Shown: positions 1 through 64,000 of the stretch, one piece after another | Layout: each line of letters starts with the position of its first letter | How positions within the stretch are numbered: the stretch's first letter is position 1 | NCBI GenBank assembly: GCA_964413715.1 | Contig: CAYPSN010000001.1 | Location: 135,573-199,572, forward strand | Direction of reading: 5' to 3' | DNA: 64,000 nt | Source of the DNA: an uncultured Candidatus Saccharibacteria bacterium | GTDB taxonomy: Bacteria > Patescibacteriota > Saccharimonadia > CAILAD01 > JADZBC01 | Position numbers and translations under genes: made by a program | Notes under the pieces: generated by a model | Seen by the model: only the letters and a program-made list of their open reading frames with translations | Told to the model about the DNA's origin: nothing | Database searches by the model: none

Positions 1-218
1 ACTACCTTCAGGGCATCTTGTCGGTTGAAATACACACCATTCGGTGCCGACTTGTCGACCGGCTGAACGGGGGTGAGGCCATATCGCTGCATGATCCTCA
101 CTATATGTGTTGGCCGTTTGTGGCCGAACATCATGCCTACCTCAGCAAGCGTCGCAAGCTTTGGTTTCTGCCGAGCTGCCCACCTCTGACGTTCTTGCTC
201 GATCTCGTCTATCGCCAT
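1..218 (-). CDS. hypothetical protein, truncated by window edge (start codon at 218..216; possible HTH-like small protein)
   Basis: ATG preceded by AGGAGTG 5 nt upstream; frame open to position 1; own TTGCTA-16-TATACT promoter on minus strand at 254..281; not in the ORF track because it runs off the edge. Confidence 0.45.
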   Translation of the reverse strand, partial: MAIDEIEQERQRWAARQKPKLATLAEVGMMFGHKRPTHIVRIMQRYGLTPVQPVDKSAPNGVYFNRQDALKV

Positions 219-253
219 GTTTTCACTCCTGCGTATAGGGTACGAGTAGTTTG

Positions 254-323
254 AGTATAGCTTGATTGGCCAGATTAGCAACCATAACAGATAATTGACA
301 AAATATAAGGCTTATGGTATTAT
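254..323. promoter_or_regulatory. divergent sigma70-like promoters (minus-strand TTGCTA/TATACT for ORF 1..218; plus-strand TTGACA 295..300 - 17 bp - TATTAT 318..323 for ORF 389..718)
   Basis: hexamers read directly from sequence with canonical spacing. Confidence 0.55.
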
Positions 324-388
324 GTCTAGGTTCAATGTCCACCGATTCTCGTGTGGGCACGAGCCCGCACCTACCCGGGGGAGGCCCC

Positions 389-718
389 ATGTACGAAAAA
401 CTGCTCGCTTCCTGGATCGTGCTTTGCGCGATACTCGGAGGTATCACCTGGAACTTTTACACGAAGTTCCAAGAAGCGAACCGTCTCTACGGGGAGCAAT
501 TCGACGCCACATCTCTTGAGCAGGTCTCTCATGCGATGGACAGAACCATGTTGGCATGTCTGTTGTTCAGCGGGGTTCTCGCTGTCGGAGCGTGCGCTTT
601 CATCGCCCATTACATCGGTTCGGCAAGTGAAGAAGGTTCGGACAGCGCGCAAGATGACGAACCTGACCCAGACACCCCCATGGATGCACCATGGGGCCAT
701 GAGTCGCGAGCGGCCTGA
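389..718 (+). CDS. GC-rich small membrane protein (2 predicted TM helices), ORFan
   Basis: ATG 389 with GGGGGAGG RBS 4 nt upstream; high GC vs flanks; hydrophobic segments; acidic C-terminus; followed by hairpin with TTCG tetraloop. Confidence 0.6.
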   Translation: MYEKLLASWIVLCAILGGITWNFYTKFQEANRLYGEQFDATSLEQVSHAMDRTMLACLLFSGVLAVGACAFIAHYIGSASEEGSDSAQDDEPDPDTPMDAPWGHESRAA

Positions 719-723
719 GGTGC

Positions 724-780
724 GGGCGGGGTGGAGTCTTCGGACTTCACCCCGCCAAACCCGTAATTATCTTTTGACGC
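724..780 (+). terminator. hairpin GGCGGGGTGGAGTC-TTCG-GACTTCACCCCGCC followed by AT-rich tract
   Basis: inverted repeat seen in sequence; T-tract not immediately adjacent so efficiency uncertain. Confidence 0.45.
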
Positions 781-876
781 CACCGTATTGCAGAGTGGTG
801 TTTTTGTTTACCAGTCATCAACAATTGACAGCTCTAAGCATAAGTAGTATGATAAGCGCAACTAAGTAAAACAAAA

Positions 877-1578
877 ATGCCTACTAAAAAATCAATTAAA
901 CCAAAGGGTCGTAAGCGCAAGCGCCAAACCTTCGACAAGCGTCTTGTACTGGCGGCTCTTATTTTAATCGGCCTGCTTGGCTTAGTCGTAGCAGGTCTAG
1001 CACCAGCCAAGACTGCTAAAAGTACCGGCTCACAGACAAAGACAGAACAGCAATCTACTGCATCTTCTACCAAATCCAAACAACCCAAAGCCGCAACGCC
1101 GACTAATAGCTCCGATACACCCAGCAGACCAAGCTCATCATCAAGCTCCCAGAACAAGCAGTCATCAAATAGCGGATCAACTCAGACCAACAACACAGCT
1201 CCCGTCAGCCAGCAGGGCGTTGCAGCTCCTGTATTCACTCCTACAGCTTCGGTTTCAAAAATCTTTGAAGAGATTACTGCCTGTGTACGCGAACGCTACA
1301 TCTTTAGTGGTCAAATTACAGCAAATATGGCCGGCACAGTTAACTGGAACTGGCTTCGTTGGGATGGCGGCACAAGTGGAGTCAGCGGCACGGTCACATT
1401 CGACAGTAATGGCAATACAAATGATGCCATGCCCTCATATGACTTCTGGATCCACCCAAATTATGATGTAAGTGGCTGGGTTGCGCTTCAGCTAACCTGG
1501 TCTGGTGGCAATTACACCACGCCTCACAGTAACTTTACTTATGTCGATGCCGATGTAAACCCAGGCGGCTGCCCTTAG
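877..1578 (+). CDS. membrane-anchored Ser/Thr/Gln-rich secreted protein
   Basis: basic N-terminus then TM helix (LVLAALILIGLLGLVVAGL), long S/T/Q low-complexity linker, C-terminal globular part; backbone-like GC. Confidence 0.6.
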   Translation: MPTKKSIKPKGRKRKRQTFDKRLVLAALILIGLLGLVVAGLAPAKTAKSTGSQTKTEQQSTASSTKSKQPKAATPTNSSDTPSRPSSSSSSQNKQSSNSGSTQTNNTAPVSQQGVAAPVFTPTASVSKIFEEITACVRERYIFSGQITANMAGTVNWNWLRWDGGTSGVSGTVTFDSNGNTNDAMPSYDFWIHPNYDVSGWVALQLTWSGGNYTTPHSNFTYVDADVNPGGCP

Positions 1579-1662
1579 ACTTTAGCAGTTTTGATACTAG
1601 TACGACGCTTTACGCCGGCGCAATTATTTACAAGAATTCACAACTTTCGTTATACTAAACAC

Positions 1663-2475
1663 ATGCATAAGCGTTATGGTTTTAGCGGGATAGAAGTAAT
1701 TTTGGTTCTAGCAATCATTGCTGCAGTTGGGGGTGTAGCTTGGTTTGGTTTGCGCGGCAATAACGCAAAAGATTCTAGTACTATAGCGAACGCTAAAGCC
1801 GTCACTTGGAGCTTTAACGGCACCGCTTGGGAAGCATCGGGCAAGCCACCGGCGTGTTCAAACCCAATACGCTTTAGCCAAGCGCCATCCGACTTATCAA
1901 AAGCAACTGCAGTGTTGTACCCAGGTCAAACCCGCGGCGGAAATTACAAACCACATGGTGGACTGCGCTACCCTGACGGGCAGAATAACGTCACAGTTAA
2001 AGCCATTTATGACGGTCGAGTTACAGAAGGCGCGCGCTATATCGAAGCAGGCGAAGTCCAGTATTTATTTACCATAGTAAACGATTGCGGCATTGCATAT
2101 CGTTTTGATCACTTACAGACGTTGAGTCCTAAGTTTCAAGCTATGGCTGATAAGTTGCCTGCCGCTCAGCCAAACGAGTCACGCACCACACGTTTTGACG
2201 ATCCTCTTGAAGTTAAGGCAGGGGAAATAGTCGCAACAGCAGTAGGGTTTCCTAAAATGCGCAACGCATCCTATGATTTAGGGGTATATGATCTGCGTAG
2301 CACCAACCAGGCCGCTCAAAGCGCTGAGTATCGCGCTAAACACCAACCCTGGCTGAATCAGGCTGCATACGCAGTGTGCTGGATCGACATGTTTTCAGCC
2401 AGTGACAACGCTATACTTGCGTCCTTACCCGGTGGAGACATGGTGAGCGGCAAACAAAGTGACTACTGCAAGTAA
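1663..2475 (+). CDS. type IV pilin-like protein (prepilin-type N-terminal cleavage/methylation motif)
   Basis: MHKRYG|FSGIEVILVLAIIAAVGG: G-F-x-x-E class III signal with Glu at +5 and hydrophobic helix; TATACT -10 at 1651..1656 only 6 nt before ATG (leaderless). Confidence 0.7.
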   Translation: MHKRYGFSGIEVILVLAIIAAVGGVAWFGLRGNNAKDSSTIANAKAVTWSFNGTAWEASGKPPACSNPIRFSQAPSDLSKATAVLYPGQTRGGNYKPHGGLRYPDGQNNVTVKAIYDGRVTEGARYIEAGEVQYLFTIVNDCGIAYRFDHLQTLSPKFQAMADKLPAAQPNESRTTRFDDPLEVKAGEIVATAVGFPKMRNASYDLGVYDLRSTNQAAQSAEYRAKHQPWLNQAAYAVCWIDMFSASDNAILASLPGGDMVSGKQSDYCK

Positions 2476-2780
2476 TGGCTAAGCAAGATCAGCGTCCAGG
2501 AATTCTCGGTGGTATTGTTTGGCTCTTTATTGCTAGCTCGGTAGTGACCCTATTATTACGTTTTGGCTATGACGCGCTCGGCAAGCAGCCACAGGGGAGT
2601 ATTACGGCACTTTTGTATGATTGGAGCAATACACTTTTGCTGCCAATTAGCTGGCTTGATAGCTATTTAGAGCTCCCCAAAACGTTTGCCAATGTTAGCC
2701 TAACTATCCCGCTCGCGATAGGACTCTATGTGCTTGTGGGCTGGCTTGTGATGGCAGTTATGGCTCGCAATCGAGGCTGA
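2475..2780 (+). CDS. small integral membrane protein (3 TM)
   Basis: ATG overlaps the stop of the pilin gene (TAATGG); hydrophobic throughout. Confidence 0.5.
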   Translation: MAKQDQRPGILGGIVWLFIASSVVTLLLRFGYDALGKQPQGSITALLYDWSNTLLLPISWLDSYLELPKTFANVSLTIPLAIGLYVLVGWLVMAVMARNRG

Positions 2781-2786
2781 GTCTGC

Positions 2787-2814
2787 TTGACAGCATACTT
2801 ATGAGGCGTAATAT
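2787..2814 (+). promoter_or_regulatory. sigma70-like promoter TTGACA-16-TAATAT
   Basis: read directly; sits at the low-GC to high-GC transition. Confidence 0.5.
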
Positions 2815-2859
2815 TAGGTGTACCTACCTGAAGAAGGTTGGTTCATCGGAGGTATCTCC

Positions 2860-3237
2860 TTGGTCGCACTCATGACTCGACCCGAGGCGCAGACCGTCGC
2901 GCCGAGCCGTCCCGACTACACACGCGCGGAGACGATCAACCTGATCAAGCGCGACGGCAGGTGCGGCACGATCCGTGCTCGCCTGCTGCTGTTCTTCGCC
3001 GAAGATCGCACCAAGCGTGGCTGTCACGGTCGCATGACCATGCTGCAAATGCTGCTGATCCATCCGGTGCTCGAGCGCATCATCCCAGATGGAGCGCAGG
3101 CCAAGCCAGGCACAGCACACGAGGCTCTCAACCAGCTCGATCCGCTGGGGCGTCCGTTCGTGCATGGCAAGGATCAGTTCCTGGGCGAGTGGTTCTGCCA
3201 CTGGAGCCTCGGCGTCCGGTTCGAGCCGCAGCGCTAG
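2860..3237 (+). CDS. GC-rich hypothetical protein (ORFan), about 125 aa
   Basis: plus-strand frame has GC3 near 90% versus about 60% for the overlapping minus ORF; GGAGGT 6 nt before in-frame TTG 2860; promoter upstream and terminator downstream in the same orientation; start uncertain (alternative ATG 2872). Confidence 0.5.
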   Translation: MVALMTRPEAQTVAPSRPDYTRAETINLIKRDGRCGTIRARLLLFFAEDRTKRGCHGRMTMLQMLLIHPVLERIIPDGAQAKPGTAHEALNQLDPLGRPFVHGKDQFLGEWFCHWSLGVRFEPQR

Positions 3238-3260
3238 TACGCGGTCAAGCAACCTCCGAA

Positions 3261-3303
3261 GGCCCGCATTGCAATAACGCAACGCGGGCCTTCTGCTTAT
3301 TTG
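3261..3303 (+). terminator. rho-independent terminator GGCCCGC-loop-GCGGGCC followed by TTCTGCTTATTT
   Basis: perfect 7-bp GC stem plus U-tract. Confidence 0.7.
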
Positions 3304-3335
3304 GTGCTATAATGGTCCAAACGGAGGGCACAATA

Positions 3336-3818
3336 ATGTTTGAGTGGTTTAAGGAATGGCGACGCAGTAGATTTCATCTCAAAACTCGACGCTTGTATGG
3401 TGGCCATCGTCACACTGCTGCGATGCTAGGCGTAGCCCAGGAACACCAGAAAGCTACCCAAGAGCTTCACGAGCACATCCATGCAGGGCAGGAAGCCAGA
3501 ATGGCTTCTATTGACACGTCGTTTAAAGACCCTCGCAATCAAGATCTCGCACGTCAGGCAGAAGTTGAATCAAAAGCTAAGCTCGAGCCGCTCATGGACC
3601 AAGACACTCAGGCTGCCGAGCAGTTGACGGCGGACAGGCAAAAAGATTATGACAAAGAGCTCAAAAAAGCCACCAAACACTACGCTCGACATCAGGATAA
3701 ATATTATGATGCAGCCGTCGAGGATATGCGCGAAGCAGGAATGGAGTTAAAGACAAATTCCCCTGAGCCCACCAAGGAATCAAAGCCGCCAAGAGACCCA
3801 GGCATTAAATTGGGCTAG
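3336..3818 (+). CDS. hypothetical charged/coiled-coil protein
   Basis: ATG 3336 with GGAGGG 7 nt upstream; extended -10 (TGcTATAAT at 3305..3313); low-GC codon usage, unlike the upstream GC-rich ORF in the same long track ORF. Confidence 0.6.
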   Translation: MFEWFKEWRRSRFHLKTRRLYGGHRHTAAMLGVAQEHQKATQELHEHIHAGQEARMASIDTSFKDPRNQDLARQAEVESKAKLEPLMDQDTQAAEQLTADRQKDYDKELKKATKHYARHQDKYYDAAVEDMREAGMELKTNSPEPTKESKPPRDPGIKLG

Positions 3819-3825
3819 AACAGAA

Positions 3826-3856
3826 GCCCCCGACCTAAGCCAGGGGCTTCTGTCAG
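3826..3856. terminator. bidirectional hairpin GAAGCCCCC...GGGGCTTC between convergent gene ends
   Basis: inverted repeat seen between stop at 3818 (+) and stop at 3853 (-). Confidence 0.5.
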
Positions 3857-4419
3857 GGGATGTTGCGAGTGTCTATGCTGCGTGAGTACGCTTCGAATAT
3901 CTCGTTTGCCTCCTTTCGAACCAAGCGCTCGGTATCACGCAACCGACGCTTGCTTACGACAGTGTGAACAATGTCGATCAAGATGCAGACTAGGGCAGCT
4001 ACAAAAATGGCGACCGTAACGACGACGTTCTCGCTCCTCGCCGATACTCTCAGCCAGCCTACCGCTACGCAGACCAGCCAAGACGTCCAGCAGGTGATCT
4101 TCACCCACAAAATTCGCTTTTCAGAACGGACGTACTGAGCAAGCAAGCGTCGTTGTTTCTGCTCCAGGCTGCCTAATCTGCTTTGCGCCTCTAGCACTGC
4201 CGTGCGTTGCTGCTGAACGTGCCTAACTCTAGCAGCAATTAAGGCATCGTCCTTGCGTGGAGCTTCTTCCAGCAGGTAGGTATCGAGATCACTCAAGATA
4301 CTGTCTGCCAGATTGCGCGCATTTCTGGTATTGTCGACTTCTTCGGCAAGCTGAAACTCCAGATCGATGTGCTGCCGAACACGACGAACACTTGGAAGCC
4401 AGCCCAAAATTCGCTTCAT
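3853..4419 (-). CDS. hypothetical protein with C-terminal TM segments
   Basis: ATG 4419 with GGGGGCAGC upstream; about 52% GC. Confidence 0.55.
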   Translation of the reverse strand: MKRILGWLPSVRRVRQHIDLEFQLAEEVDNTRNARNLADSILSDLDTYLLEEAPRKDDALIAARVRHVQQQRTAVLEAQSRLGSLEQKQRRLLAQYVRSEKRILWVKITCWTSWLVCVAVGWLRVSARSENVVVTVAIFVAALVCILIDIVHTVVSKRRLRDTERLVRKEANEIFEAYSRSIDTRNIP

Positions 4420-4487
4420 GCTGCCCCCAGGGCACTCGTAGATACGAAGTGAGCAAACTATATACTATTAATGCCAAAAATACAATA

Positions 4488-4982
4488 CTAAGCGCGACGG
4501 CGGGGTATAAATCGAGGTGTATTTAACTTATAGCGCGCGTAGCGTGAGCCGAACAGGGCTTCGAGCATGGCTTCTTCGCGCTGAGATTTTATCCATAGCA
4601 CCACAACAAGGCTGGCAAAGATCAACGCTCGGGCAATGCTTACTCGTATCAGTAATGTGCCAAGTGCCCATAGGATTATTCCGCTATATACTGGGTGGCG
4701 GACTCGCTTGTATAAGCCGCTGGTCGTGAGCTGGGCATTCTTTACGGGTTCGGCGAATATCGAAAGGGAATACTTGCGCAGTTGCCAGAGCGCTCGGGCA
4801 GCAATGTAGACACCACCAAGTCGCATGAGGTTGGCAAAGAGTATATGTAGCCCGCCCTCGCGTCGGCCAGGGAAGTACAAAACTGCAATCATCAAGCCAA
4901 GCTGAAGTGCAACCAAGATAATGCTGATAGTTTTTGGCTTTGGACTTACTGCATGCCGCCCGCTGCGTCTGCGCCGTTTCAT
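4488..4982 (-). CDS. isoprenylcysteine carboxyl methyltransferase (ICMT/PEMT) family membrane methyltransferase
   Basis: multi-TM protein with the family-typical RHPxY...ILWALG segment (VRHPVYSGIILWALG) and C-terminal acidic motif; -10 TATACT (4994..4989) only 6 nt before ATG (leaderless). Confidence 0.75.
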   Translation of the reverse strand: MKRRRRSGRHAVSPKPKTISIILVALQLGLMIAVLYFPGRREGGLHILFANLMRLGGVYIAARALWQLRKYSLSIFAEPVKNAQLTTSGLYKRVRHPVYSGIILWALGTLLIRVSIARALIFASLVVVLWIKSQREEAMLEALFGSRYARYKLNTPRFIPRRRA

Positions 4983-5043
4983 AGCCCAAGTATACCGCTT
5001 GTGCTTAATAAAATCGAGTAAATTATTTCAGGTACGAAAAGAG

Positions 5044-5087
5044 CCCCGGAGGGGAGTACAGGACTCTTCCGGGGCTCACGTGCGTAG
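5044..5087 (-). terminator. terminator of the AGAGCCCCG repeat family (GAGCCCCGG...CCGGGGCTC + TCTTTTCGTA on minus strand)
   Basis: hairpin plus U-tract read on the minus strand. Confidence 0.7.
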
Positions 5088-5099
5088 CCCTTGGTGGTC

Positions 5100-5480
5100 T
5101 CAGCCGAAGTACCAGCTGAAGCCGGCACCCATGATCATGCCTGCCATCAGACAGAGCATGGCTGGCAGGGCGATGGCAGCACGGATCTCGTTCTGCACGA
5201 GGTACGCCGATGGCTGCACCCAGTAGTTGGCGTACTTGGCATTCACCTTGCGGCGAGCGCGCAACCAGCCGAACAGGGCACCGATGTAGCCGCCGATCAA
5301 GGCACCACCGACCGCCCAGAGGAACGGAGTGGTGTTCTCCTGCCCGCCCGACGAACGGGTGGTGTAGAGGAACTTCAGCACCAGCCCCGGATCCATGAAG
5401 CGGATGTAGGTCATCACCGCGATGAGGCCGATGATCAGGCCGATGCCGACCTTGTACAGCACATCCTTCACGGCCGTCAC
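5100..5480 (-). CDS. GC-rich integral membrane protein (3 TM), ORFan
   Basis: GTG start overlaps the stop of the upstream small ORF (GTGA); high GC; hydrophobic. Confidence 0.55.
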   Translation of the reverse strand: MTAVKDVLYKVGIGLIIGLIAVMTYIRFMDPGLVLKFLYTTRSSGGQENTTPFLWAVGGALIGGYIGALFGWLRARRKVNAKYANYWVQPSAYLVQNEIRAAIALPAMLCLMAGMIMGAGFSWYFG

Positions 5481-5587
5481 TTGAGACCACTCAGCGCCCA
5501 GTACAGGACAGCCGAGGTTCCCACGGTGAACAGCGCCGTGAGGACGTTCTTCTGCAGCTCGGTGAGCTGCTTCTTTGCCTTGGCCAC
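5477..5587 (-). CDS. small membrane protein (36 aa) MAKAKKQLTELQKNVLTALFTVGTSAVLYWALSGLK
   Basis: AAGGAGG RBS 4 nt before GTG start; translationally coupled to downstream gene; not in the ORF track (under 60 aa). Confidence 0.45.
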   Translation of the reverse strand: MAKAKKQLTELQKNVLTALFTVGTSAVLYWALSGLK

Positions 5588-5624
5588 AGGGGCCTCCTTG
5601 ATGTAGGGAACTACGAACGTATGC

Positions 5625-5653
5625 ATATTACCATATTACTTATGCTTTGTCAA
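5625..5653 (-). promoter_or_regulatory. sigma70-like promoter TTGACA-17-TAATAT (minus strand) for the 5587..5100 operon
   Basis: read directly; shares the motif TTGACAAA...TATGGTAWTATG with the promoter at 295..323. Confidence 0.5.
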
Positions 5654-5871
5654 TAATATCCTCTCTGCTGCGGCGCAGAAAACATTGCGTTTTTAGACTT
5701 TCGTTCTTTTGAACTCATCAGCATAGAAACACATCTATGGAGTCTCCCGAGGGAGCCCACAATGAGCGCGCTTTTTGTTGCGCGCCCACCATGAGCGTCT
5801 CCTCAGGTGCCTGATTGTACAGGACTTTTTGGACGGATTAGCCGCCCTCTTCGCCTCTTGGGCTTGGGATG

Positions 5872-7605
5872 TCAGCGCTTGCCGAGGATGTGCAGCTCGA
5901 TCGTCGGCCTGATCTTGTTGTCGATCAGAGTGCGGTAGGTGTCCAGCTCGGCGTCCGTTGGGAAGTGCGCCAGCAGGGTGAGCAGCTCGATGGCCAACCA
6001 CTCCTGCAGGTGCATGATCCAGCGGTCGTTTCGAGCCGTGTGCCTGCCGTTGGTCTCGTCGAGCTTGACCCAGTCGGGGTGCCTGATGTTGAGCACCAGG
6101 GTTCCCGTGCTGGACTCGAACTCCCACAGGTGGGCGTTGCCAGCAAGCTCGTCGTAGCGGAACGACAGACCCTGGGAGCTTGCGCTCACAGAGCCCTTCT
6201 TGGTTCCACCCGACCCACCGGGATGCGGCTTGGTTGGGCGTTCGCCCTCACCGCTACCGCCGCCGGGCTTGCGCCCGCCGCTCGTGCCGTTGCCGCCACG
6301 AGTACCTGGCTCGTCATCGCCCGAGGTCTCACCCTCGGCCTTCTCGCTACCTCCGGGGTCCGGAGATGGTGCTCCGAAGCGCTTCCAGTCGGCGTCGGGG
6401 AATTGCTCGCTCAGTCGCTTGAGGCTCTCGTTGGCGAGGTCCTCGTAGCGGGAGCGATCCTGATCTTCCCGTTCCTCCTCGTAGAGCGCCTGCCCGACTT
6501 CCTCGTACCAGGTGCTCAGCACCAAGTACAAGCCGTGCAGGGGATCGTTGTACTTGAAGCTCTCCCGATCATCACGCAGGGTGATGTTCTCACATCGGAT
6601 GTAGCCCTCGAAGTACCCCGAGCAGAGCACGCTGGCAGCGTCGCTGACGAATTCCCAGAACTTGCCGGAGCGAGCCTGGTTGGCAAACGCCGTCATCGTC
6701 ACACCGAAGTCACCAACCTGGCGCATGACCTGCACCTTGCCCTCCCGCCTGCCGCGCTGTTGCGGCGCACGAAAGAGGGTGATGGTGACCTTGCCGGCGA
6801 TCGGGTCGGTGTACTCGACAACGTCGAGCGGATCTCCCTGGAACGACTGAGGTTCGATGTCACAAACCTCCTTGCTGCCGTTCGAGATCAGGGCGATGCG
6901 CACCTCGACACCCTTGCGCTGCATGGCGATGCCGAAGTTCTGACGGATCTCCGACACGAGCACTTCCAGGTCGATACGACTGACATGCCGGTCCTTGGTC
7001 AGGCCGTTCATCTTGATCATGGTCTGGTAGCGAACGCCGAAACGACCGCTCAGTTCACTGCGGAACTGCTGACCAGGATCCGGAAGCTTGTGGATCGACT
7101 TCCACGGGATGTGGAGCGTCTCGTGCTGAACTCGCACCTCTTCTTCTCGGAAGGTCCACACGTGGCCCTTCTTCGCACCACGTGCGATCGAAGCGAAGGT
7201 GTAGGTCTTGCACTTGTCGATTGGAGCCACGAGCCCCAAGCCGAACTCGCCCAGCTTGTCGGCATCCTTGATGGAGTTACCGATGTTGAGCAGAGCCTCG
7301 TTGAAGCCTGCCATCGTGGTGCCCTTGCCGTTGTCGAGCACGATCACCACTCGCTTGTCGAGATCGATACCGACGAAGATCAGGCTGGCGCCTTGATCGA
7401 TGCCGTTCTGAACCATCTCCTTGAGCGCTGCTCGCAGGGTGGGGTACCGATCTGCGTAGTACATGATGGCATTGCCTTGGTGGACACCGGCCGGGGAAGA
7501 CCCCGAACCGGCCTGGACAGCCTCAGCGGGTTCGCCGCTGGGGTCTTCTGTGGGTTCCTCAGCGGGATCGCCGCTGGGGTCATCTGTGGACTCAGCCACG
7601 GTCAC
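5872..7605 (-). CDS. GHKL-superfamily ATPase (HATPase_c_3; MORC/MutL-like ATP-binding fold) with acidic repeat N-terminus, Gly-rich linker and C-terminal domain
   Basis: N-box EMVQNGIDQ (ExxxNxxD), G1 box VLDNGKGTTMAGF (DxGxG), G2 box GEFGLGL present in order; 4-bp start/stop overlap with upstream gene; high GC. Confidence 0.75.
   Translation of the reverse strand: MTVAESTDDPSGDPAEEPTEDPSGEPAEAVQAGSGSSPAGVHQGNAIMYYADRYPTLRAALKEMVQNGIDQGASLIFVGIDLDKRVVIVLDNGKGTTMAGFNEALLNIGNSIKDADKLGEFGLGLVAPIDKCKTYTFASIARGAKKGHVWTFREEEVRVQHETLHIPWKSIHKLPDPGQQFRSELSGRFGVRYQTMIKMNGLTKDRHVSRIDLEVLVSEIRQNFGIAMQRKGVEVRIALISNGSKEVCDIEPQSFQGDPLDVVEYTDPIAGKVTITLFRAPQQRGRREGKVQVMRQVGDFGVTMTAFANQARSGKFWEFVSDAASVLCSGYFEGYIRCENITLRDDRESFKYNDPLHGLYLVLSTWYEEVGQALYEEEREDQDRSRYEDLANESLKRLSEQFPDADWKRFGAPSPDPGGSEKAEGETSGDDEPGTRGGNGTSGGRKPGGGSGEGERPTKPHPGGSGGTKKGSVSASSQGLSFRYDELAGNAHLWEFESSTGTLVLNIRHPDWVKLDETNGRHTARNDRWIMHLQEWLAIELLTLLAHFPTDAELDTYRTLIDNKIRPTIELHILGKR
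7523..7594 (-). repeat. tandem 36-bp direct repeat inside the 5' end of the GHKL ATPase gene (encodes acidic DPSGDPAEEPTE/DPSGEPAEAVQ repeats)
   Basis: cagcgggttcgccgctggggtcttctgtgggttcct / cagcgggatcgccgctggggtcatctgtggactcag. Confidence 0.8.
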
Positions 7606-8318
7606 CTTCCTTCTCGGTGTTGTGCACGAGCACGCTCGGAGTTGAGCGCGTTCAGGACTTGGGAAAGGTTGAACAAGCTGTTGGCCAGCTCGAACAACTC
7701 TTCGCCCGCCAGCTCACGCAGGCGGGAGCGCTGGGCTGGAGTCCAAGATTCCAGTGCCAGCAAAGCAAGGGGGGATACCCCTTTCACCATCGCTGCCAGT
7801 ACGGGCACCAGCACGTCGAATGCTGGCGCTTCCGCCAACACCTCTGGGGTTGCCTCTGGAAGCGGGGGAAGAGCACTTGGACTGAACGCACGCAGCTTGT
7901 CCTGCAGTCCGCTCTTGGCGTACTGCAAGCTTTCTCCGTACATCTCCTCCAGGCCCTCGACGCCCACAGCAGGCTGCATGGGCTCACGCCCACGCAGGAT
8001 CTGCAGCACGTCTTGGTTGTTCTTGACCCCGCTCAGCTGCTTGGCCTCATCGATCGTGATGACCGAGTAGGCGTACAGCTCGGCGAGGTACTGGTTGAAC
8101 TGCGGAATCCGAAGCTCGGGGATCTCATACCCGGCAGCCAGCACGAAGTGCCAGAGCCGAATCTCGAGGGTTCCCTGAGCCGGATTGCTGTTGGCTGTCC
8201 AGCGTTCCACGGAAGACCGCGCAGCCCCCACGAAATCACAGACGGGCTGTGTTCCATGATGGGTTACGAAGTCCGCCAGGGACGGCTGCAGCCACCGAAA
8301 TGGCTTGTGAACCTGCAT
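7602..8318 (-). CDS. hypothetical protein (238 aa), upstream partner of the GHKL ATPase
   Basis: ATG 8318 with AAGGAGCC RBS; longer track ORF start at 8378 lies inside promoter/operator sequence, so shorter start preferred; high GC. Confidence 0.6.
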   Translation of the reverse strand: MQVHKPFRWLQPSLADFVTHHGTQPVCDFVGAARSSVERWTANSNPAQGTLEIRLWHFVLAAGYEIPELRIPQFNQYLAELYAYSVITIDEAKQLSGVKNNQDVLQILRGREPMQPAVGVEGLEEMYGESLQYAKSGLQDKLRAFSPSALPPLPEATPEVLAEAPAFDVLVPVLAAMVKGVSPLALLALESWTPAQRSRLRELAGEELFELANSLFNLSQVLNALNSERARAQHREGR

Positions 8319-8387
8319 GGCTCCTTCTTGGGGGTTGATGGGTGGGTGGATTAGCGAACTAATCATCCCTTTTTTCAAAGGGCGATC

Positions 8388-8441
8388 GTCCGTAAACGGA
8401 CGTCTGTATTATTCTATCATCATATCTGTTTTTGTCAATCA
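8388..8441 (-). promoter_or_regulatory. promoter TTGACA(8441..8436)-16-TAGAAT(8418..8413) with perfect palindrome CGTCCGTAAACGGACG (8388..8403) at about +1, candidate operator
   Basis: read directly from sequence. Confidence 0.5.
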
Positions 8442-8663
8442 TTTTTTACGTTTATTATTGTTAACAAACGTAAATAGTTTAAAGATAGGCCGTAAGTGAT
8501 TTTACTTATATTAATTCGTCATGTGTCGTTGACAATTATGTAGTGCTTATTAGCAAGAATGACATTGCCCACCAACTCTCTCAAGAACCTACAGAATGAG
8601 CAGGGATTGCACCGCAGGAGTATAATATAAGTGTAAGGAGAGATACTCTCCACAGGAGGTTCT

Positions 8664-9176
8664 ATGGCTACCATATCATCTAACCTGCCGCTACTCGACA
8701 AGAGCACATCGACAACAGATTGCTGCCCCATCTTCCGGCCGAAAGACTGGGATGGCAAGGTCTTTACCTTCAAAGACAAGCCGTTTATTAAAGACCATAC
8801 GGTGAGTTTTTTGCACATTCCGCTCAATATGAGCAAGGTAATGGCGCGACTTTCTAAAACAGCTGAAGATGCTCATGCGAGTGCCGAGGACTTCATCCTC
8901 TTAAGCCAAGACACCTCTCCCTGGCATGCCGACCACTATTATGCGGTGTCGAAATCAATCAGTGGCGCCGAAAACGTCACACTAACTGGCACGTATTACG
9001 CCAAAGTATACGAAGGCGAGTACAAAGACATGACTAAGTGGTATAAGGACTTGATTGCTGCCGTAGAGCAGCGTGGCGATGAGCTCCAAGAAATCTACTT
9101 TTATTACACCACCTGCCCTAAGTGCACCAAGGTGTATGGCAAAAACTATGTGCTGGGCTTTGCAAAAATAGGGTAG
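8664..9176 (+). CDS. hypothetical protein with C-terminal CPKC motif, intermediate GC
   Basis: ATG with AGGAGG RBS; no family assigned. Confidence 0.6.
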   Translation: MATISSNLPLLDKSTSTTDCCPIFRPKDWDGKVFTFKDKPFIKDHTVSFLHIPLNMSKVMARLSKTAEDAHASAEDFILLSQDTSPWHADHYYAVSKSISGAENVTLTGTYYAKVYEGEYKDMTKWYKDLIAAVEQRGDELQEIYFYYTTCPKCTKVYGKNYVLGFAKIG

Positions 9177-9193
9177 CCAGCGACATACTGAAT

Positions 9194-9236
9194 ACGAAAA
9201 GAGCCCCGACTGGAGTCGTGGACTCTAATCGGGGCT
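9194..9236. terminator. bidirectional terminator of the AGAGCCCCG family
   Basis: GCCCCGA...TCGGGGC stem flanked by A/T tracts; between convergent genes. Confidence 0.7.
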
Positions 9237-9258
9237 TGTAGGGCCGTTGGTGCGGTGG

Positions 9259-9756
9259 CTAGACCGCGCGCAGGTGGGGAGCGGAGAGTTCCTCGGCCAA
9301 CTGCTGCAGAGCCTGCTGGTCCGCTTGCAGCTGAGCGAGCTGCTTGCGGCAGGTGGCGGCCTTATCTCTGTGGCTGGTGTAGCCCTGCGCCAGCATGTCC
9401 TCGCTGTACTGCAGCCGCTGCTGCACCGCCTTGATGGTCTCGCTGAGGATGGCCATGCGCTGCAGCAAGCAGGCCGCCACAGCCTGCCGGCTGTACTCGC
9501 CGAGCTTGGCGATCAGCTCCGGCTTGCCCTGGACCTGATCCAGGTAAGCGACGGCGGCGGCCACCTCCGCGTAGTGCTGGGTCGCCTTGCCGATCCGCTC
9601 CAGCGCTCGGTCGACGTCACTGTCGAACCGCGCCATCCAGGTGGTGTGGCGCTGCTCATGCAGCACCGCCAGGACGGCGATGAGCAGCAGCAGGAGGATC
9701 ACGGCGATCCCACCCAACAGCCACTCGGTCTTGGTCAGCTCTTCGAAGATGCCCAT
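9259..9756 (-). CDS. GC-rich membrane-anchored coiled-coil protein
   Basis: start at MGIFEEL (ATG 9756) with GAAAGGCGG RBS; N-terminal TM helix then Ala/Gln/Leu-rich helices. Confidence 0.55.
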   Translation of the reverse strand: MGIFEELTKTEWLLGGIAVILLLLLIAVLAVLHEQRHTTWMARFDSDVDRALERIGKATQHYAEVAAAVAYLDQVQGKPELIAKLGEYSRQAVAACLLQRMAILSETIKAVQQRLQYSEDMLAQGYTSHRDKAATCRKQLAQLQADQQALQQLAEELSAPHLRAV

Positions 9757-9803
9757 CGGGCACCACCGCCTTTCATTGTTTGTAGGGTACAACGGTCTGG
9801 TGA

Positions 9804-9832
9804 ATTATATCTTACATTTATTTATTTGTCAA
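9804..9832 (-). promoter_or_regulatory. consensus sigma70 promoter TTGACA-17-TATAAT (minus strand)
   Basis: exact consensus hexamers with 17-bp spacer. Confidence 0.6.
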
Positions 9833-9916
9833 TTGTATTTGACATATGTAAATCGGATTATCTTGCATGCATAATGGGCATTTTGCAAGTCATCTTATCC
9901 ATTTTGTTAAACGATA

Positions 9917-9945
9917 TTGACATATTCACTGCTATTGTATATAAT
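9917..9945 (+). promoter_or_regulatory. consensus sigma70 promoter TTGACA-17-TATAAT (plus strand)
   Basis: exact consensus hexamers with 17-bp spacer, then AAGGAGGGGG RBS and ATG 9982. Confidence 0.6.
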
Positions 9946-9981
9946 GCAAAGACTTCGCTCTAGACCCAAGGAGGGGGAGCC

Positions 9982-10338
9982 ATGACCGAAGACCGAATCT
10001 TCGAACTCGAGGTGGTCCGCGCCACCATTCCCGGACAGGCGCCCGGGCTCGTCATCTACCTGGTGGAGAGCCACGGCCTGTTGGCGGTGCCGCGCGAGAT
10101 CTACCGATCGAGCAACACCGGCCAGGCCATCGTGCTGCAGCATGGTACCGTCCCCAGCTTCGCAGCATGGGAGCCCGGTACCTTCACCGAGATCCGTGGC
10201 TACGAGGCCCTGCGCGAGCAGATCATGCGCGTGCTGGACCCGCCAGAAGATCTGATCAAGGATGCGAACACGCTGGCCGACACGATGGTCACCCATGTTC
10301 GTTCTGAGATCGAGCCCATGCCCGGGCAGTACGCGTAG
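9982..10338 (+). CDS. GC-rich hypothetical protein (118 aa), ORFan
   Basis: strong RBS; high GC; terminator downstream. Confidence 0.55.
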   Translation: MTEDRIFELEVVRATIPGQAPGLVIYLVESHGLLAVPREIYRSSNTGQAIVLQHGTVPSFAAWEPGTFTEIRGYEALREQIMRVLDPPEDLIKDANTLADTMVTHVRSEIEPMPGQYA

Positions 10339-10365
10339 CGAAGATCCGCCCCTGCATTGGGGCAC

Positions 10366-10403
10366 CCAGCCTCCCGGCTTACCCCGGGAGGCTTTCGCTT
10401 TCT
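10366..10403 (+). terminator. terminator AGCCTCCCGG-cttacc-CCGGGAGGCT + TTTCGCTTTC
   Basis: 10-bp perfect stem plus U-tract. Confidence 0.65.
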
Positions 10404-10427
10404 CAAGCAAAGGCAAAAAACAATACA

Positions 10428-10456
10428 TTGACTTTAGTGCTATATTCTTGTATTAT
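10428..10456 (+). promoter_or_regulatory. sigma70-like promoter TTGACT-17-TATTAT
   Basis: read directly. Confidence 0.55.
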
Positions 10457-10517
10457 ATGCCTCTGCAGATCAACTGTTTCGTACCTTAACCATTCCGTTC
10501 CGACCCAAAGGGGAAAG

Positions 10518-11264
10518 ATGTTCACTCGCTACACCAACTCACACCCAGCTGCGAAGGTGGTGATCTTCGCAGCAAGCCTCGGCCTCATGTACTGGGCCTT
10601 CTACCTCATCTACGGCAACCACACCTCAGCGATCCTGCTGGTGGGCAGCGTGGCCGTGCACGAGCTCGGGCACCTGGCGGCCTACCTGTACTACGGCCTG
10701 CGTGGTGGCATCATCTTCCTGCCGCCAATTGGCGCCGTGATGATCCCCAGCGATCAAGAAGCTGCCAAGCGCATGCAGGAGTGGCGCAAGGGCATCGTGG
10801 CGTTCGCCGGCCCGGCCGTGAACATCGGCCTGGCTGCCGTCGGCCTGGTCATGATCGTGTTCATGCCCGAGTGGCGCAACTTCGGCCTGATGATGACGTC
10901 GCTGAATGGCACCCTGGCGGCCTTCAACCTTCCCCCCTTCAGCTTGCTGGACGGGGGAAACGTCGCCAAGGCGTTGTTCAACAGCGCTGATGAGGCGGGT
11001 GACCGTCGCATCGTCTGGTACCTGACCCGGTCCATGATCGGTTGCTTCGTGGCCATGGCGCTGTTCGGCACGGTGTCGCTCATGCCGGTGTTGTTCATCT
11101 GGCGGCTGCACACTGCGGCCAACGACGACGACCCCTTGGCCTGGCGAGAGCCGACGGCCATGAAGAAGCGTGAGCTGCACCAGATGACGCGGCTCTACGC
11201 CGCAGCTGCCGTGGTGACGTTCTTCATCGCCGCGGTGTTCCGGTACTGGAACGACTACCGCTAG
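10518..11264 (+). CDS. peptidase M50 (site-2 protease-like) family membrane metalloprotease
   Basis: HELGH zinc-binding motif in a TM helix (VAVHELGHLAAYL), multi-TM architecture; ATG 10518 with AAAGGGGAAAG RBS; high GC. Confidence 0.7.
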   Translation: MFTRYTNSHPAAKVVIFAASLGLMYWAFYLIYGNHTSAILLVGSVAVHELGHLAAYLYYGLRGGIIFLPPIGAVMIPSDQEAAKRMQEWRKGIVAFAGPAVNIGLAAVGLVMIVFMPEWRNFGLMMTSLNGTLAAFNLPPFSLLDGGNVAKALFNSADEAGDRRIVWYLTRSMIGCFVAMALFGTVSLMPVLFIWRLHTAANDDDPLAWREPTAMKKRELHQMTRLYAAAAVVTFFIAAVFRYWNDYR

Positions 11265-11305
11265 CACGTGCTAGCACGCAGGGCGCGGTGGGCTGAAATA
11301 GGACC

Positions 11306-11349
11306 CACCGGCCTCCCGGCCTTCGGATTACCCGAAGGCTTTTTCTATT
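11306..11349 (+). terminator. terminator GCCTCCCGGCCTTCGG-attacc-CGAAGGC + TTTTTC; related to the 10366..10403 terminator
   Basis: hairpin plus U-tract; shares GCCTCCCGGC...TTACCC with the upstream copy. Confidence 0.65.
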
Positions 11350-11503
11350 ACTTGAATATTCCACCTGGCCATACCTCCTTACATGTCGCAATATTATTTC
11401 CTACAATGGGGTAAATAGAGCTATAGACCAAAGCAGCTGCCAGGTTCAAATAATGCGCGGGTCTTTACCGCGCCTCTGCGTAAACTGACCGGATGCATCA
11501 CAT

Positions 11504-11531
11504 TGACTAAACAGTATTTTTATGCTATTAT
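11504..11531 (+). promoter_or_regulatory. sigma70-like promoter TTGACT-16-TATTAT(TGCG)
   Basis: read directly; -10 context TATTATTGCG identical to the promoter at 19624..19652. Confidence 0.55.
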
Positions 11532-11566
11532 TGCGTTCTCACATTCGTCAACGGAAGGACAGTGAG

Positions 11567-11965
11567 ATGACCGACACGGTCGCATTGGAACCCGGCAAGG
11601 TCGAGGAGATCTTCCTGGACTGCCTGTTCAAGGAAGGCGAGGACACCAGCAACCACGTGCCTGCCGAAGGCATCACCATGATGGTCGGCTTCCACCCGGA
11701 GCGGCTCGAGAGCCACCGTGAGGAGATCAAGGCCCTGCTGGCCGAACTGCCCGACGAGTTCAAGAGCTCGGAGAGGGGTGGTGGCGGTGGCTGGTCGTTC
11801 CTCAACGCCTGCATGGATCGCCACGGCCAGCAGTGGACCGGTCTGCACAAGATCATGGAGCAGCTGGTGACCCTCGGCGTCGCTCTCGGCCTGGTGGACT
11901 ACACCCTGCCACGCGACATGTGGGGCGTCATGCCCGGAGGAGTGCCGTACTTCGTCGTCAAGTGA
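11567..11965 (+). CDS. GC-rich hypothetical protein (132 aa) with internal Gly5 stretch
   Basis: ATG 11567 with GGAAGGACAGTGAG upstream. Confidence 0.55.
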   Translation: MTDTVALEPGKVEEIFLDCLFKEGEDTSNHVPAEGITMMVGFHPERLESHREEIKALLAELPDEFKSSERGGGGGWSFLNACMDRHGQQWTGLHKIMEQLVTLGVALGLVDYTLPRDMWGVMPGGVPYFVVK

Positions 11966-12054
11966 CGACATCAGCCCGCATGGGCCGTCTGCCGGCGCGT
12001 CAGTCCGGCTCTTCCCAAGTTCATAATTTGAAAATTGTGAGTTTAGGAAGGTAT

Positions 12055-12105
12055 ATGAAAAGAGCCCCGAGAAGAGCTTGGGGCTCTTTTCGGGGCTGAG
12101 GGTAT
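12055..12105. terminator. bidirectional terminator, AGAGCCCCG family (two nested GAGCCCC units)
   Basis: AAAAGAGCCCCGAGAAGAGCTTGGGGCTCTTTTCGGGGCT. Confidence 0.7.
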
Positions 12106-12117
12106 GGCCAACTGGCA

Positions 12118-12600
12118 CTATCGGCGAAAGGACTGGGACCACTCCGACGCATCCATGGCGTCTTGTACGGCCATGTCGGTCATTTCGCGCTCGATGACCT
12201 CGCGTCGGATCCACGGGACAACCCCGTAGAAGTAGAAGATCAGGAGCAGGACGACCACCGCCCTGACTGCCAATTTGGCGATTCCGGACGCTTGGTAGCC
12301 GGTGTCATTCAAGACCGCCCAAATGCCCCCGAGGCAGATGGAGAGCAGCATGAATACCGCCACACCCATCAACGCCAGGATCGGCATAAGCCAGCACAGT
12401 CGCACTCGGAGCGTCTTGACCTGCTGAAGTCTCTGCTGCAAGCTGCCGATGCGTCGCGTCAGACTCACGGGTCGTTGCGGATACGGAAGCTGAACCCAGA
12501 GCGCCAACAGCTCATCGTGCGATGCCTGATAGCGCTCTTCGGCGTCCTGTAAGCGCATCAACACCGGGAACATTTCCCGGTTGAATTTCGTGTTTTTCAA
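12118..12600 (-). CDS. GC-rich membrane protein (2-3 TM), ORFan
   Basis: TTG start with GGAGGA upstream (alternative ATG 9 codons later). Confidence 0.5.
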   Translation of the reverse strand: MKNTKFNREMFPVLMRLQDAEERYQASHDELLALWVQLPYPQRPVSLTRRIGSLQQRLQQVKTLRVRLCWLMPILALMGVAVFMLLSICLGGIWAVLNDTGYQASGIAKLAVRAVVVLLLIFYFYGVVPWIRREVIEREMTDMAVQDAMDASEWSQSFRR

Positions 12601-12632
12601 CGTTCCTCCAAACGGGATATCACGGTCGTAAC

Positions 12633-12661
12633 ATTCTATAATGTTATAGGCATTATGTCAA
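12633..12661 (-). promoter_or_regulatory. sigma70-like promoter TTGACA-17-TAGAAT (minus strand)
   Basis: same -10 variant (aTAGAAT) as the 8413..8441 promoter. Confidence 0.55.
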
Positions 12662-12687
12662 TATATTACCTTGATATCTTAAGCGCC

Positions 12688-12733
12688 GACGAAAAGAGCC
12701 CCGAGGGGAGCAAGGGGCTCTCTTCGGGGCTCG
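12688..12733 (-). terminator. terminator, AGAGCCCCG family
   Basis: GAGCCCCGAGGGGAGCAAGGGGCTC plus TTTTCG on minus strand. Confidence 0.7.
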
Positions 12734-12749
12734 TTAGCCCTGCGGCGTC

Positions 12750-13109
12750 CTACACGCCAGGGTCAAGGCCGTGAGCGTGGAGCATGTCCGCACTCTCGCG
12801 CAGGAAGCTTTCGCCATCGGGTGAAAGCTGGTACAGGCGTGTGGTCCAGTCTCCCTGAACCAACCGAGGTGACGGCCACACGTAGCCTTCCTCGGCCTGA
12901 CGATTCAAGAGGTTCTGAAGGAAGTACACATCGCACTTGAGGTCGTCTGCCAGGTGTCGAAGCTCCTTGGGGCGACCGACGCGCTTGAGGTGGCAGAGCA
13001 CCACCCAGTAGTTGTTGGCTTCGAACTTCTTGTTAGCACGGATGCGCCACGCCCACACTCCCATGAGGAAGAAGACGAGGCACATCGTTATCTGAATGAG
13101 GAGTATCAC
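12750..13109 (-). CDS. GC-rich small membrane protein, ORFan
   Basis: GTG start at 13109 with GGAGGT upstream. Confidence 0.5.
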   Translation of the reverse strand: MILLIQITMCLVFFLMGVWAWRIRANKKFEANNYWVVLCHLKRVGRPKELRHLADDLKCDVYFLQNLLNRQAEEGYVWPSPRLVQGDWTTRLYQLSPDGESFLRESADMLHAHGLDPGV

Positions 13110-13157
13110 ATGACCTCCGTGGCCACTCGATGTTTGGAAGGGTCTATACGAAGTCGA

Positions 13158-13185
13158 ATTATATACTAAATATAAGATTAGTCAA
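13158..13185 (-). promoter_or_regulatory. sigma70-like promoter TTGACT-16-TATAAT (minus strand)
   Basis: read directly. Confidence 0.55.
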
Positions 13186-13217
13186 TGATTTCTATTGAAG
13201 CAGAGCTACGCTTATGC

Positions 13218-13246
13218 TTGTAAAAGAAGGTTGATGATTAGATAAT
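13218..13246 (+). promoter_or_regulatory. sigma70-like promoter TTGTAA-17-GATAAT
   Basis: read directly. Confidence 0.45.
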
Positions 13247-13285
13247 CACATAGTCCAAAGGCCACAACGAGTACTAGGAGGTAAC

Positions 13286-13468
13286 GTGGCAGTATTGAAG
13301 GAATTTTCGCTTCTGCGAACCGTGTGCGATGCATGTGGCGGCAACTACATGGCCATCGAGTCCACCGACGATCCCACCAAGGTGCAGCTGCTCTGCAGCT
13401 GCCGAGCAGTCCGCCTGATGTCCAGACAGAGCCCGGTGATCCGGCAAGCTCTGGAGGACTCGGAATGA
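13286..13468 (+). CDS. small Cys-rich (zinc-ribbon-like CxxC...CxC) protein, 60 aa
   Basis: GTG start 5 nt after AGGAGG. Confidence 0.5.
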   Translation: MAVLKEFSLLRTVCDACGGNYMAIESTDDPTKVQLLCSCRAVRLMSRQSPVIRQALEDSE

Positions 13469-13866
13469 ACCCCGTGGTTCTGCGCGTACGCTATCGGCCC
13501 ATCGGCATCGCCGAGGCCAAGGCACGTCAGCTGAGCAACGACAATGAAGTCGTACGTAGCGTCATGGCGGCGGTGGCGTTTCGTAGTTTCGGTGACAAGG
13601 TCGATGGGAAGCTCAAGGACCACGTGCGCCTGGAGTTCACTGCGGCCAGCCCGCTGGACTGCAACTGCCCAGCGATGTCGTTCGAGCTGGAGTGGACTGA
13701 TCCGGACATGACCCAGCGCAAGCTCGATGCGCGTTGCGATTCGCTCGCAGCCGCCCTGGTAGACCTCATGTCTGGACCGATCGACATGCTGGTAGTAGTG
13801 CGGGTAGGCAGCATGACGTCGCAGCTGGAGTCTTTCAAGCGACAGGCTACATCAGCCGCGCAATAA
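13465..13866 (+). CDS. GC-rich hypothetical protein (133 aa), ATGA-coupled to the upstream small protein
   Basis: ATG 13465 with GGAGGA 6 nt upstream, overlapping stop of the previous ORF; the track ORF 13324..13866 is in the same frame but starts earlier. Confidence 0.5.
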   Translation: MNPVVLRVRYRPIGIAEAKARQLSNDNEVVRSVMAAVAFRSFGDKVDGKLKDHVRLEFTAASPLDCNCPAMSFELEWTDPDMTQRKLDARCDSLAAALVDLMSGPIDMLVVVRVGSMTSQLESFKRQATSAAQ

Positions 13867-14023
13867 CAAACCACTTTTTGGCAAAGGAGGCCACGTAAAA
13901 GCCCCTTGCTGAAAGGTGGTTTTTACGTTGGTGGAGTTTGGAACTGATGTGAATCACAAAGTCCTAACGCACACATATATGATGTGTAACTTTGCGATTC
14001 CCTGATAGGGTATAATGTAGGTA

Positions 14024-15559
14024 ATGGCCAAAATGCAGCTGAGCAAATCTGAGTATATGATGTTTCTAAAACATCCCGCTTGGTTGTGGCTCAAAAAGCA
14101 CGCCAAAGACAAATTACCCCCGCCCGATGATAACTTGCAGGCGATGTTCGACGCTGGCAATACCTTTGAAAGCTATGCTGAGCAGCTCTTTGCTGGCGGC
14201 GTGCGCTTGGGATTTGATAACTACCAAGAGTATTTGAGCTTGCCTGAGCGCACCAAGCAAGCCTTGGCCGAGGGAACAAAGACGATCTTTCAAGGCAGAT
14301 TCGAACATGAAAAACTAACCTTTATTTGTGACGTGCTCGAGGTGGTGGGCGTGCGCATGGTTGATCTAACCGAGATTAAGTCGAGCACCACCGCTAAAGC
14401 TGATCATGAATACGACCTTGCCTTCCAAGTGTATGTGCTAGAAAAGTGCGGCTGGCAGGTGCGCAACGTTGCGGTGGTGCATGTAAATAACGAATACGTC
14501 CGCAGTGGTGCGATTGACCCCAATAAGCTGTGTAGCAAAACAGACGTTAGCCACGCAGTGCGCCAAAGACTTTCCCAAACTGAGCGTGACATTCAATCCG
14601 CCCTGAAAGTTATGAGCGAGCCCACCATGCCAAATCCCTCGCCGGCACGCTGTCGGCTCGGTAGCCTAAAAGAATGGCTGACCATATACAAAGGCTTGGT
14701 TGATGTCGAAGAGGGGAGTATTTACGAACTTTGCCGGCTCGACCCGAGTTTGATTGCGGTGCTGGAAGAGGAAGGCATTACTAAGCTGCGTGACATTCAC
14801 CCCGACTACGTGCAAAAACCCGCCCAAAAACTTCAACTCGAGGTGGTGCGCAGCGGCAAACAGATTGTACAAAAAGATAAAATTCGCAGCTTTCTTGATG
14901 GCCTTGAGTACCCACTGTACTTTTTTGACTACGAAACGCTCTCGAGCGTAGTACCGTACTTTGATGGTATGCGCCCATACGGTCAGTATCCCTTCCAGTA
15001 CTCATTGCACGTTATTGACTACCACGGCGCCACGCCTCGCCACATGAGCTACTTGCACAAACACAACTCAAATCCAGCCGAAAGCCTGAGCGCAACACTA
15101 AGCAAGCAGATTGGCCCAAGTGGCACGATATTGGCATGGTACATGGGCTTTGAAAAGGCCTGCAACACGACGCTTGGTGAAATGGCACCCGAGTACGCCG
15201 AATTCTTCGCTAATATCAACAAGCGGATGCAAGATTTGATGTTTCCGTTTAGTAAAGGCTGGTATGTGGATGCGGCGTTTGGCGGCAGCGCGAGTATTAA
15301 AAAGGTTTTACCAGCCCTGGTGCCAAGCTTGAGCTATAAAGAACTCGACATTCAAGAGGGTGGAGCTGCTCAACGCCTGTGGATGGAGGCTGTATTGGAG
15401 GGCAAACGTGACGACGAGAAGGACTCAATTCTAGCCGCACTCGACAAATACTGCGAGCTCGATACTTGGGCAATGGTGGAGATATTCAACTTTTTAACCC
15501 AGTTGGTTGGCGAAAACAGTATCGTGGGCAAGCCTCAACAGCTGGCGCTGGATTGGTAA
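14024..15559 (+). CDS. DUF2779-like protein: PD-(D/E)xK nuclease core (VDLTEIK) fused to DnaQ-like DEDD 3'-5' exonuclease motif I (FFDYET)
   Basis: LSKSEY...HPAWLWL N-terminus typical of the family; leaderless (TATAAT 14011..14016, ATG 14024); backbone-like GC. Confidence 0.7.
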   Translation: MAKMQLSKSEYMMFLKHPAWLWLKKHAKDKLPPPDDNLQAMFDAGNTFESYAEQLFAGGVRLGFDNYQEYLSLPERTKQALAEGTKTIFQGRFEHEKLTFICDVLEVVGVRMVDLTEIKSSTTAKADHEYDLAFQVYVLEKCGWQVRNVAVVHVNNEYVRSGAIDPNKLCSKTDVSHAVRQRLSQTERDIQSALKVMSEPTMPNPSPARCRLGSLKEWLTIYKGLVDVEEGSIYELCRLDPSLIAVLEEEGITKLRDIHPDYVQKPAQKLQLEVVRSGKQIVQKDKIRSFLDGLEYPLYFFDYETLSSVVPYFDGMRPYGQYPFQYSLHVIDYHGATPRHMSYLHKHNSNPAESLSATLSKQIGPSGTILAWYMGFEKACNTTLGEMAPEYAEFFANINKRMQDLMFPFSKGWYVDAAFGGSASIKKVLPALVPSLSYKELDIQEGGAAQRLWMEAVLEGKRDDEKDSILAALDKYCELDTWAMVEIFNFLTQLVGENSIVGKPQQLALDW

Positions 15560-15562
15560 GCC

Positions 15563-15859
15563 GTGCGTAATTGGTCATTCAAGGCTAAAGTATGGCTGTG
15601 GCCTGGTGAAGCTGCCTGGCACTTTGTGAGCTTGCCGCAAGATGTGTCGAACGAAATCAAAACATTGTTCGAAGGCCAAACCAGAGGTTGGGGATCACTG
15701 CCCGTTAAAGTAAATGTTGGCGAGACAACTTGGAAGACTTCGATTTTCCCTGACCGAAAGTCAGACGCCTATATACTGCCGCTGAAGGCTAGTGTGCGCA
15801 AGGCCGAAGGCCTAGCTGTTGATTCTGAGCACAGCTTTGATCTAGTAATTCTTGTTTAG
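15563..15859 (+). CDS. DUF1905 family small protein
   Basis: KVWLWPGEAAWHFVSLP...VGETTWKTSIFP signature; 4 nt after the previous gene. Confidence 0.6.
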   Translation: MRNWSFKAKVWLWPGEAAWHFVSLPQDVSNEIKTLFEGQTRGWGSLPVKVNVGETTWKTSIFPDRKSDAYILPLKASVRKAEGLAVDSEHSFDLVILV

Positions 15860-15864
15860 AACAT

Positions 15865-15892
15865 TGATTTTATCTCATAATTAAGGCATAAT
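15865..15892 (+). promoter_or_regulatory. sigma70-like promoter TTGATT-16/17-CATAAT
   Basis: read directly. Confidence 0.45.
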
Positions 15893-15939
15893 AACCAAAT
15901 CTTGCCCAGCGGGGGCGAGCAGACCCGAAAGGGGATTCG

Positions 15940-16389
15940 GTGGGACTTCTCAGGAAGTACGAGTGCACCACAGGGATCTACGATCCCAGGTTTTACCACA
16001 GGGCGACTGCAGCCATCCGTGCAGAATGCCGAGAGGCTGGGGTGAGGTGCAGCAAACCAGATGCCACCCTTGCTGCGAGGGTCCTGCTGCAAGTGGCATA
16101 CGACGCAGATGCCGAGCCACACTTCTGCGGTGGTGGGCGTGCGAGGATGCTCAGCGACGAACACTCGAAGCGCCTGGAACGGATCTTCGCTGTGATCATG
16201 AGGCCGAACATCACCAACCCGATTGCAGACTCCGCACATGGACTCTGCAACAGCATGCTTGGTGGCAATGAAGGCTTCAAGCGAACCGTGAGACACGGCA
16301 GGACCCACCTGCAGATCACAGGCTCCGAAGTGATCGGAGTGGACCCTTCTCTCCAGAACGCGTCACCTGTGCTTCTGCAGCTGAAGTAG
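15940..16389 (+). CDS. GC-rich hypothetical protein (149 aa), ORFan
   Basis: GTG start with AAAGGGGA RBS; terminator downstream. Confidence 0.5.
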   Translation: MGLLRKYECTTGIYDPRFYHRATAAIRAECREAGVRCSKPDATLAARVLLQVAYDADAEPHFCGGGRARMLSDEHSKRLERIFAVIMRPNITNPIADSAHGLCNSMLGGNEGFKRTVRHGRTHLQITGSEVIGVDPSLQNASPVLLQLK

Positions 16390-16401
16390 GTGGTACGACC
16401 A

Positions 16402-16450
16402 GCCACCCCAAGAATGATGAACCGTCACTCCTTGGGGTGGCGTTTCATTT
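16402..16450 (+). terminator. terminator GCCACCCCAAG...CTTGGGGTGGC + GTTTCATTTG
   Basis: 11-bp perfect stem. Confidence 0.7.
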
Positions 16451-16453
16451 GAC

Positions 16454-16482
16454 TTGAAAAATAACAGCCTACCTGGTATGAT
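16454..16482 (+). promoter_or_regulatory. sigma70-like promoter TTGAAA-17-TATGAT
   Basis: read directly. Confidence 0.5.
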
Positions 16483-16552
16483 TCTAAGCCGTACTTGTGC
16501 GATTTGTACCCATCCCGCTGCGTTAGCGCGCAGCACATAGCGAAAGTGAGCC

Positions 16553-16915
16553 ATGACCACATACACGAGTGAGTCGATTGCAGAGGGTCTGGAGTTCTTC
16601 TGCGAGGGGGCGCAGATGGCGTTCCTGACAGAGCCAGACGACACCAACGCCAAGCGGTTCCTGAAGGGCTACATCACCGGCCAGGAAGATGCCGCACTGC
16701 TGCATCTCACGGGCAAGCTGTTGGCTACGGGCATGCCCATCCGTCTCGGCACCGGCGTGTTCAACCACACTGCGCGCGAGACGCTGGAGATGCTGCTCAA
16801 CGCCTACCTGTGGCCCTACTTCTGCGAAGACGATCTGGTCGAGCAGAAGATCCGTGCCAGCAGCCACTGCGGCCAGCTCCCTGCGCCCAAGCGCCGCGCC
16901 CAAGCCGCCGCGTAG
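16553..16915 (+). CDS. GC-rich hypothetical protein (120 aa), ORFan
   Basis: ATG with GAAAGTGAG upstream; hairpin plus T-tract at 16945..16972. Confidence 0.5.
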   Translation: MTTYTSESIAEGLEFFCEGAQMAFLTEPDDTNAKRFLKGYITGQEDAALLHLTGKLLATGMPIRLGTGVFNHTARETLEMLLNAYLWPYFCEDDLVEQKIRASSHCGQLPAPKRRAQAAA

Positions 16916-17027
16916 CACCGAACCACTCCTGCGGGAGGCATTACGCCACTCGAAGGGGTGGTGTTTTGTTTTACTTGCCTTGCATTTTGGCTTTCAAATT
17001 TCTACAATAGAGCCACACATTAACATA

Positions 17028-17189
17028 ACCTAGTATCGAGAGTGCAGTGAGAGATCTAGCTCTATGACCTGCCGGCAACCACTTTGTAAAAGAACGGTGC
17101 CCCTTCTAGCCCTGTGCGGGAAAGATAAGTGATAGACTTAACTCCTTTTTCCTGCCGGTGGCGGGATAGATACGAAAGGAGTTTTTTTT
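17028..17189 (+). promoter_or_regulatory. SAM-I (S-box) riboswitch with expression-platform terminator (CTCCTTTTTCC...GGAAAGGAG + T8) in the metK leader
   Basis: conserved S-box blocks recognisable: GAGAGTGCAGTGAGAGA, TATGACCTGCCGGCAACC, GGTGCC, GAAAGATAAG; directly upstream of metK. Confidence 0.65.
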
Positions 17190-18161
17190 ATGGCCAAACT
17201 AACTAACCTGCGAACCGCCGAAAGTGTCAGCCCCAAGCACCCCGACAAATTGTGCGATCAAGTCAGCGATGCAATATTGGATGCATACTTAGCCAAAGAC
17301 CCTACGTCCCGAGTAGCAATTGAAGCACTTGGTGGGCACGGTCAGCTGGTGGTGATGGGTGAGGTTACCAGCACGGCGACGATAGACATTGCCCCAATTG
17401 TGCAGCGCATTGTGGGCGACATTGCACTCAGTACCATCATCGTGGAGCAAAGCCCCGAGATTGCCCAAGGAGTCGATACTGGCGGAGCTGGCGACCAGGG
17501 CATAATGATTGGCTACGCTTGCAGCGAAACACCCGAAGCCTTACCGCTCGAAGTAGTGTTAAGCCGTCAGCTCAATCAGTATTTGTTTGAGCGCTGGCCG
17601 TTCGATGGCAAAACACAAATAACGTTGCGAGGAGACCAGATTGTTGCCGTGGTGGCGAGTTTTCAAAACGCAGCTACCGACGAATTGAAACAGGCAATTG
17701 CCGAGTGGCTGCAAAGCAAGCCCACGAGCAAACAACTTGCCATTCACGCCAATCCGGCGGGCGAATGGCGCCAGGGTGGATTTAAGGCTGATACGGGCCT
17801 GACTGGTCGCAAGTTGGTGGTGGATAATTACGGCCCGCGCATTCCAATTGGCGGTGGTTGCTTTAGCGGCAAAGACGCCAGTAAAGTCGATAGATCGGCC
17901 GCTTACATGGCACGTAAGATTGCGCTGGATTATCTTCGTAAGCGTGAAGCAAGTGAAGTATTTACTAGGCTTGCGTATGCAATAGGCTACGATCAGCCAC
18001 TTGAGGCTAGTATCATAATTGACGGCAAACAAGAAGCCGTGGTTGGCTATGACTTGTCGCCACGGGGCATCATTAAGCAGCTTGACTTAACCAAGCCACA
18101 GTTTGAAGCCACGGCGCGCTATGGGCATTTTGGCCATGGTGAATTTAGTTGGGAGAAGTAA
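17190..18161 (+). CDS. metK: S-adenosylmethionine synthetase (short form, 323 aa)
   Basis: SESVSPKHPDKLCDQVSDAILDAYL and GAGDQGIMIGYA signatures. Confidence 0.85.
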   Translation: MAKLTNLRTAESVSPKHPDKLCDQVSDAILDAYLAKDPTSRVAIEALGGHGQLVVMGEVTSTATIDIAPIVQRIVGDIALSTIIVEQSPEIAQGVDTGGAGDQGIMIGYACSETPEALPLEVVLSRQLNQYLFERWPFDGKTQITLRGDQIVAVVASFQNAATDELKQAIAEWLQSKPTSKQLAIHANPAGEWRQGGFKADTGLTGRKLVVDNYGPRIPIGGGCFSGKDASKVDRSAAYMARKIALDYLRKREASEVFTRLAYAIGYDQPLEASIIIDGKQEAVVGYDLSPRGIIKQLDLTKPQFEATARYGHFGHGEFSWEK

Positions 18162-18198
18162 CGAAAACGAAAAACCGCCCACCAGGGCGGAATTTCGC
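18162..18198. terminator. bidirectional terminator CCGCCCACCAGGGCGG flanked by A5/T-rich tracts; copy 1 of a ~50-bp repeat
   Basis: perfect 6-bp stem, loop ACCA. Confidence 0.7.
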
Positions 18199-18215
18199 CC
18201 CGACGAGCGGGAGAG
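18165..18215. repeat. repeat copy 1 (GAAAAACCGCCCACCAGGGCGGAATTTCGCCCCGACGAGCGG), about 80% identical to copy at 19658..19712
   Basis: aligned by eye. Confidence 0.6.
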
Positions 18216-18218
18216 GGT

Positions 18219-18635
18219 CTAGTCGACCGGAACTGCTTGAGGCGTCGCACTGCCTGCGAGCACGACGCTAACGTCTTGCTCGAGATCTCGGGACATTGCC
18301 ACGTCCAGCGGCAACTCGCCATTCCGAGGTGAGGCCAGACGAGAGCACACCCTGTCGTACAAGCTGGCCGCAGCCGGCCCATGCGGCGCCAGCAAGATCC
18401 GATTGTTGTCCGCCATCAAGGAGACGTGCACTCCCTGGAGTCCTCGACAGAGATGGTTCACCGCCGAATATCCGACAGGCGTCAGTCGGCGACCAACAGC
18501 CAGGTGATAGGCGGCAGATCCGAAGTCAGCTCGAGAAGTTGGATCGACGTAGAGAGGTTCTTCGCTGGTCAGAACCAGCTCACCACCCCCTTCTGAGCGG
18601 TCGTAGGCAGTAACCCGAACTTGCATTTCTCTCAC
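18219..18635 (-). CDS. GC-rich hypothetical protein (138 aa)
   Basis: ATG with GAGAAAGTGAGAGAA upstream; likely co-transcribed with 18657..18902. Confidence 0.5.
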   Translation of the reverse strand: MREMQVRVTAYDRSEGGGELVLTSEEPLYVDPTSRADFGSAAYHLAVGRRLTPVGYSAVNHLCRGLQGVHVSLMADNNRILLAPHGPAAASLYDRVCSRLASPRNGELPLDVAMSRDLEQDVSVVLAGSATPQAVPVD

Positions 18636-18656
18636 TTTCTCGTTGTGGGGTGGGGA

Positions 18657-18902
18657 TTACTCGTTGGTTGGGCCGAAGTAGCCCTCATGCTCAAGCAGCC
18701 CTTCGAACCGGGCCACTCCATCAAGTGCGTTCTTGCGCATCCTTGCGCTGCGGTAATGCAGCTCACGCTTGATCTTGGGGTCCAACCTACGCATGTAGTA
18801 CGGATCCGAGAGCACACGTGCGATTACCTCGTCGCACCACTGGGTACTCATCTTGCTCGGGTATACACCTTTCGGTACATAGCGAGCGGGCCCTGTAGCC
18901 AA
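18657..18902 (-). CDS. GC-rich hypothetical protein (81 aa), TTG start
   Basis: GAGGAAGAG upstream of TTG; start uncertain. Confidence 0.45.
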   Translation of the reverse strand: MATGPARYVPKGVYPSKMSTQWCDEVIARVLSDPYYMRRLDPKIKRELHYRSARMRKNALDGVARFEGLLEHEGYFGPTNE

Positions 18903-18961
18903 ATTCTCTTCCTCTAGTTCGATGATGAGCGGATTACTACATTACCATGAAATAAGTATTC

Positions 18962-19016
18962 TTACAATAACGAAAGCCGCCCCACGGGGGAGAGGCGACT
19001 CTCTGCCGTGGGGCGG
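18962..19016 (-). terminator. terminator CCGCCCCACGG...CCGTGGGGCGG + CTTTCGTTATTG (minus strand)
   Basis: 11-bp stem. Confidence 0.65.
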
Positions 19017-19032
19017 ATGGGTTGTACTTGGG

Positions 19033-19584
19033 TCAGTCGAGGGTTGCGTCGGTAGTGACAACCTCGTTGGCCTTGGCCACGAAGCGTCCGAGGACGGCCA
19101 GCCCCTTGGGGCCGACGAAGGATGCCCGACGTGCATGGCGAAGAACGCTGCGAACCTCATCCTGGAACTCGGAGAAGTAAAAGACCTTGGCCAAGGTAGC
19201 CAGGTCAACCTCCCTTGCGCCTGCCGTTCGTGCAGGCATGAGCGGGCTGTCGCTGCAGCTGAGAGGATCCTCTTGCACGATGCTGACAGACATCCAGATC
19301 GAAGTGATCACCTTGACCAGGTATCCGGTCTCGCGCGGCGAAAGATCGAGGTTGCGACAGATCCGCTTGCGGACCACTTCCGTGATCATCACGCCGGACA
19401 AGTCGATCACCCCTTCAGGCGGACCATCAGAGCCCTTCTTCTGCTTCTTGCCGGACTTCTTCTTCGAAGCCCCCTTCTTCGGCGGCGCCTTGAGCTCGGC
19501 CTTCTTGGAGAGCTTGGGCTTCTTGCCCTTGCCCTTCTTGTTCTTCTTGGCGCCCTTCTTGGGCTCCTTCTTCTTGCTTGCCAT
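19033..19584 (-). CDS. protein with about 50-aa lysine-rich (AKKA/KKG) N-terminal tail resembling histone H1 / actinobacterial HupB C-tails, plus unknown C-terminal domain
   Basis: MASKKKEPKKGAKKNKKGKGKKPKLSKKAELKAPPKKGASKKKSGKKQKKG; high GC. Confidence 0.55.
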   Translation of the reverse strand: MASKKKEPKKGAKKNKKGKGKKPKLSKKAELKAPPKKGASKKKSGKKQKKGSDGPPEGVIDLSGVMITEVVRKRICRNLDLSPRETGYLVKVITSIWMSVSIVQEDPLSCSDSPLMPARTAGAREVDLATLAKVFYFSEFQDEVRSVLRHARRASFVGPKGLAVLGRFVAKANEVVTTDATLD

Positions 19585-19623
19585 GCCGCGCTTCTTTCTG
19601 TAGTTGGACGGCTGAACTTCGCA

Positions 19624-19652
19624 ATAATACTATATTTTGCGTAATAAATCAA
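19624..19652 (-). promoter_or_regulatory. sigma70-like promoter TTGATT-17-TATTAT(TGCG) (minus strand)
   Basis: read directly. Confidence 0.55.
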
Positions 19653-19657
19653 TACAA

Positions 19658-19712
19658 CCGAAGAACCGCCCACCAGGGACGGAATCTCCGTCCGCAGTGA
19701 GCGGATTGTTTT
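19658..19712. repeat. repeat copy 2 (GAAGAACCGCCCACCAGGGACGGAATCTCCGTCCGCAGTGAGCGG)
   Basis: aligned by eye to 18165..18215; contains hairpin GGACGGAGATTCCGTCC. Confidence 0.6.
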
Positions 19713-19729
19713 GGCAGGGTAGAGCTCTG

Positions 19730-20374
19730 CTAGCGATACCGATAGCGCCTCAGCCGTCGCCAGTAGGGCCAACGCCGCTTGAACTTGCAGCGCAAGCACT
19801 TGCAGACGTTCCAGTGCGTCCGACTGAACCGCTGGCAACGCCAACAGTGGCAGTGGCTGTGTTGCCGCCTTGGAGCGTCGCGCCAGTTCTTCCAGCGCGA
19901 AAACAGTGAGTTGTCATACCAGTACAGCCGCAGCTTGAAGCACTTATACAAGCACCAGCCCACTAGCTGCTCGAGACACAAACCAAGCAGCAAGGATCCG
20001 AAAGCGATCGCTGGCCAGGAATTAGCCAACGTAAAGCTGAACTTTTCACCTCCGCCCAAGTCGAGCATCCACAGAGTGTAGAGCCCACCGAGCGAGATGA
20101 GCAGACCAACTAGCCCCAACCAGCGCAGCGAACTACGCAAGCGTACTTCGCCAGCCTGATCATCGGCCTGGTCGTAGAACGGCGTGCGTTCATCCTTGCT
20201 TGAACCGAAGTGATCAGTATGAGTCTCTTCAACGATCAGGCCCCGCAGCCTATCCGCCTGCGGTGCTGGCTGGGCCATGAAGGCTTCGAGCGTGACCTCA
20301 AGCACAGGGTCCTCGGTGCCAAAAACCTCCTCGACAGCTGCGAAGAGGTCGTCTGGTACTTCATCGTCAGCCAC
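19730..20374 (-). CDS. membrane protein with acidic N-terminus, 2 TM helices and Cys/Arg/Trp-rich C-terminal tail (CxCxxC x2); 3' part uncertain
   Basis: GTG start with AAGGAGGT RBS; promoter TTGATT-17-TATAAA at 20417..20445 (minus); the C-terminal 75 aa also reads open in another frame. Confidence 0.4.
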   Translation of the reverse strand: MADDEVPDDLFAAVEEVFGTEDPVLEVTLEAFMAQPAPQADRLRGLIVEETHTDHFGSSKDERTPFYDQADDQAGEVRLRSSLRWLGLVGLLISLGGLYTLWMLDLGGGEKFSFTLANSWPAIAFGSLLLGLCLEQLVGWCLYKCFKLRLYWYDNSLFSRWKNWRDAPRRQHSHCHCWRCQRFSRTHWNVCKCLRCKFKRRWPYWRRLRRYRYR

Positions 20375-20445
20375 AGCCGACCTCCTTGATTCGATGTATA
20401 GGAACGAATAGATAGATTTATACGCTGATGAGCAGCATAAATCAA

Positions 20446-20850
20446 CCTAAACAAAAAGGGCCGGGGGTGGGGAGACGAATCCCCCCACCGCACGACCTCA
20501 ACTCGGAGGGATCGGGCCCGCAGACCATCCCAGCGCTCAGCACGCCCCCTTCGGCCGAGTAGCGTACGCCGCCACCGGTGCGATACGCCTCCCGGCGTAT
20601 CTTCCACAATCGTGGTGAGTCCCTGTCTTTCCACTGGGCAGTGGGTGAGTATTTTAGCTTTCCGCTGCGCCTCTACTGGCACTTTTACCTAGCTTATCCA
20701 GCACCCGAGCCCAGATTTGGCTGCTTCGGACAGGGGTGGGGGTCTTTAGGCTAGGAGAGAATCTGAGATTCTCTTAGTTTGGCCGCAAGCAGCCTAGATG
20801 ACGATGGTCACCATGTGGGCTATATTACGCCTTTTTTGAGTAAGTTCAAG
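20446..20850. ncRNA. candidate structured non-coding RNA or long structured UTR, class unknown
   Basis: about 400 nt GC-rich, no credible ORF/RBS; dense perfect hairpins (e.g. GATACGCC-tccc-GGCGTATC, GAGAGAATC-tga-GATTCTC); bounded by A5/T6 tracts. Confidence 0.3.
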
Positions 20851-20854
20851 CCTA

Positions 20855-21193
20855 TTATTTATTATCGGACTTTTCGTACTCGCGAATCTTGCGTCGTGCG
20901 ATTGTACTACGAAGCAGGTTGTTGAGGAATGCAGCAATAATACCAATACCGATGAGGAGATAGAAGATAGTAAAGAGTTTACCTAAGTCTGTCTTGGGCG
21001 TAATGTCGCCGTAGCCGACAGTGGTAAGAGTCACCACGCAAAAATAAAGGGAATCAAGCCAGCGTAAACCTTCTACGTAATGGTAGAACACCACGCCAAT
21101 TGCCAATACAGACATTACGCCGAGAGCGATGAGGCGAAAGTTACGCCGAATAGCGTGGGCTTCTTTGGGTGTTAAATCATCTTTGGGTTTCAT
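20855..21193 (-). CDS. minimal two-TM potassium channel (KcsA-like)
   Basis: TTVGYGD selectivity-filter signature between two TM helices. Confidence 0.8.
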
Positions 21194-21235
21194 AAACTTT
21201 ATTGTACCACGGGCCGTGATGGCCGAACGCTAGGG

Positions 21236-21263
21236 TTGCCATAACCTAAGCTTATGCTATAGT
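21236..21263 (+). promoter_or_regulatory. sigma70-like promoter TTGCCA-16-TATAGT driving the aroQ-tyrA leader
   Basis: read directly; ATG of leader peptide 7 nt downstream. Confidence 0.5.
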
Positions 21264-21269
21264 TATATC

Positions 21270-21335
21270 ATGTCAAAGCACGAACTTCGCGCATTTTCAT
21301 ACTATTACACCGACACCTTTCGTGGCGGCTATTAG
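21270..21335 (+). CDS. leader peptide MSKHELRAFSYYYTDTFRGGY (21 aa; 4 Tyr, 2 Phe) of a putative transcription attenuator
   Basis: leaderless ATG; Tyr-Tyr-Tyr run; 3' end (GTGGCGGCT) is complementary to the 5' arm of the downstream terminator (AGCCGCCAC). Confidence 0.5.
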   Translation: MSKHELRAFSYYYTDTFRGGY

Positions 21336-21367
21336 CATGTATTAAAGCTCATAAACAAACTATAAGT

Positions 21368-21390
21368 CAGCCGCCACACGGCGGTTTTTT
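21368..21390 (+). terminator. attenuator terminator AGCCGCC-ACAC-GGCGG + TTTTTT, 19 nt before aroQ ATG
   Basis: hairpin plus T6. Confidence 0.7.
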
Positions 21391-21409
21391 ATTTACAAGG
21401 AATTTAAAC

Positions 21410-21709
21410 ATGAACATACAAACAACTACATTAACAACTCTTCGGACTAAGCTTGATGCAATCGACGACCAGTTGATAAATATATTGGCAGAGCGGTTTG
21501 AACTCACGAGTCAGGTAGGCGAATACAAAGCCAAACACCATCTTCCTGCTATCGATTTGCAGCGAGAAGCAGAGCAGTTTACTCGAATTAGTGAACTTGC
21601 CCTAGCGAAAGGCCTCGACCAAGACTTCGCACGGTCCTTCTTGAGGCTGATCATTGACGAGGTCGTGCGTAATCACGAAGCAATCCGAAAAGATCAGAAC
21701 CATGTGTAA
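21410..21709 (+). CDS. aroQ: chorismate mutase (AroQ class)
   Basis: LRTKLDAIDDQLINILAERFELTSQVGEYK matches the AroQ fold consensus; 99 aa. Confidence 0.8.
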   Translation: MNIQTTTLTTLRTKLDAIDDQLINILAERFELTSQVGEYKAKHHLPAIDLQREAEQFTRISELALAKGLDQDFARSFLRLIIDEVVRNHEAIRKDQNHV

Positions 21710-22409
21710 ATCAATCACATCTATCGGAATAATCGGCAAAGGTGCATTCGGTACACTAGCATTTAGCCTGGTGCCCAGCGGTGTTGCTCGGCACACGTTT
21801 GGGCCAGAGGATAACCAAGAGCAATTCTTGAAAGTTGCGCACTGCGACGCCATTCTTCTTGCCATACCTCTAGGCTCCTACGAGGATGTATTAACAAGAC
21901 TCAAACCACATCTACACCCGGCAACCCTGCTGATTGATGTGTGCTCGGTTAAACTAGGGCCAGCGGAAATCATTGCCAGGCTGCTACCTGAACACAAGGA
22001 GGTCTTACTTACTCATCCACTATTTGGCCCCGAGACGTACTCACGAAGTGGCAGCAGTGCCACGCTCGTCGTTTGCACAGAGCTAACTGGGAAATCAAAG
22101 GATTTTATTAGGTTCTGCAGGGAACAGCTAAATATGAGCATAGTCGCCATGACACCCGAGAAGCATGATAAGGAAATGGCGTTCGTGCATGCCATGACGT
22201 TTTTTATAGCTCGTGGTCTGCGGGAAATCAATCTTGATCATCTCGTGCTTGAGACGCCGTCATTCCGGCATATCAAGCAACTAGCCCATCTGGATAGGAT
22301 ACATAGTCAGGAACTTTTTGAGACCATTGAGCTTGGCAACCCCTATGCAGCTATGGTCAGAGAACACCTCATCGCCAACCTGGAGCGAACCAACAATTCT
22401 CTAAAATAG
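21702..22409 (+). CDS. tyrA: prephenate dehydrogenase
   Basis: IGIIGKGAFG NAD-binding motif; start overlaps aroQ stop (ATGTGTAA). Confidence 0.8.
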   Translation: MCKSITSIGIIGKGAFGTLAFSLVPSGVARHTFGPEDNQEQFLKVAHCDAILLAIPLGSYEDVLTRLKPHLHPATLLIDVCSVKLGPAEIIARLLPEHKEVLLTHPLFGPETYSRSGSSATLVVCTELTGKSKDFIRFCREQLNMSIVAMTPEKHDKEMAFVHAMTFFIARGLREINLDHLVLETPSFRHIKQLAHLDRIHSQELFETIELGNPYAAMVREHLIANLERTNNSLK

Positions 22410-22482
22410 TAAATAACCTTAAGCGAAACGCCCACCTCCATGGGCGCTTCGTAAAGCGATGGAAGTGGGCGGGGAGCTGGCC

Positions 22483-22926
22483 CTAGTTGCGGACCACCTC
22501 GATGCACGGTTCCGTGACGGGGCCGACGACGAGCATCTGCGGCTCGCGGTAGACGCCGGTCGGGAGGTCGAGGAATGGGGCATCTGGCCCGTTGAGGAAC
22601 ATGTTGTCCTCGTCATCCCAGGATGGCTCATCTGCCAGCGCCATGGCGATCACCTCGTAGGTGTAGCCGGTCAGGATCTGGAAGTACTTCCGCACCGTCT
22701 CCTCGTCAGCTCGATCGTTGCCGTCAGCTTCGTTCATGAAGTCCGCCAGCTCGTAGCGATCTCGACAAGACTGGTTGTAGGTCACCCGCACGAAGTGCGT
22801 CATGCCGTTCTCGATGCAGAAGGACTGCACTCTCTCCGATGGAACGTCACCGATGACCAACAGCACGTGCTGGCTGGATCCCGAGTGGTCGGGAATGTCG
22901 ATGTATTCTCCTCCGGCTGCACCCAT
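22483..22926 (-). CDS. GC-rich hypothetical acidic protein (about 147 aa)
   Basis: start at MGAAGGEY (AAGGAGG 5 nt upstream) preferred over the longer track ORF; promoter TTGACA-17-TAATAT at 22998..23026 (minus). Confidence 0.5.
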   Translation of the reverse strand: MGAAGGEYIDIPDHSGSSQHVLLVIGDVPSERVQSFCIENGMTHFVRVTYNQSCRDRYELADFMNEADGNDRADEETVRKYFQILTGYTYEVIAMALADEPSWDDEDNMFLNGPDAPFLDLPTGVYREPQMLVVGPVTEPCIEVVRN

Positions 22927-23064
22927 GGCTGCCTCCTTGGTCCTGCTACTGGCTTCGGCCAGCACCTTACACACTGCGTGCAAGGAATTAGAGCATTATA
23001 TTAGTATAAATAACCTATTTTGTCAATGCTTACGGTTTTACAACAAGAGGAGTAAAATAGTGGT

Positions 23065-23958
23065 ATGAAAGCCGCCCTCAAAATATCTCGTGTTAGCAAG
23101 AAGTTTGGTAAAAAAACTGCCGTCAGTAACGTGAGCTTGGTAGTTTCCGAAGGAGAAATATTTGGTTTTTTGGGCCCGAATGGTGCAGGCAAGACGACTA
23201 CCATACGGCTCATCCTAAATCACATCAGCCCGAATGCTGGCCGCATTCATGTATATGGCAAAGACAGCGTACAGCACTACGAAGCAGTCCATGCACGCAT
23301 TGGCTACTTAGCAGGCGACATGGCGATGTATACGGGCCTGAGTGGCTGGAACTATCTGAAATTTATGATGAATTTACGCGGCATTCGCGACATGACAGAA
23401 GTGAATCGGCTGGCAGAGGTACTTGAGGCTGACTTAAAGCCGAAGATTAAAACCCTATCGCGTGGCAATCGCCAAAAAATCGGCATTATTGCTGCGATGG
23501 CACACAAGCCCAGCCTTTTGGTACTCGATGAGCCAACCAGCGGACTCGATCCGCTCATGCAAGAAGTGTTTTATTCACTACTGCGCGAGCACAAAAAAGC
23601 TGGTGGCGCGACGTTTATGTCGTCACACAACCTCGCCGAAGTCGAAAAGGTCTGCGACCGAGTTGGATTCATTCGCTCCGGCAAACTTATAGAGGTCAGT
23701 AGTGTACGCGAACTGCGCAAAGCGGCGACCAAAGAATATCGCATCACCCTGGCCAGCACGCCTAACCCAGCGCATTTCAAGAACTTCAGCAGTGTAAGTA
23801 ACGTCGAAATAAGCGGCAAGGAAATTACCTGCAGTGTGAAAGGCCGGCTCAATGAGTTAATTCGGGTACTGAGTAAATATGACGTGGTAAACATCGAAAG
23901 CCGTGAGCTCGAACTGGAAGAAGTTTTCATGAACCTATACGGAGAGCGCCATGTTTAG
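23065..23958 (+). CDS. ABC transporter ATP-binding protein
   Basis: Walker A GPNGAGKTT, signature LSRGNRQK, Walker B LLVLDEPT. Confidence 0.85.
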   Translation: MKAALKISRVSKKFGKKTAVSNVSLVVSEGEIFGFLGPNGAGKTTTIRLILNHISPNAGRIHVYGKDSVQHYEAVHARIGYLAGDMAMYTGLSGWNYLKFMMNLRGIRDMTEVNRLAEVLEADLKPKIKTLSRGNRQKIGIIAAMAHKPSLLVLDEPTSGLDPLMQEVFYSLLREHKKAGGATFMSSHNLAEVEKVCDRVGFIRSGKLIEVSSVRELRKAATKEYRITLASTPNPAHFKNFSSVSNVEISGKEITCSVKGRLNELIRVLSKYDVVNIESRELELEEVFMNLYGERHV

Positions 23959-24748
23959 AACCATATTTACCAAAACTCTTTATGACAAACGTTGGATGAT
24001 CTTTGGCTGGAGTATCGGCCTCGCCATTATGAACGCAGTGAACATGGTGTTTTACCCATCATTTGCCAACAGTAGTCAGTACACCGAGCTACTCAATCAG
24101 ATGCCGCCGGAGCTCAAAAGCCTGGTTGGGCAATCGCTAAACTTTGGCAAAATCGAAGGCTACACCAACAGCCAAATCTTTGCACTGAACTTACCTTTAC
24201 TGCTGATTATTCTAGTTATCATGTTTTATTCAGCGACATTAGCAGGCGAGGAAGACAGCGGCACACTCGGAAGCCTGCTTGCACAACCCGTCAGTCGGGC
24301 CAAAGTCTTGGCTCATAAGTTCCTGGCTGGTGTTACCATTACAGGTATTGTATCGATCCTAAGCTGGGTCGGACTAATTGCTGCAATTAAGGCAATTAAT
24401 TACGACATTAGCTTGGTACGAACTCTAGCCGCTACGTTGCAAGCAATGGGTCTGGCACTGGTGTTTGGCAGCTTGGCATATGCAATTGGCGCCATTTCAG
24501 GCAGGCGGTCGTTGGCAGTCTCGGTGCCGACCGTTCTTGCCGTAGCTAGCTTCTTTTTATATTCACTAGCAGCTGGCGTAAAGTCGCTCGAGCCCTATCG
24601 CGTACTGTCGATGTTCTACTACTACAACAAAACCAACGTGCTAGAAAGTGGTCTTAACTATGCAACTTTGGCAGTATTTATAGCACTTACCCTTGGCTTT
24701 GTCGCCCTTGCCTGGCTCGGTTTCCGCAAACGCGACATAAGAAACTAG
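23951..24748 (+). CDS. ABC-2 type transporter permease
   Basis: 6-TM hydrophobic protein overlapping the ATPase gene. Confidence 0.75.
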   Translation: MFRTIFTKTLYDKRWMIFGWSIGLAIMNAVNMVFYPSFANSSQYTELLNQMPPELKSLVGQSLNFGKIEGYTNSQIFALNLPLLLIILVIMFYSATLAGEEDSGTLGSLLAQPVSRAKVLAHKFLAGVTITGIVSILSWVGLIAAIKAINYDISLVRTLAATLQAMGLALVFGSLAYAIGAISGRRSLAVSVPTVLAVASFFLYSLAAGVKSLEPYRVLSMFYYYNKTNVLESGLNYATLAVFIALTLGFVALAWLGFRKRDIRN

Positions 24749-24868
24749 GGATTTTTATAGCTCTGCATAATTTGTTCGTCGCAACGCAGTAAAGTGCTTG
24801 CGCCTTCTTGCGAACCCATACATAATACATAGCGTCCGTTTGTACCACTACAACAGAAAAGAGCAACG

Positions 24869-25348
24869 GTGAGTGACAGCACGCAAGTCAAATCGAGAAC
24901 GGCGGCACCTCCATGGGAGACCACCCAGGGTGGCAACATCGCCTGGAAGATTGGGGCAGAAAAGAGGGCCGCGACCGAAGGCGTGAGCGTGGCGGTAGCT
25001 GCCGCTCGCGAGTACGTCGGGTACGACAAGAAACGCCAACGGCGCCACCTGCTGGAAGACCTGCCGACGGCCGACGAGGTCAAGCTGGCTGCGGAGCACG
25101 CCCCGAACTACCTGGAGACCCTGCTGAGCAGGCTGGGCGGTGCGATCAGGCGTGAGCTGATCAGCCGGCGAGCACCCAACGCACCGGTGCGCTGCGAGCT
25201 GCTGGTCAACGAAGGCGAGCGGGAGTTCATCCAAGAGCTGCTGAAGCTTCGCGGCTACAGCAGCAGCTGGGATGACACCCACGCACTCGACATGGGCAGC
25301 CTGCAGGACGGTCGCAGCAACCAGGTGCTGCTCCTGCACATCCCCTGA
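24869..25348 (+). CDS. GC-rich hypothetical protein (159 aa)
   Basis: GTG start; high GC; terminator 25364..25410 (ACACCCGATG...CATCGGGTGT + CATTTTTG). Confidence 0.5.
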   Translation: MSDSTQVKSRTAAPPWETTQGGNIAWKIGAEKRAATEGVSVAVAAAREYVGYDKKRQRRHLLEDLPTADEVKLAAEHAPNYLETLLSRLGGAIRRELISRRAPNAPVRCELLVNEGEREFIQELLKLRGYSSSWDDTHALDMGSLQDGRSNQVLLLHIP

Positions 25349-25363
25349 GCTCAGCCAAGAGCT

Positions 25364-25410
25364 AACACCCGATGGTGCCACTACGGCATCATCGGGTGTG
25401 TTCATTTTTG
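25364..25410 (+). terminator. rho-independent terminator
   Basis: 10-bp stem plus T-tract. Confidence 0.65.
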
Positions 25411-25502
25411 CCATAATAATCAAAGAGATGAGTTGATGTATAATACATCTTGACCTAGAGGCGGAGGAGTCCGCACCTTCACACATAGAGGAGGTGGACA
25501 GA

Positions 25503-27131
25503 GTGTCCACACAATCAGAGTTCCTGACCGAAGTTGACGGCCACACAGTCGTCACCCCGGCCGGCAAGGAGTGGCTGGCCAAGATCCTGACCTCTACCGA
25601 GGACCAGGTGTATGCCTTCATGTCCGAAGCCGACCCCGTGATCGTGGCTGCGGCCATGGCTCGGCTCAGCCGTCGTGCTGGAGACATGCGGGTTGCCCTG
25701 CTCGACGAGTTCGCCGGCGATCCTGCCGACGCACCCAAGCTGATCAAGCGAGTCGTCACCGAATATGGCGATGACTCGGTGCAGCAGCTCATCACCATCC
25801 AGTTCGTAGTGGAGGGCGCCAGCAACATACTGACCAAGCTGCTGGAGTGGGGTCGGATCGGTGCAGCGTACCTGGAGCAATCCACGCGCTACATCTACTT
25901 CGACGAGAAGGGTCCGGACGGGAGATACCTGTTCTATGTCCCGGAATCACTCGAACCAGTGCTCGCCCAGCGTTACGAGCGTGACATGAACACGATCTTC
26001 GACATCTACTCGGAGGTCGTGCGTCGCGTCACCGAGCACGTGCGCGCTACCAATCCCAGGCCAGACAAGGCCGAGGACCCGTTCGGGCACAAGGGCTGGC
26101 CTGCAGTTACGCGAGCGCAAGCTTGTGATGCCGCACGTCCGCTCTTGCCGGTGGCAACCAAGTCAACCGTCGGTTTCGCCATGAGCGCGCAGGCCGTCGA
26201 TGCACTGGTGATGCGGCTGCTTGCCCATGAGCTGCCCGAAGCCCAAGCGGTCGGCCGCAAGATCCTCGATCATGCCAGGCTGGTCGTTCCAGCGTTCCTA
26301 GAGCGCACTGACCGGCCTGACCGCGGAGGGCTCACTACAGAGTACTGGCGAGGCACCACTTCGGCCATGGCCGAGCTGGCAGACGAGTTGCTGCCGGCAG
26401 AACCCGCATGGTGGGACATGCGGTCGGTCAAGCTGACCAGCTATTGGCCGCACAGCGAGCTGGACTTGGCGCCAGCGATGCTGTTCGATCACTGCGGATT
26501 GTCACTTCGTGGCATCCAGACGCAGCTGGAGATGCACCGCGACTCGCACCGGGTCAAGGAGCAGATCCTCCAGGCATACGTGGGTGATCGGCTAAACCGT
26601 CGCCACAAGCCCGGCAGGGCGCTAGAGACAGCGCACTTCAGCTGGGAGCTGGTTGCAGATTACGGCGTGTTCCGCGATCTGCAGCGCCACCGTATGGTCG
26701 ACGACCTGCGCTGGCAGCAACTACACCCTGGCTTCGGCTACGAAGTGCCCGAGCTGGTTATCAAGGCTGGCTGTGGAGGTCTGTTCGAGCAGGCCTACGC
26801 CATCTCGGAGCAGTTGTTCTCAGCTATGGCAACTGAGCACGCGGTGGAAGCGCAGTACGCAACCCTGCTAGGTCACCGCATGCGGTTCTGCATGACCACC
26901 AACCTGCGGGAGCTGTTCCACATGCTGGAGTTGCGCACCAGCCCCCAGGGGCACCCTGGCTATCGCAAGCTGTGCCAAGAGATGTACCGCGAACTGCGGT
27001 TCGTCTATCCGCGTTTGGCAGCCGCTATGCAGTTCGTCAATCAGAGTGACAACCTGGACGAACTCACCCGCATGGCAGCCGAACGCGCCACTGCAGCCAA
27101 GTTGGCGGGGCTGGACCAGCCAGAGGGCTAG
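25503..27131 (+). CDS. tandem-domain flavin-dependent thymidylate synthase (ThyX)-like protein, about 540 aa
   Basis: C-terminal half has ThyX RHR motif (FRDLQRHRMVDD) and NLRELFHMLELRTSPQGHPGYR; N-terminal half has a degenerate ThyX-like block (QFVVEGASNILTKLLEWGRIGAAYLEQSTRY); high GC; start uncertain (GTG 25494 or 25503). Confidence 0.6.
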   Translation: MSTQSEFLTEVDGHTVVTPAGKEWLAKILTSTEDQVYAFMSEADPVIVAAAMARLSRRAGDMRVALLDEFAGDPADAPKLIKRVVTEYGDDSVQQLITIQFVVEGASNILTKLLEWGRIGAAYLEQSTRYIYFDEKGPDGRYLFYVPESLEPVLAQRYERDMNTIFDIYSEVVRRVTEHVRATNPRPDKAEDPFGHKGWPAVTRAQACDAARPLLPVATKSTVGFAMSAQAVDALVMRLLAHELPEAQAVGRKILDHARLVVPAFLERTDRPDRGGLTTEYWRGTTSAMAELADELLPAEPAWWDMRSVKLTSYWPHSELDLAPAMLFDHCGLSLRGIQTQLEMHRDSHRVKEQILQAYVGDRLNRRHKPGRALETAHFSWELVADYGVFRDLQRHRMVDDLRWQQLHPGFGYEVPELVIKAGCGGLFEQAYAISEQLFSAMATEHAVEAQYATLLGHRMRFCMTTNLRELFHMLELRTSPQGHPGYRKLCQEMYRELRFVYPRLAAAMQFVNQSDNLDELTRMAAERATAAKLAGLDQPEG

Positions 27132-27193
27132 TTGCCCTTCATTACTACCTGAATGAGATCCCGGTAGTCATGTTTGTTTTTCAAACAGATCTC

Positions 27194-27228
27194 GGGCCCC
27201 GCGGCAACGCGGGGCCTTTATATTTTGC
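27194..27228 (+). terminator. terminator GGCCCCGCG-gcaac-CGCGGGGCC + TTTATATTTTG
   Basis: 9-bp perfect GC stem. Confidence 0.7.
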
Positions 27229-27323
27229 AAATAGCATTATTCCTTAAGCTTGCTTTGTGAGGATTATGGTTCGATAATTTAGGTAAGAGAGTGATCGATG
27301 AGACTAACTCAGCTGAGGTCAAT

Positions 27324-29045
27324 ATGCAGAAGCGACTGAAACAAATTATCTTTGGACTCATGATGGCCGGCCTACTTGGCTTAGCCACTCCAGCAGCACA
27401 AGCAAGCACCCAGGCAACTGCCCAGGTTAGTTTTACCTTCGATGACGGGTTTCGAAGTGCCTACACGATTGCTGCGCCTACGCTGGCCGAATATGGCCTG
27501 GTTGGCACCAGCTACCCAATAACGAGCTGTGTAGGAACGCCAACGCGACAGTGTCCGGTTAAAAACTTTGGCTTTATGAGCTGGGCGCAAATCCAAGCCT
27601 TGCAAAACCAATATGGTTGGGAGGTGGGAAGTCATACGGTAACACATAAGGCTATGACCACACTTACGGCCGCCAAAGTCAGCCAAGAACTCATTAATAG
27701 CAAAAATGCTCTTACAAACCACGGCATAGCCGCCAACGCCTATTGCTCGCCATATGGTGACTACAGCAATAATGTGATTGCAGCTGTTGCTCGTAACTAC
27801 ACCTCGCACCGCGGTTTTGCCGACACTGGCTACAATACGTTTCCATATAATGATTACCTGCTGTACGTTCAGCCAGTACAGGTGGGAGTTTCTGTGGACC
27901 AAGTCAAAAGCTACATTGATTATGCAAAAGCCCACAATATGTGGCTGATTTTGGCCTTCCATGACATTAGCCCAACTCCCAGCCAAGACCCCAATGATTT
28001 TCAGTACAGCTCGGCCGACTTAGAAAGCATTGCTGCCTACACGGCCAGCCAGGGAGTCGCCTCGACCACGATCAGCCGTGGACTAGTGAGTGGCAATAAT
28101 TTACTCACGAACGGAGACTTTACGAGTGGCTTGAGTGCTGGCTGGACTACCGATGCACCCACGCTGATTAAGCCAAATTCCCAAAACAAAGGCAGCTATC
28201 CAGGCGCTACACAGTCCATCGAACTCAATAGCGGCACCACAAATAAGCATCTGTTTTCGCCCAAAGCAGGCATCGAAGCTGGGCAGGCTTACGTATTAAA
28301 GACGTTTTTGAATGTAGTGAGTATCGACAGCGGAGAAGTTGGTTTTTATATCGATGAATATGACGCGACTGGAAACTGGATAAGCGGTCAATATAAGCGC
28401 GGTGAACGGAGTGCATTTGTCGAGAATGTGAATTTTGAATACATTCCTTCCTCAGCCAATGTAGCGCAAGCTCGCTTGCAAATCTTTACCACTGCCAATT
28501 CGGGCATAAAAGCCTACGTTGATAATGTGCAGTGGTTGAGCCAGGGAAGAACCATAACTCCGCCATCGCCACCCGAACCGAAGCCAGAGCCAACCAATCT
28601 GCTACCAAACGGAAATTTCGACAGTGGCCTGAGTCAGGGCTGGTGGACTGACAACCCTACAAATATTTCGACCGTAGTAGCAAACTTAGGTGGCGTAAAT
28701 AATCGCGCTGCTATTGAATTCCGCGCTGGCACGACTAACTCGCACCTATTTTCACCAGCTGTTGCTGTGCAGCCAAGCACAACGTACACAATAAAGAACT
28801 GGCTCCTCGTCGACACGATCTCTAATGGCGCACTGGGTTACTACATTGATGAATATGACGCGGCGGGCAACTGGGTGAGCGGCCAATACAAGGCGAACAT
28901 TTGGCAACTATACAATGGCGAATACGAACTTAGCTATACGCCAACTAGCAGCACTGTGGCCAAGGCTAGCCTACAGATAATTGTGAGTGGCGGAAGTGGT
29001 CTGCACGGCTACGTTGATGACGCACGTTGGTATGTCAGCCAATAG
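27324..29045 (+). CDS. secreted polysaccharide deacetylase (NodB-like) with two C-terminal carbohydrate-binding-module-like repeats
   Basis: signal peptide; FTFDDGFRSAY NodB motif; two about 150-aa repeats beginning NLL(T/P)NG(D/N)F...GW. Confidence 0.75.
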   Translation: MQKRLKQIIFGLMMAGLLGLATPAAQASTQATAQVSFTFDDGFRSAYTIAAPTLAEYGLVGTSYPITSCVGTPTRQCPVKNFGFMSWAQIQALQNQYGWEVGSHTVTHKAMTTLTAAKVSQELINSKNALTNHGIAANAYCSPYGDYSNNVIAAVARNYTSHRGFADTGYNTFPYNDYLLYVQPVQVGVSVDQVKSYIDYAKAHNMWLILAFHDISPTPSQDPNDFQYSSADLESIAAYTASQGVASTTISRGLVSGNNLLTNGDFTSGLSAGWTTDAPTLIKPNSQNKGSYPGATQSIELNSGTTNKHLFSPKAGIEAGQAYVLKTFLNVVSIDSGEVGFYIDEYDATGNWISGQYKRGERSAFVENVNFEYIPSSANVAQARLQIFTTANSGIKAYVDNVQWLSQGRTITPPSPPEPKPEPTNLLPNGNFDSGLSQGWWTDNPTNISTVVANLGGVNNRAAIEFRAGTTNSHLFSPAVAVQPSTTYTIKNWLLVDTISNGALGYYIDEYDAAGNWVSGQYKANIWQLYNGEYELSYTPTSSTVAKASLQIIVSGGSGLHGYVDDARWYVSQ

Positions 29046-29080
29046 CTTGAGATACAAGCATAAGCAGTAATACAATATAT

Positions 29081-29108
29081 TTGCCATAAATCAAGAGCAG
29101 TGTATAAT
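29081..29108 (+). promoter_or_regulatory. sigma70-like promoter TTGCCA-16-TATAAT
   Basis: read directly; immediately followed by the hairpin at 29116..29142. Confidence 0.45.
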
Positions 29109-29115
29109 GGGTTGT

Positions 29116-29142
29116 AGAGGGTGTTTGGCCCTCTTTTTTTAA
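29116..29142 (+). terminator. hairpin AGAGGG-tgtttgg-CCCTCT + T8 (terminator of upstream gene or attenuator of the sortase operon)
   Basis: 6-bp stem plus T8. Confidence 0.55.
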
Positions 29143-29159
29143 TGCCCAAAGGAGGACGT

Positions 29160-29357
29160 ATGTACGGAGGTATGGGTGGTGGAATGATTGGCGGCGGTGG
29201 AACTGCAGCAGCAGCAACCACAGCAGCAATCGTCCTACCAAACACAGGCGCACCATGGACGCTAGAAGCTCTAGCGGTCGTAAGTGCACTCGTAGGTACA
29301 GCAATCGTTGCAAGCACTGTTGTGCGCGCAATGGCTGGCAAATCCTACACCAAATAA
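29160..29357 (+). CDS. 65-aa Gly-rich LPXTG sorting-signal peptide (MYGGMGGGMIGGGG...IVLPNTGAP + TM + RAMAGKSYTK)
   Basis: AAAGGAGGACGT RBS before ATG 29160; LPNTG, hydrophobic helix and positively charged tail form a complete sortase signal; no N-terminal signal peptide. Confidence 0.55.
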   Translation: MYGGMGGGMIGGGGTAAAATTAAIVLPNTGAPWTLEALAVVSALVGTAIVASTVVRAMAGKSYTK

Positions 29358-29393
29358 TGCTGGGCTGGAGGGTCCTAGTAGGAATTATTACGC

Positions 29394-29984
29394 ATGAAGA
29401 AATCTTCGATTCTCCTCACCATTCTCGGCACCACCCTCATCGTCTTCGGACTCAGCGTATTTGCGTATTCGCGTACGATCGCCCAACAGGGCACGAGCTC
29501 TGTAGAGCAGCCGTCACAAAAAACTGCACAGGCACCACAGAACGCTCAGCGCGTCGAAGCCACCATTTACGATAAACCAAGACTCCTCATTATTCCTCGG
29601 CTCGGCCTAACGCTCCCCGTAATTGACGGCCTATACAACCCAGCTACTAAACAGTGGAACGTCAGCAACGCCGCCGTGCAATACGCCACCATCACGACAC
29701 CTGCCAATAATAATAGTGGCAATACCTTTATATATGGTCACAATTTTCCTGGCCTGCTCAAGCGTTTGCCGGAACTGCAAGCTGGTGATGAGATTATACT
29801 CGTGACTGAAAAGGGCTATTGGTTTACCTACCGTCATACTAGCCGCAAAGAGACCAATCCGCTTGATGACAGTTTGTTTTACTACAGCGGCCCACCAATT
29901 GTCACCATGCAAACGTGTTCTGGCGTATTCGACCAAAACCGCCTGCTCTTAACCTTTGGCCTCGTGAAGGTAGAGAAGTCATGA
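29394..29984 (+). CDS. sortase family transpeptidase
   Basis: N-terminal TM anchor; His (IYGHN), Cys (TMQTCSG) and Arg (NRLLLTF) in canonical order. Confidence 0.8.
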   Translation: MKKSSILLTILGTTLIVFGLSVFAYSRTIAQQGTSSVEQPSQKTAQAPQNAQRVEATIYDKPRLLIIPRLGLTLPVIDGLYNPATKQWNVSNAAVQYATITTPANNNSGNTFIYGHNFPGLLKRLPELQAGDEIILVTEKGYWFTYRHTSRKETNPLDDSLFYYSGPPIVTMQTCSGVFDQNRLLLTFGLVKVEKS

Positions 29985-31270
29985 TTCGCACAATTGCCTT
30001 CTATACTTTTATAACGCTAAGCTTTATTAATGTCTTGCACTATGGCGCTTACCTGGTAGGAGCAAACATTTACGACATTCGTGCGCTCAAGACTAAACAT
30101 CGAGCGAGCAAACGCAGACGACACCGCGAAGTCCCACTGGTCAGTGTGTTGGTGCCAGCCCATAACGAAGCCCTCACAGTGCTGCGCTGCCTGGAATCGA
30201 TTCACAAAAACAGCTATCGCAAACTGCAAATTATCGTCATAAACGATGCGTCAACTGATGAAACGGGCACTATAGCACAAGACTTTGCCAAGACTCACCA
30301 AAATAGTCGCAGAGATATTCGCGTCGTAAACAAGCGGCGCAATGTAGGCAAAGCAGCCGCCTTAAATTCCGTATTGCGCCGCGGCTATGTGCAAGGCGAC
30401 TTAGTTATGACGCTCGACGCCGATTCATTCATCGCACCTGACGCAATTGAAAAAGCCGTGAAGTATTTTCACGATCCAAATGTAGCAGGTGTAGCAGCGA
30501 ATGTCAGAATCATGCATCAGTCTTCGATCCTGGGTATTCTCCAGCGCTTCGAACACATGATTGGCTACCGATCAAAGAAATTCTATGACGTATCGAATAG
30601 CGAGTTTGTTGTTGGTGGCGTGGCCTCGACCTTTCGGAGAGAGGCAATGTCGCAAGTTGGCTACTATAATACCAATACTGCCACCGAGGACATTAGCTTG
30701 AGTCTTAAAATAGTCTCTCAGGGCAATAAGGGCTCACGCATCGTTTATGGCGTAGACATTCGGGCTATGACCGAAGGTGTGCAAACCTACAGAGCTCTTT
30801 TGAAACAACGCTACCGCTGGAAGCTGGGTACGCTGCAAAACCTGATCCAGTTCCGCAGCTTAGTGTTTAATCGTGACCGCAAATATTCAAGGATGCTAAC
30901 GTTTTACCGTATGCCGATGGCTTTTTTGAGCGAACTTATGCTACTCGTAGAACCAATCATTGTGCTGTACTTACTAGTACTATCACTGCGTCAGGGCTAC
31001 GTTGGTTTTGTCGCTGGTGCGTATTTGCTTATCTCGCTGATTACCGCCATTACTCTTTGGCAAGACGAGCACTTGCCGCTTAAACAAAAGGTAAGGCTCA
31101 GTGCCTACGTACCGTTCATGTATTTTGCGTACTACATTATGAATACCGTGCAAATTCTTGCCGTAATTCAATGTGTGCTCAAGCCAAAACGACTTTTAGG
31201 TGAAGCCAAAGAAGGCAATATGTGGAAGTCACCGGAGCGACTGGGCAAACACCTCTTAACTAGTTCGTAG
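29981..31270 (+). CDS. family 2 glycosyltransferase (processive, membrane-integrated; PgaC/cellulose-synthase-like)
   Basis: DAS/DAD motifs and QRYRW (QxxRW); N- and C-terminal TM segments; ATGA overlap with sortase. Confidence 0.8.
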   Translation: MIRTIAFYTFITLSFINVLHYGAYLVGANIYDIRALKTKHRASKRRRHREVPLVSVLVPAHNEALTVLRCLESIHKNSYRKLQIIVINDASTDETGTIAQDFAKTHQNSRRDIRVVNKRRNVGKAAALNSVLRRGYVQGDLVMTLDADSFIAPDAIEKAVKYFHDPNVAGVAANVRIMHQSSILGILQRFEHMIGYRSKKFYDVSNSEFVVGGVASTFRREAMSQVGYYNTNTATEDISLSLKIVSQGNKGSRIVYGVDIRAMTEGVQTYRALLKQRYRWKLGTLQNLIQFRSLVFNRDRKYSRMLTFYRMPMAFLSELMLLVEPIIVLYLLVLSLRQGYVGFVAGAYLLISLITAITLWQDEHLPLKQKVRLSAYVPFMYFAYYIMNTVQILAVIQCVLKPKRLLGEAKEGNMWKSPERLGKHLLTSS

Positions 31271-31279
31271 AGTGAATCC

Positions 31280-32317
31280 CTAGCTGGCCTTTTTGGGCAA
31301 TTGCACTTCGAGGCCATCGAGTTTGTCGTGCGGCGACTCATCTATGCAGGCCGATAGGGCAGCGAGAATGGCAGATTCATCAGCGTTTTGGCCAATAAAT
31401 ACTAGCCGAGTTTCGGGCGTTTGGTCGTGCCAATTATCCCAAGTAATTTCTGCCCGTGTACCGACGAGTTGGTAGATGTACTTTCGCTCATGCCCCTTTG
31501 TGCCAAGATCCACAAAACCTTTGGCGCGATATATGCTGGTGGGGATCTGTGTGTTTACAAATTCCTGAAATCGCAATGGGTGTAGCGGTTTGTCGCTCGT
31601 GAAACTGAACGTTTGGTAGTGAGAATGGACGTGATCGGCGTGCTCGTGATCATGTTCTTGCAGCTTTCGCGCATCGCGTTGAGAAAATACGTCTTGATCG
31701 AGCAGCAAATGAACTTCAACTTCGCCGCGGGTAGCTTCGAGAATCCTTGCTTTAGGATTAATGCTACGCACTAATGAGCGAATGTCTTTGATTTTAGCTG
31801 CAGGCACCAAATCAACTTTATTAATAACCACAAAATCACAATACTCAATCTGCTCACTGGCCGTACCGTGCTCCTGGGCATTTTTTTCTAAGTTTTCAGC
31901 ATCGAGAACCGTAATAATGCTATCGAGATATACTCGTTGGCCTATTGTCTCTTTGAGCGTCATGGCCAGATCCTTTGGCTCAGCTAAGCCACTAGCTTCG
32001 ATAATTATGTAATCAATGTTTGTGTCAGCATAAGCAAACTGATTAATCGCTTCCTGCAAATCAAGCGTTTCAAGGCTACAGCAAATACAGCCATTGGTGA
32101 GTTCGAGCTTCTTGTCAGTCTTATCAGCAATGAGTTCGGCATCGACATTAATATCGCCATAATCATTTACTACCACGCCAATGTTAAGGCCTTGATTGTG
32201 GGTCAGGAGGTAGTTAAGTAGGGTAGTCTTGCCAGCACCCAAAAAACCAGTTAGTACGGTAATGGGGAGTTTTTTAAAGTTAGGGTCTTTTTGTGGTCCG
32301 CTCTGCGTTGTTGTCAT
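31280..32317 (-). CDS. COG0523 (CobW/YciC/ZigA-like) metal-chaperone GTPase
   Basis: GFLGAGKTT P-loop, GCICCS motif, His-rich region (HDHEHADHVHSH); start at MTTTQSG with TATGAT -10 7 nt upstream (leaderless). Confidence 0.8.
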   Translation of the reverse strand: MTTTQSGPQKDPNFKKLPITVLTGFLGAGKTTLLNYLLTHNQGLNIGVVVNDYGDINVDAELIADKTDKKLELTNGCICCSLETLDLQEAINQFAYADTNIDYIIIEASGLAEPKDLAMTLKETIGQRVYLDSIITVLDAENLEKNAQEHGTASEQIEYCDFVVINKVDLVPAAKIKDIRSLVRSINPKARILEATRGEVEVHLLLDQDVFSQRDARKLQEHDHEHADHVHSHYQTFSFTSDKPLHPLRFQEFVNTQIPTSIYRAKGFVDLGTKGHERKYIYQLVGTRAEITWDNWHDQTPETRLVFIGQNADESAILAALSACIDESPHDKLDGLEVQLPKKAS

Positions 32318-32359
32318 AGATCTATCATACCTAAAACCACAGAGTCGTGCTGCAGACGT

Positions 32360-32388
32360 GATGGATATGCTTGCGGGAAGGCCTAATT
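32360..32388 (+). promoter_or_regulatory. sigma70-like promoter TTGCGG-17-GATAAT
   Basis: read directly. Confidence 0.4.
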
Positions 32389-32431
32389 GGCACGATAATA
32401 ATGTCGATCCGCCCACAACCCAAGGATAAAC

Positions 32432-32863
32432 ATGGAAAGCTACCAAATCCAAATCGATGTTGATCCAGTGGACGGCATCATGTTGCACCTCAAGATGCCC
32501 ACGGGAATGGCCGAACACAGCGCCCTCGCCGATGAAATCGAGCTGTATAAGGCGCTGTTCGAGATCTCGAGCAGAATCACGAATGAGCTACCAAGAAACC
32601 TTCGGATCCACCCTGCTGTTCGTAGGGCCCAGATCGAAGAACTTGTTGACCAACTGCGAAGAGCATTTATCGCTCGTGCGGGGACAGCAACGAGCTGGTT
32701 CGGAGCTCTCAACGTGCTCGGACCTATGCCGCATGTTCCAGGATTGCTCAAGGATCCAACTGCGGGCTGCAGGGCTCTATCCGTTCTAATCCATGAGCTC
32801 ATGGAACACGGGGCGCAATTCACCGAGAAGAGTGCCACACCACCGTGTATCGATGAAGACTAG
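32432..32863 (+). CDS. hypothetical protein (143 aa), moderately GC-rich
   Basis: ATG with CAAGGATAAAC upstream. Confidence 0.5.
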   Translation: MESYQIQIDVDPVDGIMLHLKMPTGMAEHSALADEIELYKALFEISSRITNELPRNLRIHPAVRRAQIEELVDQLRRAFIARAGTATSWFGALNVLGPMPHVPGLLKDPTAGCRALSVLIHELMEHGAQFTEKSATPPCIDED

Positions 32864-32868
32864 AACCC

Positions 32869-32946
32869 AAGCGGCAGGGTGGGGTGGCCAAGGAGCTACC
32901 CCGCCCACGCGACCTATGAATTACGATATTCATGGGTCGTTTTTCG
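32869..32946 (+). terminator. two hairpins ending GACCTATGAAT...ATTCATGGGTC + GTTTTTCG
   Basis: read directly. Confidence 0.6.
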
Positions 32947-33004
32947 TATAAATCACCTATGCGCTTATGCTACAATATAGGTGATTTTATAATTTGAGAT
33001 CTGG

Positions 33005-34714
33005 GTGGCAGAACTAGCGAATTCTTTATCTAAATACGAGCGAGTGGTGAGCTATGGTGCCGCCGGCGTACAGGCCGGTGCATTGCTGGCTATTGTAGTG
33101 GGTACAGCCCTAGGGCTCATTACCGACCACCAGCTGATTATCAGTTTTGTGATAGCACCGCTCTACATTGTAGGCCTAGGCTATGCGTTGCTTGGCCTAA
33201 AGCCAATGACGCAGCGCAAACCAGACTTAGCCTTGCTACTACTCGTAGCACCGCTCGCCATCAGCACTCTTATAATGGCCTACCTCGAGGGCGGCATTGA
33301 ATCTGGCTACTATCTTTTCTGGCTCGTTCTCATTATGACAAGTGGTATATCGGGCATTATGGCGGTGGACACTACCATTAGTGTCGGTATTGCCTACTAT
33401 TTGTTGCTTGCCGGTGTCAGCTTCGCCAGCGGCAAAAACTACGTAGGCGACTGGCCAGAACTCGTGGCGACGCTGCTGGCAATGTCTGTGGCATACGTGA
33501 TCGCCCAGCAGGCCGAGCAGGTAACGCGTAACCGCGAAAAAGCCGAGAATTTAAGCGGCCAACTGGTCGGCGAACAAAGCAAAATCGAGCTAATGATAGA
33601 AGAAATCGCCGATGCGGTAATTGGCGTGAACCAAAGCTGCCAAATTGTGGTGTTTAATCGAGCAGCAGAAGAACTTACCGGCTGGGATCGGGCGAGTGCC
33701 ATGGGGCTTCATTACAACAATGTCTTGGGGCTTCACGACCCGAAAGACCGTGCGATTCAAGATTCTTCTGATCCGTTTTTAAAGGCCTTTGAAGCGAGCG
33801 GCAAAATTAAGCTCGACGACTACTATATACTCGGCAAAAATGATGAAAAAATCATCTTTTCAATTGCGGTAGCGCCCACCAAAGATGCGTCTGGTAACTT
33901 AAGTGGTGCTATCGCGATTTTCCACGACATTAGCGAGCAAAAAGCCCTACAGCGCGAGCGAAACGAGTTTGTATCGACCGCCTCGCACGAAATGCGGACA
34001 CCCGTTGCAGCCATCGAGGGCTATTTGTCGATGGCGAGCAATCCAAGGCTTGCTCAAATTGACGTGCGCGGCAAAGACTATATCGAAAAAGCGCACCAAG
34101 CAGCATTGCACCTGGGCAAGTTGTTCCGCGACCTGCTGAGCGTTACCAAACTAGAAGACCGCACACTCAACGACCACCCAGAGGTTTTTAGCCTTGCTGA
34201 GTTAACCAAACAAACCGTTGAAACGATTAATATGCTTCCAAGAGAAAAGGATGTAGTTTTGAGCTTCCGAGCTGAAAGCAAATTAATGGGCAGCAAAACG
34301 GTACTGCCGCTAGCCAACGTACTGGCCGACAAAGACCGCGTGCAGGAGGCGCTCAATAACCTCATCGATAACGCAATAAAATACACGCCACGTGGCAAAG
34401 TTGAAGTCACACTCGAAGAGGCCGACAGTCACGCTATTGTGCGTGTTGCCGACACGGGCATGGGCATTAGTCCAGAAGACCAGAAGCACTTGTTTGAAAA
34501 GTTCTATCGCGTTAATAATTCGAAGACGCGCGAAATAGGCGGAACCGGGCTCGGCCTATACATAAGCCGCAACCTAATAGAGCACTATGGTGGAAAAGTT
34601 AACGTTAAAAGCTCGCTCGGCAAAGGCAGTATTTTTTCATTTTCACTACCGCTTGCTTCAGAGCGACAAGCCAACTATAATAATGTCAAAGAGAGGGTAA
34701 AAAACAATGGCTAA
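33005..34714 (+). CDS. membrane sensor histidine kinase (multi-TM, PAS, HisKA, HATPase_c)
   Basis: H-box STASHEMRTPVAAIEGYL; N/G1/G2 boxes (NLIDNAIKYT, DTGMGI, GGTGLGL). Confidence 0.8.
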   Translation: MAELANSLSKYERVVSYGAAGVQAGALLAIVVGTALGLITDHQLIISFVIAPLYIVGLGYALLGLKPMTQRKPDLALLLLVAPLAISTLIMAYLEGGIESGYYLFWLVLIMTSGISGIMAVDTTISVGIAYYLLLAGVSFASGKNYVGDWPELVATLLAMSVAYVIAQQAEQVTRNREKAENLSGQLVGEQSKIELMIEEIADAVIGVNQSCQIVVFNRAAEELTGWDRASAMGLHYNNVLGLHDPKDRAIQDSSDPFLKAFEASGKIKLDDYYILGKNDEKIIFSIAVAPTKDASGNLSGAIAIFHDISEQKALQRERNEFVSTASHEMRTPVAAIEGYLSMASNPRLAQIDVRGKDYIEKAHQAALHLGKLFRDLLSVTKLEDRTLNDHPEVFSLAELTKQTVETINMLPREKDVVLSFRAESKLMGSKTVLPLANVLADKDRVQEALNNLIDNAIKYTPRGKVEVTLEEADSHAIVRVADTGMGISPEDQKHLFEKFYRVNNSKTREIGGTGLGLYISRNLIEHYGGKVNVKSSLGKGSIFSFSLPLASERQANYNNVKERVKNNG

Positions 34715-35162
34715 AATTTTGCTAGTAGAAGACGATGTGGCACTGCGCGATGTGTATTCTGCGCGCCTGCAAGCCGAAGGCTATACAATTGTGACTGCCT
34801 CGAACGGCGAGGAAGCACTCGCAGCTGCAGTCAAGGAAATGCCTGACCTCGTATTGCTCGACGTCATGATGCCACGCATCTCTGGTTTTGACGTGCTCGA
34901 CATTTTGCGCTCAACCCCAGAAACGAAAGCCGTCAAGGTAATTATGATGACCGCCCTGAGTTCACCAGAAGATCACGCTCGTGGCGAAAAGCTCGGCGTC
35001 GATAAGTATTTGGTAAAATCCCAAGTTACGCTCGAAGAAGTAGTGGCGAACATTGCCGAGGTAATTTCGCATGGCGGCGGTAATGCAGCTGCGGGCGAGC
35101 CAGTTGTTGGCGGGCCAAGCCAACCAACACCACCTCCTGCAGCCCCACCCGCGGCGCAATAA
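34707..35162 (+). CDS. single-domain response regulator (receiver only) with Pro/Ala-rich tail
   Basis: LLVEDD...D (phospho-acceptor LLDVMMP)...K; overlaps the kinase gene by 8 nt. Confidence 0.8.
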   Translation: MAKILLVEDDVALRDVYSARLQAEGYTIVTASNGEEALAAAVKEMPDLVLLDVMMPRISGFDVLDILRSTPETKAVKVIMMTALSSPEDHARGEKLGVDKYLVKSQVTLEEVVANIAEVISHGGGNAAAGEPVVGGPSQPTPPPAAPPAAQ

Positions 35163-35219
35163 TACCTATTCGCAACATAGCCCTGGGCAGCCTAGCTATA
35201 GCTTTGCTATAATAAGATT

Positions 35220-36620
35220 ATGAAAAGAACGCTAATCGACCAGCTTACTCAAGCGGTCGATACACAAGTGAAGATTTTGGGCTGGGTAAGTGTCCGTCGT
35301 GATCACGGAAAACTCATTTTTTTAGACGTGCGCGACAGCACGGCCACCGTTCAAGTGGTGTATCAATTGAGTGACCAAGACAAAGAACTTATTGAAACGC
35401 TGAAGCCTGAATCAGTCGTAGAGATTATCGGCCAAGTCAAACAACGGCCCGAGCGCATGGTGAATCCAGAAATGAAAACCGGCACAATCGAACTTGGTGC
35501 CGAAAAAATTCACGTAATCAATCAAGCTCAAACCCCGCCATTTGAAATTCATGACAAGCACACCGAAGCAGGCGAGGAAGTGCGCATGCAATACCGCTAC
35601 CTCGATTTGCGCAACGAACGCATGCAGCACAACATTCGATTCCGCCATCGCTTTATCAAGGCTTTGCGCGACTACTTGGACGCTCGTGATTTTGTAGAAA
35701 TTGAAACACCAATTCTCACGAAAAGTAGCCCCGAGGGAGCACGAGATTTTATTGTGCCTTCTCGATTGAGCGAGGGTAGTTTTTACGCCCTACCGCAAGC
35801 ACCACAGCAGTTTAAGCAGCTGCTTATGGTGGCAGGTTTTGAACGTTATTACCAAATTGCTCGTTGCTTTAGAGATGAAGACCTGCGCCTGGATCGCCAA
35901 CCCGAATTTACCCAGCTTGATATTGAAATGAGCTTTGTGGACCAGGAAGCAATTTTAACGCTGTGCGAAGACATGTTCCGCGAAGTTATTCGCGAACTAC
36001 TCCCTGAAAAGAAAATCCCTGATAGTTTCCAAAGACTCACCTACGATGAGGCCATGAGCAAACATGGCAGCGATAAGCCTGACCTGCGATCCAACAAGAA
36101 GGATGATGATGAGCTGGCGTTTGCGTGGGTTACTGATTTTCCAATGTTCGAGCGCGACAATACCGGCAAAATTACCTTTGCACACAATCCATTCGCACGA
36201 CCGCGCGATGAAGACCTGCACTTACTTGATAGCGATAACCCCGAAGACCTGCTTAAGGTCCGTGCCTACTGCTATGACTTAGTGCTCAATGGTGTTGAAA
36301 TTTCTTCGGGCAGCTTACGCATTCACGACCCAGCCTTGCAACACAAAATCTTTACACTCATGGGACTGAGCGACGAACAGACCAAAGAGAGATTTGGTGC
36401 TTTTATGAAAGCATTCACCTTTGGCGCGCCACCGCATGGCGGACTCGCTCCGGGACTGGATCGATTGATTATGGTCTTACTTAAGCAAGACTCTATTCGA
36501 GACGTCATTGCTTTTCCAAAAACGGGCGACATGCGCGACTTAATGCTTGGCGCACCAGGAAAAGCAGCATCAGAACACTTGCGCGAGCTTGGTTTGCAAG
36601 TGCGTAAACAAGAGAAATAA
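35220..36620 (+). CDS. aspS: aspartyl-tRNA synthetase, archaeal/eukaryotic-type (class IIb)
   Basis: class II motifs incl. FRDEDLR, GGLAPGLDRLIMVL; 466 aa. Confidence 0.85.
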   Translation: MKRTLIDQLTQAVDTQVKILGWVSVRRDHGKLIFLDVRDSTATVQVVYQLSDQDKELIETLKPESVVEIIGQVKQRPERMVNPEMKTGTIELGAEKIHVINQAQTPPFEIHDKHTEAGEEVRMQYRYLDLRNERMQHNIRFRHRFIKALRDYLDARDFVEIETPILTKSSPEGARDFIVPSRLSEGSFYALPQAPQQFKQLLMVAGFERYYQIARCFRDEDLRLDRQPEFTQLDIEMSFVDQEAILTLCEDMFREVIRELLPEKKIPDSFQRLTYDEAMSKHGSDKPDLRSNKKDDDELAFAWVTDFPMFERDNTGKITFAHNPFARPRDEDLHLLDSDNPEDLLKVRAYCYDLVLNGVEISSGSLRIHDPALQHKIFTLMGLSDEQTKERFGAFMKAFTFGAPPHGGLAPGLDRLIMVLLKQDSIRDVIAFPKTGDMRDLMLGAPGKAASEHLRELGLQVRKQEK

Positions 36621-36636
36621 CGAGGGTCGGGCGGAC

Positions 36637-37338
36637 ATGCAGCAATACACTGTACTTCTGGACAATTTCGAAGGACCGCTGGATCTACTGCTTCAGCTTG
36701 TTGAGCGCAATAAGTTAGATATTCGCGAGGTGGCAGTCAGCCAAGTTACCCAAAGTTACTTAGAGCACCTGCAACACTTTGAAATCGAACAAGAGGAAAT
36801 GGGGCAATTCCTCACTATTGCGTCACAGCTATTGCTGACTAAAAGCAAACGAATACTGCCAAACCAAACGGCCGATAATGCAGGCGAAGAGCCGGCCCAA
36901 GATGTTATTGCCAGGCTACAGACTTACCAACAGTTCCGCGAACGAGCAGAGGCATTGCGCCAGAAATTCAACTCACCGTTCATATCTCGGCCCGAGCCAC
37001 AACTAGGAATCTCGGCAAAAGTTCGCCGGGGTATCAACCTAAAGCCCCAGGAACTGCAAAGAACTTGGGAACAGCTCAACAAACTCCGTAAGGCTGTGGC
37101 AACTGTTCATACAGTGCAGACAAAACCGCTGAGCCAGAGCGAGGTAATAGCATGTGTTCTTACCAGACTCACTGAGCAGAGCGAGTTAACGCTCGATACG
37201 CTCATCAGGAACGCCGGCAGCCAGCATGAGGCAATATTATGCTTTTTGGCTATTTTAGAACTCGGTCGTCAGAACAAGGCTCGTATTGTACTCGTAGATA
37301 ATGAAACCGTTTTGATTCAGCCTGGAGTGATGGTGTGA
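36637..37338 (+). CDS. scpA: segregation and condensation protein A
   Basis: MQQYTVLLDNFEGPLDLLLQLVERNKLDI N-terminal signature. Confidence 0.8.
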   Translation: MQQYTVLLDNFEGPLDLLLQLVERNKLDIREVAVSQVTQSYLEHLQHFEIEQEEMGQFLTIASQLLLTKSKRILPNQTADNAGEEPAQDVIARLQTYQQFRERAEALRQKFNSPFISRPEPQLGISAKVRRGINLKPQELQRTWEQLNKLRKAVATVHTVQTKPLSQSEVIACVLTRLTEQSELTLDTLIRNAGSQHEAILCFLAILELGRQNKARIVLVDNETVLIQPGVMV

Positions 37339-37820
37339 ATCGCCAGGTCGCCAAATTGCATGCCTTACTATTTGCCCAGCCGGGCGGCGTAAGCCTGCAG
37401 GACGTAATGGAGTTCTGCCAAACAGGCCAACAAGCTACCTTGGCCCTCCTAGCTCGCTTAGAGCAGTGGCTAAAAGGTAGTGGTGTGAGCTTATTTGAGC
37501 ACAAGGGGGTCTATGCCTTAGTTGTCGATCAAGAAGTCTCCGCTGCTATTGAAGAATTTTCACCTTCACAAAAACTTGATCTGACCCAGCCCATGCTGGA
37601 GGTACTAACCATTGTCGCTCACAGCCAACCCTGCACGAAACAAAGCATCGACGAGATTCGTGGGGTTAACAGCGAGCAAACCATTCGCAATTTACTACAG
37701 CTCGGATTGATTGAGGAATCAGTAGACCCAGCTGACCCTCTGGCGCTTACTCAACTAATTACTACCAGAGACTTTCTCATGCATGCAGGCCTCAAAAACA
37801 TTGAGGAGCTCACGTCATGA
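37335..37820 (+). CDS. scpB: segregation and condensation protein B
   Basis: tandem winged-helix; overlaps scpA stop. Confidence 0.8.
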   Translation: MNRQVAKLHALLFAQPGGVSLQDVMEFCQTGQQATLALLARLEQWLKGSGVSLFEHKGVYALVVDQEVSAAIEEFSPSQKLDLTQPMLEVLTIVAHSQPCTKQSIDEIRGVNSEQTIRNLLQLGLIEESVDPADPLALTQLITTRDFLMHAGLKNIEELTS

Positions 37821-38509
37821 ACACTCGCCTCAACAAACGCATGGTCGAACTTGGGCTGGTTTCTTCTCGACGTAAAGCTGATGAACTTATTCAGACTGGC
37901 GGCGTAAAAGTAAACGGTAGTCCGGTTGAAAACCTGGCAACACGAGTCTCAGAAGACGACAGTGTGACCCTGTATGGCCGTAGCGGCAAAGCAAAGGCCA
38001 ACATTACCATCGCTTTCAACAAACCTGTTGGATACATTTGCACCCATCGATCACAGCGCAATGGGCAAAAAACTATCTTTGATTTGCTGCCACTTAATTT
38101 TGCCAGCCTGAAAATTGCTGGGCGACTCGACAAAGATAGCCAGGGCCTCATGCTGTTATCTTCGGATGGTGAACTTATTCAAAAAGTCTCACACCCATCC
38201 CAAGGAAAAAGTAAAACCTACAGTGTCCATCTCGATAAAAAAGTTGACAACGACGACCTCAGCAAACTACTGGCTGGAGTAAAGCTTGCCGACGGCATGA
38301 GTAAATTCGCGGAGGCACGTCGCATCAAACCACAAATTATCAGGGTCGTACTCACTGAAGGGCGCAACCGCCAAATCCGCCGCAGCTTCGAAGCGCTCGG
38401 TTACAAAGTTATAAAACTTGAGCGTACAAAGATTGGCAACATGACGCTTGGACTCCTCAAGCCAGGTGAACATCGTTTCATTAAACCAACAGAGGTGCTC
38501 GATGCTTAA
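37817..38509 (+). CDS. RNA pseudouridine synthase (RsuA/RluB family) with S4 domain
   Basis: S4 motif LVSSRRKADELIQTGGVKVNG; catalytic GRLDKDSQGLMLL. Confidence 0.8.
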   Translation: MNTRLNKRMVELGLVSSRRKADELIQTGGVKVNGSPVENLATRVSEDDSVTLYGRSGKAKANITIAFNKPVGYICTHRSQRNGQKTIFDLLPLNFASLKIAGRLDKDSQGLMLLSSDGELIQKVSHPSQGKSKTYSVHLDKKVDNDDLSKLLAGVKLADGMSKFAEARRIKPQIIRVVLTEGRNRQIRRSFEALGYKVIKLERTKIGNMTLGLLKPGEHRFIKPTEVLDA

Positions 38510-39419
38510 TGCCATATCTGGCTTTTTGCTCGTCATAAGCAGCCTGCTGCCGGCTAATACTGCCGTACTCGCACTTCGCGAGAATGTCACCCAGCAAGCA
38601 GTACGCAACACTACGGACACTACGCCGAGGGTGCAATCAATTACGAGCAGCTACGCAGCCTTACCAACGACGATGCAGAGTAGTGATGCAGCAATCGACG
38701 CAAAAGCTGCTAAGTTTTACGACATTGGCTCAGCACGAACATTACTTGCTAAAAATACTGACACTCGGCTGCCAATTGCTTCGATCACCAAGATCATGAC
38801 GGCCCTCGTGATATTGCAGAACCATGAGTTAAACGAAACAGTCACAATTCCGGCGCTACCACCACAGCTAGACGGCAGCCAAGCCATGGGCATTAAGCCA
38901 GGCGAGCAATTTGTGCTTTCTGAAGCGCTCGTGGGCATGCTGACGCTGTCGGCGAACGACATGGCCCAGGCCTTAGCGATTTGGGACAGTGGCAGCGAAG
39001 AAGAGTTTGTGCGCAAGATGAATCGCATGGCAGCAGAGTGGGGACTTGCGAACACCAAATATAGTGATGCCACTGGGCTGAGCAGCGAAGGCGCCTACTC
39101 AACAGCTGATGATTTAGTCGTACTCGCAACGATCGCACTTAGGAGCGGCTTTGTACGACAAGCCACCAGCCAGCCGCGCTACACAGTGCGAACCACCACC
39201 GGCAAGCCTTACGTTGTAACTACCACCAACCAGCTGCTTGGCAAAAACGGCGTGATTGGACTCAAGACGGGCTACACACTAGCGGCCGGTCAATGCCTCG
39301 TAAGCCTGACAAGACAAGGTGGACGTGAGATAATTGGAGTGATTCTGGGCAGCAGTGATCGATTTGGACAAACCAGACTTACGCTCAACCGCATAGAACG
39401 AATATATGAATGGAAGTAA
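38502..39419 (+). CDS. D-alanyl-D-alanine carboxypeptidase (PBP5/6-like, peptidase S11)
   Basis: signal peptide; SITKIM (SxxK), SAND (SxN), KTGY (KTG). Confidence 0.75.
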   Translation: MLNAISGFLLVISSLLPANTAVLALRENVTQQAVRNTTDTTPRVQSITSSYAALPTTMQSSDAAIDAKAAKFYDIGSARTLLAKNTDTRLPIASITKIMTALVILQNHELNETVTIPALPPQLDGSQAMGIKPGEQFVLSEALVGMLTLSANDMAQALAIWDSGSEEEFVRKMNRMAAEWGLANTKYSDATGLSSEGAYSTADDLVVLATIALRSGFVRQATSQPRYTVRTTTGKPYVVTTTNQLLGKNGVIGLKTGYTLAAGQCLVSLTRQGGREIIGVILGSSDRFGQTRLTLNRIERIYEWK

Positions 39420-39420
39420 C

Positions 39421-40761
39421 ATGAACAAAATTAAGAAACCAGTCGTACTCATCATTGGCCAGCCCAACGTGGGAAAATCAACTCTCTTCAATCGCCTAAC
39501 CAATACTAATCAGGCAATTGTGGCGGACGTTGCGGGCACCACTCGTGATCTTGTCGAAGGCGAGGTAGAATGGCGCGGGCAAGCATTTCAGCTGGTAGAC
39601 AGTGCTGGGCTCGCCAAGTCAGATGATTTTTTAGTCCGCCGTGCTCAAGATAAAATTGCCGAATCTATTGAACAGGCCGACCTGGTTGTGATGCTGGTTG
39701 ATGCAACGGTACCGATTGATGCGCACGACCGCAAAGTCGCCCAGCAAATATTAAAAAGCGACAAGTCAGCCATCCTCGCGCTCAACAAAGTTGATAAGAC
39801 TCAAAAATCTGGCCCCGCCGATTCGTTTGAACGATTGGGCATTAAGCACATCGTACCACTCGCCGCCATAAGCGGGCAGGGTAGTGGTGATTTATTGGAC
39901 GCCATAGTAGAGCAAATTGAGGCACCACCAACCGAGCTGGCCGAAACTGATTCCAACACCATTCGAGTAGCCATCCTTGGTCGACCCAACGTGGGTAAGT
40001 CAAGCCTACTCAATAAGATTATTAATTCACCTAAGGCACTGGTTTCAGACGTGGGTGGTACAACGCGCGACATTAATTATGGCTCGGTTGAGTTCGGTGG
40101 AAAAACGATTGTCTTTGCCGATACTGCCGGGTTGCGTCGTCCGGGCAAGATCGACCGAGGCATAGAGTACTTTTCAAGCTTACGTACCAAAAAAGCCATT
40201 GCCTGGGCACACGTTTGCTTAGTTCTCTTGGATGCCAATGAGAGCAACGTAGCACAAGACCAGAACATCGCTGGCTTGGTCAAAGAAGCTGGCAAGGGCT
40301 TGGTGCTCGTAGTCAACAAGTGGGACGCCGTCGAAGACAAAGACGACAACACGATGCAGCGCTTAGCGAATTACATTAGCGCTCGGTATCAGTTTGTATG
40401 GTGGGCGCCGCTTATCTTTACTTCGGCAATCACCGGGCTTAATCTAGATAAAATCTTTGAGCTCATTACCAACATCCACCACAACACCAGTACTACTTTG
40501 CCCACAGCCAAGCTCAATAAGATTCTGCAGCAAGCCACGGCCAAACAGCCGCCAGTTGGCCTAAAGAATACACACCCTAAGCTGAACTACATAACCCAAA
40601 CCGGCACAAATCCGCCCGAATTTACGATTTTCGCCACACATCCAGACATGATTCAGTTCTCTTACCCTCGCTATCTGGAAAACGTCTTGCGTGAGAACGG
40701 CGAATTTGCCGGTACTCCTATAAAAATCATCTTCCGGCACAAACGCAAGGAGGAGCGATGA
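39421..40761 (+). CDS. der: ribosome-biogenesis GTPase Der (EngA), tandem GTPase domains + KH-like domain
   Basis: two G1 motifs GQPNVGKST / GRPNVGKSS. Confidence 0.9.
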   Translation: MNKIKKPVVLIIGQPNVGKSTLFNRLTNTNQAIVADVAGTTRDLVEGEVEWRGQAFQLVDSAGLAKSDDFLVRRAQDKIAESIEQADLVVMLVDATVPIDAHDRKVAQQILKSDKSAILALNKVDKTQKSGPADSFERLGIKHIVPLAAISGQGSGDLLDAIVEQIEAPPTELAETDSNTIRVAILGRPNVGKSSLLNKIINSPKALVSDVGGTTRDINYGSVEFGGKTIVFADTAGLRRPGKIDRGIEYFSSLRTKKAIAWAHVCLVLLDANESNVAQDQNIAGLVKEAGKGLVLVVNKWDAVEDKDDNTMQRLANYISARYQFVWWAPLIFTSAITGLNLDKIFELITNIHHNTSTTLPTAKLNKILQQATAKQPPVGLKNTHPKLNYITQTGTNPPEFTIFATHPDMIQFSYPRYLENVLRENGEFAGTPIKIIFRHKRKEER

Positions 40762-41327
40762 AGCTTGTTGTTGGCTTGGGTAATGTAGGCGCGCAGTTCG
40801 CAAACACCCGTCACAATGCAGGTTTTATGGTCGTAGATGAGCTAGCAAAGCAACTCGATGCCACCCCGTGGGAACACAAACCCAAACTTTTTGCCTTTAC
40901 AGCTACCAGCTTAGTTGGCGCAGACAAAGTAATGCTCGCTAAGCCCGATACCATGATGAATGTGAGTGGCAAAGCCGTGCGAGCCTTGATTGATTTTTAC
41001 AAAATTCCACTCGAAGATGTTTTGGTGGTTTCTGATGATTTAGACTTAGCGTATGGAAAAATCCGCGTGCGCCAGGGAGGCAGTAGCGGAGGACAGAATG
41101 GCTTGCGCTCAATCATTGACTCGGTTGGAGCAGATTTTGTGCGCATGCGAATCGGCATCGCCAGCGAAGATAGACGCGAACATGCTCCAAGTAACTTCGT
41201 ACTCAGCAGCTTTAGCGACTCCGAAGCAAAACATTTACCAACTATTATAAGTGAGGCCACACAAATTGTCCGCCAACTCATAACTGACGGTGTAGAACAT
41301 ATTTCTAAGACAATTTTAGACAATTAG
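40758..41327 (+). CDS. pth: peptidyl-tRNA hydrolase
   Basis: MKLVVGLGN...RHNAGF signature. Confidence 0.9.
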   Translation: MKLVVGLGNVGAQFANTRHNAGFMVVDELAKQLDATPWEHKPKLFAFTATSLVGADKVMLAKPDTMMNVSGKAVRALIDFYKIPLEDVLVVSDDLDLAYGKIRVRQGGSSGGQNGLRSIIDSVGADFVRMRIGIASEDRREHAPSNFVLSSFSDSEAKHLPTIISEATQIVRQLITDGVEHISKTILDN

Positions 41328-41454
41328 CCCAAAATTCGACTGCTTCAGTAGCGATACTTATACGAACAGTTTAGAATTAAAAGAGACTCGCTTCAGTTAA
41401 GGAGTCGAGTCCGTTTTAACACCCTCTAATGCCCCCTATATATTTGGGATTTTG

Positions 41455-41600
41455 CAGTCGCTTCAAAATAAGACCGTGGCAATTAAAGGGAGTAATCTGC
41501 TCCGAGAACCTAAAGGAGGGTGAGTTTTAGGTTTAGCCTCGAGAGCAGATTACTCACTTCAATAATGAGGTGAGTATTGGTGTGAGGTGCACTCTCTTGA
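41455..41600 (+). ncRNA. candidate small structured RNA (long stem GAGTAATCTGCTC...GAGCAGATTACTC enclosing a second hairpin)
   Basis: 13-bp inverted repeat in a 400-nt gene-free gap between pth and dprA; no ORF. Confidence 0.25.
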
Positions 41601-41725
41601 AGCCATTTTTAGGTGGCTTTATAAGAGCCTATGTATACTAACATAGTATAAGCTTTTTGTCAACACTTTTTACAGGAGAATATTCTTACCTTTTATGCTT
41701 TACAGGTTAGAATACTAATATTTCT

Positions 41726-42571
41726 ATGCAATATATAGATTATAAAAGCAACAATTTTCCGCTACTGTTACGCGATATAAGCTCACCACCAAAAGAGCTT
41801 TTCGTACTTGGGAACATACCCGATCTACCAATGGTCGCAATTGTAGGAAGTAGAGCCGTGACTGACTATGGCCGCCAAATGACCTACCGCCTAGCTTACG
41901 ACTTGGCAAAAGCTGGCTTGTGTATAGTGAGCGGCTTGGCACTCGGCGTAGATGCCATAGCACACCGAGCAGCGCTTGAAGCCAAGGGTGCCACATTGGC
42001 AGTGCTAGCTGGCGGACTCGACTGCCCATCACCACGCTCGAATTATGGACTTATGCAAGAAATTCTAGCAGCTGGCCATGGTGTAATAAGTGAATACCCG
42101 GCAGGGACAACTTCATTCAAACAGAACTTCCCGGCGCGTAACCGTATTATCGCCGGTCTTAGCCTGGCAACTGTCATAACGGAGGCTAATGCCAGTAGCG
42201 GCTCGCTTATTACCGCTAATTTTGCTTTGCAGGAAAACCGCCTCGTCATGGCCGTTCCAGGCAACGTTACCAGCCCGCGCTCAGCTGGACCAAATAATCT
42301 CCTGAAATGTGGCGCCAAGCCAGTTACCGATGCTGTTGATGTGCTCTCTGAGCTAGGCCTAGAGAGTACCGTCGTAAAATCGCAAAAGCGCAAGGCAGAC
42401 TCAGCCGAAGAAGCACGCCTTATGGAATTGATCGAATCAGGGTACCTTACCACACATGATTTAATTGATAACTGCGACATATCGGCCGATAAAATCGCCA
42501 GTATGCTGAGTCTGATGGAAATAACCGGCAAAATCCGCAATATTGGTGCTGGCCAATGGGTGCTTACCTAG
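41726..42571 (+). CDS. dprA: DNA processing protein DprA (Smf)
   Basis: Rossmann-like core GSRAVTDYG...SGLALGVDAIAHRAAL...AVLAGGLD. Confidence 0.8.
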   Translation: MQYIDYKSNNFPLLLRDISSPPKELFVLGNIPDLPMVAIVGSRAVTDYGRQMTYRLAYDLAKAGLCIVSGLALGVDAIAHRAALEAKGATLAVLAGGLDCPSPRSNYGLMQEILAAGHGVISEYPAGTTSFKQNFPARNRIIAGLSLATVITEANASSGSLITANFALQENRLVMAVPGNVTSPRSAGPNNLLKCGAKPVTDAVDVLSELGLESTVVKSQKRKADSAEEARLMELIESGYLTTHDLIDNCDISADKIASMLSLMEITGKIRNIGAGQWVLT

Positions 42572-42641
42572 AATAATCTTGTAAAACCACTCAAACGAGG
42601 TAATAATATACTGGTTCACACCTCAATGCCGGGAGGCTACC

Positions 42642-42980
42642 TTGAACCTACAACATCAATACAGTGTTCCAGCCAGATCAACCTCTAAGCCAGAGGGAGG
42701 CATCGCCACCTTCTGGCTCGTCATGATCATCCTAGGACTCGCTGCATTGTTCGGAGTGACCATCTGGGCTGGCTTCACCAACCGGAACCCCCTGATAGAA
42801 CAGCCGAGCAGGAAGACCGTTCGCGAGATAGATGACGCCACAACCTACAAGGTGATCTACCTGGGTGAGAAGTGGCTGTACTGCATTGCTGGTTACGAGG
42901 GTCAGGCCCAAGTGATCAACAGCTGCGACTACAGCCGCTTCTACCGCGACCATCCGAAGCTGGGCAACAAGCCGAGCTGA
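42642..42980 (+). CDS. GC-rich small membrane-anchored protein (112 aa)
   Basis: TTG start 5 nt after GGGAGG; single TM. Confidence 0.5.
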   Translation: MNLQHQYSVPARSTSKPEGGIATFWLVMIILGLAALFGVTIWAGFTNRNPLIEQPSRKTVREIDDATTYKVIYLGEKWLYCIAGYEGQAQVINSCDYSRFYRDHPKLGNKPS

Positions 42981-43222
42981 ACTTGGCCAAAGAGGGGTGG
43001 GGCGGTAATGATACGCCCCACCAAAGAACTATGCATACACGCGACTTGAGAGCAAAGCCTTCAGGTCGCTTTGCATTTGAGTAACACTGTCTTACAGATT
43101 GGTATTTTGACAAGTCCATAACCACTCTGTATAGTCTCTGATTGTGACTTTAAGCCAACCTTCATGGTGGCTTACTATATTAACTTGCAAAGCAACCTTA
43201 TAAGCATTAGCATTACAAAGAC

Positions 43223-45529
43223 ATGACCAAAAACCTCGTAATCGTAGAAAGCCCGGCCAAGGCAGAAACAATTGAGAAGTACTTGGGTAAAGAATTCCAG
43301 GTACTCTCGAGCATTGGCCACATTCGCTCCATCGCCAAAAAAGGCAAGGGTGGCGCTGAACCTATTGAGGTACAAAACGGCTTCAAAACTACCTACGAAG
43401 TTGATCCAGAAAAAAAGAAGGTGATTACTGAACTCAAGAAGGCCGTTAAATCAGCTGAGGCTGTGTGGCTCGCTACCGATGAAGACCGCGAAGGGGAGGC
43501 TATTGCATGGCATTTATGCAAAGTGCTCGGCCTAGATACGAGCAAAACGAAACGTATTGTATTCCACGAGATTACCGAGTCCGCGCTAAAAGAAGCAATA
43601 GCTTCGCCACGCACGGTGGATATGAAGCTGGTAGAGGCTCAACAGGCGCGACAGATCCTTGACCGGATTGTAGGCTTTGAGCTTTCGCCGGTCGTATGGC
43701 AGAAGGTACCTGGTGGCAAATCCGCCGGACGCGTACAATCGCCAGCCGTTCGACTACTTGTGGAGCGCGAGCGAGAAATTCGTGAGTTCAAACCAACTGA
43801 GCAGTATAAGATTACAGCGGAATTTCAGCATAAAGCCGAACCGTTCAAGGCCGAGTTGCCAACAAAGTTTGAGAGCGAAAAGGCAGCTCACGATTTCCTA
43901 AAGAGCCTCATTGGTGCAGATTTTAGTGTGTCAGATGTAGCTACCAAACCCAGCAAGCGCAACCCTGGTGCACCTTACACCACTAGTACCCTGCAGCAAG
44001 ATGCCAACTCTCGGCTCGGCTTTAGCGCCAAAGCCACCATGACAGCAGCGCAAAAACTCTACCAAGAGGGTAAAATCACCTACATGCGTACTGATTCAAC
44101 GAACCTGAGTGAGCAGTCGCTTAAACAAATAGAGCAGTATATTGGCAGTCAGTTTGGCATAAACTACCAACACCCTCGCCGATTCAAGACAAAGTCGTCC
44201 AGCGCCCAGGAGGCCCACGAAGCAATTCGACCGACTGATGTTTCCCAAGAAAAAGTCAGCAGCAATGCATACGATCAAAAACTCTATGATTTAATTCGCC
44301 GACGCACCCTAGCCAGTCAAATGGCGCCAGCAGAGCTGGAACGAACCAACGTAACTATTAACATCTCAACCGCTGCGGAGACTTTTGTAGCCAAGGGGGA
44401 AGTGGTGCTTTTCGATGGCTTTATGAAGGTTTACGGCGGCGGCAAGCAAGATCCTGACCTATTACCAGCCCTTGAGAGTGGCGACGCCTTACAGCTCAAC
44501 ACCGCCCAGGCAAAACAAATTTTCAGCAAGCCACCAGCCCGATATACCGAAGGTAGTTTGGTGAAAAAACTCGAAGACCTCGGTATCGGCAGGCCCTCTA
44601 CGTACGCAACAATTATTTCGACTATCCAAACACGGGGTTATGTCGAGAAGGGCGAAGGTGAAGGTGAACCACGTGATATTATTTTGCTGTCATTAGACAA
44701 CAAAGAAGTTAAGAAGGAAGTTATACAAGAAAAAACAGGCGCCGACAAAGGAAAGCTCGTTCCGACTCCGAGTGGGGAGCTGATCAGTGATTTCTTACAT
44801 GCCTACTTTACCCAAGTGGTGGACTACGGCTTTACAGCTAAAATCGAAGATGAGCTCGATGAGGTTGCAGCCGGCAAAATGCCGCGCAATACTATGCTCA
44901 ATGACTTTTACGAGCCATTTCATAGCTTGATTAAAAAGTCAGGCACTATCGAGCGTGCCGCCGTGGCACAAGCCCGCGAAGTTGGCGTTAACCCCAAAAA
45001 TGGTCGCATGATTTACGCCCGTTTCGGCAAATATGGGCCAATGCTACAGATGGGCAGCACCGACGACAAAGAAAACAAGCCGACATTCGCTCCTATGCCT
45101 GCCGGCAAGCGCATCGATGACGTTTCGCTCGAAGAAGCGCTGGTAATGTTTAAACTGCCGCGTACTGTTGGCCAAACAGCAGACGGCGAAGAAATCACCG
45201 CCAATATCGGCCCGTTCGGCCCATATGTAAAAATCGGCAAACTCTATGTATCTATTAAGCCAGAAAGTCCCTTCGACATCACCCTAGAGCGCGCACGAGA
45301 GCTTATTGAAGCCAAGCAAGCAGCTGAAGCAGCTAAGTTCATCCAGCAGTTCAAAGACGAGGGCATTGATGTGATTAATGGTCGATACGGCCCCTACGTA
45401 ACCGATGGCAAAAAGAATGCCAAGCTGCCCAAGGATGAAGATCCAGCCAAAATTTCACTCGAAAAACTTAAGCAAATTCTAGACGAAGCGCCTCTTAAAG
45501 CAAAGCGTCCACGTCGTCGCAAGCCCTAA
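43223..45529 (+). CDS. topA: DNA topoisomerase I
   Basis: Toprim N-terminus (LVIVESPAKA...ATDEDREGEAIAWH), active-site region, basic C-terminal tail. Confidence 0.95.
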   Translation: MTKNLVIVESPAKAETIEKYLGKEFQVLSSIGHIRSIAKKGKGGAEPIEVQNGFKTTYEVDPEKKKVITELKKAVKSAEAVWLATDEDREGEAIAWHLCKVLGLDTSKTKRIVFHEITESALKEAIASPRTVDMKLVEAQQARQILDRIVGFELSPVVWQKVPGGKSAGRVQSPAVRLLVEREREIREFKPTEQYKITAEFQHKAEPFKAELPTKFESEKAAHDFLKSLIGADFSVSDVATKPSKRNPGAPYTTSTLQQDANSRLGFSAKATMTAAQKLYQEGKITYMRTDSTNLSEQSLKQIEQYIGSQFGINYQHPRRFKTKSSSAQEAHEAIRPTDVSQEKVSSNAYDQKLYDLIRRRTLASQMAPAELERTNVTINISTAAETFVAKGEVVLFDGFMKVYGGGKQDPDLLPALESGDALQLNTAQAKQIFSKPPARYTEGSLVKKLEDLGIGRPSTYATIISTIQTRGYVEKGEGEGEPRDIILLSLDNKEVKKEVIQEKTGADKGKLVPTPSGELISDFLHAYFTQVVDYGFTAKIEDELDEVAAGKMPRNTMLNDFYEPFHSLIKKSGTIERAAVAQAREVGVNPKNGRMIYARFGKYGPMLQMGSTDDKENKPTFAPMPAGKRIDDVSLEEALVMFKLPRTVGQTADGEEITANIGPFGPYVKIGKLYVSIKPESPFDITLERARELIEAKQAAEAAKFIQQFKDEGIDVINGRYGPYVTDGKKNAKLPKDEDPAKISLEKLKQILDEAPLKAKRPRRRKP

Positions 45530-45672
45530 GCCTTAATCTGTTACTACAAAATATTCATCGATTTTTTGTGTTGACTAATACCATTGTATATAGTATAATT
45601 GCTCATGTCGTATTCGATCATAAGCCGTTGGCTGATCGAAATAACTGCTAACAGCGAGGGTGAACGTAAGCA

Positions 45673-46701
45673 ATGACTAAAACGAACCGAACTCAATATC
45701 AACTAGAAGATTTACGAGCCATGATAGAGGCTTCACTCGAGATTTTGCGTAAAGACAGAGACCGCGAAATCTTAAGTAAGCGCCATGGTATTCTTGGTAA
45801 TGAACCACAAACACTCGAGCAAATCGGCCAGCAAATGGGTATTACTCGTGAGCGGGTTCGCCAAATCGAAAAAGCTGCTCTTACACGCATCCGCCAAGAA
45901 GAGGAGCTGAATCCTGCGTTAACAAAAGAAGTCCTAGCAGTACTCAATAACAAAGGTGGTATTGTACGTTTTGAATACATTACAGATGAGCTTACAGGTG
46001 GCGATTTTGCCCCAGAGCTTGGTTTTATTATCCGAACGAATCCAAAGTTTCACTATCTGGATAAAAACGACCTGCATGACAATCTAGTATTGCTAGCGGA
46101 CGTATACACCAGCGAAGATGTTAAAGCCCTTCATGATGAAATTTATAAAGCCACAAAGGCAATCGGCAAACCGGGCAAGTTTTCACTTATCGCGGCAAAA
46201 ATCGATGGCCCACACAAACCTGAGTCACTCAAAGAAATTGCCTATGCATCAGCAAAATTAGCTGAGCTGGAGGACAATTGGGGACTTAGCAATTGGCCAG
46301 AAGTGAATCCGAAGAGTATCCGCGACAAGGTATATTTGGTGCTTAAGAAAAACGGCCGACCTATGCATTTTTCAGATATTGCCAATAAACTGAGTCAAGT
46401 TCAGGCAAATCCAAAGAAAGTAACTACCCAGGCAGTGCACAACGAACTTATTAAAGACAAGCGTTTTGTTTTAATCGGTCGCGGTATTTATGCATTAGCG
46501 GAATGGGGCTACCAAGCAGGTACGGTAGCTGATATCATAGAAGAGATCCTACGAGAAGAGTCACCTTTAAGTAAAGAAGAAATCGTACGCCGCGTCCTAG
46601 CTCGTCGCCAGGTTAAGGTAACGACGATTGCACTCAACTTACAGGAAAAACCACAATTCGAACGAGTTGCTAAAGCAACTTACCAGCTTAAAAAGGCGTA
46701 A
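45673..46701 (+). CDS. sigma-70 region-4-like HTH protein with large C-terminal domain of unknown function
   Basis: TLEQIGQQMGITRERVRQIEKAALTRIR matches the sigma-70 region 4 HTH. Confidence 0.6.
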   Translation: MTKTNRTQYQLEDLRAMIEASLEILRKDRDREILSKRHGILGNEPQTLEQIGQQMGITRERVRQIEKAALTRIRQEEELNPALTKEVLAVLNNKGGIVRFEYITDELTGGDFAPELGFIIRTNPKFHYLDKNDLHDNLVLLADVYTSEDVKALHDEIYKATKAIGKPGKFSLIAAKIDGPHKPESLKEIAYASAKLAELEDNWGLSNWPEVNPKSIRDKVYLVLKKNGRPMHFSDIANKLSQVQANPKKVTTQAVHNELIKDKRFVLIGRGIYALAEWGYQAGTVADIIEEILREESPLSKEEIVRRVLARRQVKVTTIALNLQEKPQFERVAKATYQLKKA

Positions 46702-46710
46702 AACATACTA

Positions 46711-49395
46711 ATGGACATTTTTGCTACGACACTGGGTGCTATATTTTCATTTGTAGGTATAGTGCTATTTAAGTATTGGGGCTGGCTACTCATTGCAGCC
46801 TATTTAGGCTGGAAAATCGTCAAGAATAACAAAGCAACGGCATTCGTGCAGCAGTCTGAGCACGCCATCTTGCAGATTATTGTGCCGAAAAACAATGAGA
46901 AAAAAGAACTCTCTGCCGAACAGCTGTTTGCTAGTTTGCATGGTATTTTACGACCAAGCAGCGAAACCGAATCAGGTGAAGTCATTCAAGAACATATTAG
47001 CTTTGAAATTGCCTCCGAAGAAAACGTGATTAACTTCTACGTCTGGGTACCAAAACACCTCAAGAACTACGTGGAAAGCCAAGTCTACGCTCAGTACCCA
47101 ACCGTGCAGATTCAAGAAGTGAGCCATGATTATGCCCAGAAGGACCTCAAGGGTAGAGAAGTGCATACCGCCGAGGTTGTGCTGGACAAAGATGATGTCT
47201 TACCAATCCGAACGTTTCCAAGTTTCGAAGTTGACCCCCTGGCCGGTATTACTACAGCCCTTACCAAGTTAGCAGAGACGGAGGAGCTATGGGTGCAGTT
47301 CTTGATGCGCCCCATTGACGATAGTTGGCATAAACGATCCATCCAATACATCGATGAAATAACCAAGGGCAAAGCACCGCGCTTTGGCGCCACCTGGGAG
47401 CAGAAGCTCATTATGATACCTTTTCAATGGATAGGCGCACTCATCCATGCTGCTTTTATTGGACCCAATGCAGCAGCTGACAAGAAGGATGACAAAAAAG
47501 ACGCCAAGAAAGAGCTTAGCACTGGTCAGAGCACCATAAACGCCGCGGTAGAGACTAAGGCCCAGAAGCTTGGCTACCAGGTAAAAATTCGCGTGGCCTA
47601 CATTGGTGGCGATGCGCCAGCCGCACGTCAACGCGTTCAAGCCCTGGTTGGTGGTTTTAAGCAGTTTAATACCATTAACCTCAATGGCTTTTCTGGCAGC
47701 AGCATACACAGCGGGCAAGAAGCATTTGGCGAATACCAAGCTCGATACTTCGGCGACGAAGGGTTTATTCTGAACATTGAAGAACTTGCTAGTTTGTACC
47801 ACTTGCCGCACATCTCGGTAGAGACGCCAAATATCGCCTGGACCTCCACGAAAGTAGGCGAGCCACCAACTAACTTGCCGACCCTATCTAACACAGCCGC
47901 TGGTGATTTAAGTTTGTTTGGCACTACCACCTTCCGCCAGGGCGACATCAAATTCGGCATTAAACGCAGCGACCGCAAAAGGCACTTCTACGTTATCGGT
48001 AAGAGTGGATCAGGTAAGTCCTTCTTGCTCGAGCTGCTTGTGATGTCTGACATCTACCATAATGAAGGCTTTGCCATTGTGGACCCGCACGGCGACTTTG
48101 CTCAAGACATGCTACGCCACATTCCAAAAGCGCGGCTTGACCAAGTAGTCTACTTTAATCCGGCCGACACCGAGTGGCCAATTGCGTTTAACCCAATGGA
48201 AAACGCTGACCCGAATATGCGTGCCTCGATTGCATCTGAAATCGTTGGTGTACTTAAGAAAATGTTTGGAGACTCTTGGGGTCCACGACTTGAACACATC
48301 CTGCGCTTTACGCTTCTTGCCTTACTCGAAACACCAGATGCCACACTGCTTGGGATTACGCGTATGCTCACCGATAAAACCTACCGAAAGCATGTTATTA
48401 ATAACGTAACTGACCCTGTCGTGCGTGCCTTCTGGGTAAATGAATTTGCTTCTTGGAATGATAAGTTTGCCTCTGAAGCCGTTGCGCCAGTTCTTAATAA
48501 GGTCGGTGCCTTCACGGCCAACCCACTGATACGTAATGTACTTGGCCAAACGAGATCGAGCTTTGATATTCGCAAAATCATGGATGAAGGCAAGATTCTT
48601 GTTGTCGACCTTTCGCGTGGACGACTCGGCGAAGATAACGCGAGTATTTTGGGTGCTTTAGTTATTACTAAAATCCAGCTGGCAGCTATGAGTCGTGCCA
48701 ATATCGTCAATATCGATGACCGACGTCCATTCTACTTGTACGTTGACGAATTCCAGAACTTTGCAACTGATTCATTCGCCGTGATTCTGTCTGAGGCACG
48801 TAAGTACGGCTTGTACCTCACAGTAGCCAACCAGTACATTGCCCAAATGCCTGATGAAGTAAAAGACGCTGTATTCGGTAACGTTGGCTCGATGGTGAGC
48901 TTCCGAGTCGGCAGTGAAGATGCCGCCTACTTAGCAAAGTATTTTGAGCCAGTCTTTGAGCCGCTCGATCTTGTAAACCTTGGCCTGAGACAAATCTATG
49001 TAACCATGAGTATCGATGGTGAAACGAGCTTGCCGTTCTCTGCTCGTACATTGAGCATTCCAAAACCGGCGCATGACCATACTCCTGAGATTATTGAGCT
49101 TAGCCATCAGCACTTCAGCACGCCACGTACAGAAGTAGAACGCGTTGTAGCTGAATGGTGGGGGACTAATCAGAATGAAGAAAAAGCGAACACAGCAGAT
49201 GGAGCAACCAAAGAGCCCCAAATACCTACCTTCAATAAACATAAACCGAACATAGAAGGTATTGAGCCAAAACAGTACAGTGCCCAAGTTGCCAAACAGC
49301 GCAGTGGGCAGCACAAAAAAGCAGGCGATAGAGGTAGCACCAGAGGTTCAGGTGGTGCAAACCATGGTGGGCGCAACAGATCACGTCGTAAATAA
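46711..49395 (+). CDS. membrane-anchored VirD4/TraD-like type IV coupling-protein-family ATPase
   Basis: N-terminal TM pair; Walker A GKSGSGKS, Walker B LYVDEFQNF; C-terminal TraD-like region. Confidence 0.75.
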   Translation: MDIFATTLGAIFSFVGIVLFKYWGWLLIAAYLGWKIVKNNKATAFVQQSEHAILQIIVPKNNEKKELSAEQLFASLHGILRPSSETESGEVIQEHISFEIASEENVINFYVWVPKHLKNYVESQVYAQYPTVQIQEVSHDYAQKDLKGREVHTAEVVLDKDDVLPIRTFPSFEVDPLAGITTALTKLAETEELWVQFLMRPIDDSWHKRSIQYIDEITKGKAPRFGATWEQKLIMIPFQWIGALIHAAFIGPNAAADKKDDKKDAKKELSTGQSTINAAVETKAQKLGYQVKIRVAYIGGDAPAARQRVQALVGGFKQFNTINLNGFSGSSIHSGQEAFGEYQARYFGDEGFILNIEELASLYHLPHISVETPNIAWTSTKVGEPPTNLPTLSNTAAGDLSLFGTTTFRQGDIKFGIKRSDRKRHFYVIGKSGSGKSFLLELLVMSDIYHNEGFAIVDPHGDFAQDMLRHIPKARLDQVVYFNPADTEWPIAFNPMENADPNMRASIASEIVGVLKKMFGDSWGPRLEHILRFTLLALLETPDATLLGITRMLTDKTYRKHVINNVTDPVVRAFWVNEFASWNDKFASEAVAPVLNKVGAFTANPLIRNVLGQTRSSFDIRKIMDEGKILVVDLSRGRLGEDNASILGALVITKIQLAAMSRANIVNIDDRRPFYLYVDEFQNFATDSFAVILSEARKYGLYLTVANQYIAQMPDEVKDAVFGNVGSMVSFRVGSEDAAYLAKYFEPVFEPLDLVNLGLRQIYVTMSIDGETSLPFSARTLSIPKPAHDHTPEIIELSHQHFSTPRTEVERVVAEWWGTNQNEEKANTADGATKEPQIPTFNKHKPNIEGIEPKQYSAQVAKQRSGQHKKAGDRGSTRGSGGANHGGRNRSRRK

Positions 49396-49977
49396 CGCAC
49401 GTTATTCAAAAGTAGAGAAGTTAAGCAAAAAGAATCCACTGCCGTAAAAGCTGTGACTTCTCTATCTTTACGCAAAATATTAGGGAGACCTTAGTACCCC
49501 TATATACATATTATGGAGCTAGTTTCCTGCGCTTGTTGTCGCGTATAGCATATATACAGCGCCAGAATAGACTTTAACGCATCCTACAAGCTTCTAAAGT
49601 CGTCTTGCTAATAAATAGGCTGCAGAACACGAGTAAGAGTGAGTAGCTTACTATGCGGTGAAGTTGGTACGAGTATTACGAAGTATTAAGCACCTAACTA
49701 ATTATAACGATTTTGCCTACATATAGGCCAAAAGGAGAGGTATAAACACACAGCTCAAAGCATAAAAACTATATGTCGCACAATGTACCTTTTGCGACGA
49801 ACACCTAAGTTATTAATACATTTGTGTATTTAAACAATTTATATCAAATATTTGGGTTTTTGATTTTTTCTAATTTTTACCCGCCTATACTATCCCCGTG
49901 TGCTTACCTTAGACGGCTACTTCTTAGGCATATATTTGTTCAGACAAAAACCGAACTTAATGAGGGTGGTTTTAGCC

Positions 49978-50772
49978 TTATTTGTAAAAAACTTTGCCAG
50001 CGATCCGTAGATCAATGTATTCCTTGGGGCTAATCTTTTTCGCCATAACAGAACGATAATCCATTATCTGCCCTTCTACATTACGTGTAGTATCAAACTT
50101 AATCACTATCCCCTGCTTTGTCTTAATGGCCAGTTCGGTTGTTGTTTCTGGCACACTTATCGAGGCTACCACAACACCTGCGCTAGCTAACTTTGTATTC
50201 AAATCAGTCACAAATGCCACAAAGCTACTTGGTACGATTTTTTGACCGGTTTTTACTGGTAAATTCGTGCTATCCTCCACCGTTGGCAACGACGTATTGA
50301 GCTTTTGTTGTTCGGCGTACGCCACGCCATTACCTGATAGTACAAAAACCGAACTACCACTCTTCCACTGCAACGTGGCCTGCTGCTCTTTAATGGTTAC
50401 TCGCAAGCCACCGAGTAAACTACGCTCCACCCGCACTTCTTCTAATTGGTAATTTGCGGCCCTTAACTCTTTAGCCAGGCCTTCTGGATTAACAAAAATA
50501 GCATTATCGCCCAAGAAGGACTTATTTAACAGTGCCACAACTTGCTGCTGTACTTCGGCGGCAGTCAACTGTTGGTTGCCACGAACGGCAATTGTGCGGA
50601 CGCGAAACAGGGGTGAAAAGATTACAATATAAAACAAGCTTAGAACCACTAGCAAAGCTAGAATCGGCTTAATATAGCGCCCTACATGAATCTGTTTTTT
50701 TGGCTGCTCATAGTTGGGCCGATACCCTCCTGAAGTGCCAAAACTAACCTTACGCCCTCCTCGTTGCTGCAC
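49978..50772 (-). CDS. ftsQ: cell division protein FtsQ/DivIB-like (TM + POTRA)
   Basis: position at end of dcw cluster; N-terminal TM; POTRA-like region. Confidence 0.7.
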   Translation of the reverse strand: MQQRGGRKVSFGTSGGYRPNYEQPKKQIHVGRYIKPILALLVVLSLFYIVIFSPLFRVRTIAVRGNQQLTAAEVQQQVVALLNKSFLGDNAIFVNPEGLAKELRAANYQLEEVRVERSLLGGLRVTIKEQQATLQWKSGSSVFVLSGNGVAYAEQQKLNTSLPTVEDSTNLPVKTGQKIVPSSFVAFVTDLNTKLASAGVVVASISVPETTTELAIKTKQGIVIKFDTTRNVEGQIMDYRSVMAKKISPKEYIDLRIAGKVFYK

Positions 50773-50775
50773 CTG

Positions 50776-51921
50776 CTACTTCTCCCCTTGCCCGACATTA
50801 TGCAGAATCTTGGCCAACCGCTTGGCAGCGTCTTCTTGCGCAAACTTCATAAGCGTGCTGCCAAGATAGCGCATGTCGTTTGGCGAAGCAAAAAGCTTTT
50901 CTATTTCGTTTAATAAGCGCATACCGGTGAGATCTTTCTCTAGCAACAAGCGAATTGCACCGGATCGTGCCAAGTATTGCGCGTTTACTAGCTGCTCGTT
51001 ATTGGCAGCCGTCGGCAGTGGGATGACAATTGCAGGCTTACCCCAATGCATAAGCTCAGACAAGCTATTCGCACCGCCACGCGACACAACTACATCGGCT
51101 AAGGCATATGCCAAGCCCATTTCGTCTCGCAAAAAACTCTGTGGCTTGTAGCTAGCTTGCACTTCTTTGGGCATGCGACTCGCCAAGAAACGTGCTCGCT
51201 CAATATCCGCCTCTCCCACTACATGAATTACGTTATATCGCTTCGCAAACGCCTCCATGTGGTCAAACACAGTACTGTTAACAGCTTGTGAACCCAACGA
51301 ACCACCAAAGATAAGTATGTTTGGTTTTTGTTCTGTTATCTCAAAGTGCATTCTTGCTTCACTGCGCGACCCGGTTAACGCGGCACTGCGTAACGGATTA
51401 CCCGTATAGACCAGGTTGGTTAACTTGTAGTCTTTATAGAACTCCGTCGGAAAACCTGTCGCCAAGACTTCTGCATTCTTGGCTAAGATTTTGTTGGTCA
51501 TACCAAGCACCGTGTCGGAATCATGTAAAACAAGTGGGATCTTGAGCCACTTGGCAGCCAAGCCAACAGGCAGACCAACGTAGCTGCCTTTTACAAATAC
51601 GACGTCTGGCTTATACTTGCGCACCACTTGGTACGCTCGAAATACGCCACCATTAAACTTAAAAAAATCTTTAAAATTATGCCAATTCGTACGCGCGTCA
51701 ATTGCCGCCTCGTAAAACTTTCGGCCGTAGCGTCGGAACTTACCCGCTGGTATGCGCACGTATTCGATACCCGCGCCAGCAAGGATTTTTTGTTCCATAG
51801 CACCGCCAGAACCAATAAAGAGAACTTCTAAGTTTTTATCGAGACGTCTTAACTCTTCGAGTACCGCCAGTATGGGCGAAATATGACCCGCCGTTCCGCC
51901 CCCCGACACCACTATTCGCAT
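50776..51921 (-). CDS. murG: UDP-N-acetylglucosamine--N-acetylmuramyl-(pentapeptide) pyrophosphoryl-undecaprenol GlcNAc transferase
   Basis: MRIVVSGGGTAGHISP N-terminus. Confidence 0.9.
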   Translation of the reverse strand: MRIVVSGGGTAGHISPILAVLEELRRLDKNLEVLFIGSGGAMEQKILAGAGIEYVRIPAGKFRRYGRKFYEAAIDARTNWHNFKDFFKFNGGVFRAYQVVRKYKPDVVFVKGSYVGLPVGLAAKWLKIPLVLHDSDTVLGMTNKILAKNAEVLATGFPTEFYKDYKLTNLVYTGNPLRSAALTGSRSEARMHFEITEQKPNILIFGGSLGSQAVNSTVFDHMEAFAKRYNVIHVVGEADIERARFLASRMPKEVQASYKPQSFLRDEMGLAYALADVVVSRGGANSLSELMHWGKPAIVIPLPTAANNEQLVNAQYLARSGAIRLLLEKDLTGMRLLNEIEKLFASPNDMRYLGSTLMKFAQEDAAKRLAKILHNVGQGEK

Positions 51922-53086
51922 CTGTTGTCTCCTTTAGAGTGTATTTTGAAATATTTTGCAGGATACCCACCGCGGCAAGCGACGCAAGCATACTCGTGCC
52001 ACCGTAGCTGATAAAGGGTAAAGGAATACCCGTGAGAGGTATGAGGTTTAGCATGGCCATAATGTTGATAATAGCCTGAAAGCCAAACCAGCCTACAATG
52101 CCTATCGAAACGAGCCTGGAGAAATCATCAGGCGCACGCCGTACGATGTTGAGTCCTCTATATATGAGGACCGCAAAAATCCCTACAACTGTCATGGTAC
52201 CCCAAAGCCCAAATTGCTCGCCGAGAATGGCGAAAATCGAGTCATTGGTTGATTCGGGCAAGTAGCCATAAGACTGCAAGCCTTTCCCCAAGCCCTTCCC
52301 TAGTATACCACCTGAGCCCAGTGCAATTAAGGCCTGATTGATGTGATAACCGGTACTACTCACGTCCTCTTTATGGTTGAAAAAGGTCATAACACGGGCC
52401 AAACGATATGGCTGAATCAAGATCATCGCCACGCCGCCGGCAGCAAAAATACCCAGTGTGCCGCCATAGAGCCACAATGGCATGCTGGACATAAAAAGCA
52501 TACTCATGCCAGACAGTAGCAAAACCATGGCGCTGCCCATGTCTCGCTGTACAAATACGGCCAAAAACGTGGCCGAACCTAAAATCAGCAAGAACGGCAC
52601 GAGCCCTTTTGCAAAGTTACTTAGTTGCGACTTGTTTTTATCTAACCATGTGGCTAAATATAAAACCAAACTAAGCTTGAAAAACTCTACAGGCTGGAAG
52701 CTAAATCCGCCCAAACGAACCCAACGCGTTGCACCATTGGCCGAGTTCGACAAACCTGGGATGAGGACCAAAAGCATCATCACGAACGTGGCGATAAACA
52801 TATGAAGTGAATATTTACGCCAAAAATCATAGTGGATCTTAGATACTCCGTACCACACCAGCAAACCAAGCCCAAAAGCAATTAATTGAGTGCTAAAGAA
52901 CGTGTTTTTACCACTACTTCCACCGGTAATTGATAATTTCACAATTGAGCCAGTTGCATAGAGCATGATTAGCCCTATTGCTACCAGCGCAAACACCAAT
53001 ACTGTCAGTAAATAGTCTGGTTGGTGAGCTCGCCCCGTGTCGGCATGAGCCTGCCTAGCGCCATTTACTACCCTCCTGCCGACCAC
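51836..53086 (-). CDS. ftsW: peptidoglycan glycosyltransferase FtsW (SEDS family)
   Basis: 10-TM SEDS protein; 3' end overlaps murG start by 86 nt. Confidence 0.85.
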   Translation of the reverse strand: MVGRRVVNGARQAHADTGRAHQPDYLLTVLVFALVAIGLIMLYATGSIVKLSITGGSSGKNTFFSTQLIAFGLGLLVWYGVSKIHYDFWRKYSLHMFIATFVMMLLVLIPGLSNSANGATRWVRLGGFSFQPVEFFKLSLVLYLATWLDKNKSQLSNFAKGLVPFLLILGSATFLAVFVQRDMGSAMVLLLSGMSMLFMSSMPLWLYGGTLGIFAAGGVAMILIQPYRLARVMTFFNHKEDVSSTGYHINQALIALGSGGILGKGLGKGLQSYGYLPESTNDSIFAILGEQFGLWGTMTVVGIFAVLIYRGLNIVRRAPDDFSRLVSIGIVGWFGFQAIINIMAMLNLIPLTGIPLPFISYGGTSMLASLAAVGILQNISKYTLKETTDANSGVGGRNGGSYFAHTGGTRRVKTSR

Positions 53087-53087
53087 C

Positions 53088-54119
53088 CTAACCTCGTGCT
53101 ATCAAGCCGATAATAATACCTAGGACCGAGCAGACGGCACCAATCACCCAAAACCGCATTGTAACTTTGGTCTCAGGCCAACCAATCGCTTCAAAATGAT
53201 GATGCACGGGAGCGGATAAGAAAATTTTGCGCTTAAAGATCTTTTTAGAAAGTATTTGCAACGAACTTGATCCGGCTTCAGCTACAAAAACTGCGCCGAT
53301 AATTGGCAAAATAAACACCGTGTTCGTCAACATGGCTACCATACCAAGCGCTGTGCCCAGAGCAAACGAGCCGCTATCGCCCATAAAAAAGCGAGCTGGA
53401 TAGATATTAAACCAAGTATAAGACAGCACAGCGCCAACCACAGCTGCACAGAAGGCTGCTATGCCGATATTACCCTGTACGAGCGCTATAACCGAGTATG
53501 CTCCAAAGGCTAGGGCAAGCAAACCGCCAGACAGACCATCGAGGCCGTCGGTAATGTTGACGGCATTGGCGGTAGAGATAATGACCAGCATGAAGAGCGG
53601 GATGTACCATAAGCCAATCTCAAAACCACCTACTGCCGGCACGTGGATGATGCTAAAGCCTAGCTTAAAGTAAAAGTAAAAAGCACCCAGTGTAGCGACC
53701 AGTAAGATAAGTAAAAACTTAATCTTGCTGCGTAAGCCAGCCACACCCTTGCCCGAACCACGGATGTTGATAAAGTCATCCAATAGCCCAACTAAACCAG
53801 CACCAACGAGGCCAAACAGTGGCAAGTAGGTCTGCGACCTGCTCCAGTTGAGTAGCAGGGTCACGACCGATATAGCGACAATCATGACCACTCCCGCCAT
53901 CGTAGGGATGTGGCGTTTGTGCTTGGCAGCATGAAGTTTGTGGAAGATCGGCGCTTTTTCGCCAGTCGTAGCCGTGTCGCGGATTTGCTTCCAGGCCTTA
54001 TACTTGAAAGCAAAGTGAGTGTAAATTGGGGTTAGCAGCATGGCCACTGAAAAACCCAAAAATGCCTGCAAAAGTATTCGTGATAATTGATCGAAGCTGA
54101 TGGTAATTGTTTCTGACAT
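53088..54119 (-). CDS. mraY: phospho-N-acetylmuramoyl-pentapeptide transferase
   Basis: conserved MraY TM core incl. FMGDSGS. Confidence 0.9.
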   Translation of the reverse strand: MSETITISFDQLSRILLQAFLGFSVAMLLTPIYTHFAFKYKAWKQIRDTATTGEKAPIFHKLHAAKHKRHIPTMAGVVMIVAISVVTLLLNWSRSQTYLPLFGLVGAGLVGLLDDFINIRGSGKGVAGLRSKIKFLLILLVATLGAFYFYFKLGFSIIHVPAVGGFEIGLWYIPLFMLVIISTANAVNITDGLDGLSGGLLALAFGAYSVIALVQGNIGIAAFCAAVVGAVLSYTWFNIYPARFFMGDSGSFALGTALGMVAMLTNTVFILPIIGAVFVAEAGSSSLQILSKKIFKRKIFLSAPVHHHFEAIGWPETKVTMRFWVIGAVCSVLGIIIGLIARG

Positions 54120-54151
54120 AATGAATCTATTCTAGCATATTATCCAGTTAA

Positions 54152-55891
54152 TTATTTGGGCGGCACTTGGTAGTACTTTAGTAGCATTTTTGCCACTGTA
54201 GCAAAGGCCGGCACGGCAGTCTTTTCAGCAAAACCATCGACCTGCGGGTAGTCAATTCGCACTAGCATGACGAACTTGGGGTCCTCGACAGGGGCAAAAC
54301 CAACAAAGCTACCAACGTTTTTACGCTCCTCATACCCGGTACCGTCAGCCTTCGCCACCTGGGCTGTACCGGTTTTACCTGCGATGCTATAGCCTGGCAT
54401 TTTCGTAGCCCAGCCTGACCCCTTTTCAACTACACGTGTCATCATCGAGGCCGTCTCAGCCGCCGCCTGAGGGCTGATAACTTGTGAGTTAATGAGTTTT
54501 GGCTGGCTCTTCTTTACCTTGCCGTCAGCCTGCACTACGCCACCCACAAGGTATGGTTGGTACAACTTGCCGCCATTAGCAATTGCCGTAACTGCCTGAA
54601 CCATCTGCATACTCGTTACAGCAATACCCTGGCCGAATGTCATGTTGGCATAATCAACATCATAAGTGGAAGGCGGCTTTACTCGCACCGAAGCCTCGCC
54701 AGCCTGCTCTATGCCTGTACGCACGCCAAAGCCAAACTTGGCAATATATTGTGAGAACAAGTCTTTGCCGGCCCTGTTAATCTTGCCGCTGTCACCACCA
54801 AGCTGTTTTAAGATAAACACCATGCCAGTATTGAGCGACTTCTGAATGACGTCGTACATATTCTGCACACCGTACTTTTTATTCTCAGCATTGCGGATTG
54901 TCTTGCCGCTCACTTCCACCTCACCAGTGTCGTTATAGGTTGTTTCGGGTGTAATTTTATCTGCATCAAGCGCCGAAGCCATTGTAATTACCTTAAACCC
55001 AGAGCCAGGCTCGTATAAATCAGTCACCGCGCGATTACGAAAAACAGCGTAGTCCTTAACCTTGCCGTATTCATTAGGATTATAGTCGGGATAGTTGACG
55101 AGGGCTTTTACAGCGCCACTACTCGGGTCAACCACCACAATACTGCCCGATTCGGCACGGTTTTCTTGCACGGCTTTCTCCAAAGCCTGAGCAGCCACCA
55201 GCTGAATGCTGCGATCAATCGTAAGCACCACATCCTTACCATTCTTTGGCTCAATAATGGTGTTTTCGTTACTGACAATCGGCACACCCATACTGTCTGT
55301 TGCGGCCTTCAGGAGGCCATTCTTGCCGGTCAGATCTACATTTAGGTACTCCTCGAGGCCATATTGACCATCACCATCACTATTTACATAGCCGATTACG
55401 TGCGAGAGCAAATTGTTTTCTGGATAATAGCGGTAGTCTTTTTGGCGCAACACAACGCCCGGTATCTTTAGCGCTCGAATCTTGCTGGCTTCCTCGCTGC
55501 TTACGCGCTGCTTAAGCTCGATGTAGCGTGATTTTTTGTACGTTAATTGGTCGCGCAGCGTGGTTTCATCTAGGCCAGTGACGCGCGCTAGCTCGCTAGC
55601 TGCTCGTTTGGAATCAGGAATGAATTTCGGGTCAACATAGAGCATGCTCAACTTTTGATTGAGCGCCACTGGGTAGAGCTCGCCGTTTTCGTCCAGATAA
55701 ACCTGGCCCCTGGAAGCTGGGATTTCGAATTTACGTGACTGCTGAGAATTTGCTCGCGCTTCGTAGTCTTGGCCCAAGACTACCTGAACCTGGAAAAGTC
55801 GAAAGACAATTACAACAAGACAACCGCCGAACACGGCGATTGAAAGAAAATTGAGGCGCCTTTTGGCCTGAATTTCGCGCGTAAAACCCAA
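54152..55891 (-). CDS. ftsI: penicillin-binding protein (FtsI/PBP2-type transpeptidase)
   Basis: N-terminal TM; SxxK (SGFK), SxN, KTG(T) motifs. Confidence 0.85.
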   Translation of the reverse strand: MGFTREIQAKRRLNFLSIAVFGGCLVVIVFRLFQVQVVLGQDYEARANSQQSRKFEIPASRGQVYLDENGELYPVALNQKLSMLYVDPKFIPDSKRAASELARVTGLDETTLRDQLTYKKSRYIELKQRVSSEEASKIRALKIPGVVLRQKDYRYYPENNLLSHVIGYVNSDGDGQYGLEEYLNVDLTGKNGLLKAATDSMGVPIVSNENTIIEPKNGKDVVLTIDRSIQLVAAQALEKAVQENRAESGSIVVVDPSSGAVKALVNYPDYNPNEYGKVKDYAVFRNRAVTDLYEPGSGFKVITMASALDADKITPETTYNDTGEVEVSGKTIRNAENKKYGVQNMYDVIQKSLNTGMVFILKQLGGDSGKINRAGKDLFSQYIAKFGFGVRTGIEQAGEASVRVKPPSTYDVDYANMTFGQGIAVTSMQMVQAVTAIANGGKLYQPYLVGGVVQADGKVKKSQPKLINSQVISPQAAAETASMMTRVVEKGSGWATKMPGYSIAGKTGTAQVAKADGTGYEERKNVGSFVGFAPVEDPKFVMLVRIDYPQVDGFAEKTAVPAFATVAKMLLKYYQVPPK

Positions 55892-55905
55892 ATACCCCCC
55901 GTTCT

Positions 55906-56235
55906 TTATTTGGCCTGATCTACATAGGTCACGTTGTCGACAGCGACCATAGACTTAGCAACGTTCGACTCGCGTGCCGCCGATATCGACTGCAAACGTG
56001 CCGCATCAACCTGTAGCTTCTCTTTCTTGGCAAGCAAGTCATCTCGACTAGCAGACAATTGCGACAACTTGTAGTTGAAGGTTGAAGTCTTCGTTACCTG
56101 CGACAGATATAATAATGATAGCAAAATCACCAAGCTAATCAACATAAGGACAATCGTAAAGGGTCCCGATGTGATCTGGGTTTGGTTTCTGGTAAAGTTC
56201 TGGTTTCGACGCATTGCGACCGTTGCGGTAGACAT
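55906..56235 (-). CDS. ftsL: FtsL-like small bitopic cell-division protein
   Basis: position between rsmH and ftsI; TM helix then coiled coil. Confidence 0.6.
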   Translation of the reverse strand: MSTATVAMRRNQNFTRNQTQITSGPFTIVLMLISLVILLSLLYLSQVTKTSTFNYKLSQLSASRDDLLAKKEKLQVDAARLQSISAARESNVAKSMVAVDNVTYVDQAK

Positions 56236-56262
56236 CGTTTCTCCTTTTGTTTTTTAGATAGT

Positions 56263-56400
56263 TTTATTTTTGTTTTTGTTTTTGTGGCGAACTTTTTGGT
56301 AATTACTTAATTACGCGAACTTTGAGCTTAACAGCTCGGCTACGACCTTTTACTTGAACTGACATCGTTATGCCTCCTTTTGTTTTTGTTATTTTGTTTT
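56263..56400. repeat. (TTTTTG)n / (CAAAAA)n low-complexity repeats in the ftsL-rsmH spacer; further copies at 57319..57339 and 57485..57510
   Basis: read directly. Confidence 0.7.
56303..56365 (-). CDS. candidate 20-aa basic micro-ORF MSVQVKGRSRAVKLKVRVIK
   Basis: GGAGGC 5 nt upstream of ATG; too short for the ORF track. Confidence 0.3.
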   Translation of the reverse strand: MSVQVKGRSRAVKLKVRVIK

Positions 56401-57285
56401 CTCAACGGCGCGTAGCTTAGCGCTACGGGCGCGCGGGTTAAAATCTTTTTCATCCAAGCCACTCATGGGCTTTTTGGTAACTAACACACATTCTGGAATT
56501 GACACTTCCCTACCCATGGCATCTTTTTCTGGTGTAACGAGACGCTTGAAGTAGCGCTTTACTATTCGATCCTCTAAAGAATGAAAAGTAATTACCGCTA
56601 GTCTTCCGCCTGGCTTGAGCTGACGAATGGCTGCTGGCAAAACCTCTTCGAGGGCACGCAATTCTTGATTTACTGCGATACGTAGCGCCTGAAACGTGCG
56701 GGTTGCGGGGTGAATTTTACCCCTTCGCCCGATTGCTCGCTCTACCAAATCAGCCAGCTGCAATGTGGAAACAATAGTCCTCACCTTCCTCGCTTCTACT
56801 ATTGCCTTCGCTATCTGCCGACTCTTTCGTTCCTCGCCGTAATGATAGATGATGTCGGCCAACTCGCGTTCGCCCAAGCTGTTTACCAAATCAGCCGCCG
56901 TATCTCCCTGAGTCTGATCCATTCTCATATCAAGCGGACCGTCCTGCATGAAGCTAAAACCACGCTGAGCGTCATCAAGCTGTACCGAGGAAACCCCGAT
57001 ATCAAGCAGAATCATATCAGCACTTGGCAGCTCTAGTTCGGCTAACTCTGCGAAGTTTGCTTGTTTGATGGCCACGTTATCGTGATCAGCAAATCGCTGG
57101 CGCAAGGCCTCGATTGCAACCGAATCTTGATCGACCAAATAGCCGAAGCCACTTGACCCCACCTGTGCAAGCAAACGTGCACTATGGCCACCAAAACCGG
57201 CTGTAAGGTCAATAAAAACCTCACCGCGCTCGGGTCTAAGCACCTCTATCACTCTTTCGAGTAAAACTGGTATGTGTCTTTCCAT
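56389..57285 (-). CDS. rsmH: 16S rRNA (cytosine1402-N4)-methyltransferase
   Basis: MraW family SAM-binding motifs; position after mraZ. Confidence 0.9.
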   Translation of the reverse strand: MERHIPVLLERVIEVLRPERGEVFIDLTAGFGGHSARLLAQVGSSGFGYLVDQDSVAIEALRQRFADHDNVAIKQANFAELAELELPSADMILLDIGVSSVQLDDAQRGFSFMQDGPLDMRMDQTQGDTAADLVNSLGERELADIIYHYGEERKSRQIAKAIVEARKVRTIVSTLQLADLVERAIGRRGKIHPATRTFQALRIAVNQELRALEEVLPAAIRQLKPGGRLAVITFHSLEDRIVKRYFKRLVTPEKDAMGREVSIPECVLVTKKPMSGLDEKDFNPRARSAKLRAVEKTK

Positions 57286-57560
57286 ATGTCAAGGTTACCT
57301 ATTCAGCAGCCAGTTGTCTATTTTTGTTTTTGTTTTTCGAGTAGTAAGCCAACGAGAGAGGTGTTGGCTTGTGTGGCAAGGACTTGTTTTGATTGAATAA
57401 GTCCTTGAAAAGTGTTTGTGAGGTGGAGTTTTGTTGGTACCTGGGGCAATGAAGCGTTCCCCACTGTTCGCTTACTGACTGCCGAATAGCTAACTTTGAT
57501 TTTTGTATTTGTTTTTGTAAAAGTACTGTTTCTAGTCAGGCTAGAAACCCCTCAGCTGCC

Positions 57561-57935
57561 TTACGCTGCGCTTATGCGCCAGTATTTACCAGCGCGCACC
57601 GCTACGACATCACGCTTGATGCCGGCGTAAGCCAAGTGATGAGCTTCTAAAATAACTCTCCCCTGTTTGTTGTCCAGGCTTGCTACCACTTTGCCAGTTC
57701 GAAACTTTACGTTTAAATCAGCTACGTGCTCGTCAAGGATGTTGCCTTGCAATGCTGATTCCATTTCGTTGTCCCAAACTTCTTTCGAGTAAAGGTGCAG
57801 GTAATTTTTAAAACCTTGGGTAATAACAACTTCACTTCCGAATTCCTCGTGCAATTCTTTCGGTATGGTTAACCGATTCTTTTCATCTAGTTTGCGTTGG
57901 AAGAAATCCATTGGTGTTTGTTTTTCCTTACCCAC
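57561..57935 (-). CDS. mraZ: transcriptional regulator MraZ (short form)
   Basis: two MraZ/AbrB-fold half-domains (KNRLTIPKEL, KQGRVILEAHH). Confidence 0.75.
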   Translation of the reverse strand: MGKEKQTPMDFFQRKLDEKNRLTIPKELHEEFGSEVVITQGFKNYLHLYSKEVWDNEMESALQGNILDEHVADLNVKFRTGKVVASLDNKQGRVILEAHHLAYAGIKRDVVAVRAGKYWRISAA

Positions 57936-58123
57936 TTTTACCCACTACAGCTATTATACGCCGCTGCTCTACCCACTGTAAATAGGTTTGAGCCTAATTT
58001 CTTACGATTCGCCTAGAGTGTTTCAGGTTTTTATTAAAGCCAAAACGTCACTATACCGAACACACCATGAACAAATAATTTGTACAATTTCCCTAATGCG
58101 CTTCGAGTCCGTATAATGCAGAT

Positions 58124-58615
58124 ATGAGAAGAAAAAGAATCGACAGTGACTACGTACGCAGCTCGTTTTTCGGGATTGAAGATAGTTTAGTTTCGACTAC
58201 AGGGCTCATAGCAGGGGTAGCCGTCGGCTCACAGAATGCCAAATACGTCATCTTAGCTGGGCTCGTAGGCATTGCTGTAGAAGCCGTTTCTATGGGGGCC
58301 GGAGAATTTTTGGCCGAAGAAACCGAGCACGACTTGGTTAAAAACGACAAAGCCAATCCCCTATTAGGCGGAATCATCATGCTCATTAGCTACGCACTTG
58401 CCGGCCTGGTGCCCCTTCTACCTATTATTCTAATTGGTGGCAAAGAGGCATTACCCGTCAGCATAGTGGCAGCGCTCATTGGCCTCTTCTTGCTCGGTCT
58501 TGCCAAGGGCAAGATTACTGGTCGCAAAGCCCTTCGCAGCGGCCTAGAAGTACTCATAATCGGCGGCATTGCGGCTGGGATCGGCATTGCCGTAGGTGTA
58601 ACCCTTAAGATCTAG
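58124..58615 (+). CDS. VIT1/CCC1-family metal (Fe/Mn) transporter
   Basis: FGIEDSLVSTTGLIAGVAVGS signature; multi-TM. Confidence 0.75.
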   Translation: MRRKRIDSDYVRSSFFGIEDSLVSTTGLIAGVAVGSQNAKYVILAGLVGIAVEAVSMGAGEFLAEETEHDLVKNDKANPLLGGIIMLISYALAGLVPLLPIILIGGKEALPVSIVAALIGLFLLGLAKGKITGRKALRSGLEVLIIGGIAAGIGIAVGVTLKI

Positions 58616-58679
58616 GCATAGTAATTATTGACTATTCATCATTTTTATGCTAATGTAGCATAATTCGCCATCGCGGACC

Positions 58680-59267
58680 TTGGCTACGAAGGACTCGTGG
58701 CAAGAACCTACGGAATCGAGATACATCATGTTCAGTGGACTCACCGACGGAACGTGCGAAGCGGCAGTCGAGCTGATCAAGCCCGTTCTGGAACTCGGGG
58801 CGTTCAAGCGCACCGACGGCCAGCTCATCGTGCTGGACCCCAGCCGCCCCTACACCAAGGACTTCGAGGATCTGGAGAGAGAGATCGCCGCAGGAGACGA
58901 AGAGGCTCTGCGCAAGTTCTGGCTCGAGGTGGTACTCAACGAGTGGGACTTCGGCGACAAGGCCAACTGGGAACACCCCTACGACTTCGTGGCCGCCTCC
59001 AAGGCCTTCATCTCGTGGCGAACCGGCCTGCCCAGCCACATGGTGCAGCAGCTCTACCCGTACCTGTACAAGCAGGGTGACACCAAGTGGGGTGGCAGCA
59101 CTGTCCTCCCCGGTGGCCTCGTGATCGCCTTCTCGGGCGTCGAGTGGTACTACGACCAGATGATCGCCGAGATGATGGGTTCCGCTATCAAGGCGGTCTG
59201 CCTCGCCGGCATGAAGCCGGTGCTGGCAGACGACAGCATCACCTTCCTCGGTGACCATCTCGGCTGA
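58680..59267 (+). CDS. GC-rich hypothetical protein (195 aa from TTG, or 179 aa from ATG 58728)
   Basis: promoter TTGACT-17-TAATGT at 58628..58656; start uncertain. Confidence 0.5.
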   Translation: MATKDSWQEPTESRYIMFSGLTDGTCEAAVELIKPVLELGAFKRTDGQLIVLDPSRPYTKDFEDLEREIAAGDEEALRKFWLEVVLNEWDFGDKANWEHPYDFVAASKAFISWRTGLPSHMVQQLYPYLYKQGDTKWGGSTVLPGGLVIAFSGVEWYYDQMIAEMMGSAIKAVCLAGMKPVLADDSITFLGDHLG

Positions 59268-59286
59268 ACTGCCAGGGCCCTACACC

Positions 59287-59337
59287 AAGAGCCCCGAATG
59301 AGAGCCTTAACGCTCCATCCGGGGCTCTCATTCGTTT
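59287..59337. terminator. bidirectional terminator, AGAGCCCCG family, between convergent gene ends
   Basis: CGAATGAGAGCC...GGCTCTCATTCG plus GAGCCCCG...CGGGGCTC. Confidence 0.7.
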
Positions 59338-59343
59338 AGTCAG

Positions 59344-60702
59344 CTAATTCTCTAGCTTGGCCTTTAGGTAAGCCGGCAGCTCTTCAATCTTAATCCGCTC
59401 TTGCGCCATGGTGTCTCGATCGCGCACCGTCACAGCCTTGTCTTCTAAGCTATCAAAGTCGACCGTTACGCAGTATGGTGTACCAATCTCGTCCTGGCGA
59501 CGGTAGCGGCGGCCAATTGACTGTGTTTCGTCATACTCTAGGCTATATTCGCCGCCTAATGAAGTATAGACTTCCTGGGCAAGACCACTGAGTTCTGGTT
59601 TTTTGCTAAGTGGCAAAATCGCCACCTTAATTGGAGCTAAATCTTTATGAAAACGCATTACAACGCGCTTTTCGCCTTTTACATCCTCTTCGTCGTAGGC
59701 GTCGAGCAGAGCCTGCATAAAGAGTCGGTCAGCACCCACAGAAGTTTCCACTACCCACGGTATTACATGCTCGCCCTTTGATTCATCAAAGTATGTGAGC
59801 TCTTTGCCAGAGTATTTACTATGCCGCGACAGATCCCAATCGCCACGGTTATGAATACCTTCAACTTCCTTAAAGCCAAATGGAAAGTCGTACTCGATAT
59901 CCCAAGCTTCTTTGGCATAGTGAGCTCGCTCATGCGGGCCGTGTTCGCGAAAACGCAGTTTCGTTTTGGTGAAGTAACGTTGGTGCCAAGCCATGCGTCG
60001 CTCTTTCCAATCAGCATAAATATCACCCGCTTGCTCCGGCAACACAAACATCTGCATTTCCATCTGCTCGAACTCCCGCTGGCGGAACAGAAAGTCTCCT
60101 GGCGTTATTTCATTTCGAAACGCCTTACCAATTTGCGCGATACCAAATGGCAACTTCTTGCGAGCTGTATCAACCACATTGGCGAAGTTTGTGTAAATCC
60201 CCTGACACGTCTCACCACGCAGGTAGGCAATTGCCTTATCGCCCTCTACCGCCCCTAGCGAGGTCTGCATGAGTAAATTAAACTCACGTGGGTCAGTCCA
60301 GTCTTCGCCGCCACAGTTTGGACACTTCAGCCCTTTGAGTCCAGCAATTAGCTCATCGTAGTCGGTACTATCAATATCGACCAGCTTATCTGCCCGAAAG
60401 CGCTTCTTGCAGACTTTGCAGTCTACCATTGGGTCACTAAAGCGTTCGGTGTGCCCACTGGCCTCCCATACTCGTGGGTTTTGGATGATTGCGCTATCTA
60501 AGCCAACAATATTCGGGTTACTATTTACCATGGCCTGCCACCACGCGCGCTTCAGGTTGTTTTTGAGCTCTACGCCGTAGGGACCGTAGTCGTAAAATCC
60601 AGCAATACCACCGTAAATTTCACTTGCTTGAAACACAAAGCCGCGCCGCTTGGCATAGCTTACTAACTCTTCCATTGATAAGGTTGGTTTGTTTTGACTC
60701 AT
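59344..60702 (-). CDS. glyQS: glycyl-tRNA synthetase, dimeric archaeal/eukaryotic type
   Basis: class II motifs; 452 aa. Confidence 0.9.
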   Translation of the reverse strand: MSQNKPTLSMEELVSYAKRRGFVFQASEIYGGIAGFYDYGPYGVELKNNLKRAWWQAMVNSNPNIVGLDSAIIQNPRVWEASGHTERFSDPMVDCKVCKKRFRADKLVDIDSTDYDELIAGLKGLKCPNCGGEDWTDPREFNLLMQTSLGAVEGDKAIAYLRGETCQGIYTNFANVVDTARKKLPFGIAQIGKAFRNEITPGDFLFRQREFEQMEMQMFVLPEQAGDIYADWKERRMAWHQRYFTKTKLRFREHGPHERAHYAKEAWDIEYDFPFGFKEVEGIHNRGDWDLSRHSKYSGKELTYFDESKGEHVIPWVVETSVGADRLFMQALLDAYDEEDVKGEKRVVMRFHKDLAPIKVAILPLSKKPELSGLAQEVYTSLGGEYSLEYDETQSIGRRYRRQDEIGTPYCVTVDFDSLEDKAVTVRDRDTMAQERIKIEELPAYLKAKLEN

Positions 60703-60739
60703 AGGCCATATTATACCTTAAAGCCCAACGAGAGTGAAT

Positions 60740-61447
60740 TCAGGCCAGTATCTGCTCTGAACGAAACCGTACGCCGAATTGATAATCATAAAAGCGCTCA
60801 GCCGTAGATTGTGCTTCGAGGGCTAAGTCTACCGCATTCACCACCCTCGCAACTTGGCTCAATGGGTTGCTAAAAATTAAACGCCACAGCTTCAGCTGAT
60901 CGGGCGACATCTTCGCGCTCGCCTCGTCAGTCGGCTGAACGCTTAATTGACCAGACTGCAAAAGCAAATAATAGGCAGTTGTACCGTGATCTGTAGTCAG
61001 CTCGGGGCGATGCCCCATTGGTTGCAGTAAGCGTACGTAAAAATAATGACGAACAAGCTGCGGATCCAGGCCGTTCTGGAGGCCGCTTAAACATTCCAGG
61101 AGCAAATCAAAGACTTCGGGTTGCGGCTCGTCTTCGGGCAAGATTTTATCGCATATTTCTAATAGTAAGTGCGCCAAAGCAAGTTTGCCCAAATCGCCAT
61201 CTGCGGGGTTAAAATACTGCTTGCCCTGAGCCGACGTAATGACGTCTAAGTTTCTGCCCTTTGCCATACGTACATCCGAAACGACGAAGGGTTCTAGGTG
61301 GCCAGCAAGTTTGCTCCGACCTCTTCGTACCCCCTTTGCCACAGCGCGAATCTTACCTAAATCAGGCGACAGAAGTGTGAGAATACGGTCAGCTTCGCCG
61401 AGGCTGTGTCGCCTGAGAAGGATTGCCTCTGTTTTGTAATACGCCAT
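60740..61447 (-). CDS. recO: DNA repair protein RecO
   Basis: N-terminal OB fold MAYYKTEAILLRRHSLGEADRILTLL. Confidence 0.8.
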   Translation of the reverse strand: MAYYKTEAILLRRHSLGEADRILTLLSPDLGKIRAVAKGVRRGRSKLAGHLEPFVVSDVRMAKGRNLDVITSAQGKQYFNPADGDLGKLALAHLLLEICDKILPEDEPQPEVFDLLLECLSGLQNGLDPQLVRHYFYVRLLQPMGHRPELTTDHGTTAYYLLLQSGQLSVQPTDEASAKMSPDQLKLWRLIFSNPLSQVARVVNAVDLALEAQSTAERFYDYQFGVRFRSEQILA

Positions 61448-61456
61448 GGTCCCCTC

Positions 61457-61840
61457 CTAAGAAACTGCAGAGGTGACTTCTTTTAGGACGTGTTCTGGCG
61501 TGACCTTTGACTTGACCAGATACGCTACCACGCCCAGGGCATCGGCAACTTCGTCGTCCATATCTACTTCGGAGCCAGTTAAGTTTGTCAGAATAATAAC
61601 CGGGCAATGCATCGTATCAGGATTCTTACGCAGCTCCTTGAGCACAGCTAAGCCATTTACCTTTGGCAACAAGATGTCGAGCAGCACAACATCAGGAGTA
61701 TGCTCAGCCACTACCTGCTTGGCTTCATGGGCATCATGCGCCAACAGCACTTCATAGCCAGCTAGCTCCAGCTTCAGCTTATACATACGCGCCAAAAGCT
61801 GATCGTCTTCGATCATGAGAATTTTCTTCTTTCTAGCCAT
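61457..61840 (-). CDS. single-domain response regulator (receiver only), paralogue of 34707..35162
   Basis: ILMIEDD...LLDILLP...YLVKSKVTPEHV. Confidence 0.8.
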   Translation of the reverse strand: MARKKKILMIEDDQLLARMYKLKLELAGYEVLLAHDAHEAKQVVAEHTPDVVLLDILLPKVNGLAVLKELRKNPDTMHCPVIILTNLTGSEVDMDDEVADALGVVAYLVKSKVTPEHVLKEVTSAVS

Positions 61841-61866
61841 ACCCCTCCCGACTTCTTATGCTTAGC

Positions 61867-62577
61867 TTAGCGCAGTTCAGCGCTAACATCAACCAAGCTC
61901 ATCTGCTGGATGATTGCCAAGTGTAGATGAACGCTCCTGCGCCGCACATGCTGGCGAGTCACCATACGCGCGCCAGCACTTCGTAGCAACACAAAGCCTG
62001 TGGCGAGCGACATAAACTCGCCAGGCGCCAAAGGATACCGATCAGACCCCAGGCGCGTCAATTGGCAGAGGTATTCATACTGTTCTCGATTAACTCTCTG
62101 CCAATCCAAGTGCACAATCAGATCCGTCTTGCGCTGCTCAAAACGCACCACAACCCGCCGTGCATTCGGCTGCGTAAACTGCCGAACCATCAGTAGTAGT
62201 CCCTCGCTCAGAGCATCATAGCCCACCATGACCAGCGGCAACGGTCGCTTGCGCAAACCTACAAATCGTATGCCCGTTGCTGCAGACAAGCGGGCGAACA
62301 ATTCGTCCAGACGCCCCGGCGATAACTCAGCGGATGCATTGTAGTGTTTTTGCGCCAGCGCAATGCTCCGCATTACATGCTGCGCACGCTCAGCAGCAGT
62401 TTGCGCATCCCGTATGATTGTCGGGTGCAGCTTGCGATAGCTGGTGTCACCAAGCATGTCAAGATAGCCATGAATAGCACTCAGTGGACTTTGTGCGTAA
62501 TGGCTCATCCAATGCAAATAACCTCCATACGATGCGGTGGAGGTTATTGCTATTTTGTTCACCCTGCCCTGCTTCAT
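61867..62577 (-). CDS. histidine-kinase-like protein: HisKA H-box (HYAQSPLSAIHGYLDML), degenerate ATPase domain
   Basis: H-box recognisable; N/G boxes not; adjacent to response regulator. Confidence 0.55.
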   Translation of the reverse strand: MKQGRVNKIAITSTASYGGYLHWMSHYAQSPLSAIHGYLDMLGDTSYRKLHPTIIRDAQTAAERAQHVMRSIALAQKHYNASAELSPGRLDELFARLSAATGIRFVGLRKRPLPLVMVGYDALSEGLLLMVRQFTQPNARRVVVRFEQRKTDLIVHLDWQRVNREQYEYLCQLTRLGSDRYPLAPGEFMSLATGFVLLRSAGARMVTRQHVRRRSVHLHLAIIQQMSLVDVSAELR

Positions 62578-62626
62578 GCTTATACGCTACGTTCTTTACG
62601 GACGCGAGGCAAGCATAAGCGGAGTC

Positions 62627-63331
62627 TTACGGAATAAGCTTGGCAGTTTGAAGCATTTGATTGTAGGCGTCAGCATAGTTTTTGTTGTTGTCGGTCTGTA
62701 GAAGCATCGTCTTGTCACGCAATGGCACAATTGTGGCGGTACCAACTGCATCTTTTGCATCTTTATTGATTTTGCCAACATACTGATAGCCTTTTATACC
62801 TGATACTTCTACTTCTGTTCGCTTAGCGCCCTTATTGGCAAACTCATCGTATTCCTTTTTCATTGATTCAAACGACTTGTCTACTAGTGTAAAGCGTAAA
62901 GCATGCTCGTCGGCGATCTGGCTAACATAGTCTGGGTCAATCAAGCCATCAACCGGCTTTGAAGAAGTAGAATCGACCGAGAGGTTCCAGGCCTTAGGAA
63001 AGGTAATTTGAAAACTACCATTTACCACCGGCGCAGTGTAGGTTCTGGTGCTACTAATAGTGGCTTTATTATAAGCAACGGTGTCGGCCTCTTTCTGTGC
63101 CGCCTTACCATCGCTCACGCCTTCGTTGTAGCGCGCATCCAAAGCTGCCGAGGTAGTCGATGCCCCCGCTGCAAACACCAGAGTCGTGATAAGCAAAATA
63201 ACCGCGACGATACTTACGCCTATCAGCATAAGTTTGGTGCGTTTTAGTTTCTCGATCGACGGTTTACCCTGGGGCTCAACCGGCATTGGTTGAGGAACTG
63301 GGCCCATCATCATGGGGTCTTGTGGGGGCAT
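62627..63331 (-). CDS. membrane-anchored Pro-rich N-terminus extracytoplasmic protein
   Basis: single TM after Pro-rich N-terminus. Confidence 0.5.
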   Translation of the reverse strand: MPPQDPMMMGPVPQPMPVEPQGKPSIEKLKRTKLMLIGVSIVAVILLITTLVFAAGASTTSAALDARYNEGVSDGKAAQKEADTVAYNKATISSTRTYTAPVVNGSFQITFPKAWNLSVDSTSSKPVDGLIDPDYVSQIADEHALRFTLVDKSFESMKKEYDEFANKGAKRTEVEVSGIKGYQYVGKINKDAKDAVGTATIVPLRDKTMLLQTDNNKNYADAYNQMLQTAKLIP

Positions 63332-63337
63332 ATTCTC

Positions 63338-63862
63338 CTAGCCTTTCTTTAATGTATCCTGGCCAGGCTCCCAATCCACCGGGCAGAGTCCGCCAGTCTG
63401 CAACGCTTTAACTACTCGCAAAGTCTCTTCGACACTACGACCAACATTTCCATCTGAAACTACGATGTAGCGCAAGTTCCCTTCTGGATCAACGATGAAG
63501 GTTCCGCGCTCAGCTGTACCGTCGCTTTCATTCAGCACTTCGTAGTCACGTGCCAATGTATGGGCCGTGTCGGCTAGTATCGGGAATTTCACCTCGGCTA
63601 GGTCTCTCTCGAACCAAGCCTTGTGTGAGTGAACACTATCAGTCGATGCTGCAAGTACTACCGTGTCGACTTTTTCAAATTCCTTTTCAGCTTTAGCAAA
63701 ACCTTTGATCTCAGTTGGGCAAACAAAGGTAAAGTCTCTTGGGTAAAAGAACAATACTACCCACTTCCCCTTATAGTCGTTAAGACTAATTTCGGTAAAG
63801 TCCTTGCCCGAAACGTAGGCTGGTTGTTTAAATTCTGGTGCTGGTTGATTTAGTTTTAACAT
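63338..63862 (-). CDS. peroxiredoxin (AhpC/TSA/Bcp family)
   Basis: FTFVCPTE peroxidatic-Cys motif. Confidence 0.85.
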   Translation of the reverse strand: MLKLNQPAPEFKQPAYVSGKDFTEISLNDYKGKWVVLFFYPRDFTFVCPTEIKGFAKAEKEFEKVDTVVLAASTDSVHSHKAWFERDLAEVKFPILADTAHTLARDYEVLNESDGTAERGTFIVDPEGNLRYIVVSDGNVGRSVEETLRVVKALQTGGLCPVDWEPGQDTLKKG

Positions 63863-63878
63863 ATTACAACTCCTTTCT

Positions 63879-64000
63879 TTTAAGCTTCGTGGTGAGCCAC
63901 GCGTTTATTTATTTCTTCCCAGTCAATGGCCGCCATGAACTTGGTAACGTATTCTTTGCGAGCTGTACCGTAATCTAAAAAATACGCATGTTCATACACG
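63879..64000 (-). CDS. sodA: Fe/Mn superoxide dismutase, C-terminal fragment (gene continues beyond window)
   Basis: YEHAYFLDYGTARKEYVTKFMAAIDWEEINKRVAHHEA matches the SOD C-terminal domain; stop at 63879. Confidence 0.7.

Follow-up and report, generated by a model that had tools for sequence, protein, structure and literature searches.

The window, by which we mean the whole 64-kb stretch of DNA analyzed, contains two adjoining minus-strand genes that encode a 238-residue protein (hereafter the partner) and a GHKL ATPase. From the promoter side to the 3' end, the features of the locus are:

8445-8474, no strand assigned: AT-rich inverted repeat just upstream of the -35 element (13-nt arms, 92% complementary, 4-nt spacer)
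8411-8438, minus: sigma-70-type promoter, TTGACA-16-(TG)TAGAAT, with 11 of 12 positions matching and an extended -10
8319-8410, minus: structured 5' leader, about 92 nt long, comprising three hairpins, a C/A-rich tract, AAGGAG and a conserved GUGAUUAG
8387-8402, 8367-8382 and 8349-8364, minus: leader hairpins P1 (identical with the palindrome discussed below), P2 and P3
7602-8318, minus: partner gene, ATG start, 238 aa
5872-7605, minus: GHKL ATPase gene, GTG start, 577 aa (575 aa from the GTG at 7599)
7521-7589, minus: 36-nt tandem repeat, 1.9 copies (TRF score 124, 93% matches)
5746-5807, minus: long GC-rich hairpin, 65-125 nt 3' of the ATPase stop codon

An earlier note on this DNA had described a GC-rich two-gene operon, and the composition bears this out: the GC content of the pair is 0.61-0.63 against about 0.50 across the window, and its GC3 is 0.72-0.80 against 0.46-0.59 in most window genes. 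An AAGGAG Shine-Dalgarno sequence (8321-8326) lies 5 nt 5' of the partner ATG. The 4-bp overlap that had been claimed for the two genes is conditional on the start codon. They share a GTGA if the ATPase begins at the GTG that gives 577 aa, but public gene callers start it at the GTG at 7599, which leaves a 2-nt gap after the partner gene. The spacing in most relatives is -4 to +3 nt; in one of them (L010) the published gene call has a gap of 29 nt, and an alternative in-frame ATPase start there overlaps by 4 nt. Tight coupling is thus conserved, and the evidence bears out the reading of the locus as an operon of two coupled genes, the second of which encodes an intact GHKL ATPase of MORC/MutL type. 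A 3' stretch of 176 nt folds with -74.1 kcal/mol (z -5.2). The hairpin at 5746-5807, whose core is unique within the window, is probably the 3' end of the operon or a terminator, though no U-tract follows it. A separate promoter-like site (5653-5625, minus) lies beyond this hairpin.

The promoter was located where the earlier note had inferred one (8438-8411, minus); it is near-consensus and has the extended TG. Promoter-like sites number seven in the region against 1.2 expected, and TTGAC(A/T/C)-N17-TAnnAT is present at the equivalent place in seven relatives (L007, L027, L029, L031, L013, L018 and L026). The inverted repeat at 8445-8474 is, judging from its sequence, a possible protein-binding site. 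The palindrome CGTCCGTAAACGGACG begins about 8 nt past the -10 element, which puts its first base near the predicted start site (about +1 to +3). It is thus present where the earlier note had placed it, but is not a perfect 16-mer, since its two 7-bp arms enclose a non-complementary AA/TT centre (7+2+7). Inverted repeats of this quality are expected by chance at an estimated 0.17 per 260 nt, and taken alone the palindrome is weakly beyond chance; that it is real is argued by its retention as a hairpin in four other lineages. Its sequence occurs only once in the window and has no match in the other loci, and the idea of a conserved operator was rejected for this reason.

The alternative is that the palindrome works as RNA. 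It forms P1 of the leader, which has a minimum free energy of -24.7 kcal/mol (z -3.67). In an RNAalifold consensus of five lineages 86% of cells are paired, as against 31-52% with the partners slid, and six pairs show compensatory change, a number reached by 6 of 500 shuffles. G-U pairs are tolerated in the leader. Because P1 belongs to a conserved three-hairpin leader with such tolerance, an RNA role would seem at least as likely as that of an operator. The repressor operator proposed in the earlier note is weakened by this and by the imperfect repeat, but autoregulation regains plausibility from the partner with its predicted tandem helix-turn-helix (HTH) structure. No Rfam family matches the leader, and a covariance model built from it found it nowhere else in the window and in none of the distant loci; the leader is thus an uncatalogued candidate cis-RNA.

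What kind of ATPase is this? In the structural model an acidic disordered tail (residues 1-31) is followed by a Bergerat ATPase domain (33-230), an S5-fold transducer (234-340), a long helix (354-401), a Gly/Pro-rich linker (411-478) and a family-specific alpha/beta C-terminal domain (481-573). The N (ExxxNxxD), G1 (DxGxG) and G2 (GxxGxG) boxes that the earlier note had recognized lie in order in the Bergerat fold, as in the GHKL superfamily. Pfam HATPase_c_3 matches with E 1.6e-9, and E63, N67, D70, D91, G93, G95, G119, G122 and G124 are 96-99% conserved in 166 family members. The ATPase domain is followed at once by a ribosomal-S5-domain-2-like domain, which places the protein in the GHKL+S5 class (MutL, MORC, GyrB, TopoVI-B, Hsp90). 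The acidic repetitive N-terminus and the long Gly-rich linker, also noted earlier, are both there. The former is encoded by the 36-nt repeat, which specifies (T)EDPSGEPAE; this tail varies in length and sequence among relatives and is disordered in the model. The linker (21 Gly in 73 residues) has pLDDT <50. The C-terminal half has no Pfam match, and no PD-(D/E)xK, HNH-type or HExxH pattern is conserved across the family. The C-terminal domain was accordingly rejected as a nuclease or protease and is no recognizable enzyme; lacking a conserved HExxH, it is not a zincin-like metallopeptidase.

The earlier note had held that assignment to a housekeeping family with a known cognate partner would speak against a new system. 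The ATPase falls outside MutL, GyrB, Hsp90 and the histidine kinases, and its partner is no known cognate. Scores with the MutL equivalog models fall well short of the cut-offs (TIGR00585, 19 bits against 180; PRK00095, 13-17 bits against 391-693), and Pfam and PDB searches found no match to MutL C-terminal regions, so that the protein is not a MutL. The best PDB sequence match is HtpG (E 1.5e-5, query residues 53-126), the NCBIfam sacsin N-terminal model matches with E 1.5e-8, and six of 17 members have a Pfam SACS hit; Pfam HSP90 does not match at E<=1, and the Hsp90 middle and C-terminal regions are unmatched, which sets the protein apart from Hsp90/HtpG. Residue R347 of the S5 domain (99% conserved) recalls the catalytic arginine of Hsp90. 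The top structural matches are the eukaryotic MORC2/3 and SMCHD1, at 10-14% sequence identity. These matches do not place the protein in the MORC family proper, since identity to MORC2/3 is 11-14% with scores no better than those of MutL or TRAP1.

The earlier note had also asked whether the partner is a nuclease, an S5-fold or an HTH protein. The model predicts two tandem XRE/lambda-repressor-like HTH domains (residues ~7-61 and 73-108), after which come a long helix (120-144), a disordered linker rich in Pro and Ala (146-156) and, at the C-terminus, a helical domain (167-237) closing with a conserved LNALxSERAR; the modeled partner resembles XRE-type HTH proteins. The HTH modules contain SVERW...P..G and LRG..P, which we take to be XRE recognition-helix signatures. 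A PDB sequence-profile search with the partner alignment and a search of PADLOC-DB v2.0 gave no match to this protein. Its pI is 5.4 overall (8.1 for the first HTH, 4.9 for the second), and because it is mildly acidic DNA binding is not assured. When the window is compared with L007 and L027, the partner C-terminal domain is 80-86% conserved, the ATPase 73-78% and the HTH half of the partner 54-55%.

An exhaustive HMM search (E<=1e-30) places at least 434 clusters at 50% identity in the ATPase family, nearly all of the best 150 being full length. A word-indexed homology search badly undercounted the family (18 and 15 clusters), and a profile re-search added one protein. Do the two genes belong together? 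In each of the 16 distinct loci that have upstream DNA (the window, L007, L008, L010, L011, L012 [partial], L013, L014, L018, L019, L023, L024, L026, L027, L029/30 and L031), the partner gene directly precedes the ATPase gene. The pairing, whose conservation the earlier note had made a test, persists at ATPase identities as low as 28%. All organism-named genomes carrying the pair are Saccharibacteria (CPR). A pattern scan of 185,579 species genomes gave four loci, a lower bound since the patterns are narrow. Phages and plasmids yielded no copy in a megablast search with the locus or tblastn searches with both proteins, nor did an IMG/VR scan; a BFVD fold search returned generic GHKL proteins only (topoisomerase II ATPases, rIIA, Hsp90-like) with TM-scores of 0.3-0.4. 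A phage or plasmid origin was therefore dropped.

The pair has housekeeping neighbors (groESL, pgi, rplJL, gyrB, rpsP), and no restriction-modification, nuclease, integrase or phage gene was seen beside it. In seven relatives (L007, L010, L013, L014, L018, L027 and L029) the order is groES-groEL...pair...(200-aa gene)-pgi; L012, L016 and L031 have the pgi side in common, and the window copy lies outside this slot, which the majority of its relatives use. The order spans lineages whose ATPases are just 33-45% identical, so that a core function specific to the lineage and passed on vertically over long times also fits. The downstream genes were considered as third components and rejected: the window lacks the small Zn-ribbon gene of the syntenic clade, and its own 49-aa and 126-aa membrane genes are absent elsewhere, so that none is part of the core module.

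The pair does not evolve in step with its flanks. Between L013 and L014 identity is 86% for the ATPase, 75% for GroEL, 52% for the partner and 48% for PGI, and a block of 81%-identical DNA runs from within the partner 3' end through the ATPase gene, while groEL is 69% identical. Between L013 and L010 it is GroEL that is alike (85%; ATPase, 35%), and between L007 and L012 it is PGI (90%; ATPase, 57%). In the window and four of nine relatives (L007, L027, L031 and L013) the GC3 of the pair is 0.65-0.92 against 0.40-0.58 in the flanks; the excess is confined to the ATPase in L014, is small in L023 and L024, and is absent in the GC-rich L010 and L008. Phylogeny and GC3 at odds with the flanks point to recurrent recombination or transfer of the pair as a likely history, although GC-biased gene conversion, rather than transfer, could be the source of the GC3 excess.

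Is this, as the earlier note had suggested, a defence-type system? The defence role is not borne out by the locus, which has housekeeping neighbors and shows no effector domain, mobile-element gene or phage or plasmid copy. A search of PADLOC-DB v2.0, one of the checks that note had proposed, found no full-length component match and hence no known defence system: TmtA models match 14 of 17 family members (best E 8.7e-9) and MzaB matches one, in each case over about 60 residues of 1,500-position profiles, at the GHKL boxes only. A literature search found no described system that matches the HTH and GHKL ATPase pair, and the pairing thus stands, as the note had supposed, outside the described systems. 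Indirect signs of conflict-type evolution do exist, namely the discordant phylogeny, the persistent GC3 excess, the fast HTH region and, in L010, a PADLOC candidate (PDC-S01, E 8e-117) that also occupies the groEL-pgi slot.

We favor, tentatively and with less than even confidence, the reading that the pair is an accessory two-gene cassette (in Saccharibacteria in all named genomes) forming an HTH-targeted, ATP-gated DNA clamp with a conflict-related role. The partner would be the DNA-binding subunit, its fast-evolving N-terminal half picking the DNA target, perhaps its own promoter, and its conserved C-terminal helical domain coupling to the ATPase. Such coupling is favored by the conservation of that domain, which equals that of the ATPase, and by the L013-L014 block of DNA that joins the partner 3' end to the ATPase gene. 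ATP binding would dimerize the ATPase N-terminal domains, as in MutL, MORC and Hsp90; the long helix and/or the C-terminal domain would join the other end of the dimer, and the flexible linker of about 70 residues would leave a large central opening. We infer from this layout a clamp that could load onto DNA, or let go of it, where the partner is bound. Since no nuclease, helicase, methylase or other effector domain was found in either protein, the output would most likely be steric (silencing, compaction or remodeling of DNA-protein complexes) and not degradation. The evolutionary behavior of the cassette suggests that its role is in conflict, as control of invading DNA or as a selfish module, and not in core housekeeping. 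A bolder and, in our judgment, rather unlikely version makes the pair a MORC-like machine for silencing or immunity, guided by HTH domains and free of any nuclease, in which the fast-diversifying tandem-HTH subunit reads invading or selfish DNA, the ATPase clamps and silences it, and the cassette is swapped continually, by recombination, at a fixed slot of the chromosome. If true, this would be a prokaryotic counterpart of eukaryotic MORC/SMCHD1 gene silencing.

Several other explanations have to be weighed against the clamp cassette. The pair could be a vertically inherited module of Saccharibacteria for chromosome organization or repair, akin to MutL or MORC, in which the HTH protein serves as DNA-loading factor. 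Such a module would account for the synteny with groEL and pgi in seven lineages (and with pgi in three more), for contexts that are always housekeeping, for a large uniform family with intact catalytic residues and no copies in the phages, plasmids and viral contigs searched, and for the MutL-like domain layout of the model. We nevertheless consider it doubtful, though to be taken seriously: identities are discordant with the flanks and a recombination block is visible, the GC3 excess is strong in the window and four of nine relatives, also over groEL where this is present, the HTH half outpaces the other parts of the cassette, whereas most housekeeping regulators do the reverse, and the MutL models are far from matching. 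The low count in the species-genome scan also tells against it, as a weak point given the narrow patterns. A stress or chaperone system, with an Hsp90/sacsin-like ATPase beside groESL and the HTH protein as regulator or co-factor, is suggested by the HtpG and sacsin matches, by R347 and by the position after groES-groEL in at least seven lineages. It is highly improbable in our view, because the likeness is limited to the GHKL+S5 core, where MORC, SMCHD1 and MutL do equally well or better; the pair has its own promoter after groEL, the window copy and several others lie away from groEL, the DNA-binding-type partner has no parallel among Hsp90 co-chaperones, and discordant evolution is unlike a chaperone.

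Two further explanations start from the gene order. In an autoregulated addiction or toxin-antitoxin-like module the HTH protein, encoded first and tightly coupled, would be antitoxin and repressor on the promoter-proximal repeats (8387-8402 and 8445-8474, which flank the promoter), and the ATPase the growth-arresting partner; fast HTH evolution and horizontal or recombinational spread would fit. This seems improbable, since toxins are not known among GHKL+S5 ATPases, type II toxins do not typically have 577 aa and a conserved catalytic cycle, P1 has the behavior of an RNA hairpin with RNA-type covariation, and the palindrome sequence is not kept at other loci. A signal-controlled transcription switch, by analogy with ImmR-ImmA, DdrO-IrrE and CapH-CapP, would make the HTH protein a repressor of its own and other operons and the ATPase an ATP-dependent anti-repressor or sensor whose C-terminal domain, putatively a degenerate zincin-like one given zincin hits to an uncertain region, would grip the repressor. 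The order of repressor then modulator and the tight coupling agree with these analogues; we would give the switch little chance, because the absence of a conserved HExxH from the family means no protease activity, and the 64-kb window has no other copy of leader or palindrome, so that no regulon is visible.

Saccharibacteria and other CPR have tiny genomes with few recognized defence or chromatin systems, and a module that has stayed intact through at least 434 clusters, in genomes so reduced, must be useful. If the pair acts on foreign DNA, it would represent a new, non-degradative prokaryotic immunity and a simple model of the targeting of MORC-type clamps; a housekeeping role would make it a CPR-specific DNA-transaction system. 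The two proteins are small and separable, and DNA binding, ATP-dependent dimerization and partner contact are directly testable predictions.

How does the pair compare with known systems? XRE controllers and repressors (C proteins of restriction-modification systems, type II antitoxins, ImmR, CapH, Aca) are likewise first in their operons. The partner differs from them in its two tandem HTHs, long helix and C-terminal domain of about 70 aa, the downstream gene encodes a GHKL ATPase in place of a nuclease, toxin or protease, and P1 resembles an RNA hairpin, being only a candidate operator. Hsp90/HtpG and sacsin repeats give the best sequence-level matches, at the G1/G2 boxes (LGxFGxGxxS), but these span about 75-110 residues and the partner has a DNA-binding-type fold. 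MutL shares the layout of N-terminal domain, disordered linker and C-terminal domain in the model, whereas the partner is neither MutS- nor MutH-like. Tiamat TmtA, Mza MzaB and VcSduA/paraMORC3, a GHKL-Shedu nuclease fusion (PMC12137116), have the GHKL domain in common with the ATPase; the ATPase family lacks the DUF4263 or PD-(D/E)xK nuclease domain of the last, and the pair lacks the further features of Mza and Tiamat.

The closest comparisons are with MORC proteins. The prokaryotic MORC and paraMORC1-5 proteins are GHKL+S5 ATPases of restriction-modification-like operons; the hallmarks of MORC are a specific sequence motif and a coiled-coil insertion, and the prokaryotic operons contain an SF-II helicase, methylase or endonuclease (Iyer, Abhiman & Aravind 2008, PMC2292703). 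No SF-II helicase, methylase or nuclease gene is present at any of the 16 loci, nor do these have a restriction-fold, HNH or TIR component. Unlike paraMORC1-5, the pair has an obligatory tandem-HTH partner, the ATPase C-terminal domain matches no Pfam family, and every organism-named genome with the pair is from Saccharibacteria. MORC2/3 and SMCHD1 resemble the ATPase in having a long helix after or within the ATPase module, and the proposed action, an ATP-gated dimer on DNA that does not cut, would be common to all; the ATPase has no CW, hinge or chromo-like reader, and targeting would come from the separate HTH subunit. The pair thus unites an ATPase engine of the MutL/MORC/SMCHD1 type with a dedicated, DNA-binding-type subunit and no nuclease, and we regard it as a new variant of the paraMORC-type theme, for which the function given here is a proposal.

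The pair forms a compact operon on the minus strand of the window, with the following elements.

Elements of the operon
8438-8411, minus strand: promoter TTGACA-16-TAGAAT, 11 of 12 positions matched, with an extended TG
7602-8318, minus strand: partner gene, ATG start, 238 aa, AAGGAG 5 nt ahead of the start
5872-7605, minus strand: ATPase gene, GTG start, 577 aa
5746-5807: strong hairpin on the operon's 3' side, probably the transcript end
5869-8070, plus strand: ORF of 733 aa antisense across both genes, a shadow of the GC-rich coding region

The promoter and the GC-richness described in the earlier note are both present, the operon having a GC content of 0.61-0.63 and a third-position value (GC3) of 0.72-0.80 versus about 0.5 in most window genes. 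The 4-nt gene overlap depends on the start codon: GTGA is there if the GTG of the 577-aa form is used, but public gene callers chose the next GTG (7599, 575 aa), so that 2 nt separate the genes. Most related loci from other genomes (L numbers) have a spacing of -4 to +3 nt; the published call in L010 gives 29 nt, and an in-frame start that would overlap is available there too. In L029 the public call (6528-8258, minus strand) is not the ATPase but the corresponding antisense ORF (576 aa, without a Pfam match), so automated annotation can miss this family. Past the 3' hairpin lies a near-consensus second promoter, TTGACA-17-TAATAT (5625-5653, minus strand), from which two genes for small membrane proteins of 49 aa and 126 aa (5100-5626, minus strand), confined to the window's lineage, appear to be expressed.

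To which family does the ATPase belong? Its sequence makes it a member of the GHKL superfamily: it matches Pfam HATPase_c_3 (E 1.6e-9), has sub-threshold matches only in NCBIfam (to MutL models and to the N-terminal domain of sacsin), and its family profile matches HtpG and MutL among PDB sequences in the N-terminal boxes only. AlphaFold2, given 17 family members, produced a model (mean pLDDT 78.5) with the following regions.

Regions of the ATPase in the AlphaFold2 model
Residues 1-31: acidic disordered tail
Residues 33-230: Bergerat ATPase domain
Residues 234-340: beta-rich second domain
Residues 354-401: 48-residue helix
Residues 411-478: disordered linker
Residues 481-573: compact alpha/beta C-terminal domain

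Separate uS9 matches confirmed the S5 (ribosomal-S5-type transducer) fold of the second domain. The GHKL boxes and this fold together put the ATPase in the GHKL+S5 class, outside all its named families, the housekeeping ones that the earlier note had wanted checked included. Two other features read from the sequence proved sound, namely the acidic N-terminal repeat (a 36-nt tandem repeat, 1.9 copies, 7521-7589) and the Gly-rich linker (residues 411-478). Among 166 family members E63, N67, D70, D91, G93, G95, G119, G122 and G124 are 96-99% conserved, as are K113, K131, C132, R347, W366, R386 and N506, and on its conserved motif residues the enzyme is predicted to be catalytically working. The C-terminal domain had no match in a Pfam search and carries no conserved HExxH, PD-(D/E)xK or HNH-like pattern.

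The partner matched nothing in Pfam, NCBIfam, PADLOC, PHROG or PDB sequences. Its AF2 model (pLDDT 79) is largely helical.

Regions of the partner in the AF2 model
Residues 7-61 and 73-108: two consecutive helical modules
Residues 120-144: long helix
Between the long helix and the C-terminal domain: Pro/Ala-rich disordered stretch
Residues 167-237: C-terminal helical domain

Both helical modules carry motifs, SVERW...P..G and LRG..P, which we take to be a recognition-helix signature like that of XRE (lambda-repressor-like) HTH proteins. Bipartite POU and HNF-1 domains also turn up as likenesses, and one distant family member matches Pfam HTH_23 (E 1.6e-5). A tandem-HTH protein is the best reading of the partner; it may bind DNA, although it is mildly acidic overall.

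A word-indexed search found only 18 ATPase and 15 partner clusters; an exhaustive HMM search found 434 ATPase clusters at 50% identity (E<=1e-30), and among the best 150 of these nearly all are full length (520-632 aa). All organism-named genomes with the family are Saccharibacteria/Saccharimonadia, and no copies of the pair were found in IMG/VR, phages or plasmids. The co-occurrence on which the earlier note laid weight is borne out, a partner homolog lying directly upstream of the ATPase gene in 16 of the 16 distinct loci with upstream DNA available. Since this holds even where ATPase identity is 28-31%, the pairing can be called obligate.

The neighbors of the pair are housekeeping genes. 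In at least ten lineages it occupies the slot groES-groEL-(PRK-NUDIX)-partner-ATPase-(small genes)-(conserved 200-aa gene, opposite strand)-pgi-ftsX-ABC. Elsewhere the pair stands after rplJL, gyrB or dnaG, or ahead of rpsP, and the window copy lies outside the slot, with a Bact_hydrolase gene on one side and small membrane genes on the other. In L010 the groEL-pgi slot also contains an AAA_14/DUF4143 ATPase gene (10066-11199), two genes downstream of the pair, that matches the PADLOC candidate PDC-S01 (E 8e-117). Two genes recur beside the pair, the first of them in the groEL-pgi clade.

Recurrent genes beside the pair
Small Cys-rich (Zn-ribbon-like) protein, 122-168 aa, 3' of the ATPase gene: L007 12135-12641; L027 8854-9243; L029 8865-9233; L031 2970-3353
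Conserved protein, 200-237 aa, always convergent to the pair and directly upstream of pgi: L007 12638-13282 (minus strand); L027 9602-10315 (minus strand); equivalents in L010, L012-L018, L029 and L031

The Cys-rich protein gene, usually preceded by a 70-86-aa ORF and missing from the window, may be an optional accessory component. The 200-237-aa protein carries MNLNPLKKDDNTDALVKALEDAN at its N-terminus, is conserved at its C-terminus and has a stretch of low complexity (Pro/Ala/Thr) in between. Elsewhere in the window a SAM-I riboswitch (RF00162, 52 bits; 17030-17131, plus strand) lies directly upstream of metK (S-AdoMet synthetase; 17190-18161), a classical arrangement.

The slot is stable, but the history of the cassette is at odds with that of its flanks. 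L013 and L014 share 86% identity in the ATPase, 75% in GroEL, 52% in the partner and 48% in PGI; L013 and L010 share 85% in GroEL and 35% in the ATPase; L007 and L012 share 90% in PGI and 57% in the ATPase. At the DNA level, an 81%-identity block in L013/L014 reaches from within the partner gene's 3' end across the ATPase gene, while groEL is 69% identical. GC3 of the pair is 0.65-0.92, versus 0.40-0.58 in the flanks (groEL included where present), in the window and four of nine relatives examined; L023 and L024 show a small excess and the GC-rich L010 and L008 none, and in L014 the ATPase alone is GC3-rich (0.79 versus 0.53 for the partner). Within the partner the HTH half evolves fastest (54-55% identity), whereas the C-terminal domain (80-86%) tracks the ATPase (73-78%) in conservation. 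Identity discordance, DNA block, GC3 and HTH divergence taken together point to recurrent recombination or transfer of the cassette, to a putative targeting domain that diversifies and to a partner C-terminal domain inherited along with the ATPase. The GC3 signal could alternatively come from GC-biased gene conversion at a recombination hotspot. The genome is compositionally mosaic, GC3-rich genes lying amid a majority near 0.5: an M50 peptidase gene (10428-11264, 0.84) and the gene for a 545-aa protein (25494-27131, 0.76) are as GC3-rich as the operon. The latter protein has two ThyX (Thy1) stretches and looks internally duplicated; L008 encodes an 845-aa thymidylate kinase-ThyX fusion.

The palindrome at 8387-8402, described in the earlier note as perfect over 16 bp and as a candidate repressor operator, is real and unique in the window, but it is not a perfect 16-mer, having 7-bp arms around a non-complementary AA center. 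It forms the first hairpin (P1) of a leader that has counterparts in four other lineages, the five leaders being 92-102 nt long.

Leaders compared
Window: 8319-8410, minus strand
L007: 9186-9280
L027: 5876-5964
L029: 5906-6000
L031: 260-358

Each has a first hairpin a few nt past the -10 element, a second with CCCUUU/AAAGGG or CUCC/GGAG, a third introduced by an invariant GUGAUUAG, and then a C/A-rich tract and the Shine-Dalgarno sequence. RNAalifold recovered all three hairpins, with 86% of cells paired versus 31-52% when partners were slid by 1-3 columns, and with double changes in six pairs versus 0-2 in the slid controls; the observed covariation was reached in only 6 of 500 shuffles. The P1 sequence differs in each lineage, with G-U pairs in two, and the fold of the window leader is better than that of shuffled sequences (z -3.67). 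The leader matched no Rfam family, and a search with its covariance model gave no other copy, either in the window or among distant loci, whose leaders differ yet often have a hairpin soon past the -10 element. Five sequences suggest, short of proof, a conserved three-hairpin structure, and the leader is a candidate for a new, operon-specific cis-regulatory RNA. Because the hairpins covary, an RNA role for P1, with a 5'-end stabilizer or a regulatory leader as candidates, is no less likely than an operator; the palindrome may instead be an operator that co-evolves with the fast-evolving HTH. A second inverted repeat, AT-rich with arms of 13 nt and a spacer of 4 nt (8445-8474), is found in the stretch that separates the divergent Bact_hydrolase gene from the -35 element, just ahead of the latter, and has CGTTT/AAACG cores in common with P1.

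How might the pair work? A bicistronic mRNA would yield partner and ATPase in fixed ratio; the tandem HTH domains would bind DNA while the conserved C-terminal domain of the partner gripped the ATPase. ATP-driven GHKL dimerization is established in MutL, MORC, Hsp90 and GyrB. ATP binding could likewise dimerize this ATPase via its GHKL domains. The helix and/or the C-terminal domain would hold its other end, and thanks to long flexible linkers a MutL-like ring could close on DNA. Since a nuclease or other effector is absent, we propose steric silencing or remodeling as the output. We hold this HTH-guided clamp tentatively, with the odds somewhat against it, and within it a conflict or defense role is a still more doubtful proposition. 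The evolutionary pattern does fit an accessory, conflict-type module, short of proof. The rivals are a lineage-specific housekeeping function, a toxin-antitoxin-like module, an Hsp90-like stress system and a repressor/anti-repressor switch.

PADLOC-DB 2.0 has no matching system for the pair, and searches of the literature turned up no account of a tandem-HTH protein paired with a GHKL ATPase. Closest among described concepts are the GHKL+S5 ATPases of the paraMORC radiation, encoded in restriction-modification-like operons (PMC2292703), along with GHKL-nuclease fusions like VcSduA (PMC12137116). The present family has the same ATPase engine as these but no nuclease, helicase or methylase partner; a tandem-HTH protein, obligatory here, takes that place. 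The pair may be regarded as an HTH-partnered version of the GHKL+S5 theme, for which the function put forward here is an unproven proposal.

Follow-up and report, generated by a model that had tools for sequence, protein, structure and literature searches.

The two imperfect direct repeats located downstream of metK, here called R1 and R2, are in all likelihood two old paralogous Rho-independent terminators (estimated probability about 0.82). They lie in a stretch of 64 kb of DNA from an uncultured gut or rumen Saccharibacteria, which is referred to as the window. The comparison covered these 64 kb and 17-21 kb from each of five species-level relatives whose MetK is 80-92% identical (L095, L096/97, L099-101, L173, and L174). 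R1, R2 and, more distantly, a third hairpin between them (mid) appear to descend from one ancestral terminator module which was copied before these species split. The features of the region are listed in Table 1.

Table 1. Features of the metK region and related hairpins (positions in the window).
Feature	Position	Strand	Basis and remarks
Family B hairpins (four)	5041-5077, 9202-9236, 12063-12097, 12696-12732	-	16-mer search
Predicted terminator of GC-rich 120-aa ORF upstream of metK	16922..16973	+	terminator and hairpin scans; same two-tier architecture
SAM riboswitch	17030-17131	+	Rfam RF00162, 52.3 bits
Short-form metK	17190-18161	+	three S-AdoMet synthetase domains (Pfam); convergent with 138-aa gene
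R1, predicted intrinsic-terminator hairpin of 138-aa gene	18163..18210	-	terminator scan, fold, orthologues, covariance model
138-aa gene	18219..18635	-	ORF; 60% G+C, R1 at its end
81-aa gene	18657..18902	-	ORF; without terminator of its own
mid, third, more distant paralogous hairpin, predicted terminator of 183-aa gene	18966..19016	-	inverted repeat I1, fold, covariance model, orthologues
183-aa gene	19033..19584	-	Lys-rich disordered N-terminal tail (~residues 1-55) and helical C-terminal domain
Promoter-like site TTGATT-17-TATTAT for 183-aa gene	19624..19652	-	consensus scan; directly past R2 tail
R2, predicted intrinsic-terminator hairpin of 214-aa gene	19654..19706	-	fold, hairpin scan, covariance model, orthologues
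214-aa gene	19730..20374	-	58% G+C; R2 at its end; outside the supposed insert
Weak hairpin-family relative	22419..22472	-	hairpin scan; 3' arm GGAGGUGGGCG and UUUCGCUU

The initial annotation reported direct repeats of about 80% identity at 18165-18215 and 19658-19712. The repeats are real: the quoted strings map to 18169-18210 and 19660-19704, just within those coordinates, and are identical at 36 of 45 aligned positions (80%). Their likeness comprises only the hairpin and its tail (~48 nt), bounded by the base of the stem and by the end of the T-rich tail. A search for the repeat elsewhere in the window showed that a 19-mer common to both copies, GAANAACCGCCCACCAGGG, is found exactly twice in the 64 kb, against an expectation of 0.01 from shuffled sequences; CTGGTGGGCGG has two occurrences only. 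What similarity is left resides mainly in the G-rich 3' arm and the tail. This is the slowest-evolving part of the element, as a C/U change in the 5' arm keeps pairing with G, while pairs are lost when a G of the 3' arm becomes A. The R1 and R2 orthologues form separate groups, with identities of 71-90% within R1, 78-94% within R2 and 52-69% between the groups.

The three minus-strand ORFs which the initial annotation placed between the repeats are present, and independent gene callers assigned them to the same strand in related contigs. They had been described as a GC-rich insert. The interval indeed has a G+C content of 57%, but G+C is equally high outside both repeats, in the 214-aa gene on one side and, beyond metK, in its two upstream ORFs (59 and 63%) on the other, so the high-G+C block is not bounded by the repeats. 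The 138-aa gene is clade-restricted and probably co-transcribed with the 81-aa gene located 21 nt upstream. Homologues of the 138-aa protein adjoin metK in every relative (97, 57, and 32% amino acid identity), and the 81-aa gene is shared by the window, L095, L096, and L173 but missing from L099 and L174. The 183-aa protein was modelled by AlphaFold2 with a pLDDT of ~90 for residues 60-180 and below 50 in the tail, and searches of the PDB by sequence and by fold gave no match. The 214-aa protein has an acidic N-terminus, a hydrophobic middle part and a C-terminus rich in Cys, Arg, and Trp. Both proteins are clade-restricted, with only six (183 aa) and four (214 aa) protein clusters among 5.8 billion proteins. 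No Pfam, PHROG, NCBIfam, or PADLOC match was obtained for the 138-, 81-, 183-, and 214-aa genes or the two ORFs upstream of metK. Beside the array, an unannotated and very highly conserved stretch of ~365 nt (20450-20815) is a candidate structured RNA.

Promoter-like sites come after each terminator of the array. The site directly past the R2 tail may act as the promoter of the 183-aa gene, judging from its match to the consensus, and a site of the same arrangement (TTGATT...TATAGT) is found past R2 in L169 and L099. We propose that the row of small, clade-specific, GC-rich genes downstream of metK, all on the minus strand, would be expressed as three separate transcription units: the 214-aa gene ending in R2, the 183-aa gene ending in mid, and the 81-aa and 138-aa genes ending in R1. 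Each unit would have its own promoter directly past the preceding terminator and, at its end, a long GC-rich RNA hairpin of two tiers with a U-rich tail, where RNA polymerase would be released.

That each repeat serves as a terminator hairpin was already part of the initial annotation, and geometry, strand specificity and conservation agree in predicting minus-strand intrinsic-terminator hairpins for both copies. R1 starts 8 nt past the stop codon of the 138-aa gene and lies 13 nt beyond the stop of metK, which is on the other strand. Its stem (18210-18175) consists of 15 contiguous pairs with the loop AAAUUC and is followed by the tail UUUUUCGUUUUCG at 18174-18163 (U-rich tract 3' of the stem, UUUUUCGUUUU). 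R1 folds with -32.9 kcal/mol (z -2.9) on the minus strand; the fold of the plus strand is a different one (z -1.7). R2 starts ~25 nt past the stop codon of the 214-aa gene and has a two-tier stem (10 outer pairs, a C·C mismatch, 7 inner pairs and the loop GAU; -32.6 kcal/mol, z -4.2) with the tail UUCUUCGGUUGU, a weaker U-tract than that of R1. The third hairpin, mid, sits within the supposed insert and starts 16 nt past the stop codon of the 183-aa gene; it is built from an outer stem (CCGCCCCACGG/CCGUGGGGCGG), an inner stem (GAGAG/CUCUC) and the tail CUUUCGUUAUUG, and folds with -34.1 kcal/mol (z -5.4). The stems of all three hairpins have 15-17 pairs, with 11 G-C pairs. With a covariance model trained on R1/R2, scores of 65.7 bits for R1, 66.1 bits for R2 and 21.5 bits (E 4e-4) for mid were obtained.

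In all relatives the orthologous hairpins of R1, R2, and mid likewise sit shortly after stop codons in sense orientation. Among eight distinct R1/R2 orthologues, all outer-stem cells (64/64) are paired in the minus-strand sense, compared to 38-61% when the partners are slid. Double compensatory changes occur at two outer-stem pairs (A-U/G-C and C-G/U-A), and 13 outer-stem cells contain G·U, which on the plus strand would be A·C mismatches. R1 orthologues with compensatory changes were found in L095, L099, L096, L173, and L174, and R2 orthologues behind 214-aa homologues in L099, L173, L174, L172, L169, and L170/171, with the 3' arm and tail of R2 unchanged down to 40% protein identity of these homologues. 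In the mid orthologues of L099, L096, L173, and L174, pairs have changed from C-G to U-A, and G·U changes occur as well. On the strength of these sequence comparisons, termination in vivo would be expected at R1, R2, and mid. An Rfam search of 18100-20900 at E ≤ 1 gave no match, so neither the R1/R2/mid hairpins nor the conserved spacer (20450-20815) can be assigned to a curated RNA family.

The 80% identity of R1 and R2, which includes unpaired bases flanking the loop, argues for their common descent rather than convergence without proving it. Under convergence the two would be unrelated and alike through selection for one stable design, with a CCGC.../...GGGCGG clamp, a two-tier stem and a UUUCGUU tail. 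We regard this as improbable. One half of a hairpin does dictate the other half, and mid, the hairpins at 16922-16973 and 22419-22472 and the terminator of a 149-aa gene in L096 have the same architecture, with the same GG(U)GG(C)G plus UUUCG end, at low similarity. However, identity between R1 and R2 extends to unpaired positions around the loop (GAAAUUCCG versus GAGAUUCCG) and to 21 of the 23 bases of the tail and 3' arm, a shared 19-mer is hardly expected by chance, and the covariance model gives R1 and R2 66 bits compared to at most 21 bits for all other terminators in the 64 kb, although it was trained on R1/R2. No significant similarity was detected among the array genes or among the genes associated with a second hairpin family (family B), so recent duplication of the genes does not account for the similarity of the hairpins.

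R1, R2, and mid are referred to as family A, and the four copies found at 5-13 kb of the window as family B. The minus strand contains four copies of the family B 16-mer, with 0.06 expected. Its copies are located behind non-homologous genes, indicating that related terminators are a recurring feature of this genome. In the 64 kb, family A comprises two strong and two to three weak copies. The hairpin upstream of metK (16922..16973) has weak sequence similarity to R1/R2 and scores 18.3 bits with the covariance model; its orthologues in L096, L174, and L099 score 22-28 bits. The hairpin at 22419..22472, predicted to terminate a GC-rich 166-aa ORF (22483-22983), scores only 10.4 bits (E 0.5) and is therefore a resemblance and not a proven family member.

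The recurrence of such hairpins could also mean that they act as REP/MITE-like small elements or recombination hot spots, copying themselves behind new genes or marking the shuffling junctions of ORFan gene units, which we consider very unlikely. Families A and B (the latter with four copies) do sit behind genes without detectable homology. In addition, two strains with 99.5% identity up to and including the 214-aa homologue part ways exactly 15 nt past the R2 stem, and an insertion of a sigma-70 gene in L096 starts ~10 nt past the mid tail. Breakpoints right past a terminator are expected anyway, because the rearrangements that survive are those leaving gene, terminator and next promoter intact. 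Moreover, every copy is in sense orientation with a U-tail like a plain terminator, each family has only two to four copies in the sequence covered, the annotated 21 kb revealed no RAYT/IS200-type gene, and neither viral contigs nor more distant Saccharibacteria loci yielded any family copies. The broader proposition, that the two-tier hairpins of families A and B are not passive terminators but a small module with duplicative or recombinogenic activity, either REP/MITE-like or serving as a preferred site of crossover, has slightly better yet still poor odds. If true, the hairpin would be the means by which new GC-rich genes specific to a lineage are captured, supplied with a terminator and moved from one intergenic site to another. 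This would explain both the strain-level rearrangements ending within 10-15 nt of a hairpin and the near-identical terminators of unrelated ORFan genes.

The initial annotation had likened the repeats to an attachment or target site that was duplicated when a small element inserted. In such a model, the convergent metK and 214-aa genes once had a single bidirectional terminator between them, into which an element with the 138-, 81-, and 183-aa genes integrated, and the terminator was duplicated as attL/attR or as a long target-site duplication. Two direct copies do bracket three co-oriented ORFan genes without homologues outside this clade, and a convergent gene pair with one common terminator is a plausible target. 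This origin is nevertheless very doubtful, as no empty site was found, the hairpins travel with their own genes and no recombinase gene is located nearby. An empty site, with a single repeat copy between metK and the 19730-20374 gene, is absent from the five species-level relatives and from at least 21 conspecific contigs. The latter have the same gene order, and the relatives keep the order metK-R1-138aa ... mid-183aa-R2-214aa with orthologous hairpins. In L096, R1 and the 138-aa homologue adjoin metK, and neither R2 nor the 214-aa gene is found within 8 kb. Conversely, R2 is a standalone terminator of the 214-aa homologue in L170/L171, where the neighbour is a convergent prephenate dehydrogenase gene and the enclosed genes are missing; altogether, the 214-aa gene and R2 were found in three different downstream contexts. 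The content between R1 and R2 varies by single-gene gains and losses (81-aa gene, sigma-70 gene) and not as a unit, a third paralogous hairpin lies within the supposed insert with weaker relatives outside, and G+C is steady across R2 and past metK. No integrase or transposase is present within ~10 kb (Pfam table for 7190-28161 of the window), and an att site in a tRNA gene was rejected since the window contains no tRNA gene. Transposon target-site duplications are direct repeats of 2-15 bp which abut terminal inverted repeats and come with a transposase; the R1/R2 interval contains no terminal inverted repeats and no transposase, and a duplication of 45 bp far exceeds this size. An insertion that predates the common ancestor of these species is conceivable but improbable.

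Wider searches were also carried out. A scan of a genome collection with MetK yielded nearest species representatives with at most 69% identity and no shared synteny, which makes them useless for the empty-site comparison. A JGI metagenome scan with the pattern AACCGCCCACCAGGG(N)CGGAAT gave one unrelated match, without hairpin or homologous genes. Scans of viral contigs with a 15-mer, the family B 16-mer and the R2 19-mer gave chance matches or nothing, and thus no evidence of phage origin.

Reading R1 and R2 as paralogous terminators removes a false mobile-element lead: in compact Saccharibacteria genomes, direct repeats can simply be terminators of common origin. The candidate phyla radiation (CPR) is a group of uncultured ultra-small bacteria, and R1/R2 would be a clear case, backed by covariation, of intrinsic terminators of unusual length in a CPR lineage; a literature search on terminators in CPR bacteria returned nothing. 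The analysis also describes a conserved gene row next to metK whose members evolve fast, are GC-rich and are restricted to this clade.

Several known systems share features with the array. Like integron cassettes with attC sites, it consists of small co-oriented ORFan genes with an imperfect palindrome behind each. An integron array has IntI and attI, promoterless cassettes, and attC sites with RYYYAAC...GTTRRRY cores. Here, neither IntI nor attI was found, each unit has its own promoter-like site, RYYYAAC/GTTRRRY cores are absent at 18160-18225 and 19650-19715, and housekeeping genes (metK, a K+ channel gene, and chorismate mutase) are interspersed. REP/BIME elements are likewise imperfect palindromes of 35-45 nt, intergenic, past stop codons and in families behind unrelated genes. 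REPs have tens to hundreds of copies in both orientations, are often clustered and are linked to a RAYT transposase, whereas the R1/R2 family has few copies in the 64 kb, always in sense and followed by a U-tail, and the annotated 21 kb showed no RAYT. As in attL/attR pairs of phages, ICEs, and genomic islands, two imperfect direct repeats of ~45 bp surround a few co-oriented genes without assigned function. Unlike attL/attR, R1/R2 lack a recombinase, a tRNA/tmRNA target, an empty site and a compositional boundary, segregate with outside-facing genes and not with the enclosed block, and have a third copy inside. The recurrence of a specific motif in terminator hairpins behind different genes is reminiscent of Neisseria DUS and Pasteurellaceae USS, which occur as inverted repeats in terminators and are 10-12-mers with hundreds to thousands of copies per genome (PMC2397512, PMC3630211). 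In contrast, CTGGTGGGCGG has just two copies in the 64 kb, and nothing ties it to DNA uptake. R1, R2, and mid resemble Rho-independent terminators in their GC-rich stem-loop with a U-rich tract behind it, in their location 8-25 nt past the stop codon, in their sense orientation and in a structure kept across species by compensatory and G·U changes. They differ from typical members of this class in their unusually long, two-tier stems, and from independent terminators in that the neighbouring R1 and R2 are recognisably paralogous.

The two similar sequences flanking the genes downstream of metK align with 36 of 45 positions identical and share the 19-mer GAANAACCGCCCACCAGGG, which occurs exactly twice in 64 kb (0.01 expected from shuffles), in agreement with the 80% identity given in the initial annotation. 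The three minus-strand ORFs between them, also annotated initially, are real and were called on the same strand in related contigs by independent gene callers. The shared stretch of ~48 nt runs from a stem base to the end of a T-rich tail. On the minus strand, R1 reads CCGCUCGUCGGGGCG-AAAUUC-CGCCCUGGUGGGCGG then UUUUUCGUUUUCG and begins 8 nt past the stop of the 138-aa gene, and R2 reads CCGCUCACUG-C-GGACGGA-GAU-UCCGUCC-C-UGGUGGGCGG then UUCUUCGGUUGU and begins ~25 nt past the stop of the 214-aa gene. Both are textbook intrinsic-terminator shapes, as had been proposed for each repeat, and the hairpins agree with every sequence-level criterion for such terminators; we infer that they terminate transcription in vivo. 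A third hairpin (mid), with a similar outer stem and the tail CUUUCGUU, ends the 183-aa gene within the supposed insert and was matched by a covariance model trained on R1/R2 orthologues (21.5 bits, E 4e-4). Several stem G·U pairs turn into A·C mismatches when read on the plus strand, where the fold is different and less significant, which indicates that the hairpins act as minus-strand RNA. No U-tract follows R1 on the plus strand, and R1 therefore does not obviously serve metK as a bidirectional terminator.

Coordinates of the features in the window
Feature	Position	Strand
SAM riboswitch, metK leader	17030-17131	+
R1, aligned part	18169-18210	-
138-aa gene	18219-18635	-
81-aa gene	18657-18902	-
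mid hairpin	18966-19016	-
183-aa gene	19033-19584	-
Promoter-like site TTGATT-17-TATTAT	19652-19624	-
R2, aligned part	19660-19704	-
214-aa gene	19730-20374	-
GC-rich block about metK	~15.9 kb to ~20.85 kb	
Region of candidate ncRNA	20375-20855	-
Candidate ncRNA transcript	roughly 20815 to 20450	-
Terminator hairpin of candidate ncRNA	20500-20457	-
166-aa ORF	22483-22983	
Second terminator family (hairpin scan)	5041-5077, 9202-9236, 12063-12097, 12696-12732	-
Weaker second-family copy	3827-3859	-
GC-rich island, 60-63% (L001 1-1177)	~5870-8370	-
Strain-level replacement (L001 17547-18679)	24730-27391	
blastn match gap in metK-truncated contigs	17296-17574	

When eight distinct R1 and R2 orthologues are aligned, 64/64 cells of the eight outer-stem pairs are base-paired, compared to 38-61% with slid 3' partners; double compensatory changes occur at two pairs, and G·U at 13 cells. 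The orthologues form separate similarity groups (71-90% identity within R1, 78-94% within R2 and 52-69% between), so the two hairpins were already distinct before these species split. Substitutions gather in the loops and in the 5' arm, which is rich in C and U; the 3' arm, rich in G, is fixed, because G pairs with both C and U, and the residual similarity of R1 and R2 is therefore concentrated in the 3' arm and tail. The analysis demonstrates the geometry, strand specificity, position and covariation of the hairpins and their orthology with the adjacent gene. From these we infer common descent of R1 and R2; their convergence on one design is unlikely. The most probable reading (about 80%), drawn from sequence, is that the minus strand carries three tandem transcription units, each ending in a terminator hairpin, and that R1 and R2 descend as old paralogues from a single terminator module. 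Each unit would start from a promoter-like site directly past the preceding terminator (e.g., TTGATT-17-TATTAT), and the long hairpin with its U-tail would terminate transcription and probably shield the mRNA 3' end.

Conspecific contigs (97-100% identical, at least 21 with the 183-aa protein) all share the gene order 214-183-81-138-metK, and their R1 and R2 are identical. Related species were found via MetK homologues and then their contigs. L095 (MetK 92%) is arranged as in the window and L173 (80%) has all four genes. L099-L101 (81%) read metK-R1-135aa-mid-188aa-R2-214aa-conserved spacer-K+ channel-chorismate mutase (CM)-prephenate dehydrogenase (PDH), without the 81-aa gene. L174 (81%) reads metK-R1-137aa-sigma70(+)-mid-175aa-R2-214aa, and L096/L097 (82%) read metK-R1-136aa-81aa homologue-sigma70(+)-mid-183aa homologue, with neither the 214-aa gene nor R2 in the next 6-8 kb. 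No empty site with a single repeat was found among these relatives, the content between R1 and R2 varies gene by gene (81-aa gene, sigma-70), and the hairpins are neither gained nor lost together with the enclosed genes, which speaks against the duplicated attachment or target site suggested initially. Among 5.8 billion proteins, homologues of the 214-aa gene fall into only four clusters. An R2 orthologue follows every inspectable homologue, and its 3' arm and tail CCGUCCCUGGUGGGCGGUUCUUCGUU stay the same even where protein identity drops to 40%. In L170/L171 this unit adjoins a convergent PDH gene, and in L169 it is followed by 183- and 138-aa homologues; these contexts and L096/L097 assign R1 to the 138-aa gene and R2 to its 214-aa counterpart. 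L169 and L170 are 99.5% identical through the 214-aa homologue, and homology stops 15 nt past the R2-type stem. The stretches compared (L169 1-1246 versus L170 1-924, also L171) share a segment with sigma-70 and the 214-aa homologue; beyond it L170/L171 continue into a convergent PDH-CM pair, a junction that independent assemblies of two JGI samples both yielded. Such breakpoints beside hairpins, also seen at the sigma-70 insertion, are suggestive of a duplicative or recombinogenic hairpin module, but they are expected anyway if only rearrangements keeping whole transcription units survive, and we consider such a module very improbable. An insertion scar predating the clade is equally hard to credit.

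MetK, a short form of 323 aa, has a SAM riboswitch (RF00162, 52.3 bits) in its leader, and its closest relatives are from Candidatus Saccharibacteria/Nanosyncoccaceae metagenome-assembled genomes of animal guts. The window is a mosaic of housekeeping genes (45-52% G+C) alternating with small ORFs (57-63%) lacking any protein-family match. The GC-rich block about metK breaks only at the riboswitch and metK and takes in the 214-aa gene past R2 (58%) and, upstream of metK, two ORFs (59%, 63%); no compositional boundary therefore falls at the repeats, which do not delimit the GC-rich insert of the initial annotation. The 138-, 81-, 183- and 214-aa genes are all clade-restricted. The 183-aa protein starts with a Lys-rich, disordered tail and ends in a helical domain predicted with confidence (pLDDT about 90); neither its sequence nor its fold has a PDB match. 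Its 'HupB-tail-like' label holds for tail composition and nothing beyond. The 214-aa protein has an acidic N-terminus, a hydrophobic segment and a highly unusual Cys/Arg/Trp/Lys-rich tail (…CHCWRCQRFSRTHWNVCKCLRCKFKRRWPYWRRLRRYRYR) of ~75 C-terminal residues. Elsewhere, a GC-rich island has genes for a 577-aa HATPase_c_3 protein and, next to it, a 254-aa protein without family match, which may be a horizontally acquired defence-type pair. Gene calls in conspecific contigs L085/L176 (NODE_1603) and L182 shorten metK to a 170-aa product and omit the 138-aa gene, with the same spacing and a blastn match gap, reflecting either an assembly error or a real metK lesion. At a site of strain-level replacement the window has a GC-rich 159-aa ORF and a 545-aa ThyX (Thy1) gene (62-65% G+C); the 98.5% identical strains L001, L085 and L086 have a tRNA_bind gene and a 175-aa gene instead, and ThyX also follows the ABC transporter in the more distant L099 and L174.

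A hairpin scan revealed a further terminator family, likewise long and two-tiered, (G)AGCCCCGA-AGAG-CC...CUC..UCGGGGCU(C)-CUUUUCGU, in near-identical copies (as DNA, (G)AGCCCCGA.AGAG.CC...CTC..TCGGGGCT(C) then CTTTTCGT). Its 16-mer occurs four times on the minus strand (0.06 expected), each copy sits behind a different GC-rich ORFan gene with no detectable homology among these genes, and matches in viral contigs were at chance level. Weak relatives of R1/R2 terminate a 120-aa ORF upstream of metK and the 166-aa ORF. Similar terminators behind different small genes are thus a recurring property of this genome, and R1/R2 call for no special insertion event.

The by-product of greatest potential is a candidate novel structured ncRNA between the K+ channel and 214-aa genes, a region without ORF call or Rfam match (E<=1). 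At least 10 strain contigs with 1.5-2.7% divergence elsewhere share it at 100% identity. Identity to three further species is 94%, 91% and 83%, compared to ~78-84% for the genes on either side. RNAalifold on 4 sequences gave 129 pairs, 11 with compensatory double changes. The candidate comes with a promoter-like site of its own (TTGAAC-17-TAATAT) and with a terminator hairpin plus UUUUUGUUU; the MFE z is -3.4. L174 and L172 lack it at the corresponding position.

Three other identities were considered (att sites, target-site duplications, integron attC sites), and the hairpins fell short of the criteria applied to each. In the comparison with REP elements, the 64 kb contain two strong and two or three weak copies of the R1/R2 hairpin. 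Terminators bearing motifs are known from the uptake sequences of Neisseria and Pasteurellaceae (PMC2397512, PMC3630211), but the copies here are far too few for such a role to be claimed. Our literature search found no paper linking intrinsic terminators and Saccharibacteria.

Follow-up and report, generated by a model that had tools for sequence, protein, structure and literature searches.

OLE RNA of the Firmicutes, a large structured RNA of ~610 nt, is encoded directly upstream of a small membrane-protein gene, the product of which (OapA) is its partner. The large structured RNAs raiA, ROOL, GOLLD and HEARO are GC-rich, ORF-free intergenic elements with multi-helix folds, GNRA loops, conserved internal loops and a patchy distribution. 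Saccharibacteria are tiny parasitic bacteria. Like other members of the CPR they have very small genomes, and knowledge of the non-coding RNAs of the group is minimal. For RNase P RNA, 10 of 35 complete CPR genomes required lowered RF00010 thresholds (PMC8172020), and some CPR RNase P RNAs are without P12-P14, P18 or the UGG motif (PMC8172020, Lui et al. 2021).

The element described here was located on the minus strand of a 64-kb window (the whole stretch of DNA that was analysed), the nearest genomes to which were Saccharibacteria MAGs. It is interpreted as a stand-alone gene for a new, accessory ~365-nt non-coding RNA acting as a folded trans-acting RNA or RNP, with a probability of roughly 0.5. 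As with OLE and OapA, a large structured RNA is predicted directly upstream of a small membrane-protein gene (g214); the resemblance is an analogy. The RNA differs from OLE in its length (~365 against ~610 nt), in giving no match to the Rfam OLE model and in belonging to another phylum. The g214 product had no match in Pfam or NCBIfam and so gave no sign of kinship with OapA, and g214 also occurs without the RNA. The properties given above for raiA, ROOL, GOLLD and HEARO are all shared by this RNA, but their Rfam models gave no match and the RNA is confined so far to a few Saccharibacteria lineages, at one genomic position. It would add one of few candidate large structured RNAs for CPR bacteria, and it comes with a testable partner, the conserved membrane zinc-finger-like protein g214.

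The hairpin-rich interval is bordered on one side by a K+ channel gene (20855-21193, minus strand; Pfam Ion_trans_2) and on the other by g214 (19730-20374, minus strand), a 214-aa gene of unassigned function. The initial annotation had described these genes as convergent; both are on the minus strand and the arrangement is therefore tandem. Its description of the interval as GC-rich held in direction only, the GC content being 0.60 against a window mean of 0.51 (sd 0.058), a modest excess of ~1.5 sd that was equalled by 11% of 370-nt windows. No second copy (paralogue) of the RNA was found within the 64-kb window. Exact copies of the K+ channel protein were present on metagenome contigs, including the 200-kb JGI contig Ga0172278_1384, which carries the RNA as does the MAG GCA_964496815.1.

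The window was compared with homologous loci. L009 (CAZCAO010000001.1) is from a related species, with a K+ channel protein 82% identical to that of the window. Its RNA was 94% identical overall and 100% identical over ~296 nt, and the flanking genes were 69-89% identical. In L183 (Logan DRR438534) the g214 homologue was 37% identical, and ~345 nt upstream of it matched the window RNA. A search of L183 with the window RNA (nhmmer) gave an E-value of 1.2e-9 over the 3' half, and a covariance model of RNA positions 63-289 scored 20.2 bits (E 3.6e-5) against the same locus. Run over 452 kb of unrelated loci, this model returned no further match. The RNA is so far known from three lineages, two being related species, all of them Saccharibacteria. 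In the window, L009 and L183 it lies directly upstream of g214 in the same orientation. The upstream neighbour varies, being the K+ channel gene in the window and an opposite-strand gene in L183.

The following features were assigned, in window coordinates:

20844..20849, minus strand: -35 box TTGAAC of the RNA promoter; TTG conserved in L009, 16-nt spacer diverged
20822..20827, minus strand: -10 box TAATAT of the RNA promoter; GTAATATA invariant between the window and L009
20449..20815, minus strand: RNA body, ~365 nt, from conservation boundaries and the consensus fold; no Rfam match
20794..20814, minus strand: possible leaderless mini-ORF AUG GUG ACC AUC GUC AUC UAG (MVTIVI*), read from the sequence; identical in L009
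20780..20790, minus strand: 5' strand of the long-range helix S1, pairing with 20516-20527 (RNAalifold)
20756..20774, minus strand: hairpin h2, AGAGAAUC-UCA-GAUUCUCU, a perfect inverted repeat, invariant in all alleles
20738..20755, minus strand: 5' strands of S2 and S3 (closing helices; partner strand 20529-20549); in L183, 3 of their pairs are changed at both positions
20716..20735, minus strand: internal loop CGAAGCAGCCAAA (20716-20728) and, at 20729-20735, the 5' strand of helix H5 (partner strand 20621-20627), from the comparison with L183
20634..20714, minus strand: apical domain, consisting of H6 and H7 capped by three small hairpins, replaceable; from the folds
20578..20686, minus strand: segment holding all strain-level allele differences, from comparisons with L006, L008 and L167
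20604..20615, minus strand: hairpin hD, CCAC-GAUU-GUGG; CCGC-GAGG-GCGG in L183 (A-U to G-C), loop bases only changed in L167
20582..20601, minus strand: hairpin hE, 8 bp with GNRA tetraloop GGGA, from changes in alleles and in L183
20555..20578, minus strand: hairpin hF, loop GCGUA; C-to-U opposite G in L167
20449..20497, minus strand: intrinsic terminator GGUCG / internal loop / GGUGGGGGGA-UUCG-UCUCCCCACC / CGGCC, then UUUUUGUUU; compensatory changes in L009
20417..20445, minus strand: separate g214 promoter TTGATT-17-TATAAA, a neighbour outside the RNA; boxes conserved, spacer diverged relative to L009

The 5' end of the RNA was placed 7 nt downstream of the -10 box (~20815) and the 3' end at the U-run (~20449). 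The -35 box starts 6 nt past the stop codon of the K+ channel gene (20855). The 7 nt following the -10 box were diverged between the window and L009, and identity then set in abruptly at CAUGGUGACC (~20815). At the equivalent position in L183 a promoter with 11 of 12 consensus matches was present (TTGACA-16-TATCAT), and the terminator was represented there by a homologous hairpin and U-run, 80% identical over 51 nt. In the L009 terminator an A-U pair was replaced by G-C (compensatory) and a G-U pair by A-U, and opposite a G a C had become U.

The strand of the RNA was fixed as minus because this promoter and terminator are conserved. When five alleles were folded together (RNAalifold), the minus-strand consensus (-157.9 kcal/mol) was better than that of the plus strand (-144.8 kcal/mol) by 13 kcal/mol. 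One-sided substitutions in predicted pairs all gave G-U or Watson-Crick pairs on the minus strand, and A-C mismatches on the plus strand. A plus-strand RNA was rejected on this difference in folding, on the loss of the long-range helix in L009 and on the lack of conservation of the T6 tract. Termination in either orientation, as originally proposed from the A5 and T6 tracts at the two ends of the interval, was likewise abandoned: only the A5 tract belongs to a terminator, as the U-run of the minus-strand RNA, and the T6 tract is unconserved in L009 and falls within the promoter spacer of the RNA itself. The promoter and the intrinsic terminator are the RNA's own, and both are conserved among the homologues. 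These comparisons show the element to be an independent minus-strand unit, with a sigma-70-type promoter from which it would be expressed.

The region was more stable than dinucleotide shuffles on each of the two strands (z -3.6 and -3.4), none of 100 shuffles being as stable. The perfect stems listed in the initial annotation were present at 20756-20774, at 20582-20601 and between 20719-20726 and 20787-20794; a further stem, CCACTG-GG-CAGTGG, would require an impossible 2-nt loop as it was drawn. In the proposed fold, long-range helices would join the 5' third and the 3' part of the RNA into a closed scaffold. Three elements would lie inside this scaffold: a long arm whose internal loop (CGAAGCNGNCCAA / AAAG) is conserved in sequence, three hairpins in a row, among them one capped by a conserved GNRA tetraloop, and an apical domain that varies from lineage to lineage.

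Individual elements were followed through the alleles and into L183. In S1, a G-to-A change at 20519 turns a U-G pair into U-A in L009 and L167; S1 was not confirmed in L183. A hairpin was found at the place equivalent to h2 in L183. The internal loop next to H5 is CGAAGCCGACCAA in L183, and 4 of the 7 pairs of H5 are kept there, 2 of these having changed on both sides. An A-to-U change at 20626 breaks one H5 pair in L167. In hE, L167 has G-C in place of an A-U pair, L006 and L008 have the loop GCGA, and L183 keeps the GCC-GGGA-GGC core and shows one further compensatory pair. The L183 counterpart of hF (GACGGG-CGUA-CCCGUC) is at the same place and was predicted independently (centroid fold); L183 folded alone gave hD, hE and hF at homologous places. 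The apical 82 nt of the window RNA correspond to 35 nt with two other hairpins in L183. Conservation of sequence in L183 was found for the internal loop CGAAGCNGNCCAA, the GCC-GGGA-GGC hairpin tip and the GCGUA loop. The helices broken in some alleles were H5, H6 and a 3-bp CCA/UGG helix. Alternatives to the long-range helices S1-S3 were also seen (GACCAUC/GAUGGUC and GGCUGCUU/AAGCAGCC).

Covariation was measured in a set of 5 distinct sequences. With L183 included, in an alignment fitted to the model and so favouring the structure, 10 base pairs changed on both sides and stayed paired, against a shuffle mean of 2.2 and 0-2 in slid controls. The observed value was reached by none of 500 shuffles on any of five covariation measures. 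The close alleles alone gave weak covariation support (13 of 500 shuffles). Pairs were therefore kept through compensatory substitutions at a distance where the neighbouring protein is only 37% identical. The comparison shows a predicted structure that is conserved across diverged homologues.

The interval 20446-20850 had been called ORF-free, and this was borne out. The one mechanical ORF, of 148 aa (20236-20682, minus strand), spans the terminator, the promoter and the start of g214. Stop-free pieces from all six frames contained no Pfam domain, the longest frame of the RNA had no relative in the protein database, and comparison of the window frames with L183 (tblastn) returned only short pieces mirroring the nucleotide identity, with no frame conserved. 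Neither of the features expected of a protein-coding gene or pseudogene, a conserved frame or similarity to a known protein, was observed, and no coding or frameshifted homologue was found.

Rfam 15 was searched with 701-nt and 386-nt slices of the region, at gathering scores and at E<=10, and with the L183 homologue up to E=10; no family was returned in either case. Models without a match included SRP, 6S, OLE, ROOL, GOLLD, HEARO, raiA, riboswitches, T-box, introns and ribozymes. ARAGORN found no tmRNA in the window, and the Rfam tmRNA models were also without a match. The initial annotation had seen no signature of tmRNA, RNase P, SRP or 6S RNA by eye. The RNA is previously unclassified and belongs to no known family. 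The first option of that annotation, an unclassified structured sRNA, stands after the Rfam and protein-level searches and is supported by the conserved promoter and terminator and by the diverged homologue with compensatory pairs. The only Rfam hit in the vicinity, to Hammerhead_II, scored 17.6 bits against a gathering score of 37 and lay beyond the RNA, on the opposite strand.

A number of candidates were considered and dropped. These were an SRP-like GAAGCAGCCA motif read from the sequence (no model match), a tetraloop receptor also read from the sequence, CsrB-like GGA motifs (GGA not enriched) and a diversity-generating retroelement (changes not adenine-specific). When a translation of the RNA was used as a pseudo-protein to scan metagenomes, 600 chance pattern matches resulted, of which 0 were confirmed. 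A metagenome scan with a DNA pattern of three blocks had 45 hits, of which one was a canonical RNase P RNA (L116) and the others were coding or due to chance; the collection scanned in this way evidently lacks the lineage of the RNA.

The element has little resemblance to an mRNA or UTR, or to an sRNA acting by simple base-pairing. As a trans-acting RNA or RNP it would work as a stable folded molecule, either as a protein-binding or RNP scaffold or in some other structure-dependent function, and the g214 product may be its protein partner. The g214 protein is a two-helix membrane protein with a C-terminal tail (residues ~160-214) rich in Arg and Trp, in which eight His/Cys residues are invariant (H172, C175, C177, C180, H187, C191, C193 and C196). 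Its family is small (eight clusters in 5.8 billion proteins). The AlphaFold model (pLDDT 54.5) was too poor for judging RNA binding. By analogy with other RNAs that are encoded beside their protein partners, the g214 product is tentatively put forward as the most likely partner. The linkage is not obligatory, g214 homologues in L134, L182, L179 and the P0004 group having no such RNA upstream.

An RNP tethered at the membrane was taken as the working model because the gene layout resembles that of OLE and OapA. Its fullest form is speculative and, taken as a whole, rather unlikely: the RNA would form a membrane-tethered RNP with the zinc-binding, Arg/Trp-rich tail of g214, OLE/OapA-like and independently evolved, its apical domain would be swapped between strains and species by short-tract recombination, and it would represent a new class of accessory CPR RNA.

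The main rival to a trans-acting RNA or RNP is a cis-acting leader or attenuator, which we regard as possible and doubtful. Here transcription from the promoter of the RNA would be sensed by the folded domain, or through translation of the leaderless mini-ORF MVTIVI*, and would then either stop at the terminator or read through into the g214 operon. The position of the RNA, immediately upstream of g214 and in the same orientation wherever the RNA was found, is as expected of a leader, and the terminator is unusually conserved. As read from the sequence, a C-rich tract at 20735-20742 (CCCCCACC) has a sequence able to pair with the terminator's 5' arm and might act as an antiterminator. The mini-ORF begins 7 nt downstream of the -10 box, all five of its post-Met codons are for Val, Thr or Ile, and a clear leaderless leader-peptide attenuator is present 450 bp away in the same genome. 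Leader-peptide attenuators such as that upstream of the chorismate mutase gene in this window share with the RNA an AUG 7 nt after the promoter, a short regulatory-looking ORF and a downstream terminator with a possible competing pairing. They differ from it in three respects. In this RNA a conserved scaffold of ~300 nt lies between the ORF and the terminator, which far exceeds the need of known attenuators; the mini-ORF is missing from L183, so that this sensing element is not conserved; and a promoter separates the terminator from the gene.

This g214 promoter begins 3 nt past the U-run of the RNA and is followed by a strong g214 ribosome-binding site. The g214 homologues of L180, L182 and L183 had the pattern TTGnnn-17-GTATAAAT upstream of them, and L134 also had the GTATAAAT -10 box. 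A g214-proximal promoter was thus found in all four lineages for which upstream sequence was read (window, L183, L182 and L180), whether the RNA was present or absent, contrary to what a leader without an intervening promoter would show. The Rfam riboswitch and T-box models also gave no match.

Presence of the RNA was patchy. In L134 the g214 homologue is 54% identical and the gap between the channel gene and g214 is 98 nt, with a short hairpin and no RNA. The RNA was also absent from L182, a close relative of L183, and no RNA was found alongside K+ channel relatives in 17 other Saccharibacteria loci. Differences between alleles were closely confined. Between the window and L006 or L008 there were 4-5 differences, which all fell at 20592-20686, and ~1 kb of flanking sequence was identical. 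L167 and L166 differed at 15 sites over the 5645 nt compared, all within 82 nt of the RNA. L002 was identical to the window over 18129-22399 (a 4.3-kb block) and ~10% diverged outside it. The allele differences as such were compatible with the fold, consisting of a GNRA loop variant (GGGA to GCGA), the loop-only changes of hD, the A-U to G-C change of hE, three C-to-U or A-to-G changes giving G-U pairs and three that broke end or near-end pairs.

Judging from these alleles, the region is a recombination mosaic. For this reason the 100% identity of the core between two species is not readable as constraint alone, and its explanation by extreme purifying selection was revised on the mosaic alleles and the 4.3-kb identical block. 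The patchy presence and mosaic alleles make the locus a natural case for the study of RNA-gene gain, loss and exchange in reduced genomes.

The same observations bear on an unlikely alternative, in which the element would be a selfish, horizontally exchanged accessory RNA module (toxin/antitoxin-like or defence-related) with the apical or central part as a specificity determinant under diversifying exchange. In each of two clades some close relatives have the RNA and others do not (L134 lacks it, unlike the window and L009; L182 lacks it, unlike L183), allele differences are confined to one segment inside otherwise identical kilobases in two species, and the same core allele occurs across species whose flanking genes are 69-89% identical. 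The locus is nevertheless fixed, not scattered, and local exchange needs no special mechanism in a region that is mosaic as a whole. No match to the RNA was found in phage, plasmid or viral collections; repeats, a partner antisense gene and a toxin-like peptide were all absent; and PADLOC and PHROGs gave nothing significant in the neighbouring genes.

A mere long structured 3' UTR of the K+ channel mRNA, the second option of the initial annotation, is distinctly improbable. There is no terminator between the channel stop codon (20855) and the RNA, so read-through transcripts would be expected. The option is weakened by the conserved -35 and -10 boxes of the RNA itself, by conservation that starts at the predicted start site, and by the L183 homologue, which has a near-consensus promoter and an upstream neighbour on the opposite strand. 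What comes after the channel gene in L134, moreover, is a short hairpin, the RNA being absent.

Non-functional DNA, either a decayed gene or a GC-rich remnant folding by chance, had also been offered (as a decayed GC-rich cassette) and would suit the narrow known distribution; with no protein remnants, a conserved promoter and terminator, and compensatory changes despite a neighbouring protein at only 37% identity, it is very improbable.

A divergent, reduced RNase P RNA of the CPR kind, escaping Rfam thresholds, was the best lead to a known family because such forms have been published for related bacteria (PMC8172020). The RNA resembles class A RNase P RNA (RF00010) in its fitting size, in the closing together of its 5' and 3' parts, in its CPR host and in its invisibility at standard Rfam thresholds. 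It also has an 8-bp GNRA hairpin, and by eye only there were short colinear resemblances to RF00010 blocks. Rfam gave no match at E<=10 (the RF00010 gathering score is 100 bits), and the same search scored a true RNase P RNA in L116 at 289 bits. The RF00010 consensus and structure for comparison were taken from the L116 match, and local alignment of the RNA to this consensus was not above shuffled sequence (z -0.5 to 1.5).

Two covariance models were purpose-built and run with filters off. The type-A S-domain model (R1; 10 sequences) gave at best 4 bits (E 0.23), off the candidate arm, and no P7-P11 cruciform, J11/12 or J12/13 was recovered. The C-domain model (R2; 9 sequences) gave <=8.4 bits, from generic hairpins to P1 only. 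CR-I and CR-V sequences and conserved P4 sequences were absent, and the CR-I/CR-IV/CR-V/P4 set with P1-P3, P15 and P18 was not found. The RNA is missing at the syntenic site in the sister lineages L134 and L182, which argues against universality while leaving room for a copy elsewhere in the genome, and its apical domain is replaceable. RNase P RNA was rejected, its probability being close to negligible, on the shuffle-controlled alignment and the two custom models; the RNA was not filed under RNase P because the by-eye resemblances failed the alignment and covariance tests. The obvious guess for a CPR bacterium can in this way be tested and rejected with purpose-built models. In the positive control of the S-domain model, which it passed, seven RNase P RNAs outside the training set were found at 36-170 bits, including reduced ones of ~120 nt.

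The structured RNA gene (window 20449..20815, minus strand) lies within a 4.3-kb block (18129-22399) that is 100% identical to L002, a strain locus in ERZ27282915 k141_812061. Outside this block, L002 and the window differ at approximately 225 positions in approximately 2 kb, and this combination points to recent recombination or a sweep between diverged strains. A second discontinuity was seen against L009, a related Saccharibacteria species carrying the RNA. The K+ channel gene (20855-21193, minus strand) retained just 39% identity at third codon positions, compared with 78-82% for its immediate neighbours (g214, chorismate mutase and prephenate dehydrogenase) and 100% identity across the RNA core. 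These sequence comparisons suggest an allelic replacement of the channel gene within a more conserved stretch.

The regions upstream of g214 homologues were compared in two lineages lacking the RNA, L179 and L180. These share an element, AAGGAGC(A/G)(U/C)CCAUGGAGGUGGG, at 3585-3633 in L179 and approximately 2930-2975 in L180, which adjoins the g214 promoter on its upstream side. The pairing partner in L179 is a C-rich strand (CCCACC...); in L180 a U-run comes next. The covariance model of the RNA placed only its outer helices on the L179 element (12.7 bits, E 0.006). The element could be a remnant or precursor of the closing stem of the RNA, or simply a terminator. L180 also contains the following feature:

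L180 2212-3030: gene-poor interval of 819 nt, flanked by genes for an ABC transporter and the g214 homologue.

Repeated hairpins (GTCATTCCCGC...GCGGGAATC) are present in this interval, together with a sub-threshold likeness to an unrelated Rfam sRNA, FtrB (21 bits; gathering score 66). No similarity to the window RNA was seen across the 819 nt.

The g214 protein (19730-20374, minus strand) and its homologues (P0001-P0008) form a small family of eight clusters with no match in Pfam, NCBIfam, PHROGs or PADLOC. An acidic N-terminus is followed by two hydrophobic helices, both long, and then by a tail whose end is Arg/Trp-rich. Preceding this end, the tail contains the invariant residues H172, C175, C177, C180, H187, C191, C193 and C196, a pattern that could represent a double zinc site. 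AlphaFold modelled g214 poorly (pLDDT 54.5). A weak Hammerhead_II match (20338-20441, plus strand; 17.6 bits, gathering score 37, E 0.92), covering the g214 start and promoter on the opposite strand, was regarded as a chance match.

Two further features were noted in the window:

21236-21409, plus strand: candidate leader-peptide attenuator, upstream of the chorismate mutase (21410-21709) and prephenate dehydrogenase genes.
17030-17131, plus strand: SAM riboswitch (RF00162), 52 bits.

Judged by its sequence, the first resembles a classical leader-peptide attenuator. A leaderless ATG at 21270, 7 nt after a promoter-like site (TTGCCA-16-TATAGT), opens an ORF (21270-21335, plus strand) that encodes MSKHELRAFSYYYTDTFRGGY and a stop, with three tandem Tyr codons. 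The 5' arm of a terminator (21369-21396) is complementary to GGCGGC at the ORF end. The peptide is identical in L009 despite synonymous codon changes (TTT to TTC, ACC to ACT). The riboswitch precedes an S-adenosylmethionine synthetase gene (17190-18161) with a short product (323 aa), and is 87.5% identical to its L009 equivalent, the differences sitting in the variable hairpin.
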